Source: Hydrolagus colliei | Lineage: Eukaryota | DNA: 64,000 nucleotides | NCBI GenBank assembly: GCA_035084275.1 | Contig: CM068756.1 | Coordinates: 8,494,001-8,558,000, forward strand | Direction: 5' to 3' | Shown here: positions 1 through 64,000 of the stretch, piece by piece | How positions within the stretch are numbered: the first letter of the stretch is position 1 | Layout of the letters: every line of letters starts with the position of its first letter | The notes under the pieces: generated by a model | What the model was told of the DNA's origin: nothing | The model's input: the letters and a program-made list of their open reading frames with translations, nothing else | Database searches by the model: none | Program-made: the position numbers and the translations under genes

Positions 1-234
1 TTATCTTAGAAAAACACCACCTGTTTGTTAGATTTTATCGTCCACATATGTGGCACAACTTCATAATACAAGCCTCAAGATACATATTTGAAAAGTTGAG
101 GGAAAAGTAATTTTAAATGAGATCCATATAAAGTGTTTCCTAATATTCTTTCATACGTCAAAAATACCAAATTTGGGAAACTTGACAAACAGCTCAGGTG
201 GTTCTAACCCAGGCCAGTGAATTATAGCAAACGA

Positions 235-380
235 TAAGAACATAAGAACATAAGAATTGGGAACAGGAATAGGCCATTTGGCTGCTCGAGCCTGCCCTGC
301 CATTCGATAAGATATTGGATGATCTTCTAACCTAACTCTAATTACCTGCCCTATCCCCATATCCCCTAATCCCTCTATTT
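235..380 (-). mobile_element. CR1 LINE 3' end
   Basis: (ATAAGAAC)n terminal repeat, then aggaataggccatttggctgctcgagcctg and ccccatatcccct, typical of CR1 3' UTRs in reverse. Confidence 0.75.
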
Positions 381-822
381 TTAAAAAAGGGTTGGTTAAA
401 TCCGTTAAATCCGTGGCCCTGTGGTGAATTAAGGACTGACACAAATGTTGTACAATTGATCAAGGTTTACTAATTCAGATTAGTACTTATAAGTAATTTA
501 AATAATATATTACAATAATGCTTACATATCGATGTACAACAACAACAATTTGCATTTATATAGCGCCCTCCATGCCAGACAGCATCTCAAAGCGCTTCAC
601 AAAAGCTGGGGCTGAGCTAGGAGGAGGGGGATTTAAGTTGATCAAACCAAATGCTGTGGACGAGATAGAGTAATGTATAATTGAATGTCCATTTTAATAT
701 GTCTATTTTAATGTCCATCCAAATGAATCAAAGTTTTGTTATACATTCCCCAGTTTGATCATCCAAACATAACCCGTTATTATTTTGATGTTAACTATTG
801 TTTAATTTGTAGTCTTGATCTT

Positions 823-985
823 CATAGAATTACATAGAATATACAGCGCAGAAACAGGCCATTCAGCCCAACTGGTCTTTGCCGGCGTTTATGCTCCACA
901 TACGCTTCCTTCTTCCTTTCCTCAGCTGAGCCTATAATAACCTTCGATTCCTTTCTCCCTCGTGTAATGATCCATCTTAAATCTT
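823..985 (-). mobile_element. CR1 LINE 3' end (different subfamily)
   Basis: catagaattacatagaat...cagaaacaggccattcagccc. Confidence 0.7.
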
Positions 986-1856
986 CCTTCTTTAGAAGCT
1001 GGAATATGGTTTGTGACTTCCAATTCTAATTTCTTTTATCCAAATTATTTCTTCTGATTTTATTTTTGAATCAATCTCTGTTAATACTGATTGCCTTTTT
1101 TGCAAGATGGTTCGTTTGTGGGGGGAAAAAAAGAAAAACAGATCTCTCCCATTTTAAAACAGCTGCCGACCATTTTTCATGAGAAAATGACTGATAAGGA
1201 ATGAAAACGGTTTGCTGTTTATAAACAGTCTTTTTTTTCCCATTATTGGCAAAGTATCTCCTGCAAAGCTAGTCACAACCAACTCCCATCGTATCTTATG
1301 AGACTGATTATACGTTTCAAAAATATAAACATCGCAAATATAATTTGAGAAATTATTTAACACCTTAATTTCCCAAATTGTACAAAACTACAGGGTTTGA
1401 AGGCTCCAGTTCTTAGGAAATGTTTCCCATCTGCCAAAGGTAGACAATTAAGATATGGTCTGCGGATTTCTGCAATTCCAATGTGAAACTGATTAATTCT
1501 TTAAGGTCACCCCATGGAAAGACTACCATACAATCCCTATGGTGTAAATTAGTAAGATATATTTCTGGGAAGATAAATATTTTACTTTTTGAACAAATTT
1601 CCAATGCACCAGGCCTGATTAGAAAGAGCTCCATAGAGTTGTGAATATTCCAATTATAATATGCCTGTTGTCCCACCAAACCCAGTGTTATTTACAAAGG
1701 TTTCATGAATGGGAGCCAGATTCGAATCAATGCCATTTAAACCAAAATCCATTCTCAATGTTGAATCAGCACCCGGACATTGGAATCAACGTTAAAGATG
1801 TAGTATAAGTGGGCATTAGAGATATTTTCTCTGCAGCAGAATAGTATACATTGCAG

Positions 1857-2586
1857 TAGGGTCCGTCGATATGGAAATTTTCCGATTTGGATATATCGAC
1901 GGGCTCATATCGAGATATACCGAAATATCGATATTTTCGGGTTTTTTGTACTGCGCATGCGCGCACAGCGCGCACATTCGGGGCCTATCTCCTCAGGAGG
2001 TAAATATCTTTCTCTCTCTGTGTCTCTCACACTCACTCTCTCCATCTCTGTGTTTTTCTGTCTGTGTCTCTGTGTCTCTCTCCTCTCTCACATCCCCCCC
2101 CATCTCTATCTATCTGTATATTATCACATCCACCCTGTCTCTCCCTCCACACCCCCCCCACCCGCCGCCGTTCCTCTCTCCTCCCCCACCCCGCCGCTGT
2201 CCCTCTCTCCCACCACCCACCCCCCGCCGTCTCTCTCTGCACCCCACCCCCACCCCAGCCGTCTCTCTCCCCCATCCCCCCCCAGCCGTCTCTCTCCCCC
2301 CCCCCCCAGCCGTCTCTCTACCCCCCCCCCAGCCCCCACCCCTTGCATACCTGTATATTGTATTCGAGGACTATGAATACAATATGGCGGCTTTGCACCT
2401 CGGTCTGTGCATTGTGTATGGAGATGAGCATTCTGGGTCTTGTAGTTCAGTGTGCACGCATTCCGATTTTTTACCTCGATATATCGACTTTTCGATCTAT
2501 CGATATTTTTGAAATGCCTATATTGGCATATCGATATGAAAATTATATCGGGTTTTAGCGATGTATCGATATATCGCCGGAACCTA
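1857..2586 (+). mobile_element. Non-autonomous hAT DNA transposon (MITE-like), copy 1, 730 bp
   Basis: Imperfect TIRs TAGGGTCCGTCGATAT...ATATCGCCGGAACCTA; 8-bp TSD cattgcag (1849-1856) / cagtgcag (2587-2594); multiple subterminal ATCGATAT motifs; second copy at 44723-45607. Confidence 0.9.
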
Positions 2587-3195
2587 CAGTGCAGTTGAAG
2601 AGGGCAGAATTTTGTTTTGGAAAATAAAAGTTACAAAAAATCCTTTGAAGGTAACGCATCATTATTTCAAATAGAACAGCAACCTGTATGAAGCATTAAT
2701 CCCTCGAGTCTGTGCATTCAAGACTGGTGGATTTCAGTCAAAGATTATCAGAACGATTTTGTTTGTAGACAAAGCATGGAAAGACGTATTAAGGCATGTT
2801 ACTTCCATCATCCTCCGGCAGTCAATACATTTGTACTTGTCCCAACATATTTGTGGCTGCTCTGGATTGGCAGCTCAGAGTTTCTCTTGATCCCTTTGGA
2901 AATTTGACAGTCTCTTAGTTCTACTAATTGAGCATGGCTTACAACATCAAAAACATCATTGTATTATGGTAGTTGTATCCAAAATACATATAGCAGAAGT
3001 ACAAAATGCTAAATGACAAGGATTTCAAAAAACTGTTGTTTCCAAAGGATAACTAAGTAATATTATGTGAGACATCCCCCAGAATGTACTGAGCATTTCT
3101 GTTTTCATCACAGGAAACACAATGATTGCTATCAACAAGTCTATACCATTATGAGTATGTTGTGGTAAATGTTAACAGATTAATCGGAGATTAAT

Positions 3196-3240
3196 CATTA
3201 TAATTATTATAATAGTTATAATATTATAATAATTATAATG
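3196..3240. repeat. AT-rich perfect inverted repeat (19-bp arms, 7-nt spacer)
   Basis: CATTATAATTATTATAATA-gttataa-TATTATAATAATTATAATG. Confidence 0.9.
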
Positions 3241-3504
3241 CATTATAATAATTTACACAAATCAAATGATCGCTCGTGACAGTCATAAATGTCCCGATTT
3301 GCCACTGTCTGCCGCTGAGCTGGTATTATCAGGATAAATATGGATAAAGCAGTATTCTTTACTTTCCATTGTTGACAGGAGATTTGTTATTGCTATAATT
3401 CTGAGATGAACCATCTGCAATAGCAGATATGCAATGTGTTTGGCAACGAGGGTAAAGAGAGAAGAACAATACACTCAACCTGGAATGTGTTCCTTGTAAA
3501 CAGT

Positions 3505-3620
3505 ACATTTTGCCCACAAAATATACAGTCAATCCGCTTTACAGTATATTCTGTGAAGCTCTTTGAGACGTATCAACCACAAAATAAGGGGCTCTATTAA
3601 ATGCAAGGATAATTATTATT
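3505..3620 (+). mobile_element. SINE 3' fragment
   Basis: gcccacaaaatatacagtcaa...ctattaaatgcaaggataattattatt matches the SINE tail. Confidence 0.8.
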
Positions 3621-6600
3621 TGCTATAAAAACTGATAGAAGATTTCTCCTATCTGAGAGAAATTCCAGCTGATCAGGCTAGTCAGTGGTGGGCAACCTTT
3701 TTGGTTTCTTTGACTGAATATTACTTGATTTATGACCACACAATAAATATCATGATGTAGTAGCTACTGGGAACAAAATACTGTGCAGTTGTGCACTTTT
3801 GGCCCGCAGACCATGGATTGATCACCGCTAGATAAACAGAGATTTAATCATGTATATCAGGACATTGACTAACTAGTGCATTACATCATGTCTTTGTAAA
3901 CATGAGGCACACATTATGATCAGAGCTTGAACGAAAGGCTGCAGATCCCTTTGAGATGTATGAATTTTACTAATCTCAATAACTTAGGTGAGAAATCCAA
4001 GAATTCCTATCACCTCCATGATGCCCCCCACATGGTTTGCACTGGAGAGCCACCACCTGACCACATCTCCAACAAAGGCTCTTTTCATTTGCCCCTGCCC
4101 TAAATAGATTTATCAAAGTGCAGAGCACACAATTAAACACATTCATCAAGATGAGGTGGAGCTTTGCATTGATACTCAAATCAAGAATGTTTTTGGAGAT
4201 GTGGCACCATCTATCAGCAGCAATATCCATGTTAAAATCTTCAGCCTACAGTTGCCTAGTTACACGAAACTCGCTCCCTTTATCCCTAATGAGCTATAAG
4301 CCCCTTCCTTTCAATAAGTTGCTCAGTGAATCGTACCAAGCAGTGATTCATCTGATGGGAATCATCTACCAATACTTTATATATGCCAAAGGCTCCAATC
4401 ATTCTCAGGCTCTGGCAGGGACCTATTTGCAATTAGAAGGCTATCAGTTCACCTTCAGGTTAGAAGTCAGAGATCTGCTTAAAGCGTGATAACCCTGTAA
4501 TGTGATCAATTTCTAAAGCAGCCTCTTTCCTTATCAATATTACAATGTTAGTCCACATGGAAAGGAGACAGTTGCAAGAGTTTCACACTTGCAAAAAATC
4601 TGAACACTTTGTGAGAGCATGTATAACTTCAACAAATTAACCTAGTTCATTATAGTATTGTACATAGCTTAAAAAACAGTTAGGAACAGATTCCCAATAC
4701 AACCAAAATTGGCGAGAGAAGTGCAAGGATACTCGTGTAAGTGACTTGCCATGGAGCCTCTGGTATTAGACTCTACACATGTTTGTATTTAGTGGAATCT
4801 GAAAAAAATTGAGCATTCATTGTGTGGCTTCAGTGGCCAATCATTCAATCAATTACATTTGATAAAAAAAACATTCAACTAGTGTTCAGCTCCACTCAAA
4901 ATAAAACAAAATAAAACATGGAAGGCTTCTATTGAAACCACAACATTTTGAATTATTTCAGCGTAATCCACAACATACTTGATAAATAAACAGTGTCATT
5001 ATATTTAATAGGCTGCTTGGTTTATAGACAAAATACTGTTAGGGAAATGAATTGAAGGTGATAGCGCCTTTAAATGTTGTCCCAAATGCAGCAGTTGTCA
5101 TTGTAAAAATGGCACTGTTGAATTATGGTTGTGATTTGCTTTTAAATTGCCACAAAAGCCCTTTTATGAATGCCTTTGCAAACTAAATGTGGTCTGATAA
5201 AGCTCTTGAACAAATTACTTACTTAAATTCCAAATGTAATGTTTCTCATTCTATTGCACTGATTGTAAAACACCATGAAGTAACCAGTAACAAATTAGCC
5301 TCATTAGTAAACTTCTACATTGTTTACAAAAACATTTTCTAGGGTGTTGAAATAATCGGTTGGTAATTCTAGTAATCACTCATTTTGCTTATATCTACCA
5401 ACTTGTACTAGGCCATCCTGATGCTCCTTGATGCTGTTTGGAGGGAGTTAAATATGAATATAGCTGTACAAGGCTAAAAATATGACTCAAATCTCAATCC
5501 TTTCCTTTAAATGGGTAACTCTTGTTTCACGTTAAGTAATTTCCCAAATTTAAATAGAAAAACAGCAAATAAATAGTTCTTATTCTACAACATAATGTAG
5601 GAAAAAACGGAGGGCACTACGGATTAAAACATCTTATTTACAAAAAATTTCTGCAGTTGGGGTCCTATTTTATTCAACAACAGAAAATGTGTAAAATAGT
5701 ATAGAATAGTATTTCAGACCAAAAGGTTGCAGGGTCAGCAGCAACACAGCTCTGAATTACTGAGGGAATGCCTATCTCTGGGATGAGGTGGCCTATATTG
5801 TGCACCATAATTTTAACAATATAAGACATCTTTAGAGGTTGAACACTGTGTAAGTGGTCGAGTGGAGTTCCACTGAACATGGTGTCGCATCAAAAACTTG
5901 CAATTATGGTCAAAATATTATTATCCCTCGTCCATTTCAGAACCGGGAAATTATGCAACATTGGTGCTCTGCGATTTTACGCGACGAAAATAAACCAAAT
6001 CATTGTTAAAGAATGCTTCGAGGATATGGTCTTTGGATAAAAGTTAGGATAATTCTGATCTTGGTAGTACAGCTTTACAATTTTCCAAATAGATGGCGAT
6101 GATTCAGCACAGACTTTACTAAATAAGACCAAATGAAATGCTAAATTAACTACTCAATACAGCTAACTAATCTTTAGGTCAAAGTTTATTTCTGAATAGC
6201 TTTCCAGAGCTCACTATTTGAGTTATAACGAAGAAGGTCATATTTCTTTAAACAATATAGATACAACATATAAATAGGCAATACTGCACCACAGGTGATA
6301 TAATATTCATGTGTTAAGTGTTAATCTCTGTTGTGATTCCATGTACAATGGGGTGGTGCAGTGGGGGGAGGGAGCCAGTATTTAATTGTAGCCACAAACA
6401 GTTTTGTCCAATTAAATGGTGCAGTTGATAGTGTGAGCAAATTTGTTATTCACAGATGTCTAATCCATTTCAGTAATTGCATGCTTCTTGGCCAGATGAG
6501 GCCCCACGAGACAAAGTGAGAGACTTATTTGGGAAAGTAGGTGAACAACAAAGCAACTGCGGAAATGAAAGAGCAAATTGTCTGCATTTCTTGGAACTGG

Positions 6601-7411
6601 TTAATAACCGTCGGTAAACACCACAAAAGGTTGCATCACTTTTTATTATTTGTAAATGTGCTTGGAACCCAGCACCCGTATTAGTTGGTTCCATGGTTAC
6701 TCCAGCTCTCGAAAATGTCAACTGCCTATATTCCTATTTATTAATGTCAGAAGCTCCCAGCTGGTTGCTTTGTGTGCTAGTGACTACTCCTGAATCTTTC
6801 GGTGGGGTAAAATCAAAACCATTTTTGAGATGAAATCCTTGCCAGTAAGAGAATTAGAAAGAAGTGCGAGAAGGATTACATTTATTTATACAGTGCGGGG
6901 AAATGGAGTAGGTGAGAAACAGGGTTTGTGATGTGATACTTAGCACTGGTGATCACATGTCCCGTGTTAAATTGAAATATTAAAATGAGTCCATGCCTCA
7001 AGACTTTGAGTTGCAGTGAGATCACGGTAGATCTCTTCAGTTAAAACATTAAAAATCAAGAAATTAGGCAAAGAAGTTCACTGGTTAGACGTTAGCTGAA
7101 ACAAAGGAAACTTTTGCTCACAAAACACACTGTTACCACATTACACGCTTCTGATTTTCGGTTTTACTGATAAAAGAAAGATAAAACTACTCCCTGTTAC
7201 AAAAAATAAATAAATTCATTGTTTATCCAATAAAGACCGAAAAAACATATTTAAGAGTGATCTCCAAAGTGAGGTTTTCTTTCTCTCTCTCTTTCTCTCT
7301 CTCTCAGCAGTGTTCTGGTGAGCCAAATGGGCATGCATCACTCTCCGTCTCTCCTGCGTGTTCACAGTTACGTCTGCTGAAGTGTTTGGGAGGAGGGAGG
7401 CACAATAAAAA

Positions 7412-7585
7412 TAAAATAATAATAATTTGGTCACTCAATCCTTGACAATTCGTGGGACACCGTTGTGTGTAATTGGCAGCCATATTTTGCCCACAAAATA
7501 TTCACTTTACAGTATATTCTGTGAAGCACTTTGAGACATTTCGAATACGTGATAAGGCGCTATATCAAATGTAGGATTATTATTA
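7412..7585 (+). mobile_element. 5'-truncated SINE copy
   Basis: Core gtgtgtaattggcagcc and tail gataaggcgctatatcaaatgtaggattattatt. Confidence 0.8.
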
Positions 7586-9302
7586 TCTCTCTGTGCCTTC
7601 TCAGTACAGTAGTACAAAAGTCCCCCAAAAAGCAGGATTAATGACCACTAATAATTGGTAAAAAAAAAAACTCCAAAAACCAGAAGCCCAAGTATAAACC
7701 TGTGAAACATTTTGGGACATTCTCCTGATGTGAAACATGCAGAACCAAATACTGTACTGTATAAGGATAATTATTATTATATTTACATGCTCTACTTAAA
7801 CAGTGCAGGTTAATATTCCACAAAAATAGGCACAAGGGAATGCGAAAGAAATACATCATTTTGAAATACTCAGTAAATAAATATCCTGGGTAAGAAGTCT
7901 GTTTTGGTTTCTCACATGTTGGCTCTGCTCACAAAGCAAGTGTTGAAGAACAGCGCAGAATTTATGTTCTGATGGGTAACCTGATTATTATATTATTATG
8001 GATGAAATGCTTGATAATCCTTTCCTCATCATTGCACCATAACAAAGAACAATTATCTTATACCTGAAAAAAAAAGACCTTTGAGATTTCAAAAGCTAAA
8101 AATCTGCTGTTAAAAAGATAGCGCCGCATTCATACTAATTGTATCATACCACTGTAGGTAGCCTTCATTTCCCATAACATTCACAGCCCACCAGCGCATA
8201 ATGAATACATCATTAAGAAACCAGATGGGAATGAACAGGTTTTAAACAGCGATGTTGGTGCTTAATGATTTTTTATAAAATAATCCTACTTGTCAAGGTC
8301 GAAGAACTTAATCTCCAGACACATGTAAAACTTATATTTGTTTAAAGTTTCTGCCCATTTAGAGCTGTTCTTTTGCAGTGGGCAAGTGGTAAGAATTTAT
8401 CCCTGGTGGTGAGGGCTTAGTGCCAGTAATGAACCGTTACATTTATCCCTGCTGTTCTTTCAGTTGTAGTATCATATCCTTTATATACAAGCAAGCAGAG
8501 GAAATGGCTGGGCCAGGAGCAATATGCAGACTGCGTGGAGACACTTTCAATGTTTTTATAAACCTTCCCACACAAAATGCTGTACAGACAAACAGCTCAG
8601 CTTCTTACAACAAACAGGATTGCAGCTGTAAACATAAGGAGAAAGCATTTAGAATTACAGTACAATGTTAAAGTTACCTTTTCATTATCACTGCCGATTA
8701 TAAACAGTTGTGAAAATTAGCCATGGAAATTCTAACCGGCCACGAATTCTATTCTACCAGTGTCGCTGCATCTGTATCATTTTACTACCAGACAGGTACA
8801 ATCATTGGATTACAATCATACCCCCAAGAAACAGAATCCCAACCTTAATCAATTAGAAGAAGATTTATTCTGTCAGCAATTTACAGGCATTGGCTTGCAA
8901 CATTTTACACAAAAGATAATGGGATTAAATTTCCCATGTTTTATAATGTGTTCCTTGTGATAATTATCACAAAAAGCAGGTTACGAAATGCTGCAAATGA
9001 CCCAGTATGTTTCTTCCCTTGCAATGGGTTTTCTGTACCTCGGCATCTGAAACTTTCAGATGGTACCATTTTGGTTTTGCTCGTTGTGACAGCATTGCAG
9101 TAAAGCCTTCAAGTTCTGTGAGAGCCTTTGACAAGTGGTAGCTGTGGGGAAGGAATTGCTTCTTTTTAATATTGTAAGTGCTATGGATTAAATTGCTAAA
9201 TGACTTGCTCACCTTCCTGCTATACGTCCCATGTTACACATAGCAAATCCCCATGGAACACAGAGCATCTTCAAGCATCTTTTCCTTTCCTACTGCTAGA
9301 AT

Positions 9303-9423
9303 TCATTTTGGCCTACAAATAAATATACAGTCAATTCACTTTACGGTACAATCTGTGAAGTGGTTTGAGATGTCTAGAAGACATGAAAAGTGCTACATCA
9401 AATACAAGGAGTATTATTATTAT
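9303..9423 (+). mobile_element. SINE 3' fragment
   Basis: aaatatacagtcaattcactttac...aaaagtgctacatcaaatacaagg. Confidence 0.75.
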
Positions 9424-9639
9424 ATTTCTCAATTGGCTCTAGTTTGGAGCTCAGAATCTGGAGCTCCACAGAACAACAGGAGAGACTGCTAGGCAGTAAG
9501 CAAAGCGCACACACAAAACGTTGACTTGTTTTTTGCTGATATTCTTATTAATCAAAGCCTGATCTGAATCAGTGATGAATTTTAAGATACAATACTTTCT
9601 CTAAACAATACCTTGCAGTTACATAACACCCTCCATGGA

Positions 9640-9830
9640 AAAGCGGGTCATACGTACAGTCGTACGTAGAGTAAGAATTGCAGGTGGGAAAAAGGAGAGA
9701 GAGCAGGCAAGGCAGAGGGATTGGGGGAAAGTGTTCCAGAGTTCCAGGGCATAGTGGCTGAAAGCGCAACCTCTGATGATGGGGCAAAGGGTGCGAGGGA
9801 TGAGGATCCTGTAGGATTTTGATGTGATTG
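9640..9830 (-). mobile_element. Degenerate L2 3' coding remnant
   Basis: gagttccagggcatagtggctgaaagcg, the reverse of the AFS..P..WN motif. Confidence 0.5.
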
Positions 9831-10794
9831 AATAATAAAGGAAAAATTGAACAAACTGTATAAAGATGGAGGCAAATAGTTACACCACCACCAGTATTAG
9901 GTGAAAATGTCATGAAGCTATTACTTAGGAATTGCATTTCTGAGCCTATATGAATGGTTGCCTAGACTTTTACTGGAAACTTTTTGTCACTTTCTAAGGC
10001 TAGATTTACAAAGATACCAGTCCAAAATCCAGTGACAAAATTATCGAAATCATAGAAGAGGCACAAAAATGACGTTAATTTGTATTGCATCCTTTCTCTG
10101 AATGCATGCATCAGCATTCTAACTCATTCTTGCCAGCAACAAATTGTTTTTGAAACCTTTACTTCTCAAATCTAAATTAAGATTTGCTAGTTTACAATTT
10201 TCTTTGAATCGAATCCAAAGATTTGAAAAACAATCCCCTCATTCCACCCCCTCCCACCCCCACCTCAAAATCCCATCAAAAACAGATTGGAAATCAAATA
10301 GTGCATCGCAATTCAAGGTCACCTAGGTCAGGTTCAGTGTCAAACAGTAGGGAGCTTATCTGGTTAAGCAATGAATCTCAACAATGCCAGGAAACAGCAT
10401 TAGACTGCAAGACCCATGTCTTCCTGCCAATCACATCACAATATATTTCACCTTCAGCATTAAACATGGTCTTTTTATTTAGTTACCTAAAGTGCTTAAC
10501 AAAACTATAAATTTCTAGTCCTCAGCAGTAAAATCACTTCATTTGGCTGATTTCCTTGCACTCGGTAAAAGTGAAAAACATGACAGCTTAAGTTTATTAC
10601 TTCCAAGAAGGGCAACAGATAAGGTAGAATTCCTGAACGTCTGACTGGAATTAGAAGCAATCATGTTTGGAGTGCCTACTTGGCTCTTATGCACTTGTTG
10701 ATTTGAGTTGGCAATTCAACAATCTGAATTGGTTCTAATTTTAAGCCCTTCCTAGTACTTTTTCTTCTTTTATCATATCCGACAGTTTCCTGAA

Positions 10795-10990
10795 ATAAAA
10801 TTGGTCATTCGCTTCAGGACTATTTGTGAGATAACCAGTGTGTGGGCTGATTGTTGCATGCAATTTGGCTGACCACGTTCACCTACAAATACACAGTTAC
10901 CACACTTCACAGAAAAACTCTGGGAAGCGCTTTGAGATGTCTCAACTAAATCATAAGGCGCTCTATCAAATCTAAGGATAATTGTCATTA
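10795..10990 (+). mobile_element. Diverged SINE core and tail
   Basis: gcaatttggctg core; aagcgctttgagatgtc...taaggcgctctatcaaat tail. Confidence 0.7.
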
Positions 10991-12524
10991 CTATCAATAT
11001 GTCTATGTCATACGTTATATGTACATTATATTATATGTCAACACCAATATGCCCAGGACACTGAAAATCTGTTGCAGCAGATTACCCTGGCATACACAAA
11101 TAAAAAATTATATTGTATTTGTATGTGCCAATTAGCAATTGCTCCTGTTTAGTGGGCTTTCAAGGACTTATTTGCTGGTGAAGGATCGCTGTTGGAAGTC
11201 AGCAGGATAGCATCCATTCATTGTACCCAGAGTTGGCAGCTGAATGCTGTTAGCTCTACCCAGCTGCCGTAACAGCAAATTCTATAACCACCTAGTTGCA
11301 AAAATCTTAACAGCCCAGATCCAATAGCATGAGCCAAGCATTGGGACATGGCAAGAACAATTAGCGCACAATAGTCCTGTTGACAATTGGCGTGGCGTCT
11401 GCATCTTTCAGGCAAGTGACACGAACAGTTAGCAAGCTCTTGCTTAGAAAAGGGGGGGAAAAAAGTACCAGTCAAACCACTGTCTTTTTAATGGTAAGAT
11501 GAATGACAAGACTTGAAAGCTTCATATAGGAATCAGACGTGAACAGTTCAAAACATTCTGAACTGTGATGGGCTCCTATGCCCTGGCCTATCTTTTACCC
11601 CCCTATAGAATAAGACAACAGAACTCCCACTAATCCTGTATTGAACAATTGAATCCATGTGGGAATTTAAGCTGTTAAGTTATGTGGGAGCCAAAAGCGT
11701 GAGAAATCTGAATCTTGATTGTATTTCACCCGCCTAATAATACTTTTAACCGTATCGAGATATCTTAAAACTTTGTAGCAAGTTCATCTCAGAAGCTGTC
11801 ACATGATATATATCCTGAGAAACAAGCCTGCGGTGCACAAGGAGACAAATGTTGTTGTGATTTACTGCAAAGACTCCATTTATAACCCACAAGATACTTT
11901 ATCAAAGCCATTGAACCATTATGCGAAAGAAAAAGTCCAATATTATATAGACAACCTGAACATATGCAGGTAGGATTTCTGTTCTTAAATGTTGGCAATG
12001 CTTAGCAGGTTGTTTGGATTTTAAGAAGATGGGTTAACAGTTCAAGTGTGAGCCTCTCATTAGAACACACTTGTTATCATATTCTAAATATTAACCTATT
12101 TGTTCTTTCAGATGTTGTTCGACAGCTTGTACATTTGCAACATAGTACTATTTCATTCTCTGTTCTACCGTGGACTTTTCTTTTTATCCCATTATTAATT
12201 TCAACTTTCTCCAATGTACATACAAATGCTCTGGTCCCACTAGACAGTAATATCAATATTTTACCTCAGTTCATTTTTTAAATTGAGTTCAGTCTGCCTG
12301 CAGAGTTTTCCAAGGCGATATGGTTCATGTTGCTATAATATAATGCCACCATTCCCTGCCTTGTTTGATTGTTTGGTGGACAAACTCCCTACCAGAAAAT
12401 GTCACTGTATGGTCTCCTGCAAAACGCATAAGAACTTGCTTGGGACATCCTCAACAAACAGTTTTGCAATGTTGGCAAGGAGTCATTTTCTCCACTGCAC
12501 TGCCCAGCTGCCAGGTAGCCTGGA

Positions 12525-12880
12525 TGTCAACACTCGCATATATAAATGGTCAAAGCATTCAGAATAAAGTTGGGGAACTAGAGTCACTAATTAAAATTGA
12601 AAGATAAAATGTCATACATTTGACAGAAAGTTGGCTTCCTTCAGACAAGGAAGGATCTGAAAACCAGATACAGAATTTTCAAGACAGATTAAATAGGAGC
12701 AAAAGGAGAAGTAGTGGGTTTATTAATTAAGGATAAGATCAGAGGAATAGTAAGGAAGGCAGTATAGAAGATGAAGTTCAGGAAGAGTCCACTCGGATCA
12801 AGTTTAGAAGCATTTAAAAAGATTTTCAATACTAATAGAGTTGTAAATCATGAAACACTTTAATCTTTGCAGGGTTGACT
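12525..12880 (+). mobile_element. Degenerate CR1 ORF2 endonuclease fragment
   Basis: YINGQSIQNKVGELESLI followed by ..LTESWL, an APE-endonuclease N-terminal pattern, with stops. Confidence 0.6.
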
Positions 12881-14166
12881 AGATATGACAAGAGTACACT
12901 ACTAGATCTGCTTCTGGGTAAGAAACAGTGCAGGTATGCCTTAAATAGTATATTTACCTATACAGTACTAACAAAGATGAAATGTCTGTGTATCTGTTTT
13001 GACTCCCAGTCAATAACGCAATAATCGCCTGATGTAGAGACATAATGTTTTCATCAGAGAGGTCTTGCATGGGGGAATGTCATGAGCATTTGGGGGGTGA
13101 GGGGATCTCCTAACATGACTTAAACAAGCTCAGCACACATGTATGGAGTCCGAAAAGGAGTCAACAACAACAACAAAATTACATTTATAGAGGGCCTTTC
13201 ACGTCCAGAGGACGTTCCAAGGAGCTGGGAGCCCAACCGCCCACTCCTCCCAACCAGGAGTCCTCTGAACCAAGTGTCTTCCCAAAAGGATATGTGTGCA
13301 AATATGTGAACAAGGGATGCTGATACAGTATATTCTGCGAAGCGCTTTGAGACAACTAGAAGATGTGAAAAGTACTACATCAAATGCAATGATTATTATT
13401 AATGAGTTCCATAGCAACTTTTCTTAATCTTAAGGGATAAAGATGCCTAAGAAGCGAAGATCAAGCCTTTCAAGGTCAAATAAAAATGTCAAATGCAAGA
13501 GAGAAGCCCGATTAAATGAAATTGGTTTCAAGCGTAACTGCAACTGGTTCATCTAATTACCAATCTCAAGGAACAGAGATATCTCAGAGAGCAAATATAT
13601 AGATATTCAAAGGTGAAGATGTGGGTAGACCACCTGTGGAGATAACATACAAAGATTCCAACTTAGCCTTTCTGTAGCACAGTACTGTATTTCAGTCAAC
13701 TAACACCAATGCGAATACAAGTGGGGTGAAGTTCCAGTCGGCTTTATACTAACTGCCTTTGGCAATGTGGGATCATAACCATAACACTAACCAGAACCTC
13801 AATCCGGTTGTTTCAGGATTCTTAGTCAACAGGAATACATCAAATTCTGTGAAATTAAACATTTCAAAGATACTAAGTTAGATTCGTAATTCAATATGGA
13901 CTTTCATTCAGCATCTTGGGACGTCCTCCCGATGCGAAAGGCGTTTTCTAAATGTAATTTTGTTGTTGTCTTGCCCTTGGATGTCTGGATTCTACACCTC
14001 CAATATATTGCGGTGAATTCAGTTGTCCTTGTAAGTCGTGACACATCCGTCATTCTATTACCCTGCAGTACTATCTGCATATAATGTGGAAATATGTCAA
14101 CTGCAATGGGAAATTTATCTTTCAAATGGTTCATGATACTGCCTCAAAAGTATTTCCATGTCACTT

Positions 14167-14172
14167 TTTATT
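14167..14172 (-). terminator. Candidate polyadenylation signal AATAAA for the long TOX3 isoform (3' UTR about 1.1 kb)
   Basis: TTTATT on the + strand at the end of a repeat-free, AT-rich stretch downstream of the stop; no transcript evidence. Confidence 0.45.
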
Positions 14173-15239
14173 ACAGCCAAAATAAGTAAATTTAAAGATC
14201 AGTTACAATACAGAAAGAAAACTTGAGTTTCTGAATCAAGAAACACATTGGTTTTACTGAAAGATGGATCTGTTAAATGTCAGCTATCATTTTCCAATAA
14301 TTAAACCTTAAATAAGACCACATTTTAATACAAAAAATTAAATACAGACAAAAGTAAAAATATTAAACATTATTGATTTTGGTTTACAGGCTATTTTACT
14401 AGCCATCTCTAACTTGGCTACTGCATTAAAGAGGAGCTTTTTAAAAGCATTTGACCTTATACACAGAATTCTCCTTTAAAGGAGGCACAGTTAAATTGAG
14501 CACACTATGCTAAGACATTGCCATACAAAAGCAATTTCTACAGTACAGTACATAGTAAAATAACTCTCTTTTTGGTTGCAGAACAAATGCATGAAACTAA
14601 CAATGATAAAAGTATTAACATATGGATGCCACACAACTGTTTGAATACATAATGAATCTGGGTTTCTTAAGAACTTAAAAAAATAATTACATCCAAGAAA
14701 CCAAAGTTCTTACACTTGGTCATTGTGTACATTATGTTTGAATGAGAACAATTTCTGGGAACATAAAACCATCCCCTTTAAAGCCACTCCAAAGTAATCT
14801 GAGCTATTATTAAAAAAATGTAGTTAGCATTCCATTTAAATATTATGTTTCACTCAGTACCTTAATCCTTGACTGGCCACAATGACATCACTGTCACAAA
14901 AAAGTAGTTTTTTTTTTCCATCTGTATCTTCTCACAGTCTTCAGCAATCATGCAGAGGCTTGTCATTTACTAAAAGCCATGCCCTTTAAGTTCATGTCAA
15001 ACAAAATAATCATCTGAAGCTACATTACACAATGTAAAATGGCTAGCTCTCCAGGCACTGGCAGAATGGCAGGTGGGCCTAAAGAAAGTCTGTACTGCCT
15101 GTCATTGGAAAGCCTTCTGAAGTTGGTGCCCGTGTAGTTACAAGGAAACAAAGCATGTCAGACTGCCTTTGAGAACATCTTCTTGGCAGTGCGTCTGACA
15201 AATGCTGCGTTTTGGCTACAAAACATCGATGGCAAATCT

Positions 15240-15300
15240 TCACTTCACAGGAGCAGCATTGCTCTGATTACGAGAGACAACCCACGCCGTGAAGACATCC
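15240..15300 (-). CDS. TOX3: TOX3 terminal coding exon 9 (61 nt; (R)DVFTAWVVSRNQSNAAPVK*)
   Basis: Acceptor ttttacag; completes the phase-2 codon AG+G; resembles the TOX4 end [19 protein letters not shown]; TGA at 15240-15242. Confidence 0.9.
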
Positions 15301-16964
15301 CTGTAAAAGACACAAGATTTTAACCTTATTGCAATTACATTTAATCTGAATGAAACATTCCACAAATATTATTACAGGCCCTTAGGCATTGTAGCACCTA
15401 TTCGAAAGCCAGTTAGATAATTAAACTCTATTCTTTCTTCTCTCTCTCTGCCAATATATCTGGACCACAACACGAGAAAGAAAAGGTCACTTGAGCAATA
15501 GATTGAAATTAGATTTTAGTGATAACAAGCATCTTAACCTTTTCAAGGCTAGGCCTGCATGTTTTAATTTAATTAAGCTTGAAAAAAAGTTTATGGTAGA
15601 GTTAAAATCAAAGTTTGAATGCACACTTGGTGATTTGCCTCTGGATTTACCACAATCCCTTTCCTTGCATTAGAATTTCAAATCCATGAATATATATCAA
15701 TATTTTCTAGCAGAGATAACATCGCATCATGCTGGCACTTTTATAATTGCTCAATAAAATGGTCACGCATTGGTATGATTATGGTAACTCAACTGGCAAA
15801 TAAGACCTAATCAGCAGTAATAACATTGGAATTGCACTGTAAACACATCATGTATAATGTTTCAAAGTAGATCTGAACTGTAACTGGGAACCTCTATTCA
15901 CAATAAACATCACAATCTGACGCTGTTAAAACCAGAAAAGCATAGTATTGATAATGATTTTTTTTTTGCTAATTTGGTAACCACATTTCATGCTCCACCA
16001 CTGACTGAAAATCATCAAACCTCACATTACACCCTTTGCTCTTGAAACAGATCGTGTAGAATGGGGCAAGCAGGAAATACCAAACTCTAAATGTGCAGCA
16101 CACTCCTACGCACCAGGTACATCACTCAAAACACATCAGGTTGATATTTGTAGATTCTATTAACCTTTTATTTCCTGATCTATTTACAGTATGGCAATGG
16201 TGAAATTTCACAATGAACTAATGATCATGTTAAGACCAAGTCAGAATGAGAAACTTGCACACTGATACACATCTGCAGAGTGATTAGAAACACAACACTA
16301 TTTACAGTAGTATTAGAGGACTGATGTTTTTTCTTAACATTTTCAAAATCTACCAGATTTGCTTATGTTAAGAAATGTGTCCTGCTGTTCACAAAAAGTG
16401 ACTCAACAGTGAAAATATCAGCAAATAATTTTAGTTTTCAATGATTGAGACCCACAGAATTCACTAAGAATCCATTCCACAGAAGCAATTTTTTTTATAA
16501 CACACACTCACCCAATATGCTGAGCTTTCATTAATGAGAAACATTAGTCTTTAAATTCAGAAGTTGCGGCGTATATATGTATTTCTGTATTACAAGGCTT
16601 GATGGGATAATCAGTATTTGATCGGTTTTAAACTGACAGTGATTGATGATTGAAATTACAAGTACTAAAACAAAATTGGTACATTAAGATCACAATGCAT
16701 CTTAATGTGTTGCAAGACAATGGAAAAGTAATACCAAGCCCATCTCTGCCTTTAAAACGGGTTTTAAAAACTTGAATTGCATGACCTACCACTGCAGTTC
16801 AAAACTTTGTGAATTAGAGACTTTTAGCTGAAAATATGTTGTAGACTTGGTTTGATATTTTTGTTTGTTTCTGTCAGCTAAGTGTGCCTTCAAAAATATC
16901 GAAAATATCTTTATTTAATCTGAATGTAATTGATCTGATAAAACAGGTATATGTGAAATATTAC

Positions 16965-17140
16965 CTGCAGTGGTTAACTACACACCCGCTGCTACAGTAT
17001 TCATTATCCCACTCCACACTCTGGATTGGTGGATTTGTGCAGCCAGTCCTCATGCATCGTATTGGAGTGGTAGCACCCACAGGAGCTGGTATGGGAGAGG
17101 TGATGACAGGCTGGACTTCGGGTAGAGACGGTGAAAAGGT
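16965..17140 (-). CDS. TOX3: TOX3 coding exon 8 (176 nt; TFSPSLPEVQPVITSPIPAPVGATTPIRCMRTGCTNPPIQSVEWDNEYCSSGCVVNHCR)
   Basis: Not in the ORF track; translated by hand. Acceptor ttccag, donor CAG|gtaata, in frame with exon 7. Resembles the TOX4 C-terminal CVRSGCENPP...[16 protein letters not shown] motif. Confidence 0.9.
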
Positions 17141-20100
17141 CTGGAAGTAGTTAAAAACTATTTAAATATGTGATTTTTTTCTAATTTTAATCCAAATGTT
17201 TTAAATGGTCTTGTTGTGGACGGCAAATAGCCTGCAAACTTATGTCTCTCTCTAGTGGTCAACAAGATGTGAATGTAATAGAAGTAGTATCAATAGCCAA
17301 CAATGAATAATGATACCAGGTCTTCATGCAGTGAATAGTTAGGGGTCCCGAGAAGGTGTTTTCTGCCTTAATAGCATGTCTTGATACACCAAATGTAAAG
17401 CTGCCCCCTGCTCCAGCCTCCTGGTAACCAGAGTGTACACACAACGGGAGAGAATAAAGTACCCAGTCTAGGTTTTGAATATTGCCTAAGGTCAAGCATT
17501 AAACCTTATGCAAAGTAACAGAATTCGCACTCATTCTTTTCAAGGGAGTGATTGACCTACGGATACAGGAATGAAGAAAATTATACTTACTTTGGCTTCC
17601 AACAGACAAGAGCTAGCAAGGACTGCATACAAATTAGAGAGCAAAAGCACTCCTCAACAAAACAGGGGTCATTTTAGGCAATGCCGTCTCAAAAAAAGCA
17701 TTATTTTCTGAGAGCATGTCCTTGTAAATCCAACACAATAATTGGTAATTACAATTCAAATTAAAAATTAGCAAAGGCACCATTTGAATGTTCTAACACC
17801 AGAAATTAATTGGATTGACAGTATGAGGTTCAACTAATCTATCTTGCCTTTGTATTTTCACAGAGTAGTGTTTGAAATGGAAAACTGAGCAAAGAGACAC
17901 TTTTTGAATCACAATCCACCTTATCTTCACAATACGCAACATAAACACAAAAGGACTGCACAAAAGCAAAACACACACACAAAAATATATCTCTGCCTCT
18001 CCCATTTATCTAAAGTACTACACTACCACAATGCCACGTTCCCATGGAAACAAACAGATAACCTGTATTGAAAAGAAAACAATGATAGATTACATGTACA
18101 TGCAATGTCATATCCAATTAACTCAAATTGACTGTGTACTGCATTATGCGGCTTCCCCTACAGCAGATCAATAAATATAAGCTAAATCCAACAAAGTTCT
18201 CAATTTTTTTCCCAGCCCAGCGTACTAAGTCCAAGACAGATCATGCTACTCTGATCCGAACACTGCTGCTAAGGGGGCAGGTGGTGAATAGACACCATTC
18301 AAACTTGGCCTATTCAGTCCAAACTACTCTAACACTCCATTCATGCATAGCAAAACACCATCTGGTCCTATTTTCCCTCCAGCAATCACAGCTGACCAAA
18401 AACGATGATAACAGCTGTTACAAAACAAAAGCCAAACAAAGGGGCAGGAAAGGTTATACTCCAGTCCAGTCCTGAAAAATAGTCCATGAAGTAGTAATGG
18501 AAAGACGCCTTTCAAATGCTTAAAGACTATTCAATGGAGCAGGCAGAAGACACTGGTTAAACCTGAGATATTTAATCCATCTGTCTCGTAATACTGCACA
18601 CATCAATGGGTCAGGTGATAATGGTTGACTGAAATTATGCTGCTTACAGTCATCGAGGCTGTTGTACTCTAACTTGGTGATTAATGACCTAGTGCCAACT
18701 ATAATTAAAACTTTTTTGTGTTCTTTCAACTTATGTCAATGCTGATTTAATGGGAACTGAACTTGTTTTGTGCTGGAATGATGATACTGCTCTCTGCAAA
18801 CATGGGAAAGGGCCTACTGTGCTCTCTCACTGAACTCAATGAAAACAAATGGGATCATTTAAGGCTCAATGAGTTAAAAAACAGTGAAGCTCATCAAATG
18901 TTTTTTTATGTGACTGTACAATTTTTAACCTAGCTATTTGCACAAGGAATAGTTAATGAAAGGACGAAGATATTTTTTTCTATGCAGGCAAGGTATCACA
19001 TCATAATTTTACACTGGACTTAATTTCCCCAGGGTAGAATAATTCACATCAACTTTAATTTCTGAAACGGGCCCCAAAATAAAATATGGTCACAGCACTC
19101 ATGTCAAAAATTTACTTAGACAAAATAGTAATGTGTCAAAAAAAATCTTTATATTGCAAACTGCCAACCTCATATCAATTTTCTGATGGCGAAAGAGATG
19201 CTGATTGCAGAAGAACATTTCCACACAGCAAGCTTTGTCCTTTCCAATATAATTTATTCTAAGCAATGAGTTTAAGAATTTAATCAGATACACACTACCA
19301 CGTTATTAAATATTTGTACACAAGGATCAAAACATGGAACAGTTGCACAGCAAAGGAGAAATCTCTGTTTCTTTATCAATGAGACGTGTAATCCAGCCTC
19401 TACACAATACCTGCTATTTCCTGAGTGCTCATTATTTTAATTTCTGTTTGCATCTAGTAGCTGGTAGCTATGGACACATACTCTAGCATGTGCCCCAGTG
19501 TGTATTGGGATTCCAGTCATGCATGACACTTGCTGTTTTTAATTTTCATTTTATCATCAGCAGTTTAAGGTTGTTGCCAGTGCTAATTTGCAATTTTAAC
19601 CAGACTTCTTCACTATAGCTTCTGACAGGACAGATGCTGTAATTAATCACTGGAGACAGCTGGGGATGGCAGCCATGCTGTTCCAGAAAACATTACTACT
19701 GCAGCCTCATTTTTGAAGCACTTGGATGAGAAATGAAATAACGTGAACTGCTAATCCCATCTGGGTGCTCACAAAGGTGTTCAGTATCTTTTTTTCCTCA
19801 ACACCAGTAGCACAGAAATTTCTGATACATCTGGTGAGGAACGTTACGCATGTTAAGGAGTCCTAATACAAAACTCGGACCGATTACACAATCCGTTCTA
19901 ACTCAGAACTAATTCAATGAATATTATTTATTTTAGGACGCAACACAGCCTTTGAACTCAGATTCTTTCCAGTACATCAGTATGCGGGGAGAGTACTTCT
20001 AGTTTTGAGAGCAATTTTGATTACAGAGTACTGCATTAGAATGCGTTGTGACCATAACAGTGCAATGGGGAATGTTCTGAAAACAACAAATTCTGTTGGC

Positions 20101-21653
20101 AGAGCTCAATGAAAGAAGGTGGATCGTTGTAATTTCAAGTACTCAAAGAACATACAGTAAAACATATAGTTTAAACATATAGCTTACTACGTAAGCCACT
20201 TATCTATTCTGCACAACACTTTTACTGAGGATTCAATTTGGCTGAGTTCCATACTCCAAACAAGCTACTGTATTGAATTGATGCTAAGGACTGTGGTACG
20301 AAACTGCTTTACAATTTATTTTGATAAACAAAAACACGTCATCATTAAATGTTCTCAGGCAATTCATTTGACGGCCATTAAGAGTTCTAATGTTCTCCAC
20401 AAGTCAGTCACCCTGCTCTTTAATAACATTACAAATTCAACCAACAGGGGAGCTTGCGTAGCGTTATCCTCAGTCCTTAGTCAGAGTGATTAAGAGCGGA
20501 GAATGTGAATCCAGATTCCAGTTTCAATTGCTCTACCAACTCCTTAACCAGTCACAAAGTAATTCAAGTACTATTCTAATTTAAAACACAAAAACATGTC
20601 AGTGTTTGCAGCTCCAAGATACAATCCATCCTAATCCCAAATCCTTGCTCATTCCCCATACCCTCCTTCGCCTGTGTGTGTTTGTCTAATTCTTTTCTGA
20701 ATGCTTTTGTATTAAATTAATTGTTCTATTTAACATTAGCAAAGCATTTCACAAACTAAATACAGTACTGTAAAACAAATTTGTTTCACCAAACTTGTTA
20801 GTGGAATGTAGTTGCTGGAGAGTTTGGAAAAATAGTATTTAATTTGCAATATTTCTTAGCAGGATTTCTTATGGTTTCTCAATAGAATTTCCATCACTAA
20901 GAATAGAAAAGTGCAGTATAGTTTATGTAGAATTTTTAGATAAATGTACTATGTTAATTAAATATCTCTCATGGTTGTTGATGAGATATTGCTGTGTGCA
21001 AATTGCCTGGCATGTTTGCTTACAAATGCACAATCACTACACTTCACAGTAAAATCTTGTGAAGTGCTTTGAGATGTTTCAACAATGTGTTAACTTACTG
21101 TACTAAACGCAAAGTTATATATAAAATTATATTAAATATAACTGCACCCAATTACCACTCATTTCTTTAACGTTGCATCTTTTATTTAAACAAATGGCTG
21201 AATTGTTTTTGAACAGTTTCTTCAAAGAACTAGATTATAAAGAAAGATGAAGGAGATCTCATCGTTGTACAAAATGTGTTTTATACACAGGGCAGAACAG
21301 AAATAAACATCTCTATTTCACATCGACGTCAATACCTTTATTGAACTGTAATGATTTTTTTGGTGGGTGGAGCAGGAAATCTACATTGGGATCATCCTTT
21401 CTCAAAGCACTGCAGAATATTGCGGAGTAAAAACGTTTTTCATTCAGAACAGACAAAGCACTTTGCGATGTCTGGAAGACTTGAAAAGCGCTATACCAAA
21501 CGCAAGGATTATTATTATTTTTAGATCATTAATTAATACATCAGATTTACCAACATTACACACAGTTCCCAGTCACCCCTGATGGGCGATATGTGCCAGG
21601 ATTAGGTCACATGTGACTGGCATTAAAGTTTCATAATTTGAATGCTTACTGAC

Positions 21654-21817
21654 CTGCGGCAATATTTGGGTCTGGGCCTGGGTTTGCAGCGGAGATTGCT
21701 GTTGCTGCTGGGCTGGCTGTGGACTTGACCGCGTGGGGATCGGAGAGGTGATCTGCGTGGCCACCGCCGACTGCGACGGGACAGGGGAATGCTGAGGCGG
21801 CGAGTGCTGAGGTGGGG

Positions 21818-21848
<31 letters not shown>

Positions 21849-21981
21849 CTGCTGCTGCTGTTGCAGTATTTGCTGTTTTTGCATGTGCTGGAGCTGCATT
21901 TGCTGTAACTGCTGCTGGATCTGCTGCTGGATCTGCTGCTGCTGGAGCTGCTGCTGCATGTGCTGTTGCATCTGTTGCTGC

Positions 21982-22014
<33 letters not shown>

Positions 22015-22466
22015 ATTTGGTGGTGCTGCATGTGCTGCTGCTGCTGCTGGATTTGGTGCTGTTGCTGTTGCTGGATCTGCTGGTGTTGCATTTGCTGCTG
22101 CATCTGCTGCTGCATCTGCTGCTGCTGGAAGTGCTGCAACTGCTGCTGCTGCATCTGCTGCATGTGATGTTGCTGCGGCTGCAGCGGGGGGCTGAGCTGG
22201 GGCGACGGTGGATTGGGGACCATGTTCGGTGACATGTTGGCCGCCATGTTAACCGAAGACACCAGTTGATTGGCTTGCAAGGGCAACCTCAGCGGCTTGG
22301 GGGCTATTGCCCTCGGCAGCGTCTGTTGAAGAGACTGGGCCGAGGCCGAGGCGGGTCCAAGCTGAGAAAGTGGGGAATTCATAAGGAGGGACGATGAAAG
22401 GCTGGTCGACGCCAACGTCTGTTGGACAGAACGCATGGTCTGAGCTTCGGCAGATTCTGCTGCGGC
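21654..22466 (-). CDS. TOX3: TOX3 coding exon 7 (813 nt; [20 protein letters not shown]...polyQ...TQILPQ)
   Basis: Start [15 protein letters not shown] motif, polyglutamine region and QITSPIP motif are TOX3-like; acceptor cctag, donor CAG|gtcagt. Without splicing the frame continues to a stop at 21573-21575. Confidence 0.94.
21819..22180 (-). repeat. Interrupted (CAG/CAA)n coding repeat (polyQ) in exon 7
   Basis: (CTG)n-rich tract on the + strand, broken by Met, His, Ile and Leu codons. Confidence 0.95.
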
Positions 22467-22532
22467 CTAGGGAGAGAATGCAGTACAGCAACGTGAGGTC
22501 AAGTTAGCACAATACAATAAAATTAAACACAA

Positions 22533-22700
22533 CGCAAAACACTGCAGATGCTGGAAATCTAAAGCGAAAACAGAAGTCACTGGGAACACTCGGCAGGTCA
22601 GGCAGCATCTATCGAGAATGGAAAGTGAATCAACATTTCAGGTCCATGACTCTTCGTCAGAACCGGAGCATGTTGGGAGGGAGAGGGTTTTAAGGACTAA
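22533..22700 (-). mobile_element. Penelope-like element terminal fragment with a hammerhead-like core
   Basis: ctgcagatgctggaaatc...ggcaggtcaggcagcatct...aacatttcaggtccatgactcttcgtcagaac resembles an abundant shark Penelope-associated repeat (from memory); the minus strand reads CTGACGA...GAAA. Confidence 0.6.
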
Positions 22701-22749
22701 CAGAGAGGGGGGAGGCAGGGCGAGGAAGACAAAGGAAAACATGGGATAG

Positions 22750-23000
22750 AGGATTCTACACTGCCATTTCAGTTCGGGAGGATGTTTCAAATCACCTCAC
22801 ACTGGAAGCTGGGCACCTGGTTAGGATACCCAGAGAGATAGGGAGGGGAAAGATGACCGAAAGGGCGGACAAAGAAGTGCAGTTCGAGAGGAGCCTTAAA
22901 AGATGGGAGTCAGGGTGGGAGCAGGTCAGAAAGACTGTGGAGATGAAGTTCCAGAGAACAGGGACATATTAGTTGAAAGCCTATTCACCAAAGCTGGGAC
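22750..23000 (-). mobile_element. Degenerate L2 3' end
   Basis: ttcagttcgggaggatgtt tail, gagttccagagaacaggg, gttgaaagcc. Confidence 0.55.
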
Positions 23001-23439
23001 ATAACAGAATACAAATGAATAATAGAATAAGACTCATAAAAATCCTTCACAGTACAGGGTATTCGGTATGTAATGATCACGGTTATGAAAGGTGATCGCT
23101 GCACCATCAGTTGCAAGTACCAAGGGGCAGCTCACCGTTAGATTTAGAATTTGTGTTAAAAGAAAGCAGTACTATTTTCAAAATCAAATTATATTTTCTC
23201 AGCTTCTCAATGTACTTTGGTGCAAATGCAAAAGCTAAACTGTCCTGGGCTGTTGTCAATTTGGACTCATTTGTATTTCGGAGTGATTTGCCATGTATCC
23301 ATCACATGTCAAATGTTGGCTTTCATCTCCTAAGCACATTTGCTCCAGTCTTTCCCAGATAGATACAGATAGAGCAGCTCTTTAAATATGATATACTGCA
23401 TTAAACAAAATAAGGTTATGTATCCCTTTAATAACAATT

Positions 23440-23630
23440 AATAACAATAATAATCCTTACATTGGACATAGTGCCTTATCATGTCTTCAAAACATCTCAA
23501 AGCGCTTCACATTAATATACAACAACAACAACTTTGATTTATATAGCGTCCTCCACGCCAGACGGCATCTCAGAGCACTTCAAATACTTCACAGTCAACA
23601 TGAATTGACTGTATATTTTGTGAGCGAAAC
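23440..23630 (-). mobile_element. SINE 3' fragment interrupted by a nested short L2-type tail (about 23518-23590)
   Basis: SINE tail aataatccttacattgg...aagcgcttcac is broken by acaacaacaactttgatttatatagcg...; the SINE resumes at tgaattgactgtatatttt. Confidence 0.75.
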
Positions 23631-24874
23631 AAGAATAATACAGGAGAAAATACAAATGTATGCAACCACAACTGGTCATCTTACTGATTTTACATTTTAA
23701 GTGAATTAAAGGGAAAGGGCATAGAATTGTTTTTTTCCCCTGACACTGCCCTAAGGGTATTCCTGTGCTTCAATTGACATTTCACACTTATTTCAGTATT
23801 GCTATGATGCCACTTTGTTCAGCAGATGATGATCAGATGAATCAGCTTGGATGCTGGAGAGAATGTTGTTAGGATTCTGCTGGTTCATATGTTTGTCAGG
23901 GTAAGAAAAGGAAAAAAACAAACTTGACTTCCCATACAATGAGCAGTGATAAAAATCAGATGATACTATTGTATCCCATGAAAAATACATCAATTGGCTC
24001 AAATTTAAAATGATCAAGAGTGGAAGAATACGCAACTTTCAGATAGCCTGGAACAAATTTGATGTGCGTGGATCCTATTGGATTTATTTCCATTGATTTA
24101 ATAAGGTTTTTTTTTAGCAGAGGTGTTGGTTGATCAACATTGTTGATCAATTGTTCATTTCCTTCAATCATCAAAAGCATTCCTAGTTTGATAACATGAC
24201 ACGAAGGAAATGGCATGTTACGTGTGTCTATTTGGAAATGATTTGTTTTGCACCTTTGTTCCCTGGTGGCAATAATTGCAGTACATTTTGAAAATAATAA
24301 GCATATAAAGCCACTAACTACGATATTAATCAATCCATGTCAAAACAGATTTTACAATACAAACTATATTGCGCACTGGATTCAGCCCAGTCGTAAAAAA
24401 ATATAAAATGGGTAATGAGATGAAAGAAATTTTTTTCATACAATACATGGTTCGAATTCCTATTAATGAAGCTTAATTTTGTCAGCCAAAACTTATCTTA
24501 CAGTTAAAGGATACAGAATGGGATTGATAAGGTGTTGTTTACATTCAGTACGTCAACAGTCAGTTGCACTTATCTGCACAGAAGGCAGAAGTGCAACGTA
24601 GAACAGCTCCCGCATTTCATTGAGTCCCTATTATATATAAATTTATATCAGAAGTACACAACAACTTGAATTTGTATAGAACCACAAATGCAGAAATAGT
24701 AGCACATTGGTGGGGTTCTGTATAAACAAAAGGTGACTATAAGTGCAGTAGGTAGGTCTTCAGGTGGTATTTAAAGAGAAGACTGATGAACCAAAGAGCC
24801 TTCTTCATCCAGCACAGGCACATTACATTTATGAACTCGGCACAATGAACAAACTGCATTCAGTATATTCCTAC

Positions 24875-24955
24875 CTTTGAAACAAGGCTGGCTCTGTAAG
24901 CAGCAAGAGCTTTTAGGTATTCTTTTTTGGCAGCTTCAGTTTTCCTTTTGTAGAC
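24875..24955 (-). CDS. TOX3: TOX3 coding exon 6 (81 nt; HMG box helix 3, [27 protein letters not shown])
   Basis: Manual translation matches the end of the TOX3 HMG box; acceptor ctag, donor AAG|gtagga. Confidence 0.97.
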
Positions 24956-25016
24956 CTAGATAAAATATAGATATTTCTCATTTGTTGAAATATAATGCAT
25001 TGCAATCAAACAAAAT

Positions 25017-25150
25017 ATAATAATAATAATCCTTGCATTTTATATAGTAACGTTCACATCAGGAGGACGTCTCAAAGTGCTTTACAGAATTTACTGTAAA
25101 GTGTAGTGACTGTGTATTTTGTAGGTGAACTCAGCAACTAATTTGTGCAT
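25017..25150 (-). mobile_element. SINE 3' fragment in TOX3 intron 5
   Basis: taataatccttgcatttt...gactgtgtattttgtagg. Confidence 0.7.
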
Positions 25151-25494
25151 TGGTTTTCCATTCATTTTATTTTTAGTCTGGCCCGACTTGGAGCAGGAGC
25201 TTTTCTGGTTAGCTTTCTCATTATGCATTTCTTGTTTCAGTAACAATATTTAAGTACACAAATGGCACTGGTGTCATTGTCATTAGAATAATCCTAGAAT
25301 AATATAGGATTATACCATCATAAGATTGCATTTAATATAGTGCCTCAGCACATCTTTGAGATGTCTCAAAGTGGCCGAACCATTATGCGGTTGAGTAAAA
25401 TGTTGACACAGTTCATTCATATTTTTCATCAAAATCCATGTGAGCAATAGTTCTCATTCAGTTCAAGATTTGTCACTGTGTTGGCCAGTGTTAC

Positions 25495-25722
25495 CTGCTT
25501 TTGTTCCTCTCCCAGACTGTCCCACATGGAAGCCACAATTTTAGAAACTTCTCCAAATGTAGCATTTGGGTTTTGTCCTTTAATGGCAGCTTGAGTGTCC
25601 CTGAAGAACAGCGCATAGGCTGAAACCGGCTTCTGGGGTTCGTTGGGATCTTTCTTCTTCTTTTTCTTTGGTGTCTTCGGTTTTTTCCCCGAATCCCCTG
25701 CAGCTCGTTTTTCAACACTTAC
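25495..25722 (-). CDS. TOX3: TOX3 coding exon 5 (228 nt; basic NLS plus N-terminal part of the HMG box)
   Basis: [76 protein letters not shown]; acceptor acag, donor CAG|gtaaca. Confidence 0.98.
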
Positions 25723-26564
25723 CTGTGACAAAAATCAAAACATATATATATTATACATGCGTGTCTATAGTTGGTTACAGCAAGTGCTCACTTCAAGGGG
25801 ATTGAAAATCAAGAGACTGGATGGAGCACATTCCTTACATAAATGGTGTTGAAAAATCATCATTCATTGAGAAGTCTAAGCTCATTAAGAACATGGATAA
25901 GATTGAAAGTACAAACATTTCTACAGTTATTCTTAGCCGAATCAAATATGACAATGCATCAAATGTCTTTAAGCATTAAACGCACAGTATACTTTTGCAT
26001 TATAAAGGATTTAGCAGCAGCAGATCAAAGCCCTAGGCAATCAAATATGTAGCTGTCTTTTCGTGATCTGGATTAGCTAAATTGCTTTAAAACAATCTCT
26101 AAAGTGCTTGACAGAATAAAGGCATATCAAGGCAGATTAGTTAATCAAATATCGCTCTCTCAAAGTAAACAAAAAATTACAATTATCTCATAAAAGTGAG
26201 CAGTGACATTTTGATGGAACTGTTCATTTACTTTTTCATCACAACTGACCAAGAGAGATTTGGGATTTGTTGACCTTGAAATTTAGTTGATCTGCATTAA
26301 ACCCGTACCAGTTCTTAAAATGGATCATGTCGAAAAACAGAAAAATAACCATCCCTTATTTATCCCTTGCAACATACAATGCATTTCTCTTTTTAATAGG
26401 CAGAACAGCGTGGTTCACTGCAAGAGTAAGAGTAAGAACAATCACCATCAAATATTGTGACAAGGACGTCAACTGCAACTGTTATCATTTAAACATAAAT
26501 ACATGACAAGAACTGAAAGAAAATTAGTGTTTCAATGGTTAGGACTGTAAGCAAACAAACATAC

Positions 26565-26834
26565 CCTGTTGAATTCCTCAGGATCATCGTCATTTACAGA
26601 GCTGGAAGGAGATGGGGTAGCGGACTTGCTAGCAGGGGGTGAGGGTGAACTGTGTGGCATGTTAGCACCTCCTAAAGTTAACCCCAGCTGTGCACTCAGC
26701 TGAGATTGGTTTATAGTGGTCAGCTGACTGTGTTGCATCCTTCCTGTTTGATTAACATCGGTCAAGTGAACAACCGACCTCATGCCCATGGTAGGATCAT
26801 GGTGGTACTGGGAAACTTGCGTCTGACCCAGGTC
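26565..26834 (-). CDS. TOX3: TOX3 coding exon 4 (270 nt, [10 protein letters not shown]...[22 protein letters not shown])
   Basis: Motifs [16 protein letters not shown] and [17 protein letters not shown] match TOX3; acceptor gcag, donor AGG|gtatgt. Confidence 0.96.
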
Positions 26835-29800
26835 CTGCGTTAGAACAAGAATAAAACACGATTCAAGAATAGAAGGTGAACTGGCACACACCTTACGGAA
26901 GTGGGATTTAGACCATCCCTTTCTTTCTACGGTTAGATTTGGATGACAACGTCAGGCCCGGCGATGAGAGAAGATAGGCATCTCCGCACACAAAGCTGGG
27001 TTGATAATGACCAGTCACGGAAGTAGCCATCTCTCTCATGCGTTACCGCTGATCCCAAGATATTTCTGGTGTTAAAACTGCATCTTTAACTGGTACACTC
27101 ATGGTCTACAAAAGTAAAGCTGGTTGAACACCAAATTAGTGATGTAAACATTTGTTCGTTAGGTCTGCTTTATCAATGGAGTTGTTTGTAACACGCCATG
27201 GCTAGCTATCTTTCACAAGTATAGCACCAAGAAATCAGGTTAAATCACTTTGGATTATCGTTTTTAATATTCTGGGCAAGTGTAGTCATTTAACATGCCA
27301 AATGAACAAGGTACGATGTGTTAGCAATGTATCCTTCCTTCTCGACGAGTCCTGTTTCAATGATACATACGATGATGGGATGAAACTTTCCTCTTTCTCT
27401 CTGCCACTAAGTAATCTCTCACTAGTTCTAACATGCGTAAACCATAATCACAAAAACTGTCATAATTAATTGAAATTAATTGGAACTGAACTAGTTACTC
27501 AATCAAAGAGACCTTCAAAGAGGTTGAAGACACTGATAGAAGGAAAGTGTATTGATGAGGTTGGGTGAATGACAATTGCAAAAGGATTTGTAAATGGGAA
27601 GTCTGGATGCTCCTTTAGTTACAAATTAGTTTGCAAATCTTAAAATTAGACTCTGAAATATGCAAAAATCTGGAAAATATTCCATTCCCTAAGGCCAGAT
27701 CTCGGCACAGTCATCCCTGACAAAGTTGAGTGCAAGTATTGACCAATATTCAAGCCTAAAAGAAATTCACCTCCCTTTGTAATCCAAGCATGGATGAGGA
27801 ACGCTATATAAACATATCACCATAGGCTCCAGCACAATAAAGTAAGTGGCCTACAGTCCATTTACTTTTACCCATATCTATATGTCTATTCTTTGTGAGT
27901 AAAAGATTTGCCTTTAATGGGCTATTAAATCTCTGTAGCCTTCTGGCACAAATTACAGAGAGAGATTGAAAAACCCAACACTCTTATTAAGGGACATTCA
28001 CTATCAGTCAGTTTAGATCGTTTGTGGTCGATTTTTGGATAACTGGAAACAATGGGATTTAACAGCCCCACAATCGTGCGCTGTTATTCTGCTGCTTTCT
28101 TACAATAGCACAGTCCTTGTAAATCAACCTTTTTGTCTTGTAATGAGATGCATGCTGTAGAGAATGTCTCATAACATCACACAGCATTAAATGAAGCATG
28201 GAAATATGGGGAGTCAAGATGCAATAGCCTCATCATAGAGATTGTGTTAGAACTGAACGCATTGTAGTGAGGGTGCTTGTGCTATAACAATCGATTCATC
28301 CACTGTTAAACTTCAACAATGGGAACTACAAATACACTCAGATATAAACCATTTTCTAAATGCACGATATTGTGAGTGAAAGTCTTTATTGCTATCTGCA
28401 CCAGCTAAAATGCTATATTAAAAAAATGTTGACAGAATCGAGAAAAATAATGCTCTGCAGCCATTGAAATAGCTCATGTCACGTTTGTGTGGCAAAACAA
28501 ACTGACAGGCAAAGCAAATCACAGGCCAGTTCTTCGGATTAAACACAAAAGGTGCCGCAAATTTAAAAAATGTAACCAAAGCAACCCTTGCAAAATGTGA
28601 GAGCTGACACAAAAATCATTAAGGAACTTATCAATCGGGTTCCTGGTTCTATTTCAAATCTGCCGGGGTGGGGGTGGAATTAAATGTCAACTAAGGAAAC
28701 AAATGCCATTTTTAAAAGGGATAAAAATGAGTTCTAATTATAACCCATTCTGAAGAGCAGGGAGATAATCACTGTCTTGGTAAATTTCCATCACCTCTTT
28801 ATAACTTAAAATCTCCTGTTCCTTAACTCCTACACCAAAGGCAATTTGTTTTACTTGATGTCTTGTGGCCACTGATGACTGTGCATTGCAGAGACACGTT
28901 TGTTTTCATCATTGAGACTCATTTGCTTAAACGTCAAATTTGCGGAAACTTTTTCAATTACTGCTTGCTGAATCACATTGGCTTTTCAACAGGCCATTGT
29001 GTTTCATTTGTAAAGTTATTTTTGCTATAATGGAAAATTCCATAGGTAAAGTAATGTCTTTTGTAAAGAGGAAATCAACAGCTGTGGAGTGAACACTTTG
29101 TCCAAAAGAACCAAACGTTCCAGACATTAAGCATTTTAATGGTCCATAAAAGTGCTATTTCACTTGCAGCTCTGGAAAACAAGATTGTTAATTCACTCAA
29201 TTGATTAAAAATGTGGATTTGTTTGGAGGTACAGTACTTGCAATGTTTTTCAAAATGAAGGCTGAAAAATTACTTCTTGTACCACTCAACATTAAATTGT
29301 ACTAGAAATCACAAAAATAAATCATTAAATATGATTGTTTGCAACAAAGTAATGTATACAGACAAATGCTTCCCTCAGATCAATTTTTACAAATGATTTT
29401 TTAAGCAAAATGTAATTCAACATTGAGGATCGGGATTGTCACAAAGGTCTAATTAGATTTCAATATGTTTTCTACACAATGGTCTTTTGTAACTATTAGA
29501 TGCATTGATTCATACTTTCAGAGATTGCAACTATGCACTTGGAGAGAAAAGGCAGTGATTTCAGGATTTTTTTTTTAAAAAAAGGTCTTTGAATGGAAAA
29601 GTAGGTCCCTTCTAAGTATGGAAATGCATCCAATGTTGCAACTAACTTTCTAGGTGGTGTGTTTATGGCCACAAGGAGGAATCCCCATTTGCAACTCAGA
29701 ATAATCCAAATTCCTCTTTGAAATCAGCACAGCCTCAGCACTCTTGCCTGTAAACGCAAACAGGTACAAATTCCGGTCAGCGTTACTAGGATGTGAGCCA

Positions 29801-30539
29801 CCATAATGGGAAATTTCATTTTAAAACCGTGATATCACCAACGATTTGAGCTTCAATCTCAGTTGAATCTTGTCACCTAAAAGGAATACAAACTCATAAA
29901 TAAACAATGAACTGGGCTAATTCCAGTAGGTGTGGACACGAGCTGGTACTCTGAAACTGTATACACTTCAGTAAATTACACACTTAATAGTACACTATAT
30001 ACACTTCAGTGAAATCTACTGCATTAGCTGAATAATAAATGAGGACTGAGGGATGATGCATTTCACTCTGACATTCACTGTTCTTTCAGAGTTAATATCA
30101 GAATTCATTAAAACTAACCTTACATAACATACAGCAAAGTCCTCTAGCACTTCCAAGTCAAAGCTGGAAAGACTGTTAACAAGTTCAATTTTCATTCAAT
30201 CAGCAGTAGTGCTCTCTGAAATGTTTCATTGCAGAAGAGGAATAAAATAATCTATATGGTAATTATGAGGATGAATCCCCCAGCAACTTTCACCAACATG
30301 AAAGGTCAGCTCTATTCAGACATTTTATCAGCCCTCTGCACATACTCCTGTTCTGTCAATTTAAATGTGAACTGTGTTTTATTTTCTCATTCACAACTAC
30401 CTGCAGAATTAAGCTCTTAAACCAAATGAGAAAAATGAAATTCTGAATGCTACCAAAGCCTATAATAGTGCAGAGATAAATCGCTCAGCTGTTTTCCCTG
30501 AAGTCTCTAGGGCCGAGGATTTTTCTGCGGTGCACTGTG

Positions 30540-30727
30540 NNNNNNNNNNNNNNNNNNNNNNNNNNNNNNNNNNNNNNNNNNNNNNNNNNNNNNNNNNNNN
30601 NNNNNNNNNNNNNNNNNNNNNNNNNNNNNNNNNNNNNNNNNNNNNNNNNNNNNNNNNNNNNNNNNNNNNNNNNNNNNNNNNNNNNNNNNNNNNNNNNNNN
30701 NNNNNNNNNNNNNNNNNNNNNNNNNNN
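30540..30727. other. Assembly gap (188 N)
   Basis: Run of N. Confidence 1.
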
Positions 30728-33700
30728 TCTGAAACTGATGTACTACAGAAGTCATTGCTACTCAGTGGGCTGGACAGATTGTGGAGAGGTGCTAAGGGAA
30801 TCTGCTAAACCACTCGCCACGGTTTCAAACGAAACACAGGGAACCCTATTGTAATGCCCTTCAATATAACGCTGTTCTGCTTATAACACGGGCATCCTGT
30901 GCGCCCACAAAAATCAGACGTGCAGTGTGTCCAGTTTCTGTTGTGACTAGCCAGCTTCACACACTAAAAAAAGACTGACTTCTGCATAGGCAGGTCACCA
31001 CTGACATCAGTTCCTGCGCTCTGCATATACACGCATACTATATGTGCAGGATCGAAGCATCATTGTTGCCACTTCCAATTCACACACAGTCATGAGTGAT
31101 GCTTCCTGCATATAGCACACATACACAGCACACAGGAAGTAACTTCAGGGACAACATAGTCAGTTTTATTTTACATGCGCGTCACTCATAATGAACCCAC
31201 TGAGATATTGAACCAAATCAGCTGTATTATAATGGCCTTTCCCCATTGCTCTTGTCCAATTGTTTCAGTGGATGAAATCACTGATGGGAGTGGCACTAAA
31301 CCATATGAACCAGAAGGTCACAGGTTTGATCTCAACTGGGAAGCAATCAAAGTGGACTACAATTAGCTGTAATGCCTGCAAAGAGAGGAGGGAAGAATTC
31401 AGCCATGTTTCCAGTCAGGTTCACTGTCCAGCATACAAAAGGTTCAACTTATCTGCCGACTTACAGTGTCTCAAGACCCTTCTCTTGGACCATGCCACTA
31501 GTCACATTCCTTTCCCTTCCCTGCCTGACCCTAGGTCAGTTCTGAAACACTGACACTCCAGCGCCTTAGGATGTCCTCCCGATGTGAAAGGTGCATTACA
31601 AATGTAATTTTGTTGTGTTGTTGCTGCTTTTAAGTGTTTCCTTCCCATCAATTACACCAGGGCTATTGCCCAACGCTCTAAACCACGGCACTTTCCCAGG
31701 GACAGTTTGCCACTTTGAACAAAGACATTCAAAATAGTCAGGCTTCTGTCAAACGTGTGAGGGCCAATTAGGCTGTAAGTGGCATTTCTCCACACGGGAC
31801 AGAGAAAGCCATGGAGAACATGACAGCCTTTTTGGCAAAGTCTACAAGAACTCAGAGGCCTGAATAATGTTTCAATTACATCCTAAGGTCTACCAAGATT
31901 ATAAACTGTACTGTGAGCAGGTGGATAATAAATGGGTATCGACTCCTGGAAGTGTATAATCCTGTAAAGTCTTGCCTCCCACTCAGGTGTAATTTGTGGA
32001 CTATTGATGTGGCTGGTAAGGTTTTGATGACACAATAAGCAGCATAAGGGAGCCTAAGCTTTCCATTGCTCCTCCCCCTTGGAGAGAGGAGATAAACTAT
32101 TGCTAAATACCAAATACTGACCTGGACTCTTTCAACATTTGTCTACTGGAGTTTGAACTCAGAGAAATGGTCACTTGGTGAAAGTACAAGACTGCTTGCT
32201 GCAGAGTTTGTGCATCAGATTTTGGCAACAAAATGACATTGTCCTTTGCATCTGGGATAAGAATCCACGCAAAGAATAATTCTAGATGATGATTATTATT
32301 GGGCACAATTTAATTAAACGTAGTGCTTACTGTTGCCAAAATACAAATTACAGCATATAATGGATTTAGTGTTTTAAAATCTTTGAAACTGAGACCATTA
32401 ATTGTACAATTGTGCTATTTCTGACATGCTAAACAGGTCAGAATATATTTTTCAAAATTGATCATCAGGAAAGGTCAGTGTACAGATTTGTCAAACATGA
32501 GAAATCACGTGTTCTGTTATACACTGTGCGCTCAGAGGACAATAGATGTCTGTCATCCAAGTCGGGGTTTACATGTTGTTAGCAATTGAAGTCCAAGTGG
32601 TTTAACTCATCATCAGAATCCCAGACGAGACAATTGCCTGAAATTCACTTCTAGATTCTAAGCCCTAACCTCTGGCACTACCTACATTTTGCCCGCTCTC
32701 TGTCTAAATCCTGCCTTAAACCTACCTCTTCGAATGTGCCTATGGTCAGCCCCCTTCTCTCTCCTCTCCCTGACTCAGCACCCTACTACGTGCACCAAGA
32801 TGCTGTCCTGCATGTAGGGCGCTATGTAAATGCAAGTTATTGTCATTGTCCTCTTTGTAAAGCACTCCGAGACATTACCCTACACGAAGGGCACTATATA
32901 GATGAAAGTTGTTGTTGTACAAGAATCCTATTTATATTTATAGTATAAATCAGAGAGTGATTCTTTTATGGTCTTTGATGCAGAATCTTCCAATGGAATT
33001 CTTGCTCCAGGATTTTCTTTTAGCAGTGTTATGTCACTGGGGATTGAGGGAATTAAGTTCCATTCTATCAAGGCAATAGATGCTATTAGTCTCTGTGGGA
33101 ACAAAGAACACCTTGTACAGTGAGTCTAGTCTTGTTGTGTGAAGTGTAATTTGTGTCTCTATTTGTTTTATATTTTGGTCATTGCAAAACCTTATAGGCC
33201 CAGAGGATGAATGGATCATGTCATCCTTCACCTGATGAAAACATCTGCTTGAGATAATAATAACAATAATAGCGTTTGATACAGTTCCTTATCATGTTAA
33301 AATATCTCAAAATGCTAGTTTCGGAGGAATTTGCTTTGAAATGAAGCGATTGTGTATTTGATAAAGGAATGCAGCAGACAATTTGCACATTGCAGTGTCT
33401 CACAATTAGTCAATAAGTATAACTTTTTTAAAAACCTGAAGAATTGTTAGCCCCCACCCCCCCATTCCCCAGCATTACTTGTTGGTGTATAAATCTAGTC
33501 TCTCAACTCAAAGTGAGGCTTGAACCCACAACCTTCTGCTTCAGAGGCAAGACAACTACCAACTCAAGTCAAGTTGTCAGACTTTACAGTTTTCTAGGAA
33601 AGTCTCCAAATGGGGTCTATTATAATCTCAATGTTGAAATAGCCCTATTACATTTGTGTAAATGTTTGCACTGTTCACAGTTATAGGAGTTCACCCACAA

Positions 33701-35959
33701 AATACACAGTCACTACACTAGCAGCATAATCAGTAAAACATTTTGAGACCAGTTTGTCTAAACTGATTTTGAATGTAGGATACAGAACTTTCTGCCCCTG
33801 CCCCTGGCTCGGTCCCGGGATCAGTTATTGTAAAGCGCTCTGAGATGCTGTCCGGCGTGGAGGGTGCTATATAAATCAAAGTTGTTGTTGTGGTTTCGGG
33901 GCAGGGGGTAGAATATGACTATTTTAAGTACATTTGTTAAATAGCATACCAACTATGTCTGTTAACTACTATTTATATTCAAAAAGAAGCTTAAACATTG
34001 CCTTTGTTAATGCAATCAGTCCAAACTCATAGAAGCTATAGGAATATAAAGATCTGAGACATATCTGTAAAACATAGCCCAAGCTAGCCATATATCCATC
34101 CAATTAGTGTCTAGTTTGAATCAGTCTGCAAAAATTAGTTTCCCATTTTAGAGTATCATAAATTTGCTCAACAGCTATTACTTCTACAGAATTGAATCGT
34201 TTCATTGTCAGTCTTGAAAGCAAAATACTTCCTTCCAGCAGAATGTGTCAATCATGCAGTGAGCAAATACTGAAAATCCTCATATAAAGCAGGAAAGTGC
34301 TTAATGCCTGAAAGGTAAATTATATCCTTGTGGTGTAAAGCTGCACTCTCCATAAACTAAAAATATCTATGTCTGTGTCGTTTAATGGAAAAATGAGTGA
34401 ATGGTGCACTGTATGCTGCCTCTAAGGAAAACCATTATTTCTTTTAATTGAGGATCCATAAGTAATTTCGTTTTATCCAGTATTCACACAGTCCTGTGTG
34501 CTAACAATGTTTCCACTACAGTATTTTGCAAATCATGATGAAAGCTGATACATTCTTTTAAACAAGAAAACCTGCTTTGTGGTCTGGCATACTCTGTATT
34601 TCCATGCATTACCTCAGGGAAATGGAAAGGTGATGTATCAGTGCTGCATCGTTGAAACCCACCAGTTTCCTTCTTAAGGGAGAAATAAAAATAGGGACAT
34701 AACCTATTTTAATATAACCCTGTGGCATTTTACATTCTGTGGTTGAGCAGGTAAGGATGATGTGTACATGTGCACGAATGTGTTTGTATCGGGTGAACAT
34801 TCCCTATTTTCTCCCCCTTCTCTTTATCCATTCTGTCCTCCATCATGAAGATAGCAGAAGAGGTTCTTAATTCAACCCATTAAGAAGGATAATTGAACAT
34901 TGCACACAAAGTTACCTTCCTGCCTGTTCTACCTCACCTGTCTCCCAGAGAAAGATATATGCCTGGAGCACAATTGTTAACAGGAGTACGGGTACGATTA
35001 CCCTACCAACAGGGAGTCAGGAAACTGTAAGGAATCCATGATCACAATGTTTTTTTATATGAAAGAAAGTCGCAAATGGCCTGTAAAGATTGAAACTTGT
35101 TTAAAAAGTTTGACATGGCTCTTTTGCATGCTACAAGCAATGGTGCCCGATGTTCATTCCCACCCTTGCCTTCTTCCTCTATTGGTGCTAATAATTCAAA
35201 TTATCATAGCGCAAGTCATGAAGGTATGCAAAAAAAACATTTAGGACTTTGTTTTTCCACAAAATTAAAAAAATATTAACAATTGTGCTCTTAGATGCTC
35301 ATTATTTTGGTTTTCTTGGATGATTTATAATTCTGTCAAAAAAAAAGTAAAATTACTGTTTTGGCCAGCATAAAATAGGCCGAAACACAAGCACAGAAAG
35401 ATGCCGTAAATTGGATTCTTCTGCATTCAAGAAAGGAGATTACAGTGTCTGGTAACTCAAAAGGTTTAATGCATGCTGTGTAAACATTTCACAGCTTGTC
35501 TACAAGTATGAGTATCTAAGAATTCTGCATCCCTGAAGCAGCTGTGTTGCATTTTATCTGCAAGGCTCGGGCTCCATTTAAAACACCTGCTCTTGAGTAT
35601 GCACTCGTGCTATACCTGTCTCTCAATCCTCTTTCACTAGCTTGTGTGATAATCTCTGCAAACATCGAAACGGTAGTTAAAAACACACTGAACAGTAAGA
35701 TGCCACACCTGCACATGTGCATTGCCTTGCCTTTGCTAAAGGACAGTAACAAATTGGTTATATTGATGTTTCTGAATTAATACAAGATACAGTATTTAGA
35801 ATTTGAAAGTTGTTATTTGCACAACACATTTCTTCAGGAAGGCTAAAGTTACCTTCATACACACAGCAAACCAACGGAAAATCAGTCACTGTCTACTGCG
35901 GTCTTGGACGGCAGAAAGTAATACATGTTCTCTTACTGTTATGCTTGTTACAGTAAACA

Positions 35960-36226
35960 GATAAGGAGATAGTTTCCTGTAGTTTGCGGAATCCAGAACA
36001 AGAGAGCATCCTCTAAATATGTGAGCTAGTCCCGTTAGCACCGAAAGATGACAAGGATAGTTCTTTCCTCAAGAGTTGTGGGTTTGTGGAAATCACTGTC
36101 CCAAAGGTTCAGTAGTGAGTAGGGCTATTGGGATGAAAGCTAGGTATATTGAGTTACAAATTAACCATATCATCTAAGGAAACAGTGAAGTAGGCGAGAT
36201 GGTCTGAATTGCCTACTATTGTTCCT
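35960..36226 (+). mobile_element. Degenerate CR1 3' end
   Basis: tccagaacaagagagcat...agagttgtgggtttgtggaaatcactg...ggtctgaattgcctact. Confidence 0.6.
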
Positions 36227-36320
36227 CAGCAAAACACATTTGTGATGACCCAACTGAATTCTGATCAACGTTTTCATGGTTCTCACCTGCTATTAAAAGA
36301 CAGCAAGAAAAATTAAGGTT

Positions 36321-36750
36321 TACAACAACAACAACAACAACAACTTCCATTTATTTAGCATCCTTCATGCAGGCTAGCATCTAGGAGCGCTTAACAATGG
36401 CGGAGCCTGACACAGAGCCGAGCGAGGAAGTGTCCGTAAGTATGGTGGAAGAGAAGAGTCTTCAGGGTGATCTGAAAAGGGGGAAGGATAGGGTAGTGAT
36501 TGTTGTAGAGTTCCAAAATTTTGGGGGTACGGTGAGTGATTCCAATTGTCAATTAGAGGGCATGAGGACAAGCAGGAAGGAGGCTGGAGTCAGGCAAGCA
36601 GAGTCAGCAGATGGTGGAGTGGGGAGTAAGCAAGTTGGAGAGCTACAAAGGTGACAGGATGTAAAGGGATTTGTAGACAAGTATGAGGATCTTGAAGTCA
36701 TCCATTTTGTGATAGGGAGTCAGTGAAGCCTGGTGAGGATTGGTGCAATG
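36321..36750 (-). mobile_element. Degenerate L2 3' end
   Basis: (ACA)n tail, stem-loop and purine-rich reverse of the L2 ORF2 C-terminus (gagttccaaaatttt; gaggatcttgaag). Confidence 0.65.
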
Positions 36751-37214
36751 GGAGATTTAAAGTTTACAGTGGGTGAGTTTACGGGTGTCAGAATTTCTAA
36801 GAAGACCCACATTTGTGACTCCGATCAAAAGTTCCAAAGTTTCAAGATCACAATTGTTACCTTTATTTTTCCAAAGCTCATTTTATATACTGCCATGCTT
36901 GCATTTGATATACCGCTTTATCATGTCAAAACGTCCCATTTGGCTGCCAAGAAACATCTTTGCAGAGTCACTCACTGCATGAACGTCACTTCCACTTTAT
37001 CTGGGTGACGTTATACACAAGATGTTTGCAGAACATCAGTGTCTCCTCATCAAGCAAATCAAACTTCTCTTTCACAGTGAAAGGATGATTGTGTACATGT
37101 GAGTTTAAGGAATGATGGGGCTATTTATAATTTGTCATTTTTGACTTAAACTTATGTGTCTGTAAAATTTCTGATGAGGAAAGGTTGGGAATAAATCAAC
37201 AGGTACTTAGCATT

Positions 37215-38297
37215 ATATACATGCTCCCTCTGGGCAATGTCATCCATATACATGCTCCCTCTGGGCAATGTCATCCGCAAACAGGGGGTAAATTTCCACA
37301 TGTATGCGGACGACACCCAGCTGTACCTCTCTGCCTCATCCCTCAACCCCCAGACCATCGATGTTCTGACAGCATGTTTGTCCGACATCAAGTCCTGGAG
37401 GAGGGACAATTTCCTCCAATTGAACGTGAGCAAAACCGAGGCCCTCCTGATTGGCTCAAGCCAGCGCCTCCGCACATCGGGCGCTGCCAGCATCAACATC
37501 CAAGGCTGTACTCTCCACCTCACAAAGCCAGTCAGGAACCTCGGCATCACGTTCGACCCCAAACTCTCCTTCCTCCCCCATATCCACGCCTTGACCGGCA
37601 CCGCCTATTTCCACCTGCGCAACATTGCCAGGCTTCGCAACTATCTCACTCCCCACGCTGCCGAAACACTCGTGCATGCGTATATCACCTCACGGCTGGA
37701 CTATGGAAACTCTCTCCTTGTCGGCCTCCCCAGCTCCTCCATTCACCGGCTGCAGATCATCCAAAACTCTGCAGCCCGTGTACTATCCCGCACCTGCCTC
37801 CGCGACCACATGACCCCCACCCTCGCCCGTCTCCATTGTCTCCCCATCCCCCAAATGATCGAGTTCAAGATCCTCGTCCTCACCTTCAAGGCCTTACACA
37901 GCTTTGCCCCGTTCTATCTTTCCGACCTACTCTCCCCCTACAAGCCCACCCAGACCCTCCGTTCAGCAGGACTTGGCTTGCTCCAAGCCCCCCGCCCGAA
38001 CCACCCCACCACCGGAGGCTGGGCCTTCAGTTTTTCCGCTCCCACCCTTTGGAACTCCATCCCCCAATTCCTCCGCCTTGTTTCCTCCCTTTCCTCTTTC
38101 AAGGCCGGTTTGAAGACTTTCCTTTTCAACTGTGCCTTCTGTTCCCCCCCTAATTTTTCGACCTCCCCTACGTTTTTTACCCCTTCCCGAACACTTCCCT
38201 CCCATCTCGGGTCACACGCCTCCTGTGCAGCGCCTTGTGACGTCCTCCCGACGTGAAAGGCGCTCTATAAGTGCAATTTGTTGTTGTTGTTGTTATT
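37215..38297 (+). mobile_element. 5'-truncated L2-clade LINE (RT C-terminal half plus 3' tail), antisense in TOX3 intron 3
   Basis: Open frame with FHMYADDTQLY, LNVSKTE, VRNLGITFD, SRLDYGNSLL, APTLWNSIP, FKAGLKTFLF; ends in a stem-loop and (TTG)n tail; ATTATAT at 37212-37218 and 38298-38304 as possible TSD. Confidence 0.95.
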
Positions 38298-38529
38298 ATT
38301 ATATGTCTTAGAAAAGACATTAGGAAGTGCTTGTATGGTGAAGATGTGGATCTTTGTGAGTGTTGCAGAAATGGTTGTGAACAGATGTTATTTTTTAAAA
38401 ATCTCAGTATTAAGTACGGATGCCTTTCAACGTTTAAAGAAATTATAATCAAATGGATTCAAAGCCGTGTCTCGTCTGTGCTCAAAATAAAAAAGCTGTT
38501 GTATTATAGGCAATGTAGGTGCCACCTAC

Positions 38530-38781
38530 CACAGACAAGCCATTGTTCAGGAGTCCACCATCTTGGTCCATAATACTTCTGGATATTGTGATGGAAGGCA
38601 GATCCAGGCTTTGTGGAGGAAAGTGGGGTGTGAATTCATTTCCCTGCGATGGCAGTGGATCATTAAGGCCTTGAAAAGCTGACACCACATCTGTTAGTCC
38701 CAGAGTGGGGTCTGTTTCTGGTGGTGGGGTAATGGGTGGAATCTCAAATTCCTCATCCCCAAGGCTTGGAGTGTGGAATGT
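38530..38781 (-). CDS. TOX3: TOX3 coding exon 3 (252 nt, [21 protein letters not shown]...[28 protein letters not shown])
   Basis: TOX-family motifs [17 protein letters not shown] and [15 protein letters not shown]; acceptor tttag, donor GTG|gtaggt; phase 0/0. Confidence 0.96.
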
Positions 38782-41700
38782 CTAAAGAGAGGGAAAGAGA
38801 ATGGAAACAATCAACATAGGCAAGCAGAAGATTTAGGGTTCAACTTGTATAAGAAAAGCCCCAAGGCAGATTCAATATTTTCTTGTACAATGGATTACAG
38901 ATGCAGCAATGTGCCTTCACTTAAACACTATTAAAACAGTTTAAAAGTTTTTTTAAAAAACTCATCTCCAACTCTAAAATCTGTACACATCAGGCATCAA
39001 TGCACACTTGTCTGTACAGAGACTTTGCACAGCTCAGTACAAAATCTCTTTATGATATAATGGCTGCTCTTCAGATGGCAAATTATCTATTGGACAAGCA
39101 AAATGAGCATGATCTCTTATCAGCCAGGATATAAGTAGGATTTAAGGGTTTATATCTGCTGCTTTAAATACCTTTTAAATGATGCCATTCAACCAAATCT
39201 CAGGCTATAAAAAGGTTTTGAATGTTCAAGTTGTATGACTAACTTTTCATTCTCGTGGTTAGCTTAATTATTATTATCTCTGCTCAACGGCACTTTGTAA
39301 ATTAACTCAACACATATCAGTGATTCCACTCAGGAATCTTACAGTCCAATATTGAATTGCAAGTGTAAATGTAAAATTCACTGTTTGGATGTTGTGGCAG
39401 ATTGACAGAGATAGCAGGTGACTGCTAAGGAGAATGGGTGATGGCTGTTGGGTGACCCATATTTTACCTGCACTGATTAGCAATGCTGATGTATGATTGC
39501 AGCTGCTCCTTATGTACTCAAATATAAGCTCTGTTGTCATGCCATACACTGCTGGGTCTGGTCACTTGAGTTCACAACTGCTGAAAGGTGCTTGTTATTC
39601 GCAAAGCACTGAAGCAAGAGATGATGCTACGGCATCAAAAAAAAATCCTTCCGACAATGCACATTCGGGGAGAGGGAAGGGGGGAATCTGTGCAAAGATT
39701 TGCCAGACTGAAAACAACAGATGGCAGACATTGGAAACAAAACATATTTACTCTCGAAATTCTGCGAGAAAATCATTTCTATAATTCTGGCTAAACTAGG
39801 TTGAACTAGTCAAGGTCAGAAAAAGGTCACATATATTTGCATGAAGTATTCCCTGTCCAGATTGCTCAGAATAATTGAGATAGCCGGACTGACGAACAGT
39901 GCAACTTTCGGTTTCCTACTGTTAAACAGACTGGAATTTTGTTCCAACTTTCATAAGCTCTTGCAACTCACACTCTTCTGTTTGGCCCTCCATTAGGTGG
40001 TAATGGTCTTATGTTCTTTATATAGAACAAGAGGATTGTCATACAATTCCAGTTCGATCAGCTGCTTTTTGTTTAGTCCTTACGGTATCATTGGGTAATT
40101 CTCATTTTGTTGTAAGTGCATCCCAGTTAATGAAATAGCTCATCAGCTGCTAAACATAGTCAACACTCAAATTGTTACTGATAATGAGAAAATAATAGCT
40201 GCATGAAAAGTAGTAATAACTCAGCCATTGGAAACAAAGAGAGAGAGCTTTGGGTGCATAAGGGAGCTGTCAGCTGCCATTATTTCTACACACCAAATAT
40301 GGTAATGTAACAGTCTGATAGTGTCTGGAACATACTATAAATATTAGTCCGGAATAACATCTATTAGTGTCACTTCTGATTAAAAAAAAACTGCTTGGCT
40401 TGTTTAAATCTGCATCTGACAAATGTTGCTGTGATTAAAATTTAATTGCTCTAAATTAGTAATGCAGACTCAAGGGTCATGTACCTTAGACATTCACGTA
40501 TGATAGCTGTAAAGCAACTATTCAGATGCATCTTGTTGATACAAGAATGGCAATTATTGTTTTCCAACAAATTAGCATAATACAATGACGGTGTGATGCC
40601 AGGTTTTTTGAAATGCTCTTGTGTATTAAAATGAACTAAAAGGTTGATTTAACCTGGTACTCAGAAACAAATGGCCCTGCAATCAGCATTCATCAGAAAA
40701 TAAACGTACTGTACAGCTTTTTATAGATTTCACATTGAAATTTGTGGCTGCTTTGTGGATAATGTATTTGGCTCTTTATATGAATTAAAGTAAAACATTA
40801 TTACTGTGGGGCGCATTAATAATCCTTTGCAATTATAGAAGCTAACTTACTTTCTGGGAATGTCATAAACTAGATTATAATCGACAGCGAGTTACCAGGA
40901 AATAATATGGGCAGCATATGCAATATAGTATCAGTAATGAGAATAAATACAACGGTGTATATAGATTGGGGTACATGGGTCTTTCAGACACCAGATATGT
41001 TTGGGAATGAGGCAAAGATGAATGTTGAAACTCTACAGCTCTTATAATTGGAGGCCTAAATAAAGAGCTATAGCCCATATATCATGGCTAAAAAATGACA
41101 AGTCATGAAGAAGGGATTGAAAAATAAGTTTGTGTTTTTAAAGTCGGCTGAGAGTATGAGGAAAGCAAGTACAAAGGCAGTAAGGCATTCCATGGAACTG
41201 TACTAAGATCGTGGAACAGAATGAGGTAGAGAAGGAGACCATCGCTGTGCTGGGATTCCAATGTTGAGGTTTGGGAAGAACAAGATAATAAAGTTTTGGA
41301 GGTGTCATAATTCAATTTGAGATTACAAAGAAGACAGCGATTCCTAGAATGTTGATAGATGGAAGATGATAAAAGCATAACTGATGATAGTTTCAAGGCA
41401 GTCTGTCTTTCAAGACTGAACTTCAAATCAATCCTTGTGAAGGAAATCTTACTCCAGCATCACTAGAGTACCCCGAAGTTAGATACAGTAATGGCAGTCA
41501 TTTCAACAGCATGATAAATCCCAATATCAAATGTAAGAATGATTAGTATAAATATAGCATGGGTAAGATACAAACTAATAATATTAATTGCATTTGATAG
41601 TTACTATTAAAAATAAAGCTCCTTCCAATTCTACACAAACAATATGCGTTAACCTCAAGGCTCAGGGGTGCAATACAAACTGCACGGGTGTGACTGTTTT

Positions 41701-42865
41701 CAGTTCTATCACTAAACACTGCAGTGGTATCTCAGTCAAGTTGCCAAGCTGTGTTGCATTCAAGGTAAAGTGTGCTGTGGGACCATCACCATTTAGCAAG
41801 TGAGATTATTCAAACATTTTGCAGTTAACAGTTAAAACTGCCAGAGCTCGAATCAAGATCATGTCTTAGAGGTGAAAGAATATTGTGTTTGCCCAGTGAG
41901 TCACCCAATGAGTTGGGGAGAGATGCATTAGGATCTAACCAGTCATCCATAAGACCCCTCTCCTGCAAAACAGCTGGTGAAGCTCCATGCAGTCAATTCC
42001 ACAGTTCAAAAAAAAGGTACCATTGAACTTGTACTTCAAGGAAACAATCCCTCACTTTATATTAAATGTCTACACTGATATAAATTCACAATGTAATAAT
42101 GTAATCCACTGAGAAGTAACCACCTCCTTCAACTCCGTATCCTCGGAAGTTTCAAAGCCATCCTTTCAACTTTGATTCTTTGGCTTCATATCCATCAGAC
42201 GTCCAGTTGTCAATAGATGATGTTGAGCGAACGGCCACCAAACCAATCCAAGATGTGCAAAGCTTCCCAGAAATGATGAGAAACTTAACTGTTTTAAGAG
42301 ACCTCTAAACGCAAATCAGCTGCAGCCCTCTCCAAACAAAGAAACCTTATCTTGCTTCCAGAACAGATAGTTTAGTAAACCCTCAACTCAATAACAAGGC
42401 ACCCTCACTTAATAATGGATATAGTGAAGTAATTAAGATACAATCTGTCATTGGAAGTGACCATAAATTCTAGTTACAAATATGTTTTTAAGCACCTTCC
42501 CAAAATATCAACACCCAGATTCCATGCACAAGCTTCTGTTTATTTTATAGGTCATTTTGAACACATACATCGATCGCATAATAGACTTTGTTATTTGGTA
42601 ACTGATGGCAATTACATGGTCGTTTTTTCTACCTTGTACAGTACCATTTACTGGTAAATCTGAAGCATAGGATCCTGGTAACCAATAGTACACAGATATA
42701 TTTTAGTTGTCAGAGCATTATTTTACATTTGATGAATGTTTTACTGAACCAGCCAGTGTCAGTGGTATAATATTGCACACATTTGATATGCCTAGCCAGA
42801 CTGATAAACTGAGACGTAGTCGATTGATGCTGCAAGAAAATAAGTGTTTCAATTTATTTTAAGCA

Positions 42866-43045
42866 TTATAATAATCCTTTCATTGACATAGCGCCTATTA
42901 TTACTTTGAGATGTCTCAAAGCGCTTCACAGAATATACTGTAAAGTGAATTTACTTTATATTTTGTGGGCGATAAAGCCTTTGTTAGGTAAGTGCAAACA
43001 GGCAAAATTACATTTATAGAGCTCCTTTCACGTCGGGAGGACGTG
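42866..43045 (-). mobile_element. SINE 3' fragment followed by an L2 tail remnant
   Basis: aataatcctttcattg...aagcgcttcacagaatatactgtaaagtgaat, then tttcacgtcgggaggacgt. Confidence 0.7.
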
Positions 43046-44722
43046 TAATGGTTCTCCAGCATATAATGGCTTCAAAATGTAACCTTCAGTGAGCTGACAT
43101 ACTTTCGGCATGACCGTATCATATCACTGAGCAAGATACCAAATGTACATTTCACCTGGAAATGGTGCCATGTTAGGAGGATTTAAATGTTGGCCAGTAA
43201 ATATTTTAAATACATGTACACCAATTGCTAACAGACCAAAATGAAAGAAATCCCACTAAACCTTTAGATGGAAATAATAAGTTTTATTCACACCACCAAT
43301 TTCAAAAAGGCTATAAGATGTCCTCTGCACTTTTTTGTTAAATTACACACTCATCCCCATGTAAAATTGTAAAGGTTTCTATTTACTGAATCCAAAATTT
43401 CATCAATTCAAAAATCCAGACAATATTTGATTGTTGGAGTGAGGTGGCCCAGCCTTGTGTACAAACCACTGTATTTCAAAGTAATTTCAACTAAATTGTT
43501 TTAAGATTTAAGGGTACTAATCTGAACACTTAAATTATAAAACTTTCCTTTCAAATCTGAGACAGGGATGTGTGGGAATAAAGCACCAAATGTCTCGCAT
43601 AATAAATGATCACAGCTGGAATTGGATGGTTTCTGAACAGCTGCTGAAAGACAAGCTTTGATAAGTGTTTAGTAATTCCAATGTACAAAAGCTATAGAAT
43701 TGAGAAGCATCATGTTGCTCTTTACAGATGGGATCTGGACATCGTAACGAAGATTTCTGGGATCTAAGCCAAACTAGGTCTTTTGTTTCCAGCAATTTGA
43801 GCTGTACTAGCAGTTACTAGCAATCTTAGTAATGAATCATAGCTTTTTGATTATTATAACAATGGATTGGTTATATCAGCGACTGAAGTATAAACCCTAG
43901 TGCTTACAGTGGTATCGCGATGCAATCTGGTGAAATTCATCCCAAGACTTTCATCTATTTCCAAGGGCAATATTCCACAGAGCAAATGTGTTTTAACTGT
44001 TTTCGTTAATCCTGAAAATTATTTTTCATCACAAAAATCATCTATATACTAAGTGAGCACAGCATTCTTTTTAAGCATAGACTTATTTTGCGTAAAATGC
44101 AAAACTGGTGACAATTGTTTGATGTAATCATCTCATTACATGTGATGTAAGCATCTCACCAGGATAGCAGCACTAGTTAAACTAGGTAGTACATCAAAGA
44201 TGTGGCTCTCTCTAACAAGAATTGTCAGTGCTAACGTGTTTTTAAACTGAAACCTCATGGTACCATTAAACACATGTAGTGTTCGCACTGAATGATCACG
44301 TACCTAATTCAACTGAGGTCCTCATTGAAGTACAGGGACAAATACTTTGCTTTTCTAGAATTCATTATTTGAGACCAATAGTAGTTACTATAAAAGCATA
44401 ATTCAGATCCAACTTTAAAATTATACTCATCATACATACAATCAAAACTGTTCAGCCAACCAGCTCAATTCAACAACCAATCCCTGATAACAACCACCAT
44501 GGAACAGCCTGAACGGAGTTTGCATAATGAACTACCTCTTCTCAACAATCATTCATCTAATGCAACCAGTGACCACTTTTTGTTAGTCCTTTATACCCCT
44601 GTGCTTTCGCACCAACATATTTTTATTTCTGTATTTAATAGATTTTCATTGACTGTGAATTGTTGAAATAAAACTGCAAATAGGGCCTTTACCAGTCATT
44701 TTATTTTTCTATTACTTTGCTG

Positions 44723-45607
44723 TAGGGTCCGGCGATATATCGATATATCGCTAAAACCCGATATAATTTTCGGATCGATATGTCGATATAGGCATTTCAA
44801 AAATATAGATATCGAAAAGTCGATATATCGAGGTAAAAAATCGGAATGCACGCACACTGAACTACAAGACCCAGAATGCTCATCTCTATACACAATGCAC
44901 AGACCGAGGTGCAAAGCTGCCATATTGTATTCATAGTCCTCGAATACAATATACAGGTATGCAAGGGGTGGGGGGGGGGAGAGACGGCTTTGTGGGGGGG
45001 TGGGGTGAGGGGGAGAGAGACAGCTGGGGGGGGGGAGGGGGAGAGAGACGGCTGGGGGGGGTGGGGAGGGGGAGTGAGACGGCTGTAGGGGTGGGGAGGG
45101 GGAGAGAGACGGCTGGGGGGGTGGAGGGGGAGAGAGACGGCTGGGTGGGAGGGGGAGAGAGACGGCTGGGGGGTGGGGGGAGAGGGGGAGAGAGACGACT
45201 GGGGGGGGGAAGAAAGATGGCTGGGGGGGAGGGGGAGAGAGACGGCTGGTGGGGGAGGGGGAGCGAGACGACAGGGGTGGGTGGGGTGGGAGAGAGGGAC
45301 GGCGGTGGGGGGAGAGACGGGGTGGATGTGATAATATACAGATAGATAGAGATGGGGGGTATGTGGGAGAGGAGAAGGACAGAGACACAGACAGAAAAAC
45401 ACAGAGATGGAGAGAGTCAGAGACACAGAAAGAGAAAGATATTTACCTCCTGAGGAGATAGGCCCGAAATGCACGAGCACCCGGAATGTGCGTGCACGCG
45501 CGCGCGCATGCGCAGTACGGAAAACCCGAAAATATCGATATTTCGGTATCTCGATATGAGCCCATCGATATATCTAAATTGGAAAATTTCCATATCGACG
45601 GACCCTA
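44723..45607 (-). mobile_element. Non-autonomous hAT DNA transposon, copy 2, 885 bp, inverted relative to copy 1, in TOX3 intron 2
   Basis: TIRs TAGGGTCCGGCGATAT...ATATCGACGGACCCTA; 8-bp TSD ctttgctg (44715-44722) / ctttgcta (45608-45615); colinear with the reverse complement of copy 1. Confidence 0.92.
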
Positions 45608-46043
45608 CTTTGCTACAAGTTTAGCATTCCAGTCACAGTATTTTTCAAGCTCAGTGTCATGAGGTTTCACTCGAAAAATAACTATTTTAAATGCAAGGAA
45701 AAGGATGAACTGAATAGCTCATTTAGACTCTGTGTGACTTCTGTATTGGGCAAACCATTTCTAATAAACAATATATTATTTACTGAAGGTCAAATTGATT
45801 CTTAGCATGGATGGTATTTAATGCATACTGACATTAGCATTTAGTTAAATACTGCAAAAAAATATCAATTACAACAGTGTGACATGATTTTTTTTAATAC
45901 ACTATTTTGGCTGAAGGCAAAATTGCTGAATGGTAAAAATTATATTGCCGTGCAAGTCAATACAAAGGACAACACTAAACTAATTATACACAGTAATTTT
46001 ATCCATCTGCATTGTAGACAATAATTATGCGTAAGATTATATT

Positions 46044-46235
46044 GAGGAGAAATGCCACCTGGGTCTAGATGTACTCTATTATGGAATAATGTAAAGCAAC
46101 CATCCTTTGGTGAATTCTTCAATATTCTTTCTTTTGAAGCCTTTTTTTCTTCTATGAATGACAGAAAACCAGCTTAAAATGGACACTCACATGTGCTACA
46201 TAGAGTACATCTAGACTCAAATGGAATTTCTCTCC
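46044..46235. mobile_element. About 190-bp MITE-like element with about 36-bp imperfect inverted ends
   Basis: Perfect 17-bp inverted core 46063-46079 / 46200-46216; related end sequences near 51388 and 58817. Confidence 0.6.
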
Positions 46236-46310
46236 ATGTTTTGTTTAACTTACTGGATGAAAAGACAATGCACATTAATAAACAGCTGAAAAGATCAGTA
46301 ATGTACTTGC

Positions 46311-46376
46311 CTCAGTGCTGGTCAAAAAAGCGTGGCTTGGGTCTGTCATGTTCATGTAGTTATTGTTGCCTGCAAA
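46311..46376 (-). CDS. TOX3: TOX3 coding exon 2 (66 nt, FAGNNNYMNMTDPSHAFLTSTE)
   Basis: Manual translation resembles human TOX3 exon 2 (FGNNNNYMNMAEANNAFFAASE). Acceptor ccag after a pyrimidine tract; donor GAG|gcaagt (GC type); phase 0/0. Confidence 0.9.
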
Positions 46377-49300
46377 CTGGGGGAGGGGAGAGAAAAGAAA
46401 AGCACATGATGTTTTATAATTCCTTGCACGAATTCAAATGTGAAGATTAGAATGTGACAATGAGATAAACGGCTTCTTGGAATAAATCAATGATTGTCCA
46501 TTGCAGTCCAGGAGTGTTGGGTTCAGTTTGGAAAATATCAGAAAATATATAGAGGTACATAAAGTGCAATTGAAAAAGTAAAACCAGAACAATACTTTAG
46601 GATGCACCAAAGAGGTAGATTAAGGGGACATGAGTTTAGAGTTGCAAAGGGAAATTTCAGGTTGGGAGAGGGAATTACGAAGGGTGGAGGCTCTTATGGA
46701 GTATATAGACCACATGGACTCGTCAGGCCCAATTGCCCTTCCCATGGTGTAACTGTCCCGTGCACACAAAACAGTTCCTTAAATGAGTCTAATATCCTGG
46801 TTTCAACCACCTTACTCAGAAACCACTCCAGCTTTATTGGAAAAGAAATACTTCCTGGTCAGGTTGTAAATTAGCCCGTTAGAACCATTTGCCTCTTTTC
46901 CTGCTGCTCTGGCACACAGCACATCTCACAGCCCATTTAATTCCACTCTATTCACTCTCAGAATCATTGTGCAAAATTAAATGAGCCGCATGAATTAGAT
47001 AAATTAACTTTTAGCTTTACTGTAATAAAGTAGCACAATCCATTGCAATCGTAATAAAATACAGGACTGTGAACCAAGAGTTGGGGCCATTGACTTTAAA
47101 CAAAAGCGGGTGAAAATAACAGTTCTGCAGCATTTGAAAGTAATGTTCTGAATGTATTTTTTCTAAACCATTGACTATCTTATCAAGTCTTTTCTGAGAT
47201 GCCGTCTGTGACAGTGAAGAGCCTGCATTTATCTAGTTGTTACGTATTGTTCAACCCTCTAATATTAGGAATCAACCTTGTTGCACTGTCTGTCCTCTCC
47301 CTGCAGTATCAATGGCTCCCTTATGTTGTAGCAACCAGAAGTGTACACATTGCTGTAACTGTGGTCTGGCCAGGCACCACATAGGGATTTCTGCTCATCC
47401 ATCTCTAATTGTGATGTCTATATTGCAAAGTAACAGCGACATACTGCACAGCACTTTGGGTAATAACTGGACTTGTGGCAGTGAATACTCAATAACAATT
47501 ATACTGAAGTGGTCTTTGGCATTAAAATTGGTTCCTGTTTATGACAATTTTAGTTTCATGAGTGTAAAATAAATTAAGCTGCTACTAATAATGTACCATA
47601 AAATTTGGTGCTTAAATTACAACCTTGGACAGTTTTTTTTAATGATACCTGAATGTGGGGTATGGCTTACACATACACGTGTGAGGATATGAGTGACAGC
47701 ACAACCATGGGTATACAAGTCACTGGTGTAAACTCCAAATTTCTTTTTTACAACAGTCTTTCTTATAACAGCATAACTGTTAAAGCTGTTGGTGGGTGTA
47801 AACCTACATATGAACTGGAACAAAGTAACTTCAGGACTGCATTCATGAATATCTGTGTAGTGTAATGCAATACACATATTATTGTTCAAAAACAATGAGG
47901 AATACAATGCACCTATATATTTCCAATTGAAGACTGAGGGGAGATGCAACCTTTAACATACTCTGTAACAATTCAACACAAAACTCCCTAATGGCCTGGA
48001 GAGGCTAAAGACTCTGCCTTTTGTAACTGTAAGGCATACAAATGGAAAGGTTATCAGTTCCATTCCCAGTCCGTGCTGCACTTATTGTTCTCATTTGGCT
48101 CAGCGCTTTAAAGCAATTTATAGAAAATTAATGAATTAATTCTGCAATGTAGAATTGGGAAATGCTAAGCTAACGGTTATACAACATCAAGAATTAGCAC
48201 CTCACTTTTATTTATTTTATGATGCTGTATTGCTCAGAGGGTTTTAAAATAATAGCAAAAAGGTAAACTGTAGCAAGGTGCATCTTTAACACTGAATAGC
48301 AATATGTTGTGGAAAAATTGGTGATTCGGTACCAAAGCCTATCTCACATACTATGATTTATAATCTGGTAACTAGGAGCTTTGATTCTTTGCATTCAACT
48401 GTTAAGCTTGAAAACCAAAGCCTTGACAGTTGGGAAGGGTGCTCCTAGCTAGAAAAGAAACATTGAGAAGAAACATTTACCATTGCTTTGCAATGTTAAG
48501 ACAGCATGGTTTTAAATGGTTAAAATGCAACAAAACCCCCAATGCATATTCTGGAAAACCCAAGCTTTGGCTCTTGCCAATCTATGCCTAAACTCTCCAG
48601 GTCTAGGTAAGCACTGTTCAAAACTAGCGAGAGAGAACACCATACAAGTTAACTTGGGGGAATTTTAAAACATGCTGATGGTTTCTGTATATGTTATACA
48701 CTCAAACAAAATCAGACCGGCCAAAACACTAAAAAAGCTACTTTTCATCAAGCAGAAAATAGTACTGCCCGTGAAGAAAGTAATCTTATTTTAAATGAAT
48801 TTGCATTTATATTGTGTAAGGAGACTGCTATCCAAAGCAATACTCTACTTCAGTCTGACAAACAATCAAGGATTCAAATCATGTTTAAAAGTGAAGAGCA
48901 ACTCCACAAAGATGTGGGACAACAGAACTGTAACCAATCACTGGTTACAGAAAGCCCGAGGATAAATTTAGTAAACACTATATTTTACTCCCATTATCTA
49001 CAGCCCCAAAACATGCATATAAATATCTCACAGCTGATTCAAACCGGAATCCAATGCCATGAATAAAAAAGTTTGACAAACCATACACAGCAATTGGCTC
49101 ACTCTAGGTATTATGTTCGGTGTGTGAGCTCAGCAACATGGTTTGAAAGCTGATGTCCTGAATTGAACACAGTCTCTCCATATATACAATTGTCTGAGAG
49201 GCCTAATTCTGGAAACAGATCATATATGGTTCTGATTATTTCCCCCAAGCTATCGTAGATGTTACCCAACTTGAAAGGCGCTTATTTGAATGCAAGTAAT

Positions 49301-49734
49301 TATTGTTATTATCAAGGTATTTAAGTGTGTAGCACTTTCACTGACTTAACTTCATAGATCAAATCATTACTTATATATTCAAAGCTACAAACACATGTAA
49401 AGCATTGCCTATGCGACTGGATTTCTATTCATGTTTATTTGAATACTTAACGTTGAACAATAAAAGTTAAGGCACTTTTATTTTATATTCGTAAATTATT
49501 ATATTACCTGTGAAAGTGTGATGTTGCTTGTAAAATTTAGCACTGAGATAAGAATTAAATTAAATTCCATTTTATTGAAAGCAATTTGTCAGATGGTATC
49601 TATGTCTTATATCTGGCCAGAGCATCAAATCATGATCCCTTTCTTCACTTCTGCCAAGTTGCAGCCACTTACCATCAAATAATGGCTTTTTCTTCAGTAA
49701 ATAACATTTACTATGAAATATATTCTCCTTCAAA

Positions 49735-49830
49735 TTACAGTCACTATATTTTACAGTGAATCCTGTGAAACGCTTTGAGATGTCCTCCTGACATGAAAGT
49801 CGCTGTATCAAATGCAAGGATTATTATTTA
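49735..49830 (+). mobile_element. SINE 3' fragment
   Basis: cgctttgagatgtcc...gtatcaaatgcaaggattattatt. Confidence 0.7.
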
Positions 49831-50569
49831 TTATTTAACATAATAAAGGTACTTTCCGACAGCACAAAAAACAATTTGTCGGTGGAAATGTAGCCACAGT
49901 GATTTGAAGAACGAGTTGAAAACCTCTGCTGTGCAGTTAGTATGTGAATGTAATTAGGAGAGAAACTACAGCTAATCAGCTGTGAATGGTATCCATTAAT
50001 TACAATATCCCCTCGAGAAATAAGAAAGTCGGGAACAATGTTAACATCGCCGTGCGCTGACGAGAGTTAGAAGCTATTTGGTAAAACAGGTGGCTTGATT
50101 TCTGCGTAGAATGTGAGGAAAACCTTCACCTGAAACACCAGGCCCGCCTTGAACAATCAGTCATTGTCTAAAGCAGAAAAGCCAGTGAAGCTATAACAAC
50201 TCAGAATGCCCTCTGACCTCAAAAGCAATCCCAGAGAACACCCACATTTCTGGAATTACAGTTTAACCCATCAGTTTATGGGTGATGGGAAAATATACTC
50301 CCAACAGGCATAATTACAGACCAGCGCTAATTTATTTTTGAAAGCAGAAATCAGACTTCTAAATTATAATGTTTCCACAGGAGAAAATACAGTTGGTTGG
50401 ATTGTGATCGAATGACTGGCGAATAATTGCTGGGCCTGGCGAGGACAAAGGCTGATGGGGACATCAATTAGGAACGAACAGCCAGTTATTTTTTATAATA
50501 ATTTTTTCATCATGTTCGCAGTCTGCCTGATTGAATGAAATGCCAAATTAAATTAACAGAGATTGCTAA

Positions 50570-51310
50570 GCCTGGTGTACTGGTGGGGAATCGTGCAGAA
50601 ACTGGGTCAATGCAGACAATACACTGTCTGTAATTAAAAGGTGAGAAACCCGGCCAGTTCTACTTCAGCTCGATTAGTCCAAACAAAGCAATGTGCACCA
50701 AAAAGCTTTTGGCGATGGCAGGCAGTCCACATCATTGGACTTATCCAGAAACAAAAGCTCAGTCCATCAGGTGTACTGTTGAGACTTAATACAATAATGA
50801 ATGTCAAATGTTGCCTTGTTTTAGAGCTGTACACTAAATCCAGTGGTACAACACAATGTAAATGCCTATCTACAATTGATCAACTCGCTGGAAACATAAA
50901 ATGGGATTACACAAAAGCTTCAGCTCAGCAGGTTGGTTTAACACACATATGGCACATTGCGATTTACATTATCGAACACCAGCAAATCCTTTGTGTTCCA
51001 CGGTTACACGTGAAGAAGGAATCGCAGATAATTCAAACACTTCCACTATGTGGAAAATTTGGGCGGCTTACTTTTGGAGTTAAGAATATTTTACATATTA
51101 TGTTGAATAAACAGACTAACGTTATGAAGAATGTATCCATCCTTTATTTCTCAAGTAATGTTTCCGCCTTAGGGATGTTACAACATGCATTAGAGATATT
51201 GTTAGTAACCTGCTCTTTGTCTCCACTGATACCATCACTATTCACCACGTACTGGGAGTTCAAGCACACCTGGATGGATGGAATCTCCTATATTTTCAGC
51301 CATTCTTGTG
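50570..51310 (+). pseudogene. Probable fossil pogo/Tigger-like (DDE_1) transposase
   Basis: Colinear degenerate motifs across frames: FGDGR..W, TKASA, LCGKFGRLTFGVKNI, KNVSIL..NVSALG, GWMESPIF; judged by eye only. Confidence 0.4.
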
Positions 51311-52119
51311 GGAACCATCTAAATCCACTCGCTATATCTCCCAGGAGCTCAGCTGAGATGGTGAACCTGCTAAGGTGAGATATTACTAGGGAGAAATTCC
51401 ACCTGGATCTAGAGCTACCCTACTTATGTAACGCCTCAGAGTCTCTGAAATTTGGCAGATAGTTAAAATCAGTCTCAACTATAAAGCTTAAAAGTATTTC
51501 TTAAAAGAAATGTACAGAAAATGGGCTTCAAAATGAAGACTATATTTTAAATATGGTCTATCGCACATTTAACGACATCCTTTTTTTTTGCAGTCCTCAT
51601 TTCTAAACAATGTGTTCAATAAATGTTTTGTCTGGGTCATATGTCAGTGGGTATCAATTTACTAGAACGATTGAAAGGCATTCTGGGAGGCTGATAGCCG
51701 GTTTGTAGACTATTTTTCAAACAGTTCACCTCGAGGACATGTGTAAACTTATCACGTAGTGCAACATTCAACCGCCATTAGTGCTTGGCCTCATCATCTT
51801 CCAAAGATCTGGAATCTGGTGCACCAATACTGTCCTCTGTGATACATTACGATATGTTGCTCTACCCCAACAGACCTCCACCTGTTGAGTCATTGCTTTG
51901 GGACACTTCTGAGTTTTGTGATGAAATTCTGGAAATAAAGGAGAATGATCTAGAACTACTGCGAGAATTTAATGATAATAATAACCCTTGCAATTTGAGG
52001 TAGCATCTTCTCACATCCTCAAAATGTCTTAACGACGTGAAAGGCTCTATACAAATGTAATCCTGTTCTTGTTGTTTCAGCATTTCACAGGATTTTACCC
52101 TAAATTGACAGTGTATTTG

Positions 52120-52406
52120 AAGGTGAATTCAGCAGCTAATTTGTGACCTGTTGTGGCTGTCCCACAAATAACCATGATGTGAATGATTGATTTTATCCAG
52201 AAGATTATTAATCAGGTGAAATTCCTCTTTTTGAATAGGATTACGGAATTGCCTCCGCCTGAAGCAGCAGACAGGACACCAGGTTAAGGTCTCATCCTAA
52301 AGATGCCAATTCCATCATTGCAGCACTCTCCCAGGATTGCACTGGGATTGGATTGGGCTTGAACCCACAACTTTCTAACTCAGACATGAAAGTGCTACCA
52401 ACTGAG
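52120..52406 (-). mobile_element. Old DeuSINE-type element
   Basis: ggttaaggtctcatcctaaagatg...gcagcactc...ggcttgaacccacaactttctaactcag resembles the Deu-domain and tRNA head (recalled consensus); paralogous to 56365-56630 and 58045-58400. Confidence 0.65.
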
Positions 52407-54572
52407 CGTGGTTGACAAACTGAACGAAAGATCCTCATATCCACATTCCACCTTCCTTTCTATTTTGACAAGCTACAATAGTTGGCTCAATTTAGAAAGA
52501 AGGCAGAATCACATCAGAATGCTTCAGTTTAGTCAGACACCAGTGATACTCAACATACAATGCATACATACGACACTTCTATTGTTCCATGGCAACTCGC
52601 CACACAAATTCATTATCATATCACCCTAAGCTTGACTCCATTCCAAACCAAGAAGTGGTTACAAGATAGTCAAAGAGTGACATAGCTTAAGGCAGGCTTG
52701 TAATTCAAACCTGTCCTTGCTGTTTGTTGAAACTAAAGTCACACCGTGGTGTGCAGTTTCAGTGGTGTGGTTATAAGTTTAAATTGATAAAATGTAATTT
52801 GAAAGTTGTGATCTGAGACAGGTGGTCTAAATGTTCACCAATAGTATCTTTGGAGTATCTTTGGCAATGTTGGCCATGAATAGAATTTCCATTATAATCC
52901 CCCATTACACCAACTAGAATTTTATATATACATAGAGATATATATATACACACACACACACGTAACAAAGTCAAATATGATATCTTAATAGACTGGGGCC
53001 AATCGGATTTTTATTTCAATCAATTCTTTGCATTATTTATTTCCCCTCTCTACACTCCTTCTGCTTCACACACCACTCCTTATCCAAGCAACAGAGGCAG
53101 ACAGAAGGCTCATTCCTAAATTGGTGTTCTAACATCCGTGGCAGGAGTGATGCCCATTCTGATATTCCAGTCTCCTTTGTGAGGAAGCGCTATACTGTCT
53201 CAGACCATCTCACTCACCAAGGAATCACAGGACCAGTTTGATGCTGTCCGTAAGGAATATGAACACTAACATTGACTGATTAAAACACTAAACATGTTAT
53301 ATGCAAGTCAAATTGTACAACATATTATCCAAGCTAGAATTGTTCCCATAGCAGACTTCATATTCTTAATAAGATTTTATAAAGTTTATAGAATATTTGG
53401 TGAAAACAAGATTAAAAACACTGAGAGGCAAAAGGTTGATACTGTACTCAATTAAATACTGTAATGCACTTTATTTACAGCCCAAATAATCAGCAAGTAA
53501 CTACTGAAACAATCTGGACAAATTGCTCATCTAAATACTGTATGTTCTGAATTGGACTGGGTTGTGGATCAGTGCAGTTGTGATTTTTTGAGTCAGTTTA
53601 GATGGAAGCCAGTTGCTAACAACCTCATCCGTGTTCAAGATCAGTAAAACAGTTTAAGAGGTGTATTAGACATTAAGAAGAGGGAAGTTAATCATTTTGG
53701 GGTTAATTAAATTTAGCTGGGAAGGATGTGTTTTTCTAATACTGTATATAAACGTGCCTGAATTTGACAATATCACAAAAACCCAGTAGTTGAGAATGAC
53801 TGAGATTGTGGAATTCAGTCACAGACTTTTCCACATTTCTGTTCAAATAACACTTTCCAAAGTAGATGCTGAACTGGCTAATCATGATAAATAGACCGGA
53901 GATTCATATAATTCCTCTACCTCTGGCCTGTGTTAGTCTGAACCCTGTTAAATTTATTCCAACATGAACTCAAAGTCAAACATGATGGTTGTTCATAAGT
54001 CTGGACAGCTGTTTGCTAATACCCTTTGTATCGCGTCAGAACCACTTTTTGTTCTCTGTCAAAGTGTCTGACTGAATTGCAAATTTCAAACATCAATCAT
54101 GGTGTTTTGTACAAACCCTTCTTAAATAAACCTTCCAACTCTGTTCCTGTCCTTAAACATTACAGTGTGTATTAGAGGGCAAATGTAAATATCTATATGT
54201 GTAAAGAAAACTGAGAAAACTAATTTTCAATCACTCAGATCCAAACACAGTAACCTTTTTAAAATGTCTTTTTACACCATATGAAATAATTAATTTTTGA
54301 GATAAAGAGAACAGCCCAAGATACATTTTTCCTCACTGTTGCAGTGTAATTCTTGTGATGTGTGTACTCTTTAATGTCAGGAATAGATTTAAATATTATT
54401 TAAGGAAATCTGATTGCAAGGTATTAACAGAATTATTGTGTCCTGCAAGTGGTTTATGATAAGCTAAATAAGTATAGAACAAGACACTTTACACACAGTG
54501 CCCCTATCTTGGTTTTGTTTCTAATGCTGATGATGGTACAAGGAAATCAAGAGCAGTTCTCAGAAGCAATAC

Positions 54573-54869
54573 AATAATAATAATCCTTATATTTGATATA
54601 GTACTTTTCATGTCTTCTAACATCTCAAAGCACTTCACAGAATGTACTGTAAAGTGAATTGACTGTATATTTTGTATGTGAAATGCAGCAGCCAATTGTG
54701 CACAGCAGAGCACCACAAACAGGACTGAGTTGACCAATTATTATTTTTTTTAAAGTGATTATTATCAGACGTGTGGAGTAAGGAAACTTGCCCAAGGTTT
54801 TGCCCTGCCTGGAGTTGAATCCAGGTGTCTCGCTTGCAAGGTGAATGCTCAAACCACTGAGCTCCACAA
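54573..54869 (-). mobile_element. Near full-length copy of the same SINE family
   Basis: Reverse complement aligns by eye with 61019-61368 from tRNA head to (ATT)n tail. Confidence 0.88.
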
Positions 54870-54899
54870 TAGCAAAATAATCATAATTAAGAACCTATT

Positions 54900-54978
54900 G
54901 TGGTCCTGGGTGATTGGGTGAATGCAATGTTAGCACACAATTCTTTCAGCTCTGGGACCTGGGCTCAAATCTAGCCCC
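54900..54978 (+). mobile_element. Possible LF-SINE-like head remnant (related inverted copy about 41835-41910)
   Basis: ctttcagctctgggacctgggctcaaatctagccc resembles the recalled LF-SINE head CCTTTCACCTCTAGGTCACTGGGTTCGAATCCAGCCC. Confidence 0.35.
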
Positions 54979-55240
54979 CACACTCTGGAACTCTATCCCA
55001 CAGTCCCTTCGCCTCGCTTCCTCCCTTGCCTCCAACAAGGCCTATCTCAAGACCCTCCTCTTTGATCATGTCTTCTGCCGCCCTCCCAACTCTTTCCCTC
55101 CCTCCCCTCCCTGTTCAAAATTTCAAAGATATTAAGTCTAAATCTAACTGAATTCTTAATTCAATATAGACATTCATTCAGCACCTTGGAAGGTGCCCCC
55201 AACATGAAAGGCTCTCTATAAATGTAATTTTGTTGTTGTT
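54975..55240 (+). mobile_element. L2 3' end related to 37215-38297
   Basis: APTLWNSIPQSLRLASSLASNKAYLKTLLF and tail gaaaggctctctataaatgtaattttgttgttg. Confidence 0.8.
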
Positions 55241-56364
55241 CTTGCAGTGCAAACTAGTGGGGTGAATGGTTCTTCTCTCTGCTGCCTGCTAGATCCTGTC
55301 TAAAATGGAGTTTGTAGAGTCTCAATCTTTGGTTCAATTTTACGTCTAAAACAGGAATTTAACAATCCCTGCTCCACCACTAACGTTCTCAGCTCTTTAA
55401 AAGCCTGATTCACCCAGAAGAAAATACATACCCAGAAATACTGCAACTTGTAATCGAGTAACCTCTTTGAAACCTTGTCAACTGAAGGGCATTATGAACA
55501 AATTTACAGATGTTATATAGAACAGGCTTCAAGGATAAGATCTCTATAATTCCAAATGTCAGCTTTGTACCATCGGCAATTATAGCGATATAAATAAGAA
55601 TAATTAAAGCAACCTTGAAATTGTTGTAATAATTCCATTTCATTTTTTTTTGTGAAATAAAATTACGTTCCATTACGCAATTGGCGTAACAAAGAGTATT
55701 CAACTGAGCCACATTTACAAGTCTGTTTCAATCCGTGCTTGCACAACCGTAACCAAGTATTACCAACTAGTTATTCAATCTTTATAAATTTGAGAAACAC
55801 ATACTGTTGAGCAATGACTCATACATCAGTCTATTATATGCTACAGGGCTGACTCTTTTAAAACAAATCACTTTGCCTGCAGCTGAAGAATAGAAGCAAT
55901 ATACAGATCAGAGGTTATTGTCTAATTTAAATCTTGGCTTTTTTCCCGGCACCAGACGACTTCACTTTGTGCCCATGCTGCTTCGTTTTACTGCCAGTGA
56001 TGTTCTGCCTGTGCTGAAACTGCCTTTGGGTGCTTTCCAAAAATGTGTCTACAAAATGCCATCAACAAGTTGCTCAAGATTAACAGTACGACTATAGCAA
56101 ATTAATTGGAATCATTGAAACACATGTCCTATATGTTTGCTTTAAATCCTCATACACCTGTTTCTCAATTGGTTAGGTCTGTCAGTAAATATTCATTCTG
56201 CATATCAATTTAATCTAAATGCATTTAGGTAAGTGGTGGAGGCATGGTTATCAATACAGAACAGCAACATAGTTTTCACTGTTAAACATTAGACAAGCCT
56301 TTACAATAAAATTGGAATCCTTGCATTTGTTATAGCACTGACAATATTGAGAATGCTTGAAGAA

Positions 56365-56630
56365 TATTTTGTGGGCAAATATGCCAGCTAATTTGAACAC
56401 AACAATGTCTCACAAACCACCAATAAAATGAATCACCAATTTTATCTGTGGGATTGTTTGCCAGGACAATAGAGGAAACTGCCTTTTCTTTTCAAATAGC
56501 ACCCTGATATGTTTAACGTCCATCTGAACAAGCAGATAGGAGCTTGGTTTAATGTCATCCAAAGGATGGCACCTCCAACAATGCAGTACTTTCCTAGCAC
56601 TGCATTGAGAGTGTCAGCCTTAGACTATGA
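56365..56630 (-). mobile_element. Old DeuSINE-type element
   Basis: ggtttaatgtcatccaaaggatggcacctccaacaatgcagtac...gtgtcagcct. Confidence 0.65.
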
Positions 56631-58044
56631 GCTATGACTTTGTCTATTATCTGAGCTGCTTTTGCTAATAATGTATTAGGTGGCACTACACATTGCTAAA
56701 GATCAAGAATCCACTTTAAGTGATTCTCGGATCAGAGCTTTCTGGAAGTCCAAAGCCGATATCCCCATGAAAACATACTCTGAGCTTCATCTATTTGGCC
56801 TTTAGATATTCACTAATAGCTGCTTGGCTACAGTCACTGGGAAGAATCTGAACCAGTGGCAACAGACACAAAATAATTATTCTTAAACCTTTTAAAATGT
56901 CAACACTGAAAGTGCTGAGTTGGTGCACAGGTAGCACCCGTGCCTTTCTTCCAGTGAGATCATTTGAGATAACCGCTCAAGAAATTTTCACTATGAATGG
57001 AACTCACAATGACAAGCAGCAACAAGTCAAAGTTATCAGCTGTGCTATCAAATCCTCCCAACATGTTCTTGTGATCTTGAATCTGACTGCTGTGTTGCAA
57101 TTACCCCCCTATTTCAGATGATGAAATATGAAGCTGTTTTCAAGATCCTCCACACCAATTTTTTTTCCTGTCTAAATGAAGCAGAGTTATACCAGCTTGA
57201 CTGATATTTATAGAAAGAATTCTCAGAGCCTAAACTTGACAGTGATGAATGATGCTGTGATGTTATGTCAGAGCTCCCATCACACTTCCAATAACCTGAG
57301 CTGAATGCCCGCCATGTGTTTCTTGTACTAAGATTTTCTTCATTCATCTTCATTAGACAGACATTTGACCTGGCCAGTAACATCCTTATCAGGTTCGGCC
57401 AACTGGGAACTCCCCCAACAATGTTTTGTTTCACTGATGGGATCAGTGTGATATTTGTGGTTGCAACCCAATAAAAAAAATGTTTATACAGTAAACATAA
57501 TCCATTGGAACCCTCACAGGTTGTACGCTCCCGATAACAGAACAAGGGTACAAGTGAATCAATTTTGCTTTTATTAAAATCGCAAGACATTTTAGATTAA
57601 ATCCTTAACAGATGAACAATTTTATAAATTTATTTTAGTCCCTTGTTATAAATCAGGCTGCTGCACACAGATTCAATGTGTTGTGTCCTGTGGTATGTGG
57701 CCTATTAAAGGGGTATAGTTTTCCCACTGGGCAAGGTGAGGAGGTGAGTAATTATGGCAACAGCTTAGAACAGCTTAAGCAGTTCCCAGCAGTGATAACA
57801 GCACAGTACGAGTCAGCCTCAATATTTTCAACAATGTTATTCTTGAAAACTTTCATCAGAGATTGCACTGTGCTTCCAGCAATCTCTTTAATTAGACCTT
57901 TAAATATCCAATTTGATAACCAAAAATGCATTGTCAACTACTGGGAACATTATTTTAATTGATTGAAAAATGTGAATTCTCCTAACAGACCATAGAACAA
58001 TATGGGTTCCACCCATTGAGCACTCAAATTTCACCCCAAGCAAA

Positions 58045-58400
58045 CAAAGTAGCCAATTTGTGCAAACAAGATCTCACATACAGCCACCAATTGAATGACC
58101 AATTTTCTGAAGGAGGTTAGTTAGCCACTTGGAACTCTCTTATTTTTAAATAGTGCCATTGTATCTTCAGTGTCCATGGGTGGACAGCTCCTCACCTCAG
58201 TGTCTCATTTAAAGGACATCACCTACAAAAATGCAACACACTCCCAGCACTACACCATCAAGTGCTCTGAGACGCCATCCAGCATGGAGGACGCTATATA
58301 AATCAAAGTTGTTGTGAGTGTCAGCATAGACTATTTGCTCATGGGACTTGAATTTAAAATAACCTTCTAACTCAAAGGCTAAAGCGTTTAGCCAAATACC
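58045..58400 (-). mobile_element. Old DeuSINE-type element with a nested L2-type tail (about 58256-58315)
   Basis: tgtctcatttaaaggacatcacc...ctcccagcactacac[insert]gagtgtcagcatagac...gggacttgaa. Confidence 0.6.
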
Positions 58401-58971
58401 CAAGTAGTGGGTATTTAAAGAACACTACAAAATTGTTTACTAAATACCTAAATGTTTGAACCCTTGTGTTTACTGTGTTTAAGAGACAAGTCGTGGTTTC
58501 ACATTTCGTCTTCAACAGCAGGAAGGTTCCCACTCCTTTTAGCAACTTGCTTTAGGTGATTACATCATCAATAGTCCTCCAGCTTAATGTTGTAAACATC
58601 TTTCCACAGTCTTACAGCTAGTAAATAAATAAATCAATCAATCAAAACTTACATTTATAAATAAAGCCGACAATCATCAAATAAACATAAAAGGGTAGAA
58701 TAATTAATCAATGCAATTAATCTTTTCCAGTCCACTAAGCACCTTGGGGAGTTACTGCCCAACTGCAAATTCCCAGTTGCAACTGTACTATAGCAGTGGC
58801 CAATTTGGAAATCTTAGGGAAATGTTCCACCTGGATCTAGATTTATTCTATTTACATAACACTTCAGAGAGTCCAGAATTTGTCAAATTGTTGACTTTGA
58901 TCTTAACTTTGCAACTAATAATCTGCCATTCTTAAAAGACCTTTCTGTGATTCAAACAATCCAGTCAGAAT

Positions 58972-59011
58972 ATTCTATAATATAGAATATTTTTATTCTA
59001 TATTATAGAAT
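58972..59011. repeat. AT-rich perfect inverted repeat (18-bp arms, 4-nt spacer)
   Basis: ATTCTATAATATAGAATA-tttt-TATTCTATATTATAGAAT. Confidence 0.9.
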
Positions 59012-59249
59012 TAAAATGGTTAATCCACAGACAAGCTGGTATCTTTCTTAGAGCTGTACAGTACAAATTTGAAAAATGACACATTGTAAACGTTCACATG
59101 TTACCTGTCTGCCATCACCTTCATTTAATTGCTTGGAACCAGAATATAATGAAGAATTCTCCTGAAACAACATAAGCTGAGTGTTTCCTGGCAGCCACTT
59201 TAGTTTTGACAATTGTGTGAGGGTTAAATGAATCATACGATCAAATATA

Positions 59250-59360
59250 TTAAAGGGTGCAGGGAAATAGCAGGAAATGGGATTAGAGTAGATAGATCCA
59301 GCGGAGAAATAGCACCACCAAAGGATATGATGGGCTGAATGACCTCCTTTTCAATGGTTC
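59250..59360 (+). mobile_element. CR1 3' UTR remnant
   Basis: gcaggaaatgggattagag...gatgggctgaatgacctcc. Confidence 0.55.
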
Positions 59361-61018
59361 TACAGCAATTACAACAGTGGACATCAGTAGTCTTTTGTAA
59401 ATACCAGCACATTCAGTCAATAGAACTGAAAGTTGGTAGCGATGTACATAAATGGTAAGATGTGTGGTAGGCAGTCAAAAGGTAACAAACGATAAATACA
59501 CTTTTTTAAACAACCATTTTCAAAATATTCAATTTACATTTCTACCGTAAATGCCCCCTTTTGTCTTATTTTTAACCCAAATTCACATGTTTTCGTACTC
59601 TTTTTTTCTATCCTTCTGATTTGATGGAAAAAGGGAAATTTAATGTTTGTGCTTATAGCAAAAACACCAGATGTAAGATCGTAGTAAAATGTTACAGGTG
59701 GATAGAATCAATGTAAAGATTAGGTTTTCATCTCAAAACCAGTATTTGTAGCATATTTATTTTTTCATATACAGACCTACTGTATTTGGATAAAGTTGCG
59801 GCTAATAGCTCTCATCTAGAATCTCTTCACTGAAACACAAATACATCGATCAAAGAAAGAAGCTTTCCCTGCAATATAAAGCAGTCTGCCTCAGAAATCA
59901 CAAGTAAATCAATCAGACATGAACAAAGCGAGGCAAAAGGTGCCAAAAAGACTTGTTATGTGAGTAAAGATGACAGAAAAAGATATTTGAGGACGATTTA
60001 GTGTATTTATAACATTGGATTTTTTTTCACAAAAGCTCCATTCTTCAACTTGGAAGAACATTACAGGCAATGGAGATTGTGAAATTGTGCTTTCTGTGTC
60101 AGCCTCTGTCAGGCCAACAATGGTGCTTGTATCCTTGCCAGGAGGCAATTTAAGAGGTTAAAATTCTTCTGGTGGAGGAAATAAAATTAAATCTTGTATG
60201 TCGGATTTAACCGCAAAATAACATGTTAGGGATGACAATCACTGAGCAAAGTTACTGTCGCAAATAAAAACAAGTACTGTGCAATGTATAATGGAAAAAG
60301 CTAGTAATTAGTCAATTTAATTGGATTATTTTGATCTCAAAAGGCACAGCTAATTTTTTTATTTGTAGGATAAATTCACGGATTTCAGCAATCAGATGAT
60401 CTAGAAAAAGGATGTCGATAGCAGCTCTTAATAATTTCCAGATTATACCAAGTGCACAGTCTGAAAACCAGTGTGATTTGGGTAGTTGAGCTGACAAGAG
60501 TGTAATGACTCAAAACTGAATGGCTCAGTTCTTGTTTGCCACAAATATCTCACCTGAAAACCACCAACCTTCTAGATGCTCTTCAACAACTGGCACCAGG
60601 AGGCACAACTCTATATAGAAGTTCCCCAAGGATATTGGAGGGTGGGCTCAGATTTTGCATTGACTGTGGAGGGAGCAAGCCTCCTCTGGTTATTTTTCCT
60701 TATGAAAGTGTTGCCGTTATCTCCTTTTCATCTCATGAAATTCCCCTCAAACCATAAACATATTGTAATCACAAGAAGCAAAGATGTGACTGGGTATGTA
60801 ATGGCATTTTGCAAAGCTCTTCTGCAACACCTAAGTTTTCTTCCAATGCACTTTTCTTTTCAGCTGCCTTGAGTGACTAACCCCGCAACTATCTCAGTCG
60901 ATTGGCACCTGATGGAATGAAACTCAATCAAGGCAGAGATTTCATTATATAACTTTAATATTTAATTATGTAAAGCTGCTTTCAAAAGTAAACAGATTAT
61001 TATTATCACTCAATTATC

Positions 61019-61336
61019 ACTGTGGCTCAGTGGTTAGAGCACTTGTCTTGCAAGCTGGGGAGACCAAGCTGGGGAGACCTGTGTTCGAATCCAGGCAGGT
61101 CGGGGCGAAACCTTGGGCAAGTTTCCTTACTTCACACGCCTAATAATAATCCCTCCAAAAAAAACACAATAATAAAATTGGTCATTTCAATCCACGACTG
61201 TTTATGGGACACTGCTGTGCGCAATTGGCTGCCGCGATTCGCCCACAAATATACAGTCAATTAACTTTACAGTATATTATGTGAAGCACTTTGGGACGTC
61301 GATAAGATGTGAAAAAGCGCTATATTAAACGCAAGG

Positions 61337-61368
<32 letters not shown>
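61019..61368 (+). mobile_element. Full-length tRNA-derived SINE with Deu-like core and L2-type 3' tail
   Basis: A box TGGCTCAGTGG, B box GTTCGAATCC (61083-61092), core GCTGTGCGCAATTGGCTGCCGCG, tail AAGCGCTATATTAAACGCAAGG(ATT)n. Confidence 0.9.
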
Positions 61369-61369
<1 letters not shown>

Positions 61370-64000
61370 AGAGGGTCGCAGATTAAAATGCTTGATGTAA
61401 TTTGGGGACATAACTATACATTTTGTTTTTTGGGGTCAAATTGACTGGCTAACGCACACAAAAACATATCATCAGACCAAGACTACCCAAAACAAATTAC
61501 TGAGAGTTCCACATACACTTGGCAATTTCCATTCATCATAATGTAACCTACCTGGCTACTATTCAAGTGTGTCAAATTATATACACTCGTAGTTTTAAAA
61601 GTATTTCATATGGACTCTGGACATTGTGTTTGAATGAGAGGGAGGAGATAAAGCACATATTCATACGTGGGTCTGAAGGAAACGAGCAGTAAAAAGGGAC
61701 AATTATCCTCCCCATCCCAGAGACCAGATTGAAAGGAAAAGACAATAAAAGGAACCTCATCCTGAAGATTTTGTTCTAATTCTTATATCTTGCTATACGA
61801 ATAAGAAATAATTCCTGAATGGATTTCTTGTCAGTTAAAGTATAAGAACAAATAGCATTTTCCATTGGGATTAGGATTCTTTCGTTATGAAAGATAGTTG
61901 AGACCTCTGTTCAACAGCAACAGCAAATAGTATAGCAGTTTTAATGTCAGGAGGACGTTGTAAGGTGTAATCCAATATACTGGAGTTTAATTTGCAGGTT
62001 ATGTTAACTATGTGTTAATACTTCTGTACAGAGGGAATTCATTCTGTAATTAACAACCAATGAATAGGATTATGGAATCAATTGTAATTCCCTTTCTACA
62101 AATGTGTTCGCACATGGTAAACACAACCCTCAAATCAGGCCCATTTTACTGACTACATATAGTCTTATTGCATAGGATTTCTGAATCAAATTAGAATATA
62201 ATATAAAATAAATATGTAAAGCTCTGTCTGAGAACAAAGAAGGGCTTGAGCCCACTATACATTGATAACAGATAAAATATGAGAAACATTTCTAAATTTA
62301 CAGATTTGGTGAATGATATTATTGGCCACTGTCTTTCACTGGGCATTTCTGTATATTGTAAAATCAGTGAATTGAAAAATAAAACTCAGTGACTGAAACA
62401 ATAAATCTGGATACCACTCACAGAATAGGAATCTCTCAATACCTACTTTTTTACATAATAGGGTATATAAAGCTGATGTATGTAATGGAAAAAATATATT
62501 TGAATACTTCAGTAATTTATCTATTACTTGCTTGACTGAAGATATATTTTTCTAGATTGTTTAATCCACTCTCTGGATGGAACAATGAGGTTCAATTCAC
62601 ATTATTATGGTTGGGTCTATTCTTTGCAAAATTAGTTTTCTAAAATTATGAGGCAAAGGATAATACATTTAGTGTTATTACACACACTTACTTATTCAAA
62701 AATATATGAAGTTAGTGACACTTAATCAGGTTTCCCTTACAGAAAATGATTTTCATTAAAACGTCTAAAGGTTTTATTCTAATTTTAATAGGACATTTAA
62801 AATGCATTTAGAATAATGCAACATATATTAGAACGCAGCATATTTTATTTCAAAAGAACATTGGGCAAAAAATGTCCCATAAACTGCATTAAGGTTATGA
62901 CTCAACATGTACAAAAGGATATGTTGTAATTGCAGAATGACACAGCGCTTGCATTGTCTTACACTAAGTCTTACACATTCCAATTTTAAAATCTTAGGTT
63001 TCCAGAAACACAGGGTAGATGCTAAGTGTTATTGCCCTCAGAGTAAGTGAATACAATAAGCAGGTCTCTGAAGCAATCCTACTGTTTATTCAGTCCTCTT
63101 CACTAAATCTACCCACAAGCCTCCACTAATGTCACAATCATCACAGTGACATTCCTCTAAAGTGCCGAAAAACAAGCAAACAGCTTCTACTTTACACCTG
63201 CATTAAGTAGAATATGCAGTGCACCCCTCCCCACCGCAACCATCCCCCCCCCCCCCCACCCCGCCCCACACCACCATCACCCTCCCCACACACACACCCT
63301 TAATTGCTATACCACTCCTGAATGACAGATTTGATTGTTTAGTTAAAATCAATGCCAGTTCCTGCAAATGGAAACATGCACATTGACCCAAGTAACTTTT
63401 GGTTTCATTGATATTGCATATATACCTTCTGTTACCTTTCTCATTAAGCGCTTAAGGGTTATATTGATGAAGCAGCCATCAAATAAAAAAAACCTTTGCC
63501 CATTTAATGAGGGTAGCCTGTGCACAATAAATGAGTCAGACAGTCAGTAGCTGAGTTTATAGGTGGTTGCATCGCAAACCCCTTTGTAAACAGTAAACCT
63601 GAGAAGATAACAGATGCAATGATTTGTAAAAGATAATGGCTGCCTGAATAGCTGGATACCGAGACATGGCATAGTGAAAGAGAACTGGGAATACAAACCA
63701 GGGCACCGTTGCAAAACATTGCTTTTATGAAATGCGATACCTAGGCCTGGCTGTACTGTAAATACAAATCATTTACTGTGCCATATGTCCAGGGCTCGGA
63801 AAGTCAATGGCAGATGCCTAGGAGGATTTGAGCCACTTTCAATCACAGAGAAACAAGCTGTGTTTCGCTCTGTACTCTGAGAGGCAAAGCATTTTTGCTC
63901 AGTGTCACGACAGAAAGCAATGACATTTTTTCAATTAACTGACAGCACAATGCAACAGCACACCACTGATCTGAATCGGCTACAGAGCTTGTCCATTTAT

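Follow-up and report, generated by a model that had tools for sequence, protein, structure and literature searches.

Introduction

The closest described system to the locus reported here is the C-terminal domain of TOX4. Residues 571-621 of TOX4 bind zinc through C572, C577, C592 and C596, and the helix formed by residues 597-612 docks on helices 1 and 3 of PNUTS with an affinity of 0.3 nM (PMC12278311). The PNUTS:Tox4 complex structure with the TOX4 C-terminal zinc-binding domain is available as PDB 9CI7, and Drosophila Tox4 (CG12104) binds PNUTS via the same C-terminus (PMC12278311). We refer to this zinc-binding and PNUTS-docking unit as the module. Membership in the PP1 complex is treated as a property of TOX4 in PMC13710973, PMC12166427, PMC10247741 and PMC8975821, and the main text of PMC12278311 makes no mention of TOX3, TOX2 or paralogues, some of which its supplementary alignments may include. 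As described for the HeLa complexome, human TOX3 appears with PPP1R10 and WDR82 (PMC3494656); since human TOX3 is without the module, this listing may be explained by peptides assigned to the wrong family member, or TOX3 may associate by a second route. Here we describe a TOX3 gene from the chimaera Hydrolagus colliei whose last two exons encode a TOX4-like tail, and compare it with these systems.

Results

The TOX3 gene of Hydrolagus colliei continues beyond the polyglutamine exon

We analyzed 64,000 nucleotides of Hydrolagus colliei DNA (the window, meaning this whole stretch), which correspond to contig C23:8494001-8558000 of a 1.0-Gb genome. The features of the gene are as follows, in window coordinates unless a contig is given:

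C23:8571187-8571288, outside the window and 13 kb past its edge: TOX3 exon 1
46311..46376, minus strand: exon 2, with an AG acceptor and a GC donor
38530..38781, minus strand: exon 3
26565..26834, minus strand: exon 4
25495..25722, minus strand: exon 5, encoding a basic stretch and most of the HMG box
24875..24955, minus strand: exon 6, encoding the end of the HMG box
21654..22466, minus strand: exon 7, the polyglutamine exon, with a phase-0 donor (CAG/GT)
21573..21653, minus strand: start of intron 7, where read-through would give 26 extra residues and then a stop
16965..17140, minus strand: exon 8 (176 nt, phase 0 to 2, AG acceptor, GT donor), encoding a Pro-rich linker, the zinc loop and the start of the predicted binding helix
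17056, 17041, 16996 and 16984: the Cys codons of exon 8, equivalent to TOX4 C572, C577, C592 and C596
15240..15300, minus strand: coding part of exon 9 (AG acceptor, TGA at 15242-15240), encoding the remainder of the predicted PNUTS-binding helix and the stop
14167..15239, minus strand: likely 3' UTR, with candidate polyadenylation signals at 14329 and 14172 and partial cover by contigs of sequencing run X1

AG/GT splice sites are present in exons 3-9, and the joined exons 2-9 encode 648 residues with no internal stop, of which 78 are contributed by exons 8 and 9 in frame with exon 7. The original prediction had placed two extra exons at 16965-17140 and 15240-15300, with GT-AG sites and in frame with the polyglutamine exon, exactly as recovered here. 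Intron 2 is a GC-AG intron whose GC donor lies at 46310-46303 on the minus strand. Elsewhere in the window, an RVT_1 reverse-transcriptase fragment lies within intron 3 (37195-38253, plus strand, E=7.7e-7) and is likely a LINE remnant, and an inverted repeat pair (1855-2589 and 44720-45609) is 79-87% identical with a G-rich low-complexity core.

Outside the polyglutamine exon, the window exons share 92-100% identity with Callorhinchus milii TOX3, which indicates that the source is a holocephalan near, and not the same as, Callorhinchus; identity in the N-terminal/HMG part is 99%. Pfam assigns an HMG box (PF00505) to the near-identical Callorhinchus protein, and in the window gene the polyglutamine exon comes after the HMG box, as in TOX3. 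A gene tree of 34 rows was built from the N-terminus and HMG box, several rows being assigned to paralogues by motifs that we take to be diagnostic. In this tree the window groups with Callorhinchus TOX3 as its sister (95/85) and is excluded from the TOX4 (100/100, including Narcine and catshark), TOX (100/97) and TOX2 (100/99) clades; TOX3 as a whole is monophyletic in only 21% of bootstrap trees. By sequence comparison the window gene is the TOX3 orthologue and not TOX4, in line with its initial description as TOX3-like.

The surroundings of the gene were also compared. RB-family exons lie at C23:8802319-8803178 on the plus strand, about 230 kb past TOX3 exon 1. The genome has further TOX loci on C2, with CHD7-like exons nearby, and on C26, with CHD6-like and RB-family exons nearby. 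The human arrangement is SALL1-TOX3-CHD9-RBL2, TOX2-CHD6-RBL1 and TOX-CHD7, and the RB, CHD6-like and CHD7-like neighbours of the three TOX loci fit parts of it; CHD9 itself had no match in the Hydrolagus colliei genome by BRK search.

The tail resembles the zinc- and PNUTS-binding domain of TOX4

Exon 8 alone matches the TOX4 chain 9CI7_B (E=1.4e-11), the sole significant match of the 2 listed, and basking-shark TOX3 aligns to the same chain at E=3.9e-20. Residue roles described in PMC12278311 were mapped onto the window through the basking-shark alignment, in which the last 51 residues of the tail correspond to the TOX4 C-terminal domain. All four zinc cysteines are kept with the spacing of C572/C577/C592/C596, together with all eight hydrophobic PNUTS-contact residues (W587, Y591, V597, V598, V604, F605, W608, V609). 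Three of the five polar contacts are also kept (D588, R612, N613). D586 is replaced conservatively by E, and K585 by V; position 585 is variable, Pro being the commonest residue (35/72 module-bearing representatives). The 9CI7_B match and the complete set of zinc cysteines uphold the original prediction of a TOX4-type module, which needs correction on one point: it had expected a Cys/His module, and the structure as described in PMC12278311 shows a Cys4 site.

The residue at the position of TOX4-595 is Gly in the window and in Callorhinchus and in 0 of 72 module-bearing representatives. This position is not among the contacts given for TOX4 in the text of PMC12278311, and a Gly here may weaken the start of the helix. 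Over the whole tail, identity is 75/78 with Callorhinchus TOX3, 66/78 with basking shark, 65/78 with stingray and 50/78 with thorny skate. A search of all six frames of the window gave a single copy of the motif C-x4-C-x9-W-x3-[YF]-C-x3-C, against none in 100 mononucleotide shuffles; as the motif was defined after the match was seen, this result excludes gross chance and no more. The exact module spacing is found in 72 of 149 cluster representatives.

Structure prediction was performed with AlphaFold2 (60-row alignment) on the Callorhinchus orthologue, which is 75/78 identical in the tail, and not on the window's own protein. Over residues 621-660 the model has pLDDT values of 89-94, and it places a helix at 642-662. 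It matches 9CI7_B with a TM score of 0.81 by target length (rmsd 4.5, E=2e-4), which is largely expected given 60% identity. No Pfam family covers exon 8, and an ESM Atlas search gave matches to clusters below 0.9 alone. From these comparisons, the tail is predicted to bind one zinc ion and the N-terminal domain of PNUTS.

The module is ancient and was probably lost from TOX3 on the bony-vertebrate stem

The sample of chondrichthyan TOX3 comprised 40 proteins from 16 species. The module is present in 18 of these proteins, from at least 10 of the species, including Callorhinchus (RefSeq XP_007887638.1). The sample drew on 15 of the 24 members of one main cluster and 15 of the 19 of the other, so that the six species in which the module was not found may have further isoforms. 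No variation in the four cysteines occurs across 10 species, and the 18 module-bearing proteins are free of frameshifts and stops. In Heterodontus francisci, exon 8 is absent from all four TOX3 isoforms compared (X1-X4), possibly an independent loss or an annotation gap.

By both pattern and phmmer searches, the module was found in 0 of 159 bony-vertebrate TOX3 proteins. This set combines 112 proteins from the best 120 of 1699 matches with 47 cluster members, and its entries are non-independent; it spans sturgeon, paddlefish, eels, tarpon, coelacanth, lungfish, amphibians, squamates, birds and mammals, bichir, gar and bowfin being outside it. Such an absence makes loss on the bony-vertebrate stem likely, and a single loss there is the most economical reading of the sequences, the dating being based on annotated proteins and not on DNA. 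The proposal that the tail was lost in mammals is accordingly wrong: sturgeon, paddlefish, eels, coelacanth and lungfish are all represented among the 159 TOX3 proteins without it.

Outside TOX3, the module is present in TOX proteins of amphioxus, the hemichordate Saccoglossus, lamprey and hagfish, and an intact module is also found in lungfish TOX4 and Narcine TOX4-like proteins. The module is likely ancestral to TOX genes on this distribution, and the suggestion of an ancestral architecture finds support in the amphioxus, Saccoglossus, lamprey and hagfish proteins. Protein searches with the tail alone (11 and 23 candidates scored, 2 and 3 matches) are weak evidence on range because most TOX4 proteins were missed.

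The motif survives in complementary halves in TOX and TOX2

Three TOX loci (C23, C2 and C26) came up in the Hydrolagus colliei genome with each of three queries, two of them exons and the third a catshark TOX4. The TOX of this genome keeps the first three cysteines and has lost the fourth cysteine and the helix; in its TOX2 the first two cysteines are absent and the last two are kept. The two paralogues consequently hold complementary halves of the motif, which agrees with the initial description of the TOX and TOX2 tails as degenerate; human TOX3 ends in VSIF, likewise as described. In both TOX and TOX2, a last exon follows exon 8, which has phase 0-2 (149 and 140 nt). In a tree of 21 tails, the window and five chondrichthyan TOX3 tails form a group (SH-aLRT 99) separate from Narcine TOX4, with scant resolution outside that group. 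Given the exon phases common to TOX and TOX2, the tail tree and the range of the module, vertical inheritance of a nine-exon gene is the simplest reading.

Searches of the genome for TOX4, METTL3, SPT16, CHD8 and PNUTS found none of them. Their joint absence suggests either that the assembly lacks small chromosomes or that the search has limits, and the TOX4 blank says little, as METTL3, SPT16, CHD8 and PNUTS are also unfound and CHD9 was missed by BRK search. The METTL3 query matched a single-exon frame and a multi-exon gene, which we take to be METTL4-like and MT-A70, respectively. An MT-A70 gene at L022:778-2820 (C25, minus strand) has one 680-residue open frame with an intronless METTL4-type look and is possibly retroposed.

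The loci bear on one alternative in particular, namely that holocephalans have lost TOX4 and that TOX3, as their sole carrier of an intact module, fills the TOX slot of the PNUTS-PP1-WDR82 complex. We consider this unlikely. Three TOX loci alone were detected, also with the catshark TOX4 query, and no Callorhinchus TOX4 is among the proteins compared, a set that was not chosen for TOX4; yet METTL3, SPT16, CHD8 and PNUTS are equally unfound, which leaves TOX4 replacement unsupported for chimaeras. Moreover, elasmobranchs possess TOX4, whose module is intact in Narcine, and the holocephalan-specific Gly suggests that constraint was relaxed, not tightened. A broader version, in which TOX3 replaces TOX4 in all cartilaginous fishes, was ruled out by the existence of Narcine TOX4-like proteins with an intact module and of catshark tox4b; as the TOX4 of this ray keeps its module, there is no replacement by TOX3 there.

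Exon 8 is likely a cassette exon

Chondrichthyan and bony-vertebrate isoforms are database predictions, and were compared at the exon 7 boundary. Among the 40 chondrichthyan TOX3 models, 18 have the module, 13 (from 11 species) skip exon 8 and 9 read into intron 7. In the skip form, exon 7 is joined to exon 9 in another frame and the protein ends ten residues on; the window's own exons would give such an end (10 residues, ...LHGVGCLS). Eight of the nine read-through models stop after four residues (VSNF, VSKY, VSNY). Read-through of the exon 7 donor in the window would start V-S-K-H and run for 26 residues, versus 4 in most shark and ray read-through isoforms. The same place is where 121 of the 159 TOX3 proteins of bony vertebrates terminate, in VSIF or VSIY, and the alternative TOX3 ends of amniotes (mammal, bird) diverge at the same Gln. 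Taken together, the chondrichthyan isoform types and the bony-vertebrate ends suggest that exon 8 is likely a cassette exon and that the human end is likely a read-through of the old donor. Unspliced RNA, or homology with proteins of bony vertebrates, may be the source of the read-through models themselves. In mammals and birds, alternative TOX3 C-termini use the exon 7 donor to reach a last exon that is short and in which no similarity to the zinc module can be detected.

Read evidence was available from run X1, a run from a relative that is RNA by our guess; the stretch used for read comparison contained exons 8 and 9 and stopped short of exon 7. Over this stretch, neither a read nor a contig spanned a junction that involves exon 8. 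Exon 8 is uncovered in all three runs compared, DNA runs included, which is evidence neither way. A 551-nt X1 contig covers 15303-14772 and then has 26 unmatched letters at the exon 9 acceptor, and a DNA-type contig from the same organism, from which the orientation of the X1 contig was inferred, continues from exon 9 into the intron. The X1 contig fits a splice into exon 9, maybe from exon 7, with no joint to exon 8.

These observations are where a second alternative draws its evidence. Exons 8 and 9 could be a remnant that is decaying or is seldom included, with a main product that skips exon 8 or stops in intron 7 and a tail that has ceased to bind PNUTS; the 22 of 40 chondrichthyan models without the module, the Gly at position 595 and the X1 contig that enters exon 9 from sequence not matched to exon 8 would all agree with it. 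Such decay is improbable given that this holocephalan and basking shark share 66 of the 78 tail residues, and the invariance of all four cysteines in 10 species and the lack of any frameshift or stop among the 18 module-bearing proteins argue against it as well.

Discussion

We propose, and consider probable, that exons 8 and 9 are the ancestral TOX module, kept by TOX3 as a predicted PNUTS-docking tail and lost on the bony-vertebrate stem. The TOX3 tail would bind one zinc ion via its four cysteines and dock its helix on the PNUTS N-terminal domain, like TOX4, and in its full-length form TOX3 would recruit the PNUTS-PP1-WDR82 phosphatase to chromatin. Exons 8-9 would have been present in all four paralogues once the vertebrate duplications had taken place. 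TOX would later have lost the fourth cysteine and the helix and TOX2 the first two cysteines, with TOX4 keeping the module and TOX3 retaining it in cartilaginous fishes. There, alternative splicing of exon 8 would yield TOX3 with and without the module, and in the bony-vertebrate ancestor the isoform with read-through of the exon 7 donor would have become fixed, leaving the VSIF end.

We extend this proposal more tentatively, to a reading that is possible and that we hold with some doubt. TOX3 may be a second, tissue-restricted recruiter of PNUTS-PP1 in cartilaginous fishes, with exon 8 splicing as the switch, and the bony ancestor may have frozen the off form. TOX, TOX2 and TOX3 would then have lost the link by different lesions, leaving TOX4 as sole carrier; in chimaeras, TOX3 is maybe the only intact carrier.

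That the gene is really TOX4, or a TOX3 with a TOX4 tail recently acquired by conversion or exon shuffling, is very hard to credit and largely refuted by sequence: an intact module is known among jawed vertebrates from TOX4 alone, as far as the text of PMC12278311 goes, and our four queries found no TOX4 locus in the Hydrolagus colliei genome, but the N-terminal/HMG part is Callorhinchus TOX3 at 99% and outside the 100/100 TOX4 clade, the RB-family gene about 230 kb past exon 1 is placed like RBL2 beside human TOX3, the tail groups with five chondrichthyan TOX3 (SH-aLRT 99) and not with Narcine TOX4, and the exon 8 phase is common to TOX and TOX2.

The original account held that routine annotation in non-mammalian TOX3 would make the tail less novel, and the tail is indeed routinely annotated in cartilaginous-fish TOX3 (18 of the 40 proteins compared), including XP_007887638.1. 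With the tail already in RefSeq, the gain is interpretive. Our literature search, which fell short of most subscription papers, found no paper noting the cartilaginous-fish TOX3 tail or tying it to PNUTS.

Under the proposed history, PNUTS binding is likely an ancestral TOX property and not a TOX4 invention, and the lineage-specifying paralogues TOX, TOX2 and TOX3 would have been freed from the phosphatase step by step. The family would be a tidy example of ohnologues losing a domain reciprocally, by a plausible route through splicing, which is unsurprising but of interest to specialists in PP1-PNUTS and TOX. Read-through of the old exon 7 donor would also account for the odd four-residue end of human TOX3. 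In addition, shark TOX3 would provide a natural chimera in which to test the effect of the module on a TOX factor, and raises the question of whether recruitment of PNUTS-PP1 makes a cell-type activator a regulator of pausing and elongation.

Comparison with known systems

The nearest relatives are the annotated chondrichthyan TOX3 proteins (Callorhinchus XP_007887638.1, Cetorhinus XP_078399090.1, Hypanus XP_059848843.1), which represent the same gene with the same tail. The window differs from them by species-level substitutions and by an intron 7 read-through without the early stop of most sharks and rays. In TOX3 of bony vertebrates (human, chicken, frog, lungfish, coelacanth, sturgeon), the N-terminus, HMG box and polyglutamine exon are orthologous, but the protein ends four residues past the exon 7 donor (VSIF/VSIY), the module being absent in 159 proteins. 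In TOX proteins of invertebrates and jawless fishes (Drosophila Tox4/CG12104, amphioxus, Saccoglossus, lamprey, hagfish), the C-terminal module is intact, as in the window, whereas the genes are pre-duplication or cyclostome-specific and not strict TOX3 orthologues.

The TOX4 domain itself (9CI7) has the same Cys4 spacing, all eight hydrophobic contacts and the same predicted fold. Between TOX4 571-613 and the window tail, 32 of 43 residues are identical (wild-type Cys counted at 601), and the window tail has V for K585, E for D586 and G for E595. Unlike in TOX4, the module here is attached to a TOX3 with a long polyglutamine exon, is carried by a likely cassette exon, and has a binding activity that is predicted.
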